A DNA stretch of 20,000 bases from Spizellomyces punctatus DAOM BR117 (taxonomy: Eukaryota). The position numbers were made by a program, and so were the translations under genes. Under the pieces are notes generated by a model. The model ran no database searches. It saw only the letters and a program-made list of their open reading frames with translations, and was not told where the DNA came from. This document shows positions 1 through 20,000 of the stretch, one piece after another. Position 1 is the stretch's first letter, and every line of letters begins with the position of its first letter. The DNA is taken from NCBI GenBank assembly GCA_000182565.2, contig KQ257455.1. One strand, written 5' to 3'.

Positions 1-2
1 AG

Positions 3-1151
3 GATGTGGATGCCGAGATGCAATTGGATGAAATTCTAAGTGAGGAGGACGGGAATGATATTTTTGAGGACGATACCATGAAGGGCATGGAACAGGGTAT
101 CAATTCTGCTGTTGACGACATCGCGCAAGGGGAAAGATTGCCTGCGACACTAAATGTGAATCATGTTTCTGGTGTCATTTTACATGACCAATCTTTTGGA
201 ATTCAAAGTATTCATAGCCACTCGAAAGGCAGCCTAATGGATCAAGGAGTGGAGAGCGACTTGAATGTGGCAAGTGATAAGTTGGTGGCAGATGATGCAC
301 ATGTGCCCGATAATGTGGCATTAGTACCTTCGGTTGTGGACGACGCTGCCGGTCGTCTCGTTCCCGATAATAAAGCACAAAGCAGTCCCAATGTCAGGGA
401 GAAGATCAAGGAAGAGAACGTGGACGCGTGCAAGGGAACAGAAATCGTTGAACGAAATAATACGAACGGTGAAAGCACTTTTGTGCTTGACGTGCAAACA
501 GATGCAACGGACCACGTCCAACATTATGACTTGGCGACACGTTTTGCCCATCATACCTCCTCCTCATTCACCTCCCTTCTTGCTCCTTTTTACCAAAACG
601 CCCCCCCAACATTCATTCGCCCGCGTCTTCGAAATGCAGTTGACATGGTGTTGAAAGCGATTGTTTTCTCTCGAAATCTGGACGCACAGATCGAATACAG
701 GAGTGGGAGATTGAGCGCCCCAAGTGAGGATGAAGAAGGATCAGACAAATCGAATGCATCCAACGCGCAGCGTCTTCATCCTCTTCACCCACTCCTGAAA
801 GGAGTATTCTCGCTTGACCCAATCCTTCTTTTGCAATATTGCTCTACCCTCGATATGACAGACCTTGCGCGGGCTGTTTCACTCCATAAAACTGCTCAGT
901 GGCATGAAGGCTTAACTGTGATTCACAGGCACCTATTGCCTCTATCCCGCATATTATTTGAACTTGAAGCCCAATTACATGAACATCTCACCGAAGCACA
1001 GGCATTAGTTATTGTGAGGGATCAAGTGACAGTGGTAAAATTGACTTGCAGAGAGGAAAATGCACTTAGGGATGTGTCTGGATCTCTGGGTAATTTGATT
1101 GGGGCTGGTGATGGAAGCTTTTTGAGATGGGTTGAGGCTGAGATCAAATGA
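3..1151 (+). CDS. 3' part (terminal exon) of an unknown protein; frame open from the window edge
   Basis: Stop-free frame of about 380 codons ending in TGA 1149-1151. Acidic, low-complexity first half and a Leu-rich, probably helical C-terminal region (LLKGVFSLDPILLLQYC...). No motif recognised. Confidence 0.7.
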   Translation, partial: DVDAEMQLDEILSEEDGNDIFEDDTMKGMEQGINSAVDDIAQGERLPATLNVNHVSGVILHDQSFGIQSIHSHSKGSLMDQGVESDLNVASDKLVADDAHVPDNVALVPSVVDDAAGRLVPDNKAQSSPNVREKIKEENVDACKGTEIVERNNTNGESTFVLDVQTDATDHVQHYDLATRFAHHTSSSFTSLLAPFYQNAPPTFIRPRLRNAVDMVLKAIVFSRNLDAQIEYRSGRLSAPSEDEEGSDKSNASNAQRLHPLHPLLKGVFSLDPILLLQYCSTLDMTDLARAVSLHKTAQWHEGLTVIHRHLLPLSRILFELEAQLHEHLTEAQALVIVRDQVTVVKLTCREENALRDVSGSLGNLIGAGDGSFLRWVEAEIK

Positions 1152-2112
1152 AGTTGACTTGGGATTCATGGCGGCCGCGATCTCCAGTTTCTGTTTTGTT
1201 CTAGCATCCGTGATATTGGACAGTTTTGCTCTTTAGAGAGAAACAATATATGGATATTAGAGCCGCACGTCGTTATGATCGGGTTTTATCTCGAGAATAA
1301 CAGCGTTTATGCTTTCAACTCAAATAATCAATGCAGTCGTGTGCATTGCCTACTCATGGATGTGTTTTGAGGTCAAGGCGGGCGGTAACAGTGCCATCCC
1401 CATTGGCATTCGTCTATCACAGCGCCTGAGGTAGTTCCTGATGATTAAAAGCCAGCTTGCAGTAAAGGTACAAGAAGTGCAAACATGTCCCCACTGGACA
1501 TTCTGTGCACATCTAGCTCCCCACTGTTAGGTTTGAGGTAACCTACAGTTTTCACTATCAGTTAGCAGCCAATGAGCCCTCTGCTTATTTAGGAAAAGCC
1601 TCTTTATCCTCTCGAAATCGACGCAGAATGTGGTTGCTGTCTGAGCCAGAACCTGTCCTATTCTGGCATGGCAACTGACCCCGGATCTGAGCGAATTCAG
1701 TTAAAAATTATTTAACCTGGTGAAGACTGCCGTTGATCTCTGACTATCCAACTGCCATGATGGAGAAAAGTGCCGTTCTCCTATCCAATGTAAGTTTATA
1801 TGTTGCGATTTGATGGCAGTGGGGTACAACAGTGTATCAATTGGAGAACAACGCTAACCTGCTAAATCCTGGCAAGCAAAAGAACAATGCATCATATCCA
1901 CATTCATGTCTGGTAAGATCACCTTTTTTTCCCTGTGCGATGCATCTGTGAGTCAGGACACTGGGGCTTTGGCTAGCTAAGATTGCAAGTGGGCTCATAA
2001 AATATATGGAGCAAAGAAACAGTATAACACCAAAGTCCTGACGTGGCAGAGTCCAAATCTTTCCCCTACAGTGTACCAATTGTAGAATCCCCAGTGTGCA
2101 ATTATCACGTCA

Positions 2113-4884
2113 CTAATCCTCTTCTTCTTCTTCAGCGGTTTGCAACCACAACACAAACGGTGCCGCTTTCTTCTTCAATTCATCAGATCCGATGCCCCTG
2201 TACCATTCCAAAAATGTGTCTTCCTCCACCAAATCCGTGTCTAAGCAAACCGAAAACTGGTCAATAAAGCACGATAGAGAAATCACTTTACAAGCACCGA
2301 CGCACCATAAAGGTCTTTGCATATGAGCGGTACTTTGGATAATAATCCCCTGGTCCTCAGGACCTGCTTTTCCCAGACCTTGAGAAATGCCACTTGATCC
2401 TGACGACTGCGTATGAACTGTGAACGGATCAGTCAGCTTGAAGCTTCCTGAACCGCTGGGTATGACATGAGATCCCCTAAACATACCTGTTGAAAGAGCT
2501 TGACCCTGTTTACAATCTTTGCACTCTCGTATGTGCTATCAAGTAATAGCGCTCCCAACAATACAGCAAAGACTTGCCGCTTGCTCAGATCATGCTTGAA
2601 CTCCATGCGTGTGACTTCTTTGATTTCTTCGTTGACGCTAAGGCGGCCGGGGTTAATGAAGCGAGCAAGTTCTTGCGAAAGCTTCTCTTCGAGGAGGTTC
2701 GCTTTTTCGTCAGCTGGATGAAGTGGGGCACGTGGCGGTGGTGGAGGGTGGGGGCTATGGACAAGCAGAGACAGACTGCTCAAAATGCCGTCTAGATTAC
2801 ACTATAACAACAAGTGCATAACTCCTACATACCTGCTGTTGTTTAGATTTCCTCTTTCTTCGTCGGAGAGTTCGACAATGCGCATCCAAGGTTTGCTCTT
2901 AGAAATTGGACGCCGTGAGTAAGTGCTCGCGTAGTCATGGGCATACTCTTGCAAGGTCCTACTTTATCATCACCACTTAAGAGATCCTTCAACGAAGACT
3001 TGTCTCGGAGATGCCCGCGGGAGGTGGGAGTAGGAGGGGTGGATGATGCCGTGATCGGTGCCTTGGTATTGTTGATCACTTCGACCTTGGCCGGCGTATC
3101 CGGATGAGGTTCGGTTGAAGGCGCGGTTCTACGTTTGCATATCGGTAATCGCAGCTACAGCACAAATTCATTAGCAGATCAAACTCACCTGCTGCGCGTT
3201 GCAGTGTGTGATACATCGCCGTTTGCTTTGGTCTTAAGAGGTGCAGGTGCCTGCTGTATTGGTTCCTTTTGAATGTTGTCCTTCTCACCTTCTCGGGCAT
3301 GGTTGGGTCGTTCCCGAAGCTCACTAGAGAAGTAACGAGATCAGCCTTTCCTATGCCAGTGCCCGTCGGATCATGATGGAATACATGCCTAGGACTTTTA
3401 AAATTGAAAAATTAACACGATTCGCCTCGAGAGCCACGCATTCGACCAGAGAAGGACATACCTGTGCGCAAAGTTGCAACGTGGACCGTACTGCGACCCA
3501 AACGATGAAGTGGTGTTGAGAGCGAAATTAAGAGTCAGCCGTGCTCAATGATCAGACGTTTACCTGACAGAATCCCTAGATGGATAACTCAAGTAAGAAT
3601 TGTGAAACGACATTAAGCTGCAGCGATAGGATGTAGACAACACACCTCTTTAACAAATCGTTCGCAAAGCCGCGTTTTATACAGCGGACTTCCAGGGCCG
3701 TCTTTCTTGTCGACTTCATCGTTCACCAGAGGACGTTCTCGTAACTCTACCTGAAATACATTGAACCTGTTAGCTTCTCACAAGAATGCAAAGGAGATCC
3801 GTGCAGTACCGTGCCGTGCGCGAAAGTGCATCGGTTCCCGTAAGGACAATGGGCTTCAGTCTCATATCTCTCGCAGAGTCTCGTCTTGTACAGAGGATTG
3901 GATGCTTGTGAATTGGACGTCCGTGCTGACGGGTGGCGCGGGCTCTCATTTTCATCCCAAGCTTGCTTGTCATTATTGAGCGGGGATTCTCTCCAGTTTT
4001 TTGCTCCGTTGGGTCCTAAGAATAGTCCTCGGCCCTCCTGAGATCGATGTCGTGCAGGGCTACTGGGACGCCGCGATTCCTCATCTAAACTTCGTCGGTA
4101 GCGTTTATCTCCTTCCCGGTTGTTTCCCGTTGATCGGCGACCCAAGTTTAACTTTTGAAGGTTAAGGGGAATTGATGCATCCGCAGCCTGATGCCGGTGT
4201 TGGGTGGATTCGATGAACACAGAAGCCTGTTCAAGCACATCTTGCATACTTTTAAACAAGGACTTTTCGGACGCCTGATCGAAGAAGGTTAAATGCTGCG
4301 AGCAGCCCGCCAGAATCACTCTGCCCTACCAACCTGTTTCAACTGCATCCACGCTATATTAAGCCCAGCAAGTCCTCCCGGTACAATTCTGACATTTGTC
4401 ACCAGACGGGCAAGAAAGAAAACTGCTCGTTTGGGCTTCGTTCCTGACAGATACTAGAAACGGATATATGGCATATTTGATTAACAAGAAACAGAATTTG
4501 GGAGATCACGACGGCAACGTGCCTTGATTTCCGCTCGAAACCCGTCCTCTATCTGGATATCCTTCACGCTCAGGCCCGTTACGTCCGGCACCACGCGAAT
4601 AGCACATCTGTGTCAGACAGAGAGTGTGTCAGTTTATACACACAAGATGCATTACCAATCAGCAAAGCATACTTCAGCTCGTCTTCTTGGCCAATGAGTT
4701 TTCCTTTGGGAGGCGTCCTGACCGTCAAAGACAGCACAAATTATGTGTGTTGAATATCTCGTCGATATTCTGACTCAAACGAATCTTCATACCAATGTCG
4801 CTTATTAGAGAAAGAGTCGTTGACCAACAAAAACTCGATATTCTGGCGAATCCGATAAATAACGATTCCCGCTGCACTCTCCAT
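2113..4884 (-). CDS. Nudix(NUDT2/Ap4A-hydrolase-like, degenerate)-tandem CCCH zinc finger-W2 domain protein, ~610 aa, 15 predicted exons
   Basis: Exons (minus): 4884-4793, 4717-4673, 4607-4523, 4453-4334, 4274-3810, 3750-3646, 3575-3564, 3490-3462, 3394-3389, 3323-3189, 3128-2963, 2897-2833, 2754-2487, 2417-2306, 2240-2113. All phases are consistent and introns are 59-78 nt. N-terminus MESAAGIVIYRIRQNIEFLLVNDSFSNKRHWTPPKGKLIGQEDELKCAIRVVPDVTGL...GFRAEIKYLSGTKPKRAVFFLA aligns by eye with NUDT2. Two YKTRL-C-x8-C-x5-C-x3-H fingers. C-terminal LYDTDLVEEDTFLEWY...AAPFVLWLQTAEEEEED* matches W2 AA-boxes. Junctions in the low-complexity middle (3189-2755) are less certain. Confidence 0.85.
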
Positions 4885-5224
4885 GAATATGCAGATTTGG
4901 ACAACCCCCAATGCTGAAAACTCCTAAAGCTCGAGAAGGGTGAGTTTCGCTGAAAAGGCGTAGGATGGGGTCGTTGGAAACGAGACGGGTTGCTCAAAAA
5001 GTTCAACCACGACTGTTTGATGAGCCATTGAGTCACTCGCCACAAAATCGCGTTTGAAGCCCGACTTTTGGACACGCCGCCTTTCTTGTCATTTTGGGTC
5101 TTCATTTTGGGTCTTTTTTTAAAGGCTTTTTGGGACGATCTTACAGGGCGTGGATGAGACGAGGGAAAGGGGAGGAGGGGAAGCATATCTTTTGACTGTT
5201 GAAGAGAGAGAGAGGATCTACAAA

Positions 5225-8036
5225 ATGATGCAAAAGTACATTCCACTTGCAACGGGAGTCATGCTCCCGATTGCAACGGCACTCAACACTCAGTCGCTGA
5301 TTGTCGCCGGCTGGCTGTACGAAGAAAAGCTATCGCACGACTATCCGTTCTATGAATCCTTGGTCCGCCCACATAAACACCGTCTTGTTTACTACAAGCC
5401 CTCGGTCGTCTTCGTGCTCTCTGCGATATCCCTCGGCTTTGGCTTGCTGAGTGTCATTACTCTCTTTGTGCGCATGCTAGAGTATGCCTCCATGTTTCTG
5501 TCATCATTTGGATGCCGTTGCATTTATTGTTGACCTTACAGGAAGAAGATCAAATGGTGCACACGACTAATGATAGCCGGGGCGGCTGGACAAGGTAGCT
5601 TTGCTTCCTTCGGCCACTTGTTGCTAGCAAGGCTCAATTTACATTGTCTTGCCTAGGATTATTTGCCTCAGCCGCAGTTATTGCCTTCATCATCTGGAAA
5701 TCCCTAACATATGTGCATGGGAAATACACTGAAGGATGTTTTTACAGCGCAATATCTGCCGCTATGTCGATAACGGTGGCTCTGCTATCTGCATATCATC
5801 ATCATCTGAACCGCCGGCAACTCTATTCCTATACTCTCTATGAACTCTCCCCTTCGCAACGCCAGTTGATTCTGCTTCTGATCACGTCCATTAGTTATAC
5901 GTTCGCGATGGGTGCTGCTTATGCTGGCTTAGAAGGATGGTATGTTGTTCACACGTGAGGACCAATGCTGAAACTGAACGGATACCTAATGGGCGATACT
6001 TTTAGGGATTTTGACGATGGTGTTTATTGTATGTGCTTGGGGCGTCTTCCACACGCGGGATGCAACACACTCAATTGCAGTTCTCCACAGGGTGTGTGTC
6101 AACACTCGCAACCATCGGGTTCGGGGATTTGGTGCCACAATCCATCACGGGTAAAGTGACCCTTCCCCTTGCGGCGTCCTGTGGGATTGGTATACTTGCT
6201 GCTAGCATCTACGCGATCCGGCAGGTTGCTCTTGAGCTTCTGACACATCGACTGGCCAGCGAATACTCAAGGTCGTTCGGAATTGCCAAGGAATATGTGC
6301 CCACAGAGGACCATTCACCCGAAGAAGGACGTCCCTTGTCGTCATCGCCCATTATGCACCAGTCGTGGGACATGTTTCCGCAGAGCGAAGGATCAGTTTC
6401 GCGACGGCGATCCATCGGGGCCGCGCCCCAGACAAACCAGCGTTGCCGTCCTGCGGCTCCTCAAAGCATACCAAGATCTAGAGCATCTGAACCACACGTG
6501 GCCTTTTCTGCACCGAACACTAACATACTGCTGAATACTGGCCACAGCGTCTATGAGCCAACTCCCCACAGCAATGAAAGGCCATCAAACATCAGATACT
6601 CCGCACCTGCGGTGGCTGAATCGTTTGGGCTACCCTTAGGTCGATCGTTCACGACGTCTGTTCTCGAAGCTCGCACGATGGTTATTTCTCGGGGCGCCCA
6701 TCTGCCACAACTGACCATTGTAGCTCCTGCGGATGTGCGGCGTCGGCAGGTGGTTGAAGCTACTCGGAGGACCTTTCGCCAGCAGATTACCTTTGCCATT
6801 CTAGCTGTCATAGCCAACATGTCAGTTTTTGGAGGCGTCTTCTCCCTCTTTGAGGGTTGGCATTTTTTTGAAGGTACATTTTTTAAGTCACCAACTTTCT
6901 TGCTTGCTCTCGATTTATAGTAGTTGTCCTACAGGTCTTTATTTCACATTCTGCGCTTTAACCACAATAGGTTTGTTTTCACAGCAGTTGGAGTGATCAA
7001 CAACTATATTGCATGGATGGCTGATATGCATGTTGTGACAGGTTACGGAGATTACACCTTGTCTACGGTGCAAAGCCGTTCCATCTTCATGTGGTTTCTT
7101 TATATTGGCATTGGCAGCGTCACCTACATGTTCTCATTAATGTCGGAGCGGGCTCTCGACCAGTGGACGGTGACGGTCAATAAGATTGAAAACAGAGTGG
7201 ACCGATATGAACGCAAGGCAAAGTTAAAGAAGTTATATAAAAATAAAGGGCTTACGCTGGGCGTGCGAAGACGTGCTCGAAAAGAGGAGAGTACAGATCA
7301 AGAGAGCGAGCTACTTGGAGAGCGCGAGCCGGTTACACGTGCGCGGCAATCTGATGATGAACACCCGCTTACCAGCGAATCTGAGTTCTACCTCTCAGAT
7401 GCGCAATCCCAAGAGCATCTGCCTGCGGAGGCACCCGTTTGGGAAGGCATAGGACGCCCAAGGGCAAGTCCTCAGCCGCTTGAGGCCGAGGAGACTTCTA
7501 AGGAAGTGGAAACACCTGAAGTAGCCGGCGAACTGGAATTAGAGACGACACCGCTGCTCAGTCCCACAATCGAACCCCCAGTCGTTGGGTCGGTTCGGAT
7601 TGAGCCGCCGTCCCCATCGACCTTGTGGGGACGCTCGAGAGGGCCGCCTCTCCTTTATCGTACCGGGACGGTGGATTCAACCGCGAGTTCCTTACGGGGA
7701 GTCGTACGGTTGGAGGCTCCTGCCACCTCATTGCCGCCGTCTGACATTGGAAATTATCCTTCCTTCCGTCGGGTTGAAACCACACCAACTGGCACTGAAG
7801 GCCGACGTGGCACGGAGACTCGTTTCCTGAGTACTGGTGTGCCTATAGATCACTATTCAACCGACGAAGAAGAGTTTGAAGTTACGGGCAGATCCGTGAG
7901 GATGTTCTCCGGGCGTAAAAGTCGTCGCTCCAGCATTGTATCAAGAATAGTTCAACAACCTATTTCAGCGGATGCGGCCTTTGACCGAGAAGAATTGAAT
8001 ATCTCCTGCCCAGACGATGAGCGAGCAGCTGTATAG
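5225..8036 (+). CDS. TOK1: TOK-family tandem-pore (8 TM, 2 P-loop) outward-rectifying K+ channel, ~809 aa
   Basis: Exons 5225-5481, 5542-5594, 5657-5939, 6006-6028, 6091-6873, 6935-6970, 7042-8036. Pore 1 is WCVSTLATIGFGD and pore 2 is YFTFCALTTIGYGD (split by an intron). Five hydrophobic segments precede P1, two lie between the pores and one follows P2, matching fungal TOK topology. Confidence 0.9.
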
Positions 8037-8329
8037 AAGTCTATTCTGTTCATTCTTTTTCATTTTCTTTGCTTGTACACCTCTATTGGCTTTTAGCTAA
8101 AGTGCACAAACCATGTGGTTGCGTGTACCTTAACTTTTTCATGTAAATATTGGCATTTTCTATAATACAACATCAGATGCAGTCTCGTTGCATTCGATAT
8201 AGGCAATGAAGTTAATGGCACGGTGACTGACTATGCGAATCACCATGCCAACGGTAGATGGAAATGTCGGGATACCAACTTGCTGCACTTTTGCTTCCAC
8301 ACTCCACAACACTTTTGGATCACCGCACC

Positions 8330-8608
8330 ATGCGCCTTCTTCGTACAGCGACACATTTATCTGCCCGAGCTCTACGCCGCGCAAAGCCTACTGCTGCCTT
8401 TCGGGCCAATATCGGCGCCTTGGGGGTTGACCCTGCTCAACGACTTGCGGCAATGCTCAATAAACAAGCAGCTTTACATAGCGTGGCGGCCACGTCGAGC
8501 ATTATGGAGGCTTTGAAGACAAAGGATTCTAGCAACCCTGCCAGTGCTGGTCAAGGGACCCTTCTTGCCGCCGTAGAAGAGGGTGAGGACGAAGAATCTC
8601 ATAGGTGA
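8330..8608 (+). CDS. Possible small (~92 aa or slightly longer if spliced) protein with a mitochondrial-presequence-like N-terminus
   Basis: Good start context (cacc ATG). MRLLRTATHLSARALRRAKPTAAFRAN is Arg-rich and acid-free, and the C-terminus is acidic (EEGEDEESH). A donor AG|GTGAGA at 8605 with a CTAAT branch point and TTTTCCAG acceptor (8662) suggests the 3' end is spliced. No homolog recognised. Confidence 0.5.
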   Translation: MRLLRTATHLSARALRRAKPTAAFRANIGALGVDPAQRLAAMLNKQAALHSVAATSSIMEALKTKDSSNPASAGQGTLLAAVEEGEDEESHR

Positions 8609-9227
8609 GAATGTCCCGTAACCTGACAATAGAGAATACGGGTTTTCTAATTACTTTTCCAGTAATAGATGTCGTGGTGTATTCTCTCTCGCCACAGTAG
8701 GACATGGTGATTCATCGAGTGGTACATAGCATTTGAGGAAATTGCGTGGGTAGATATTTGGAGGTTGCGGAAGATCCCCAGGTACGATATCTAGAGAGTT
8801 GATTTAGATCGGACCGGTATTACGGTATTACGGGCTTCAATTATAAGCTAATTTACAACAACAGTAGCGCTGAACGAACTATACATATTAGTACGAAGAC
8901 GGAGAGAGTGAAGACTCACCTTTTATCGTCAGAAGCGCTGCCAATCGACCCAATCTTGCTTCAATGTCCAAGGTCTATCCTTGTCGCTCAAATTATATCA
9001 CATTGTAGAAACTATTGCAAATGCATCTGAAAAAGCAACGACTAGGTTAGGATTAGAGACTGTAACATATTGGTAGACCTAGCGTTGTTTCCTGCCCTTC
9101 AAATTCCATTGCTTGTGACGTTGACTTCCGCTCTGAGGCACAGTAACTTACCGCTTAAAGATCGCTGTCGACTTTTCGATTCTCCATCCGGCCGGGCATC
9201 TTTTCCAAACGACCTTTTCACATCGCC

Positions 9228-10414
9228 ATGTCCACCGGCAACGACATCCTGGAACCCCTCTATCCGTACTTGGCGCAGGTGCAATCTTTAGCCTCCCCGT
9301 ACATCTCGCAACTGGAGACGGTCGCGGCACCCCTCATCCAAGATGCAAAGATACGCGTTGCTGATCTACAAGAGCTTGCAGCTCCTTACGTTGGCCCACT
9401 ATTTGAATACGCCGAGCGGGTTGAGGATGCGCTACCTACCTTCTCGTACCCTATCGCCTATGTTGCGGCGGCAGCCATTGTGCTACACGTGGCCAACTAT
9501 AATTTGACCGCTCAGTTGGAGTACCATACTAGAATTTTCACCAAGGTGTGTTGACGAGCATGGAGAAAAGCTATTGTGACGTCGTTATTTCCAGCCCATC
9601 GAGAACGCAGAGATCTGTAAATGTGGTATTGATGCAAACTAAACGGCAATCTTGCAGATCTTTCGTTCGCCCGCGGTATACTTGTACGCTCTGTACCTCA
9701 TTGCCTCCGCATTGGTCCGCGACCATTACGTTATGCAAGCAGTCGAAGGGGATGTGAACTCGGTATGGCGAATGCGAAGAAGCTGGTCTCCGTTATTTTC
9801 TCAACTGATTAACTCCCCGATGCCTCGCTAGTACATCTTGTTCTCCAAGGAAGCCGCAAAACTCATTGGACACACCTTAATCACGTTTGGGATACTTTTG
9901 AATCTTTGGACCCTGAAGGTATTTTGCAACCGTCACGCCGATATTGTCTAAGCAGATCAATTTGACGCCCATTCCCGACAGGCTCTTGGAATCAAGGGCA
10001 TGTACAACGGTGACAGCTTTGGACACTTGATGGACGCCCCTGTATCTGGTGGCCCGTACCGTTTCTTCAACGATCCTCAATATGTTGGCACAACTCTTGC
10101 TTTGTTGGGATACGCGGTCAAGTGCCAGTCATGGACCGGATATGGTAAGTGCAGCACTCTAAGATGCCCTCTTGGACGGTGGATACTAACAACCCGTCCT
10201 TCGCTAAATGCAGTGTTGACGGCGGTTCTATTCACTACCTTTTGGATTTCAGTCAAATTCGTAGAGGTAAGCTGAAAGTGGCGATAGGGACGTTAAGACA
10301 ACCACCAATTCTTTCCTTCAGGGTCCCCATATGAATCGTATCTACGCGAATAAAGGAAAGAAAACAACGGCAGCGCAAGGATCTAAGAAAACGCCTAGGA
10401 GAAAGTTTGACTAA
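9228..10414 (+). CDS. OPI3: Phospholipid N-methyltransferase (OPI3/PEMT family), ~272 aa, with N-terminal extension
   Basis: Exons 9228-9545, 9658-9762, 9832-9918, 9982-10144, 10214-10266, 10322-10414. EYHTRIFTK, LVRDH, ALGIKGMYNGDSFGHLMDAPVSGGPYRFFNDPQYVGTTL and VEGPHMNRIY resemble Opi3/PEMT motifs (ALG.TGTYLGDYFGILM...FPF...NPMY.GST; EEPFT..IY). The basic C-terminus RRKFD resembles an ER-retrieval signal. Confidence 0.85.
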
Positions 10415-10636
10415 GAAGAGGTCGTATTTCATAGAGATAGGATGTTTACAGAGTCACAGGCCATAGTATTTTGCTATTAATCGACATTGCCGCGACATTT
10501 TGCCGCGTTGAGTGCGCACGAAAGCGACCAACAAATAAATATATTAGGACTTCGTGGCGTCGGTAGCCTTATCAGTTTAATGCTCTTTCGTCCATTCTTC
10601 AGTTCCCACAGTCGTCAACTGCGATACTTCCGCTGT

Positions 10637-12267
<1,631 letters not shown>

Positions 12268-15200
12268 ATGAGCGCCTCGGGAGACCACCAGCTCGGCGTT
12301 ACTCCCCGCTCCTATCAGTATGAAGTGTTGGATAAGGCAATCGATAGCAATGTCATTGCCGTGCTCGACACTGGAAGTGGGAAGGTGAGTGCTTGAAAAC
12401 CAGTCACGTCAAACTGAGTACTTGGAATGTCTGAAACCCAAACGTAGACCTTGATATCGGTTATGTTGATAAGTCACATGGCTCGCCTCGAGCAAAAACG
12501 CAGGGTATGAAAATACTGATTGACCTGTTTTTAGTGAATGCGTTGCCTCTGATCTACATACACTGTAGACTGAAAACCCAGGTTTACGGACTAGGCTTAG
12601 TGTCTTCCTTGTTCCTTTGGTACCGCTGGTTCTGCAGCAGGAGGAATACGTCAGGAAACACTGTAATCTTAAAGTCAAACACTATTATGGAGCAATGCGT
12701 GTGGATGACGTGAGTCTGAACCTCGAGAGGGAGGATTTTGATGTATCAATAAATTGCGGCACATTGACAGTGGTCTGAAGAACGATGGAAAAATGAAGTC
12801 AGCGAAGCAGAGGTGATGGTTATGACAGCGGACATTTTCAGAAATATGCTGTGCCGTGCGTATATTGCAATGGAACAGGTTGGTTTGGCGCATCATTGTT
12901 GAATCTGCCTCTTATTGAAACTTGTGTTTATTAGATAAATCTCATTATTTTTGATGAGTGTCATCATGCACGTAAAAACCACGCATACAATCAGATCATG
13001 GGAATTCATTATAAACAATGTCGAGAGTCAGGGAGGCCGAAGATTTTTGGCATGACAGCATCGCCGACATTTGGCAAGGAAAGCTACCAAAGCTCTATAA
13101 TGTACGGAAGTCTATGAATTCATTCTTGAATCACAGCTTATGGATGAGATTTTAGGCAAATCGAAGGAAATCTTGATGCAAGAGCAGTCACGGTAGATGT
13201 TGCAGAGGTATCCCCGCATGTACCGCGTCCAAAGCAAACAGTCGTCTACTACAAAGGCACGGAGCGTGCTGATCCACCGGCTCTTTATTATCTTGTGAAA
13301 CAATATGGCGGGCCTGCGGAAGAGGAATTGGCGGCTGCTCTCAAGAAGTCCCTTATCCTCTGCGAAGAACTGGGAACATGGTGTGCAGCACGGGCGTTAG
13401 AAATGGCGGTTCTGGCTACAGATGCACGACTTAAACGGTCTCGTGTCCTTCAATGGCACAATGGTCGACCGACAGAGGAATGCTCTGAACCGAAGGAGTT
13501 GGAAAAAGTTGCCGCTTTTGCCAACCTCAAGAGCTATGTTATGACGTCCCCATTTTGGTTCGATAACTTGTCTTCTCCGACTGCAAATGACCTGTCGCCG
13601 AAAGTCATGACTCTTCTAAAGGTGCTTGAAGAGTATCGTAACTGCAAACATTTCTGCGGAATTGTTTTTGTTCAGCGCAGAGCTACGGCACGTGTCCTCG
13701 ATCTCGTCATCAAGAGATGGAAAGGTTTAGAATTTGTAAAATCCGATATCTTGGTTGGTCATGGAATCGGATCCGCCAGTCCAGCAGACGTAAACCTACG
13801 CGTGCAGCAGCAAAGGAAGATTGTTCAATCGTTCCAGAAAGGCGAAACAAATCTAATTATTGCAACCAGGGTAAGCTTCCCAGAAACAATCCGTGGTCTT
13901 CCTGTAATAATAACGTTCTTTCTTAGGTTGCCGAAGAAGGCCTTGATATCAGAGCTTGTAATTTAGTCATACGGTGAGGATCATGCACACGACATTGCAT
14001 AGACGAGGAACTGACCGACAATCGGCTAGATTTGATGTTTGCATCACCTTAACGAATTATATACAATCCAGAGGGCGGGCAAGGCGCATGGATTCAGAAT
14101 TCATTACGCTCTGCAATCGCAACAGTCCCTCCGAGGCCGTGCAGCTTGCAGAGTTGCAACGAGAAGAGCAATTAATGCGGGCTGCTCTCCAAACGCGAGA
14201 ATCCCTGACAGGCTCCATGGAGTCAGCTGTACAACCGTCTGACGAGGAAATCTATACAGTCGAATCCACTGGTGCTTCCGTGACACTGTACACGTCAATC
14301 GGAATGTTATATAACTATTGTGCCCTCTTACCTACAGACAGCGTTGGTGCATTGACACCCACCTTTCAAATCGCCCCGGTACCCGATTTGGCCTATGGGC
14401 CGTGTGAGTTTAAGGCAAGCGTGACGCTCCCGCCCAGTGTGCCAATTGAGGCTCGTTATGCGACCAGCAAACTTTGTGCCCGCAAAGCTCTGGCAAAGCA
14501 ATGGGCTGCGTTGGAGATCATAAAGAGGTTGCACGCAGCTGGAGAATTGGACGACCGATTGAAGCCGATCAAAGCCGTATCTCAAATTGCGGGATTTGAC
14601 GAAATGGTTGAACCTGTGGGAACCGGTGGCGATACTGAGCGAAAAAAGAGGCAAATCCTCGAATTTCGGATGAAAACACCGGTTTTCTGGAGGGGTTCTT
14701 GGAAGCCTCATCAGCCGACATGGTTAACCTTAGTTCGGATGCATGTCGATAATGGAAATAAACCAACATCAGATATTGGACTGCTGACTGTTGGTGAAGG
14801 TCCAATGCAGAAGGGAATTTTTCATATGTCGATTGCAAACAGGTTAACCGCGGTTGAAATTCAGTCGTCCAGATGCCCCCTTGATTTGGATTTGCCAACG
14901 CTAGCATCCGTAAAGAGGTTTCACGTGGCACTCTTCAAGGGCATATTGCGGAGTGATGTCCAAGATGAAGCGGAATGGGCGACCATCGTAGTACCGGTAG
15001 TGGAGACACTGACGGATTGGACCGCCTTGGGGGATGCATTCGATCCTCGAGCAGTCATTGATTGGGAAAGCGTCGCTTTTGCTTCGCGAGCTCAGCAGCC
15101 ATTGCTTGACCAAGATGGGAACTTGACTTGCGCGAACCTTCAAGCTGTGGTTCTACACAGCCGCGTCCACCATAATCGGCTATACTTGGTTGATAAGGTC

Positions 15201-17034
15201 CATGATCATTTGACACCGTACAGCGATTGGCCGATAGAGGAAGGAAAGTTTCCAACACTTGGACGGTATTATGAAGCTCGTTTAAAATATCCGGAACCAA
15301 TTCACACCGCACAACCGATAATTAAAGCTCACCGTTTACCTTACATTACGCAAACGACAATGGAAAAGCAACCTACTTCGGCTGCCTACCTCATTCCCCA
15401 ATGCTGCACTATCTACCCGATACCGGCGCACATTATGCGAGGTACTGCTCTGCATTTACCCATACTCCTTCAGCATTTGCAACATCGATTGCTGGCTTCG
15501 GATCTAAAATACTACGGGTTTGACGATTTCATGTCAGACGACTATCTGCACGGTAGCGTTGAAGATCTCCAGGCTGCGCTAACTGCCCCTGTAGCAGATC
15601 CTACAGTCAATTACGAGCGCTTAGAAACGTTTGGAGACAGTTTCCTGAAAATTCATCAGTCCCTGCACTTGTATGCATCTTACCCAACATGTCATGAAGG
15701 ACGCTTAAGTCTCATGAGAAACGCACTGGAGCGCAACACTGCACTGAGAGCATGTGCTATGAAACTCGGGTTGGAAGGCTATGTCTTGGGAACAGGGCTG
15801 TCGAGACGGGAGTGGACACCTCCAGAGCAGCTAGGAGGTGGAGGATCTGTTCATAAATTGAGCGACAAGACTGTGGCCGATGTTGTAGAAGCTATAATCG
15901 GAGCATGCCTATGCGGAGGTGGCATACGGGGAGGAGCTGGCGCTGTCGTCAAACTTCTTGGACATGGATATGAATCTGACTGGAGCATTTACTCCCAAAA
16001 ACTTGCGGAAAGCCGGCAGTCTCGGACTTTCACAGTAATGGAGCCAATCGTTCGGCAGGTGGAACAAGCGATCGGTTATCAATTCAAGGACATGACTCTT
16101 GCTATTGAAGCGTTAGTTCATGCGAGTGAAGCTCGTGCTGTAGCTGAAATAGGATCGTATCAACGTCTCGAGTTCCTTGGTGCGTAGTGAAGAAAGGTTT
16201 GGATGCGGCTTATGACAACTCACCAAAAGCTCATTGGCGCTGTAGGCGATGCGGCACTGGGATTTGTTGTTACTCGACACTTGTACGCAATCAGCCCTCC
16301 CCTGTCACCTGCTGAGCTCTCAGAATTCCGGTCCGAGTTGGTAAACAACCAATTCCTCTCATGGGTTTCGTGGACACTGGGTCTCACGAAACACATACAA
16401 TACAATGATGCGGCTCTGGAAAGTGCCATCGCGCATTTTGGTCATCAGATGGAACGCGTGACGGGTGGGGTACGCACACCTAGATTCAAAACATCCGCGT
16501 TAAAAGGACCCCTCTATTGGAAAGAGCTCGACGCGGCTCCAAAGTCGACAGGGGATGTATATGAGGCGATACTCGGTGCAGTGTTTGTTGATTCAGGGTT
16601 CGATGTCGAAGCTCCTTGGGGTGTCGTGCTACGTACTTTGATAGACCCGTGGTGGCACCTCTTTCAGGAGGCTGGATGCGGGACAGCTCAATCCAAATGC
16701 GTGCGGTCTGCGGATGAGACGAATCCTATCGGCGAGGCATATGAGTGGACGCAGAAGATGAGATGCGAGCGGTTGCAATTTACGTATGGTTCCAGTTGAT
16801 TTTCTATTTTCTCAGAGGTGGCAGTCAAAGACTAATTATGACGAAACTTTGCCCAGCATCGAAATCGATGAGGAAGCCGGTGTAATTAGATGCACATGCA
16901 CGTTTCATGATGTGCCTATTGGATGTGGTGAAGGCAAGAACAAGAAAATCGCTAAGCGCATAGCGGCAGAACACGCCCTGACCTTTCTGAGGTCGATCGA
17001 TCGTTGTGCATGTCACCAGGAGGGTAAAAATTAA
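12268..17034 (+). CDS. DCL: Dicer-like RNase III (DExD helicase - DUF283 - PAZ - RNase IIIa - RNase IIIb - dsRBD), ~1405 aa
   Basis: Exons 12268-12384, 12448-12504, 12569-12709, 12771-12878, 12935-13101, 13156-13870, 13927-13973, 14030-16179, 16246-16783, 16857-17034. Helicase motifs [39 protein letters not shown] and [12 protein letters not shown]283-like [13 protein letters not shown]-like LTPYS..YY..QP..LIPQCC; RNase IIIa [18 protein letters not shown]; RNase IIIb [25 protein letters not shown]; ds[21 protein letters not shown]. Confidence 0.96.
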
Positions 17035-17091
17035 TACTTCATGCATTTAAGAAGAGCTTGAGACTGGCGTATTACAATCCTATTCCCAAGC

Positions 17092-17173
17092 GACATTCAC
17101 ATCGTAATGGGGGCCGCTCAGCTATGGGGCGGATGCCGTCATAGCTGAGCGGGCCTGTTACGATGTGGATGTC
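17092..17173 (+). ncRNA. Long imperfect inverted repeat / pre-miRNA-like hairpin in the Dicer 3' UTR region
   Basis: Arms 17092-17130 and 17135-17173 with a GGAT loop. About 37 bp: 20 bp (3 G-U), a 2x1 internal loop, 13 perfect bp (CCGCTCAGCTATG/CATAGCTGAGCGG), then 4 bp with one bulge. The inverted repeat is certain; RNA function is inferred. Confidence 0.7.
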
Positions 17174-17291
17174 ATCTGTAAATGTGGTTTGGGGCGCATG
17201 TAGAGCTCACTATATGATAATATTTAAATTGCGTTTTGACAGAGATGAGGATAAATAAGATGGGGATTTTCTATTTGGTCACGTATCCACC

Positions 17292-18594
17292 TCATGCTTT
17301 CAAGGTCCATGCCAATTTCTTGCCAGCCAAAAACGGAACAACCGATCGCTCATGTCCTTCGTCGTCGGTGTATGTGTATTCTTTGGGAACCACATATTCT
17401 TGTTTGAAGAGGGTCGCTACCGGTGCCGTAGATGCCCGTGTCGGCAGTTTGTAGAACGCTCGTCCGTTTTCGCAAGCAAATGTCTGCAGTTTGTCCAATG
17501 CACCAAAAGATTCTAAAATAGTGGCCAGGTAGGGAAGAACAAGGGGCGTTGTGAATACTCCAGCGACTGCAGTGCTGGACTCTTTGGTATGGCGGGGATG
17601 TGGCGCAGAGTCTGTTCCCAGGAAGAACCGCGGATGACCTTCCTTCACAATGGCTCGTAATGCTTCGCGATCATGTGGATACTTTGCAACAGGTTTGCAA
17701 AAGTGATGACATTGGCCGGCCCAATCATCAACGATTAAACTGAGGTGGTGGACGGTAATACTACAACCGACAGTTGCACCAAGAGACTTCACCTAAGATC
17801 ATGGACGTAAATATGATACTAAGAATTTTCAATGACGTAAATACGGATTTATACCATGTCGACGGCGGCCTTTGTTGTTGCATGTTCCAGTACGATACGC
17901 AGGTTGGGGAAGTCGCGATGCAATTGCTCCAAATGCTTCAAGAACCGCTCCTCCGCATTCATTACGCATACACCCTATCATTTGTCCATGTCAGTCACAA
18001 TGTTTTCTGGAATGAATCTGAAGTCCCTTTTGCCCGACCTCTTCTGCATCGCTTGGGATCTCTCCGTGCAGATTCAAAACCATGTCGACCTCCTCCATGG
18101 CCCTGAAAACTTCATAATATGCGGTGTAGCTTTCAATACCACTGTCGCTATTCGTGGTAACGCCGCGAGGATAAGACTTTACACCTAGAAGCGATCCTCC
18201 ATGAGCCAGTGCTACCGAGACAACGACTTTACTAGCGTACCCGCGACTCCAGCTTTGGCTGCCTTGCGAATTTCTTCCGGAGTCAACTCAGGTGTCAAGT
18301 AGAGTGTCATAAGGAAGTTTACGTTTGGCGCCAGTGCCTCAAGCTCTGCTTTGTACGCAAGCGCTTGTTCGGTGGTGGTCACCGGCGGTTTCAAGTTTGG
18401 CTAGCAATGAGGCAAGTATGAGGCATGAATAGCTGATATAAGGAGCACGTTCATGCAGCGAGTCTTACCATCACATAGGCAGTTGCCACTCCACTTGTTT
18501 TCAACAACGGAGTAACTGCCCGCATGAGGGCACCTTGCCTCAGGTGCGTGTGGAAGTCGTCAGCCAAAGGGACGCTCAAAGTTGTGATTGACAT
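17292..18594 (-). CDS. URA4: Dihydroorotase (homodimeric, URA4/PyrC type II), 5 exons
   Basis: Spliced N-terminus MSITTLSVPLADDFHTHLRQG...AYVM|PNLKPP, then GVKSYPRGVTTNS, LNLHGE, IVLEHATT, HHFCKPVAK and FFLGTDSAPH. Stop TGA at 17294-17292. Confidence 0.96.
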
Positions 18595-18874
18595 CTTTCA
18601 AAAGACAGCAGCTCTTGTTAGAAATGTATGCTGAATCTAAAGGGAACATGTGCATGTCTTTCTCACCGTTTATACGCCGTATTGTTAAAAAATACAGTGC
18701 ACTCTGCTGAAGCTGTTGTTGCCATGACAACAGATGATACGTTTGTGCGCAGCAACGTGTGGATCGCAACTGTTCCAAACTAACTTCCACAGCTGCATGA
18801 CATCGTAGACTTTATTGGGGAGCCCTCTTCCCACATTTCTCTGGGACGGCAAAAGACTGCCCTCCTTCTGCCTA

Positions 18875-20000
18875 ATGCCGCTGACTACTCGACGTCGGGA
18901 CTCAAACATTATGGCGTATACCCCATCCCCTTCTCTTCCGCACCCTACGGGCCTGGGACGACGAGGCACGGCGATGCGCGGGGGCGTAGGCCTGCTCATG
19001 AAGTCTCTTCTGGGCTTGCTTGTTCTTGTCGTTATTGCATACTGGATGCTGGAAGAGTCTGTTGTGAATGTGAAAGGTATGCCTCGGCAGTAACCGTGGC
19101 ACACGCGTGTGTGTTTCTCGAATATGTGCTAACCTTTACACCGTGTTGCCTCAAGACCCTTTTCGATCTTTGAAGGAGATGGTGTATCATTCATGCTCAC
19201 CGCCTGCAGGGCTTCCCGCCAAGCAGTATGCCTTGGTGATAGACGCGGGATCGACGGGCTCGCGGATCCACGTTTATAGATTTAATCATTGTGACGGTCC
19301 ATCGCTGACCCTCGAGGATGAAATCTTTCAACAACTGAAACCAGGACTGAGCTCTCCAAAGTTTGCAACACCTGAAGAGGCTGCAAATTCATTGGATCCG
19401 CTATTGAAGATCGCGTTGGAAGCGGTACCGGCAAATGTACAAAAGTGCACTCCTGTCACAGTGAAGGCGACTGCAGGACTGCGAATGCTCAAGGATGGGA
19501 AAGGCGAGCAGATATTAAAGGCCGTCAAAACCAAGCTGCAAACGGAATACCCATTTGCGCTGATCGAGCCTGATAGTGTTGCTATCATGGCGGGGAAAGA
19601 TGAAGGTACGATTTGATCGCATAGATGGATAGCAGTGACAATGTAGTCTTCCTTATTGATATGCCTGATCTAGGAGTATTTGCGTGGATAACAGTAAACT
19701 ATCTTTTGAAGCGGATTGGTCAGAAGGATCGCAAAGAAACAGCGGCAATCATGGATCTGGGCGGTGGATCTACGCAAATTGTTTTTGAGCCGCATCCATC
19801 AACCCCCATGGAGCCTGGGGACCATAAATATGAATTGCAATTTGGCGACCATAAGTATATCCTCTACCAGCATTCATATGACGGTTATGGGTTGATGCAA
19901 GGTCGAAAGCGACTGAAGCAAGCCGGTGTTGCCGGTAAAAAGTGGCCTTGTTACGCGCTAGGTCACAAAGACGAGTATCTGGACGACGAGGGAACGGTCC
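18875..20000 (+). CDS. GDA1: Golgi guanosine diphosphatase (GDA1/CD39 NTPDase family), 5' part, truncated by the window end
   Basis: N-terminal signal-anchor (LLGLLVLVVIAYWML). Apyrase conserved regions IDAGSTGSR, KATAGLR, DEG|VFAWITVNYLL and DLGGGSTQ, plus LYQHSYDGYGL. The start could be 18875 or the ATG at 18911. Confidence 0.92.

What the first reader, a model, noticed from the sequence alone, without database searches (positions are those of the whole stretch)
2113..4884. Unusual three-module RNA regulator: NUDT2-like Nudix + tandem TIS11-type CCCH fingers + W2 (eIF5C) domain in one protein
Seen: a phase-consistent 15-exon model joins three recognisable modules. Established: TIS11/ZFP36/Cth2-type CCCH pairs bind AU-rich mRNA elements; W2 AA-boxes (eIF5, eIF2B-epsilon, BZW/5MP) bind the Lys-boxes of eIF2-beta; NUDT2-family enzymes act on Ap4A and cap-like dinucleotides. 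I do not know of a characterised protein with this combination. Inference: an mRNA-selective translational repressor or decay adaptor that bridges a 3' UTR element to eIF2 and possibly senses caps or Ap4A. The ORF track misses the Nudix part entirely.
Basis: partly seen in the sequence, partly recalled or inferred. Interest (0 to 1): 0.88.

Follow-up and report, generated by a model that had tools for sequence, protein, structure and literature searches.

The report
Fused Nudix, zinc-finger, W2 regulator gene
One chytrid gene joins a worn-down Ap4A-hydrolase-like domain, a pair of RNA-binding zinc fingers and a translation-factor-binding domain, and this untested combination is conserved across most early-branching fungi.

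Summary
On the minus strand, 4884-2113, a phase-consistent model of 14 exons (not 15) gives a 608-aa protein with no internal stop. Residues 124-608 are identical to the public protein SPPG_03989 of Spizellomyces punctatus, which is annotated with CCCH + W2 only.

The extra 123 N-terminal residues come from four short exons. One of their introns is GC-AG. They align colinearly, at 68-70% identity, with the NUDT2-like N-termini of full-length relatives. The annotated start Met lies inside the last helix of the Nudix fold, so the public model is N-truncated.

The architecture is not unique. 80 of the 120 listed relatives carry PF00293 + PF00642 + PF02020, and every named one is a non-Dikarya fungus. 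Two metagenome contigs carry all three modules in one uninterrupted ORF.

The Nudix box is eroded. The second Glu of "EE" is absent in 46 of 46 rows, and here RE is RV and EE is DV. The domain is therefore probably a ligand-binding pseudo-enzyme.

The W2 is closest to the eIF5 C-terminal domain and keeps both AA-boxes. Six searches found no paper describing the family. Function is inferred. RNA reads confirm only the 3' end.

The parts
2113..4884 (-). Whole coding region: 14 exons, 608 codons plus stop. Exons (high-low): 4884-4793, 4717-4673, 4607-4523, 4453-4334, 4274-3810, 3750-3646, 3575-3564, 3490-3462, 3323-3189, 3128-2963, 2897-2833, 2754-2487, 2417-2306, 2240-2113.
   Evidence: 1827 nt with no internal stop, and residues 124-608 equal P0001; exon phases and the residue-to-coordinate map.
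4197..4884 (-). NUDT2-like Nudix-fold module, residues 1-140 (exons 1-4 and the start of exon 5). The Nudix-box region is residues 36-58 (4704-4571, spanning intron 2). It reads GKLIGQEDELKCAIRVVPDVTGL, with RE replaced by RV and EE by DV.
   Evidence: colinear with homologues, 68-70% identical to P0002 and P0006; alignment of P0006 to human NUDT2; the closest full-length relative folds as Ap4A hydrolase (TM 0.80-0.90); motif census.
4454..4522 (-). Intron 3, a GC-AG intron of 69 nt with donor GCACGT. It is needed to join ...AEIK to YLSGTKPKR. This is probably why the public model starts downstream.
   Evidence: splice sites; the junction EIK|YLSG is conserved in 8 of the 9 aligned relatives; three DNA contigs (X1 record 3, X2 record 5, X3 record 8) cover the site with 0 differing letters.
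4245..4247 (-). The ATG used as start codon in the public annotation (residue 124 of the full model). It lies inside the last helix of the Nudix fold.
   Evidence: In one search the segment ...YKSMQDVLKQA aligns to NUDT2 chain residues 124-138.
3464..3875 (-). Tandem CCCH zinc fingers. Finger 1 is residues 248-267 (3875-3816). Finger 2 is residues 298-317 (3666-3464) and is split over exon 6, the 12-nt micro-exon 7 (3575-3564) and exon 8. The spacer is 30 residues. Both fingers have the lead-in LYKTRLC and are followed by ELRERP.
   Evidence: regex and mapping. PF00642 at 66.2 bits in 2 stretches; 6NZL at 8.9e-14, TTP 1M9O at 4.1e-12, TIS11d 1RGO at 7.6e-12, with a 12-residue gap in TIS11d and TTP.
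2116..2753 (-). C-terminal W2-type HEAT domain resembling the eIF5 C-terminal domain, residues about 441-608 (exons 12-14). AA-box 1 (...DLYDTDLVEEDTFLEWY) and AA-box 2 (...WLQTAEEEEED) are at the very C-terminus.
   Evidence: PF02020 at 61.4 bits; human eIF5 CTD 2IU1 at E 1.6e-7, with both boxes aligned; the family profile matches eIF5 residues 221-388.
2241..2305 (-). Last intron (65 nt, GTGCGT...TTAG), confirmed by RNA reads.
   Evidence: table 5: joint 2240/2306, skips 65, ends CT..AC on the + strand, 8 reads from 5 starts.
1983..2112 (-). 3' UTR of about 130 nt, ending at a poly(A) site near 1983.
   Evidence: depth 50-67 over 2011-2232, and loose T-runs before 1983 in 4 reads.

Best explanation
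Window 4884-2113 (minus strand) is one gene of Spizellomyces punctatus. It encodes a 608-aa, three-module RNA-binding regulator. The public model SPPG_03989 is the same gene with its first 123 residues missing.

The three modules are:
1. An N-terminal domain descended from the NUDT2 (Ap4A hydrolase) branch of the Nudix superfamily. It keeps the fold and the HWTPPKG and KPK motifs but has lost the catalytic glutamates. It most likely binds a dinucleoside-polyphosphate or cap-like ligand rather than hydrolysing it.
2. A TTP/TIS11-like pair of CCCH fingers that selects AU-rich single-stranded RNA.
3. A C-terminal W2 domain resembling the eIF5 C-terminal domain, with both AA-boxes. It docks on the partners of eIF5, chiefly the Lys-boxes of eIF2-beta.

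The most likely mechanism is an mRNA-tethered 'eIF5 mimic'. The fingers bring the W2 domain to particular mRNAs. There it competes with eIF5 or eIF2B for eIF2 and represses or re-programmes initiation. The pseudo-Nudix domain acts as a ligand-dependent switch or a second contact at the 5' end.

Shown: gene structure, the three homologies, erosion of the Nudix box, and conservation of the fusion across non-Dikarya fungi.
Inferred: the single transcript in this species, and every binding partner and effect.
For: One gene:
- The reading frame is uninterrupted over 14 exons, and residues 124-608 equal P0001.
- The start MESAAG matches the starts of relatives (MESAVG, MEQYAG, MEHYAG).
- N-terminal identity to relatives (68-70%) is higher than in the W2 part (about 52%). 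This indicates purifying selection on the unannotated exons.
- The annotated Met lies inside the Nudix fold.
- Only a 59-nt intron separates exon 4 from exon 5.

Conserved fusion:
- 80 of 120 listed relatives carry PF00293 + PF00642 + PF02020.
- L001 and L004 each hold one uninterrupted ORF (674 and 695 aa) with all three domains above the Pfam cut-offs.

Module identities:
- The family profile matches NUDT2 3U53 at 1.8e-22, eIF5 CTD 2IU1 at 2.4e-16, and TIS11d and TTP at about 1e-15.
- The AF2 model of P0002 has pLDDT 83-97 over residues 1-150 and 92-97 over 441-580.
- Foldseek gives TM 0.80-0.90 to human and C. elegans Ap4A hydrolase.

Pseudo-enzyme:
- 0 of 46 rows have Glu at the second EE position.
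- 22 of 48 rows lack the RE Glu, including this gene, which has Val.
- PMC7337524 (passages read) states that the Nudix-motif glutamates are essential and that EE-to-QQ inactivates Nudt2.
- PDB entries 4IJX and 1XSA are mutants of the RE Glu (titles; letters).

W2 function: PMC3201852 (passages read) reports that AA-boxes characterise W2, that AA-box 2 mediates eIF2-beta binding in eIF5, eIF2B-epsilon, Kra and 5MP1, and that 5MP1 competes with eIF5 and inhibits translation.
Against: - No RNA read links the Nudix exons to the rest of the gene in this organism.
- Intron 3 needs a GC donor, which is rare.
- The closest order-level relative P0002 does not reach PF00293 at E <= 0.01. The Nudix assignment for this lineage therefore rests on transitive homology and a predicted fold.
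- The finger spacer is 30 residues rather than 18, so the RNA specificity may differ from TTP.
- The first Glu (Gx5E) and several charged residues of the Nudix domain are invariant, so residual or altered catalysis is not excluded.
- W2 domains also bind eIF3c, eIF1, eIF4G and Mnk (recalled), so eIF2-beta need not be the partner.
- Nothing here measures binding or repression.
Confidence: 0.6

Rival explanations
1. The public annotation is right for this species. The product is the 485-aa CCCH + W2 protein starting at 4247. The upstream Nudix-like exons are a decaying relic that now serves as 5' leader or is not transcribed with the gene.
For: The catalytic glutamates are lost. Intron 3 has a GC donor. 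The public model starts at residue 124. Four other Spizellomycetales or Rhizophlyctidales models also lack a PF00293 hit.
Against: Four exons keep frame and splice signals with no stop. They are 68-70% identical to relatives, more conserved than the W2 part. The Met at 124 cuts the last helix of the fold. P0002 of the same order is predicted full-length.
Confidence: 0.1
2. The Nudix domain is still an enzyme, for example a decapping, PPP-RNA or ApnA hydrolase with a non-canonical metal site. The protein would then be a TTP-like decay factor carrying its own 5'-end hydrolase.
For: The fold is NUDT2-type. The Gx5E Glu, the HWTPPKG and KPK motifs and a Glu in FRAEIK are invariant in the 11-sequence alignment. 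Mammalian Nudt2 removes FAD caps from RNA in vitro (PMC7337524, passages read).
Against: The second EE Glu is absent in 46 of 46 rows, and the RE Glu in 22 of 48. Here three of the four motif Glu positions are V, D and V. EE-to-QQ inactivates Nudt2.
Confidence: 0.15
3. Two products arise from one locus. One is a short stand-alone pseudo-Nudix protein, made when intron 4 is retained so that the frame ends ...WMQLKQVGRAE-stop at about 4316. The other is a CCCH-W2 protein from an internal start.
For: Reading through the intron 4 donor meets a stop after 5 codons. The public model uses the internal ATG.
Against: Relatives encode the junction ...LKQ-A.EK..YKSMQDV in one frame. L001 and L004 are uninterrupted ORFs. 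Only about 70 nt separate that stop from the internal ATG.
Confidence: 0.05

Closest known systems
ZFP36/TTP-TIS11 family of tandem CCCH proteins (yeast Cth1/Cth2, S. pombe Zfs1)
   Same: Two C-x8-C-x5-C-x3-H fingers with a YKT-x-LC lead-in. The best solved matches are 6NZL (8.9e-14), TTP 1M9O (4.1e-12) and TIS11d 1RGO (7.6e-12). One source names the Rhizophagus member 'Cth1p'.
   Different: The spacer between fingers is 30 residues here, and TIS11d and TTP are 12 shorter. The fingers sit mid-protein between a Nudix fold and a W2 domain. I saw no NOT1-binding C-terminal motif (that motif is recalled and was not searched for).
eIF5 C-terminal domain and eIF5-mimic proteins (5MP1/BZW2, 5MP2/BZW1, Drosophila Kra/eIF5C)
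   Same: A W2 HEAT domain with AA-boxes 1 and 2. The best solved match is human eIF5 CTD 2IU1. The family profile spans eIF5 residues 221-388. It is expected to bind eIF2-beta as 5MP1 does (PMC3201852; PMC12439599, abstract in the listing).
   Different: There is no eIF5 N-terminal GAP domain, and no MA3 or bZIP-like N-terminal part as in 5MP (no such Pfam hit). Instead the domain is tethered to an RNA-binding module.
NUDT2 / asymmetrical Ap4A hydrolase
   Same: Fold and sequence: 3U53 at 1.8e-22 with the family profile, TM 0.80-0.90, and shared HWTPPKG and KPK motifs.
   Different: The Nudix-box glutamates are lost (RETQEEAG in human against RVVPDVTG here). The domain is fused to two further modules. 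NUDT2 is a stand-alone chain of about 140-155 residues.
Non-catalytic Nudix domains used as binding modules: the NUDT9-H domain of human TRPM2 and CFIm25/NUDT21
   Same: A Nudix fold with a mutated Nudix box, kept as a ligand- or RNA-binding part of a larger machine. For TRPM2 see PMC6461439 and PMC4974056 (abstracts in the listing). CFIm25 chains appear among the fold matches (ranks 35-50).
   Different: They belong to different Nudix subfamilies (NUDT9, NUDT21) and have different partners. That CFIm25 binds UGUA and Ap4A is partly recalled.

Membership tests
Nudix hydrolase superfamily (PF00293) | Nudix alpha/beta/alpha fold | tested here: met
   Tested on the closest full-length relative P0002, which is 68% identical in this part. 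AF2 pLDDT is 83-97 over residues 1-150. Foldseek gives TM 0.80-0.90 and rmsd 1.8-2.9 A to Ap4A hydrolases. The window's own spliced protein could not be handed to the fold tool.
Nudix hydrolase superfamily (PF00293) | Pfam profile above the gathering score | tested here: inconclusive
   The window's separate exon ORFs give no hit. P0002 gives no hit at E <= 0.01. More distant relatives pass: P0006 at 28.3, P0009 at 38.7 and P0021 at 41.7 bits against a cut-off of 21.1. The spliced protein was not scanned.
Nudix hydrolase superfamily (PF00293) | Nudix box Gx5Ex5[UA]xREx2EExGU with its catalytic Glu residues (pattern as given in PMC7337524) | tested here: not met
   G, the first E, A, R, G and U are present. 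RE is RV and EE is DV. Across the family, 0 of 46 rows have the second E and 26 of 48 keep the RE Glu.
NUDT2 / Ap4A hydrolase subfamily | Closest to NUDT2 among solved Nudix proteins, with shared HWTPPKG and KPK motifs | tested here: met
   The top four sequence hits and the top ten fold hits are all Ap4A hydrolases.
NUDT2 / Ap4A hydrolase subfamily | Hydrolysis of Ap4A | not testable with these tools
   This needs an enzyme assay. The motif loss argues against it.
TTP/TIS11 (ZFP36) tandem zinc-finger family | Two C-x8-C-x5-C-x3-H fingers with a YKTEL-type lead-in | tested here: met
   The lead-in is LYKTRLC in both fingers.
TTP/TIS11 (ZFP36) tandem zinc-finger family | Fixed 18-residue spacing between the fingers (definition recalled) | tested here: not met
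   There are 30 residues between the His of finger 1 and the first Cys of finger 2. TIS11d and TTP align with a 12-residue gap.
TTP/TIS11 (ZFP36) tandem zinc-finger family | Binding of UAUUUAU-type AU-rich elements | not testable with these tools
   Needs RNA-binding assays.
W2 domain (PF02020), eIF5-CTD type | Pfam profile above the gathering score | tested here: met
   61.4 bits against 30 for P0001. 45.0 bits for the last-exon ORF alone.
W2 domain (PF02020), eIF5-CTD type | AA-boxes 1 and 2 (acidic/aromatic) | tested here: met
   Both are aligned to human eIF5: DLYDTDLVEEDTFLEWY against EMYDADLLEEEVIISWS, and WLQTAEEEE against WLKEAEEES.
W2 domain (PF02020), eIF5-CTD type | Binding to eIF2-beta Lys-boxes | not testable with these tools
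   The eIF2-beta of this organism is not in hand. No complex prediction was run.
5MP/BZW eIF5-mimic proteins | An N-terminal HEAT/MA3-type part preceding the W2 (recalled; PMC3201852 calls Kra an 'MA3+W2 protein') | tested here: not met
   No MA3 or MIF4G hit in P0001 or in the nine relatives scanned. It may work like a 5MP but is not a member.

The most novel reading that the evidence does not exclude
The pseudo-NUDT2 domain is a receptor for Ap4A, another dinucleoside polyphosphate, or the cap itself. Ligand binding switches an mRNA-tethered eIF5-CTD mimic on or off. Early-branching fungi would then couple an alarmone or the cap status of a message directly to eIF2 use on AU-rich mRNAs. That would be a one-polypeptide counterpart of the animal TTP-4EHP-GIGYF2 repression route (recalled). 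The Dikarya TZF proteins (Cth2, Zfs1) would be its stripped-down descendants.
Probability: 0.12. Interest if true: 0.85.

Novelty: new variant of a known kind. Interest (0 to 1): 0.6.

Why it matters
TTP-type zinc-finger proteins are the textbook link between AU-rich elements and mRNA decay. In every studied case they act by recruiting other factors through short motifs. This family instead hard-wires the fingers to a domain that looks like the eIF2-binding end of eIF5, and to a disabled Ap4A hydrolase.

If the inferred mechanism holds, it would be the first message-specific eIF5 mimic. It would also give Ap4A-type nucleotides a concrete eukaryotic effector.

The family is present in arbuscular-mycorrhizal fungi, Mucorales, rumen fungi and chytrids. 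It was not seen in Dikarya among the hits I examined, so it also marks a change in post-transcriptional control during fungal evolution.

More practically, the public gene model of S. punctatus is N-truncated, probably because of a GC-AG intron. Several relatives' models look similarly cut.

Tried and rejected
RNA test of a single transcript:
- No listed holder of the stretch is on record as RNA.
- The one RNA run laid (X23) behaves like a 3'-tag library. It laid 320 reads, almost all between 2011 and 2340. Depth is 0 from 2788 up to 4119 and again over 4342-4896, apart from 0.42 at 4120-4230 and 0.04 at 4231-4341.
- It therefore says nothing about the Nudix-CCCH junctions.
- X1-X3 are contigs colinear with the genome, introns included, so they look like DNA.

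Searches and look-ups that gave nothing:
- Pfam on the separate exon ORFs of the Nudix part: no hit.
- Search with the 40 aa of exon 4 among proteins of 71-2000 aa: no hit at E <= 0.001. This suggests that no public protein carries this exon. The tool itself calls this weak evidence.
- Whole genome: none is held for this window.
- Earlier findings of the scan: nothing.
- ESM Atlas: one cluster of 79 members with CCCH + W2, commonest phylum Mucoromycota. It adds nothing new.

Splice alternatives considered and dropped:
- GT donors 5 or 11 nt downstream of the intron 3 donor, joined to the CAG acceptor. These would delete the conserved YLSG.
- A 38-nt intron 4 ending at 4296. It is too short and would add residues that no relative has.
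- A donor at about 2945 for intron 10. It would give a Lys/Arg-rich frame that contradicts P0001.

Literature:
- Searched.
- No paper in the open-access library describes a Nudix-CCCH-W2 protein.
- Subscription papers, including the surveys of the TTP family I recall, were not searchable, and supplements were closed.

No complex prediction was run because no eIF2-beta of this organism was in hand.
Full report
WHAT IS IN THE SEQUENCE

The window is eukaryotic. A search with the longest exon returned a protein 100% identical over its aligned part (90% of the query): SPPG_03989 of Spizellomyces punctatus DAOM BR117 (P0001, 485 aa). This organism is a chytrid.

I read the minus strand in three frames and fixed splice sites by coordinates. 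This gave a model of 14 exons from the ATG at 4884 to the TAG at 2113. The CDS is 1827 nt, the protein is 608 aa, there is no internal stop, and introns are 59-138 nt. Its exon count of 15 is one too many.

Residues 124-608 of the model equal P0001 letter for letter. Exons 5-14 are therefore the public gene model. The last intron (2305-2241) is confirmed by 8 spliced RNA reads. A poly(A) end lies near 1983.

THE UNANNOTATED N-TERMINUS

The first 123 residues come from exons of 92, 45, 85 and 120 nt plus the first nine codons of exon 5. No stop-to-stop ORF piece of this part hits Pfam, which is why an ORF track misses it.

Spliced, it starts MESAAG... and aligns without rearrangement to the N-termini of full-length relatives. 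Identity is as follows:
- 69.9% over 136 aa to P0006 (E 8e-67).
- 67.9% to P0002 from Gaertneriomyces, which is in the same order.
- By comparison, about 52% in the W2 part and 78-81% in the fingers.

Three points indicate that the public model is N-truncated rather than that a second gene lies upstream:
- The junction ...AEIK|YLSGTKPKR, conserved in 8 of the 9 aligned relatives, requires a GC-AG intron here (4522-4454, donor GCACGT). Three DNA contigs cover the donor with no differing letter, so it is not an assembly error. A GT-only gene finder would have lost the frame at this point.
- The junction ...WMQLKQ|ASEKSLFKSMQDVL uses a 59-nt GT-AG intron.
- In the alignment of P0006 to human NUDT2, the stretch ...YKSMQDVLKQA pairs with the last helix of the enzyme (chain residues 124-138). 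The annotated start Met (4247-4245) therefore sits inside the Nudix fold.

I could not test the joins with RNA. The only RNA run available is 3'-biased and leaves the region uncovered.

THE THREE MODULES

Nudix:
- A profile of 11 full-length relatives matches human NUDT2 (3U53, E 1.8e-22) and C. elegans Ap4A hydrolase (1KT9, 1.7e-21).
- An AlphaFold2 model of P0002, built on a 50-sequence alignment, has pLDDT 83-97 over residues 1-150.
- Its ten best Foldseek matches are all Ap4A hydrolases, with TM 0.76-0.90 normalised to the target.
- P0006, P0009, P0010, P0012, P0021 and P0023 pass PF00293. P0002 does not at E <= 0.01.

Fingers:
- Residues 248-267 and 298-317 are C-x8-C-x5-C-x3-H.
- PF00642 scores 66.2 bits in two stretches.
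- The best solved matches are 6NZL, 9Y10, TTP and TIS11d, at E 1e-12 to 1e-14.
- Finger 2 is split by two introns around a 12-nt micro-exon (3575-3564).
- The spacer is 30 residues. TIS11d and TTP align with a 12-residue gap.

W2:
- PF02020 scores 61.4 bits against a cut-off of 30.
- The best solved match is the human eIF5 C-terminal domain 2IU1 (1.6e-7), with both AA-boxes aligned.
- The family profile covers eIF5 residues 221-388, then eIF2B-epsilon and eIF4G1 more weakly.
- The two linkers are predicted disordered, with pLDDT below 50.

THE NUDIX BOX IS ERODED

The pattern quoted in PMC7337524 is Gx5Ex5[UA]xREx2EExGU. Here it reads GKLIGQEDELKCAIRVVPDVTGL. G, the first E, A, R and the final G and L are kept, but RE is RV and EE is DV.

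I took a census of 51 rows: 50 relatives plus this model. No row was dropped, although P0007 and P0112 look mis-modelled in this region. The results are:
- Second Glu of EE: never present. The 46 rows with a residue there have I 21, L 7, V 7, A 5, T 4 and S 2.
- First Glu of EE: E in 30 and D in 15 of 48.
- RE Glu: kept in 26 of 48. The others have N 10, V 6, A 4, S 1 and Q 1.

PMC7337524 (passages read) calls these glutamates essential and uses an EE-to-QQ Nudt2 as the inactive control. PDB entries 4IJX and 1XSA are mutants of the RE Glu.

At the same time, the 11-sequence alignment keeps several residues invariant: K28, W31, P34 and K35 of the KRHWTPPKG motif, plus E42, E74, P83, K84 and W111. 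A conserved fold and conserved basic pocket residues without the metal-binding glutamates are the signature of a binding-only Nudix domain. The NUDT9-H domain of human TRPM2 is a described precedent (PMC6461439 and PMC4974056, abstracts in the listing).

THE FAMILY

A profile search returned 153 proteins at E <= 1e-5, of which the best 120 are listed. Of those 120:
- 80 carry PF00293 + PF00642 + PF02020 in the precomputed Pfam column.
- 33 lack PF00293. These include the Spizellomycetales rows examined (P0001, P0002, P0004, P0097, P0120-P0122) and all eight listed rows whose source name places them in Kickxellomycota.
- 7 have Nudix but no W2. Three of these are marked partial.

Every row that carries an organism name is a non-Dikarya fungus. 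The phyla looked up are Chytridiomycota, Neocallimastigomycota, Basidiobolomycota, Kickxellomycota, Olpidiomycota and Glomeromycota. There are also many Mucorales and Mortierellales, whose assignment I give from recall. The 33 unlisted hits were not seen.

An exhaustive HMMER scan of 1.84 billion representatives gave 165 proteins at E <= 1e-30. I named and scanned ten of the more divergent or longer ones:
- Nine are Kickxellomycota by their source names (placement recalled except for Coemansia).
- Eight of the ten have CCCH + W2 above the cut-offs, and one of those also has NUDIX.
- One is an unrelated nine-finger protein.

Independent of intron prediction, metagenome contigs L001 and L004 each hold one uninterrupted ORF (674 and 695 aa) with NUDIX, two CCCH fingers and W2, all above the Pfam cut-offs. 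The fusion is therefore real and old. In this species it is inferred.

HOW IT PROBABLY WORKS

Established for the component families:
- TTP-type fingers bind AU-rich single-stranded RNA (recalled).
- W2 AA-boxes bind the Lys-boxes of eIF2-beta. A free W2 protein (5MP1) competes with eIF5 and inhibits initiation (PMC3201852, passages read; PMC12439599, abstract in the listing).

Inference: the fingers deliver an eIF5-CTD-like domain to particular mRNAs. There it sequesters or mis-positions eIF2 (or eIF3c or eIF1) and represses or re-programmes initiation. The pseudo-NUDT2 domain adds a ligand input (ApnA, a cap or a cap-like end) or a second contact with the mRNA 5' end.

Rival readings are given with their tests in the Rival explanations section: an enzyme that is still active, the short product only, or two products from one locus.

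COMPARISON AND NOVELTY

The protein works like a TTP-family RNA-binding protein joined to a 5MP-like effector, but it is a full member of neither:
- The 18-residue spacing of TTP is not met.
- The N-terminal part of 5MP is absent.
- The Nudix box of a hydrolase is not met.

The proteins already sit in public databases under automatic names. Six full-text searches found no paper that describes the combination. Subscription literature and supplements could not be searched.

I rate it a new variant of a known kind. It is solid as an observation and open as to mechanism.

Noticed in passing
window 13148-16799 (+): A Dicer-like gene. One long ORF piece carries a Dicer dimerisation domain and an RNase III domain, and the next ORF piece carries a second RNase III domain.
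   Followed up: partly
window 5226-8036 (+): The divergently transcribed neighbour starts about 341 nt upstream of the ATG at 4884. One exon ORF (6015-6920) hits Ion_trans_2, so it is a potassium-channel-like membrane protein. The short shared intergenic region fits a promoter for the full-length gene upstream of 4884.
   Followed up: partly
window 10825-11547 (-): A cytidylyltransferase-like ORF (PF01467, 67 bits).
   Followed up: no
window about 4170-4150 and 2897-2850 (-); family alignments A1 and A2: Two short motifs in the otherwise disordered linkers are conserved across the family. One is ...(A)LPL(N/D)(L/S)Q(K/R)... after the Nudix fold. The other is ...KPWM(K/R)VVELS..E... before the W2 domain (consensus lines). 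Their partners are unknown. They may be docking motifs.
   Followed up: no
window 3809-3790 and 3323-3306 (-): Each finger is followed by the same short stretch, ELRERP. It is conserved in the family consensus as ELRERP / ELRxRP.
   Followed up: no
P0135, P0136, P0139 (899-1027 aa; Harpellales): These relatives have N-terminal extensions of 330-480 residues and no PF00293 hit, but keep CCCH + W2. The extension may be a diverged Nudix part or a different N-terminal module.
   Followed up: partly
P0012, P0018, P0019, P0022, P0025, P0033, P0035, P0038, P0039, P0052: All ten rows that have RN in place of the RE Glu carry Glomeromycotina-type names. Spizellomycetales and some Kickxellomycota rows have RV, RA or RS instead. 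The catalytic Glu therefore seems to have been lost several times independently.
   Followed up: partly
run X23 on window 1900-5200: The RNA library is strongly 3'-biased, with 60-nt reads, nearly all of them first mates, piled on the last 350 nt of the gene. It cannot be used for 5' structure anywhere in this genome.
   Followed up: no

What the first reader, a model, noticed from the sequence alone, without database searches (positions are those of the whole stretch)
17092..17173. Pre-miRNA-like hairpin just downstream of the Dicer stop codon: candidate Dicer autoregulatory element
Seen: an 82-nt, ~37-bp hairpin starting 58 nt after the Dicer TAA, by far the longest inverted repeat I found in the window. 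All four non-Watson-Crick pairs are G-U on the Dicer-sense strand and would be A-C mismatches on the other strand. A basal extension is possible (TCCCAAGC 17084-17091 with GTTTGGGG 17187-17194). No target-site duplication is visible. Established: RNase III-family systems autoregulate through hairpins in their own or partner mRNAs (E. coli rnc, Drosha/DGCR8, Arabidopsis DCL1/miR838). Inference: this Dicer cleaves its own 3' UTR and/or yields a milRNA, a feedback loop I do not know to be described in fungi.
Basis: partly seen in the sequence, partly recalled or inferred. Interest (0 to 1): 0.87.

Follow-up and report, generated by a model that had tools for sequence, protein, structure and literature searches.

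The report
Strong hairpin in chytrid Dicer 3' UTR
The Dicer messenger RNA of the soil chytrid Spizellomyces punctatus carries a single-copy, very stable 37-base-pair stem-loop in its 3' untranslated region, which could let Dicer or a related enzyme cut its own message, though no cutting has been shown.

Summary
Bases 17092-17173 fold into a 37-bp stem-loop (-62.9 kcal/mol, z -12.3). It is by far the strongest structure in the window. It starts 58 nt after the TAA of a complete Dicer gene, SPPG_03994 of Spizellomyces punctatus.

- Stranded RNA reads cover the Dicer-sense strand without a gap from the last exon through the hairpin to about 17260.
- Genomic reads show no excess depth over the hairpin (0.74x the flanks), so it is not a dispersed repeat.

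The hairpin lies in a 257-nt tail-to-tail gap. The convergent gene is a more highly expressed dihydroorotase gene, whose poly(A) site is at 17201.

The core claim remains untested: self-cleavage, a small RNA product, and feedback. I could not obtain small-RNA data, DNA from a related species, or the whole genome.

My estimates:
- RNase III-type cleavage feedback: about 0.38
- a neutral, young palindrome: about 0.33
- an element serving 3'-end formation of the convergent pair: about 0.12
- a transposon remnant: about 0.07

It is a well-founded, testable hypothesis in a transformable fungus, not a demonstrated mechanism.

The parts
12298..17034 (+). Dicer gene (helicase, Dicer_dimer, weak PAZ, RNase IIIa, RNase IIIb, dsRBD). 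It corresponds to SPPG_03994 of Spizellomyces punctatus DAOM BR117. The start given is where homology begins, not the start codon.
   Evidence: Pfam domains. tblastn of P0002 maps to 12298-16649. P0010 is 98% identical to the 737-aa ORF. The C-termini agree.
17032..17034 (+). Dicer stop codon TAA
17035..17265 (+). Dicer 3' UTR. The 3' end is approximate, somewhere in 17240-17300.
   Evidence: Sense-strand RNA depth is 17-20 up to 17238, 8.0 at 17239-17269 and 0.39 at 17270-17300. No poly(A) loose end for this strand was among the rows shown.
17092..17173 (+). The 82-nt stem-loop: 37 pairs, -62.9 kcal/mol
17092..17111 (+). Lower stem, 5' arm. It forms 20 uninterrupted pairs with 17154-17173, three of them G-U.
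17154..17173 (+). Lower stem, 3' arm
17114..17130 (+). Upper stem, 5' arm. It forms 17 pairs with 17135-17152, with a bulged G at 17138. The internal loop 17112-17113/17153 lies below it.
17131..17134 (+). Apical tetraloop GGAU
17135..17152 (+). Upper stem, 3' arm
17085..17091 (+). Possible basal extension, 5' side. It pairs with 17187-17193 across a 13-nt one-sided loop (17174-17186).
   Evidence: 111-nt context, -71.9 kcal/mol
17187..17193 (+). Possible basal extension, 3' side. It competes with a weak second hairpin at 17175-17243.
17201..17201 (-). Poly(A) site of the convergent dihydroorotase mRNA, 28 nt short of the hairpin
   Evidence: 9 reads carry a poly-T loose end lying before 17201
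17212..17231 (.). A+T-rich block between the two 3' ends. It probably supplies the polyadenylation signals for both genes (inferred from sequence and from where the reads end).
17292..17792 (-). Last exon of a dihydroorotase gene, convergent with Dicer. Its stop codon is at 17292-17294.
   Evidence: ORF. PDB dihydroorotase 6l0a matches at E 5.4e-36. Minus-strand RNA depth is 70-100.

Best explanation
The element is a single-copy inverted repeat. It is transcribed as part of the 3' UTR of the Spizellomyces punctatus Dicer mRNA, where it forms a 37-bp double-stranded stem capped by a tetraloop.

The most likely way it works is as a built-in double-stranded RNA substrate. An RNase III-class enzyme cuts the stem and separates the coding region from its poly(A) tail. 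Dicer itself is the obvious candidate, and a nuclear Rnt1-type RNase III is less likely. More enzyme activity would then mean less Dicer mRNA, which is negative feedback. A cut could also release one small RNA duplex from the 20-bp lower stem.

Shown here:
- the structure and its rarity within the window
- its place after the Dicer stop codon
- sense-strand transcription running through it
- single copy number

Inferred, not shown:
- that the reads across it belong to the same molecules as the coding region
- any cleavage, any small RNA, and any effect on Dicer level
For: 1. The structure is far beyond chance: z -12.3, 0 of 200 shuffles fold as well. It is the extreme of 3984 sliding folds in the window.
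2. It lies in the mRNA. In the stranded run X21, reads on the Dicer strand are continuous from the last exon (16836 onward) through the hairpin. Mean depth is 18.4 before it, 16.1 in it and 15.5 after it, up to about 17260. The strand calibration is internal: Dicer exon reads lie only on +, and dihydroorotase reads lie only on -.
3. It is not a dispersed repeat:
   - DNA depth is 0.74x that of the flanks.
   - No other copy exists in the window.
   - A passage in PMC5751038 states that chytrids, including S. punctatus, hold very few DNA transposons.
4. The RNA fold is 12 kcal/mol better on the Dicer-sense strand, and all 4 non-Watson-Crick pairs are G-U on that strand.
5. A precedent for the logic is E. 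coli RNase III, which cuts a hairpin in its own mRNA as negative autoregulation (PMC3867540 passage). Drosha/DGCR8 and DCL1/miR838 are recalled, not checked here.
6. Fungi lack Drosha and Pasha (PMC6206976 passage). That leaves Dicer and Rnt1-type enzymes as the double-strand-specific nucleases available.
Against: - No cleavage evidence exists. In X21 no place was listed where many molecules begin or end, and poly(A)-linked reads cross the hairpin intact. This library would not capture cut products, so the point is weak.
- The stem has a tight 4-nt loop and no free end, which is not the preferred entry for end-measuring Dicers (established knowledge, recalled).
- No conservation data could be obtained, so a young neutral palindrome is not excluded.
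- The G-U asymmetry is statistically modest, at p about 0.02-0.17.
- There is no match to any known miRNA family. The best is mir-512 at 21.4 bits against a gathering score of 94.
- Selection effect: a scan of many windows will meet a few hairpins next to RNA-processing genes by chance.
Confidence: 0.38

Rival explanations
1. It is a neutral, evolutionarily young palindrome. A single replication error, such as a template switch or inverted duplication, copied about 40 nt in reverse complement into the Dicer 3' UTR. The copy is tolerated, is carried along in the mRNA, and has no selected function. Its position next to Dicer is coincidence.
For: - It is single copy and has no transposon hallmarks.
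- The arms are still about 85-90% alike, with only a few differences.
- Template switching is described as a source of perfect hairpins and even of new miRNA genes. For PMC10710096 I saw only the search listing and the start of the abstract.
- mRNA carrying the intact hairpin is readily seen.
- No conservation or small-RNA evidence supports a function.
Against: - Falling in the roughly 230-nt UTR of the Dicer gene is unlikely by chance if such hairpins are rare. This window holds none elsewhere in 20 kb.
- The arm differences favour pairing on the Dicer-sense strand.
- A 37-bp perfect-like stem in an mRNA of a Dicer-bearing cell is expected to meet that enzyme anyway (inference).
Confidence: 0.33
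2. It is an element serving the convergent gene pair rather than Dicer feedback. The stem-loop, or the DNA palindrome, marks the boundary between the Dicer and dihydroorotase transcription units. It stops read-through from the strongly expressed dihydroorotase gene into antisense Dicer, or it helps 3'-end formation.
For: - The two stop codons are only 257 nt apart.
- The dihydroorotase poly(A) site at 17201 lies 28 nt before the hairpin.
- Minus-strand depth falls from 47 (17208-17238) to 13, 11.6, 4.4 and 3.3 across the hairpin, and is 0 in every bin to the left of 17084.
- The minus strand also folds strongly, at -50.9 kcal/mol.
Against: - Hairpin-dependent termination is not an established mechanism for RNA polymerase II (recalled).
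- Minus-strand reads confined to the palindrome may be mislaid reads or snap-back artefacts of cDNA synthesis (inference).
- The fold is better on the Dicer strand.
- Most dihydroorotase transcripts already end at 17201, before the hairpin.
Confidence: 0.12
3. It is a remnant of a miniature inverted-repeat or foldback transposon that inserted into the UTR.
For: The whole element is an inverted repeat of MITE-like size.
Against: - There is no excess genomic read depth, at 0.74x the flanks. Only 6 of 142 DNA reads are below 99% likeness.
- No second copy or fragment exists in the window.
- No target-site duplication is visible.
- No match was found in viral contigs or prokaryote genomes.
- Chytrids are reported to have very few DNA transposons (PMC5751038 passage).
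- Copies below about 88% likeness would have been missed.
Confidence: 0.07

Closest known systems
E. coli rnc operator (rncO): RNase III cuts a hairpin in its own mRNA
   Same: A double-strand-specific RNase III-family enzyme whose own mRNA carries a strong hairpin in an untranslated region. Cleavage would destabilise the message and give negative feedback (PMC3867540 passage).
   Different: The rnc hairpin is in the 5' UTR of a bacterial mRNA and is irregular, and decay proceeds through RNase E. Here the hairpin is in the 3' UTR of a eukaryotic Dicer, is near-perfect, and cleavage is not shown.
Drosha cleavage of hairpins in DGCR8 mRNA (animals).
   Same: Pre-miRNA-like hairpins in the mRNA of a small-RNA-biogenesis factor are cut by the RNase III enzyme of the same pathway to hold its level steady.
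   Different: Those hairpins lie in the 5' UTR and coding region of the partner protein's mRNA, not in the nuclease's own mRNA. Fungi lack Drosha and Pasha (PMC6206976 passage).
Arabidopsis DCL1 intron-14 hairpin (miR838) and miR162 targeting of DCL1.
   Same: A Dicer-family gene carries a Dicer-substrate hairpin within its own transcript.
   Different: That hairpin is intronic, so processing competes with splicing. It is a plant lineage and the small RNA was detected. Here the hairpin is in the mature mRNA's 3' UTR and no small RNA is known.
Yeast Rnt1p stem-loop substrates
   Same: A stem capped by a tetraloop with G at the second position. About 17 bp of stem lie below the loop, which is enough for a cut 14-16 bp from it (PMC3867540 passage; structure).
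   Different: The consensus loop is [A/u]GNN and this loop is GGAU. The stem here is far longer than Rnt1p needs.
Fungal milRNA precursors (Neurospora type). Recalled.
   Same: A hairpin transcript in a Dicer-bearing fungus.
   Different: Known milRNA loci are defined by sequenced small RNAs. None is available here, and a location in the Dicer mRNA itself turned up in none of my searches.

Membership tests
miRNA / milRNA precursor | Stable hairpin with a stem of 20 bp or more, better than shuffled sequence | tested here: met
   -62.9 kcal/mol, z -12.3, 37 pairs. MFEI is 1.31.
miRNA / milRNA precursor | Discrete 20-25-nt small RNA duplex from the arms with 2-nt 3' overhangs | not testable with these tools
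   No small-RNA run was available. The one RNA run laid (X21) is a poly(A)-type library with reads up to 60 nt.
miRNA / milRNA precursor | Dicer-dependent accumulation | not testable with these tools
   Needs a mutant.
miRNA / milRNA precursor | Match to a described miRNA family | tested here: not met
   The best Rfam match is mir-512 at 21.4 bits against a gathering score of 94, E 0.26. No match reached the gathering score anywhere in the window.
RNase III-family autoregulatory hairpin (rncO / DGCR8 / DCL1 type) | The hairpin is part of the transcript of the nuclease or its partner | tested here: met
   Continuous sense-strand RNA depth runs from the last Dicer exon through the hairpin to about 17260. 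That these reads belong to the same molecule as the coding region is inferred, because no long read was available.
RNase III-family autoregulatory hairpin (rncO / DGCR8 / DCL1 type) | The hairpin is cleaved by that nuclease | not testable with these tools
   No degradome or in vitro data exist. No clustered molecule ends were listed in X21, but that library cannot see cut products.
RNase III-family autoregulatory hairpin (rncO / DGCR8 / DCL1 type) | mRNA level responds to enzyme activity | not testable with these tools
   Needs genetics.
RNase III-family autoregulatory hairpin (rncO / DGCR8 / DCL1 type) | Conservation of the hairpin in orthologous transcripts | not testable with these tools
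   DNA of Spizellomyces sp. 'palustris', whose Dicer P0011 is 87% identical, could not be fetched. The metagenome scan gave only one distant locus, L001, at 35% identity with no inverted repeat.
MITE / foldback transposon | Several to many genomic copies | tested here: not met
   DNA read depth in the hairpin bins is 4.54 against 5.96 overall. No other copy exists in the window.
MITE / foldback transposon | Target-site duplication flanking the inverted repeats | tested here: not met
   The flanks ...CCCAAGC and ATCTGTA... share no direct repeat.
Rnt1p-type RNase III substrate | [A/u]GNN tetraloop | tested here: not met
   The loop is GGAU. The consensus comes from a PMC3867540 passage.
Rnt1p-type RNase III substrate | At least 14-16 bp of stem below the tetraloop | tested here: met
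   17 pairs with one bulge lie between the loop and the internal loop.
Template-switch palindrome | Near-perfect single-copy inverted repeat with a very short spacer | tested here: met
Template-switch palindrome | A sister lineage keeps the ancestral sequence without the inverted copy | not testable with these tools
   No related genome was reachable.

The most novel reading that the evidence does not exclude
The Dicer of an early-diverging fungus measures its own activity by dicing a 37-bp stem-loop in the 3' UTR of its own mRNA. The cut removes the poly(A) tail and releases a milRNA-like duplex. This would be a self-contained Dicer feedback loop in a lineage without Drosha. The roughly 60-nt antisense overlap with the convergent dihydroorotase mRNA might reinforce it.
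Probability: 0.25. Interest if true: 0.75.

Novelty: new variant of a known kind. Interest (0 to 1): 0.48.

Why it matters
How cells set the level of Dicer is known in detail only for animals and plants. If this hairpin is cut by Dicer, it would be the first case in fungi of a Dicer mRNA carrying its own substrate. It would also be a minimal example of feedback in RNA silencing without a Microprocessor.

My literature searches found no description of small RNAs in Spizellomyces and none of a Dicer self-targeting hairpin in fungi. These were keyword searches of open-access papers and preprints, and supplements were closed.

S. punctatus can be transformed (recalled), so the hypothesis is directly testable. 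If the hairpin proves to be a neutral palindrome, it is still a documented case of a long perfect-like stem tolerated in the mRNA of the enzyme that destroys such stems.

Tried and rejected

Searches that gave nothing useful:
- Run search: no RNA holder was listed by the index. RNA evidence came only from laying raw-read run X21, which carries the same species label.
- Known RNA families: nothing at the gathering score in the window. Only a chance-level mir-512 match was found. No tRNA was found.
Of 162 pattern matches it returned 1 confirmed locus, L001, at 35% identity. L001 has no inverted repeat and a long opposite-strand ORF over the match, so it is not a usable ortholog.
- Hairpin arms as DNA patterns: 0 matches in viral contigs and 0 in prokaryote genomes.
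- Possible targets of hairpin-derived small RNAs within the window: apart from the hairpin's own two arms, there is nothing longer than 10 nt in antisense.

Ideas considered and dropped:
- H/ACA snoRNA, with two hairpins. The first stem has no pseudouridylation pocket, there is no Rfam match, and the second hairpin is weak (z -2.15).
- An intron in the 3' UTR starting at GTAAATG (17178). No joint was listed and depth over 17177-17238 equals that of the flanks.
- The 15-nt identity between 17174-17188 and 9613-9627 (E 0.002). The second site is the 5' splice site of a 41-nt intron, so I read it as chance.

Literature: five searches found no paper on chytrid small RNAs or on a fungal Dicer self-hairpin. 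PMC12663654, on fungal Dicer proteins, has no occurrence of 'Spizellomyces' or 'autoregulat'.

Full report
**What is there.** Bases 17092-17173 read as an almost perfect inverted repeat. As RNA, the + strand folds into one stem-loop of -62.9 kcal/mol. Dinucleotide shuffles average -26.3 (sd 3.0), giving z -12.3, and 0 of 200 shuffles fold as well.

The fold has 37 pairs: 19 G-C, 14 A-U and 4 G-U. It consists of the following parts:
- a 20-bp lower stem (17092-17111 with 17154-17173)
- a 2x1 internal loop (17112-17113 opposite 17153)
- a 17-bp upper stem with one bulged G (17138)
- a GGAU tetraloop (17131-17134)

In a 111-nt context, seven more pairs form at the base across a 13-nt one-sided loop, reaching -71.9 kcal/mol and z -10.5. 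The opposite strand folds less well, at -50.9 kcal/mol, because the four G-U pairs become A-C mismatches there.

I folded every 90-nt window of both strands at 10-nt steps, 3984 folds in all. This site gave -64.4 against a mean of -18.8 (sd 5.7). The best unrelated site gave -42.2. The repeat finder lists no comparable close inverted repeat in the window.

**The genes around it.**
- The + strand ORFs upstream carry Dicer_dimer, a weak PAZ match, two RNase III domains and a dsRBD.
- A chytrid Dicer (P0002) maps by tblastn from 12298 to 16649.
- The 737-aa ORF is 98% identical to SPPG_03994 of Spizellomyces punctatus DAOM BR117 (P0010, 1405 aa). It is 87% identical to the Dicer of Spizellomyces sp. 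'palustris'.
- The annotated protein ends ...HQEGKN, exactly as the window's last exon does before the TAA at 17032-17034. The hairpin therefore starts 58 nt after the stop.
- On the minus strand, the ORF 17292-17792 is the C-terminal part of a dihydroorotase (PDB 6l0a, E 5.4e-36).

The two genes converge, and only 257 nt lie between their stop codons.

**Is it in the Dicer mRNA?** The run search listed no indexed RNA holder. It did offer raw-read runs with the same species label. I laid four runs on 16650-17550.

Run X21 is RNA; about 6 in 100 of the run was read and 603 reads were laid. It is stranded in practice. Reads over the Dicer exon lie only on +, and reads over the dihydroorotase exon lie only on -.

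On the + strand:
- Depth rises from 1.1 at 16836-16866 to 17.4 at 17022-17052, the profile of a 3'-biased library.
- It then stays at 19.4, 17.4, 10.1, 20.9, 13.8 and 17.2 through and beyond the hairpin.
- It drops to 8.0 at 17239-17269 and to 0.39 at 17270-17300.
- Means are 18.4 before the hairpin, 16.1 within it and 15.5 after it.

There is no step down before 17092, so a major poly(A) site upstream of the hairpin is not seen. The Dicer 3' UTR ends near 17240-17300, and the hairpin is inside it.

Three caveats apply. Reads are at most 60 nt, 565 of 603 are only partly laid, and no single molecule was shown to link the coding region to the hairpin. That link is inferred from unbroken same-strand coverage.

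**The other strand.**
- Minus-strand depth is 70-100 over 17239-17455.
- Nine reads carry a poly-T loose end lying before 17201, which marks the poly(A) site of the dihydroorotase mRNA.
- The two mRNAs therefore overlap tail to tail by roughly 40-70 nt, from 17201 to about 17260.
- Beyond 17201 the minus-strand depth falls to 13.4, 11.6, 4.4 and 3.3 across the hairpin. It is 0 in all 14 bins to the left of 17084.

This could mean that read-through ends at the hairpin. It could equally be mislaid or snap-back reads inside a palindrome, and I cannot tell which.

**Copy number.** Run X22 is genomic ChIP reads; about 56 in 100 of the run was read and 142 reads of 38 nt were laid.
- Summed depth is 3.5, 3.1 and 7.0 in the three hairpin bins. 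All 29 full bins average 5.96 (sd 2.6).
- The ratio of hairpin to flanks is 0.74.
- 136 of 142 reads are at least 99% alike, and none fits two places.

A family of copies at 88% likeness or more would have raised the depth, and it does not. ChIP depth is uneven, so this excludes many copies but not one or two more.

Other evidence on copies:
- The window holds no other copy or fragment.
- The flanks show no target-site duplication.
- Arm patterns find nothing in viral contigs or prokaryote genomes.
- A survey of fungal DNA transposons states that chytrids, S. punctatus among them, contain very few (PMC5751038 passage).

The whole genome could not be searched.

**What could not be tested.**
- No small-RNA or degradome run was available.
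- The metagenome scan for orthologous loci returned one distant, unusable locus.
- DNA of the sister species could not be fetched.
- Rfam gives no family match.

Cleavage, small-RNA output, Dicer dependence and conservation therefore all remain open. X21 lists no place where many molecules begin or end. A poly(A)-linked library would not capture cut mRNA, so this counts for little.

**Weighing the strand asymmetry.** All four non-Watson-Crick pairs of the fold are G-U on the Dicer strand, which alone gives p = 1/16. The arms also differ by an internal loop, a bulge and the apex. A DNA-level alignment of the arms gives 3 transitions, 4 transversions and 2 gap columns. Depending on how the differences are counted, the chance of four or more G-U-compatible ones is about 0.02-0.17. 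Transcription-linked mutation bias on the sense strand would push the same way (inference). I treat this as a mild point in favour of selection on the sense RNA.

**Explanations.** The best single mechanism, at about 0.38, is that the stem makes the Dicer mRNA a substrate of an RNase III-class enzyme, most plausibly Dicer itself. A cut would separate the coding region from its tail and give negative feedback.
- The logic is established for E. coli RNase III (PMC3867540 passage). It is also established, from recall, for Drosha/DGCR8 and DCL1/miR838.
- Fungi lack Drosha and Pasha (PMC6206976 passage).
- An Rnt1-type enzyme is possible, because 17 bp lie below a tetraloop with G at position 2. 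However, the loop GGAU does not fit [A/u]GNN.

The rivals are as follows:
- A neutral young palindrome made by template switching has about 0.33 (PMC10710096, listing and abstract start only).
- A boundary or 3'-end element for the convergent pair has about 0.12.
- A transposon remnant has about 0.07.

**Why not higher.** The co-location with Dicer is striking if such hairpins are rare in this genome, and that is what the window suggests. But the genome-wide rate is unknown, and a scan of very many windows will meet a few such coincidences.

**Novelty.** If true, this is a new variant of a known kind: autoregulation of an RNase III family member through a hairpin in its own transcript. It would be in a fungal Dicer and in a 3' UTR. 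Five literature searches found no description of it and none of small RNAs in Spizellomyces. These cover only the held open-access library and preprints, and supplements were closed.

**Verdict.**
- The mechanism is unproven.
- Interest is moderate.

Noticed in passing
window 17201-17265, both strands: The Dicer and dihydroorotase mRNAs overlap tail to tail by roughly 40-70 nt. The dihydroorotase poly(A) site is at 17201, and Dicer-sense reads run to about 17260. This is a natural antisense pair that could itself form double-stranded RNA involving the Dicer message.
   Followed up: partly
window 17084-17176, minus strand: Minus-strand RNA reads past the dihydroorotase poly(A) site decline across the hairpin (11.6, 4.4, 3.3) and are absent from every bin to the left of 17084. 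This is either read-through that stops at the hairpin, or mislaid or snap-back reads in a palindrome.
   Followed up: no
window 17114: C is read as G in 3 of 4 plus-strand RNA reads of X21. No DNA read of X22 was counted at that place. The change would break the C17114-G17152 pair. It may be an artefact of laying reads in a palindrome.
   Followed up: no
window 17175-17243, + strand: A second, weak, G-U-rich hairpin lies directly after the first: -19.4 kcal/mol, z -2.15, with 8 of 200 shuffles as good. The opposite strand reaches only -4.4. It competes with the basal extension of the main hairpin.
   Followed up: partly
window 17174-17188 and 9613-9627: A 15-nt exact direct match (blastn-short E 0.002). 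The second copy spans the GTAAATG 5' splice site of a 41-nt intron. I read it as chance.
   Followed up: partly
window 7551-7680, + strand: The next most structured stretch of the window, at -42.2 to -38 kcal/mol per 90 nt. It lies inside the ORF 6924-8036 in the most G+C-rich part of the window. Not examined further.
   Followed up: no
window 17127 (run X2 contig end): The only X2 contig laid on the stretch ends at 17127, next to the centre of the palindrome. This is the kind of break that palindromes cause in assemblies, so assemblies of relatives may be broken at such a site.
   Followed up: no
P0011 (Spizellomyces sp. 'palustris' Dicer), C-terminus; window 16784-16856: The annotated sister-species protein ends ...QFTYGSD and has no dsrm domain in its Pfam list. 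It seems to read into what is the last intron (16784-16856) in S. punctatus, so its dsRBD exon was probably missed by the annotation.
   Followed up: partly
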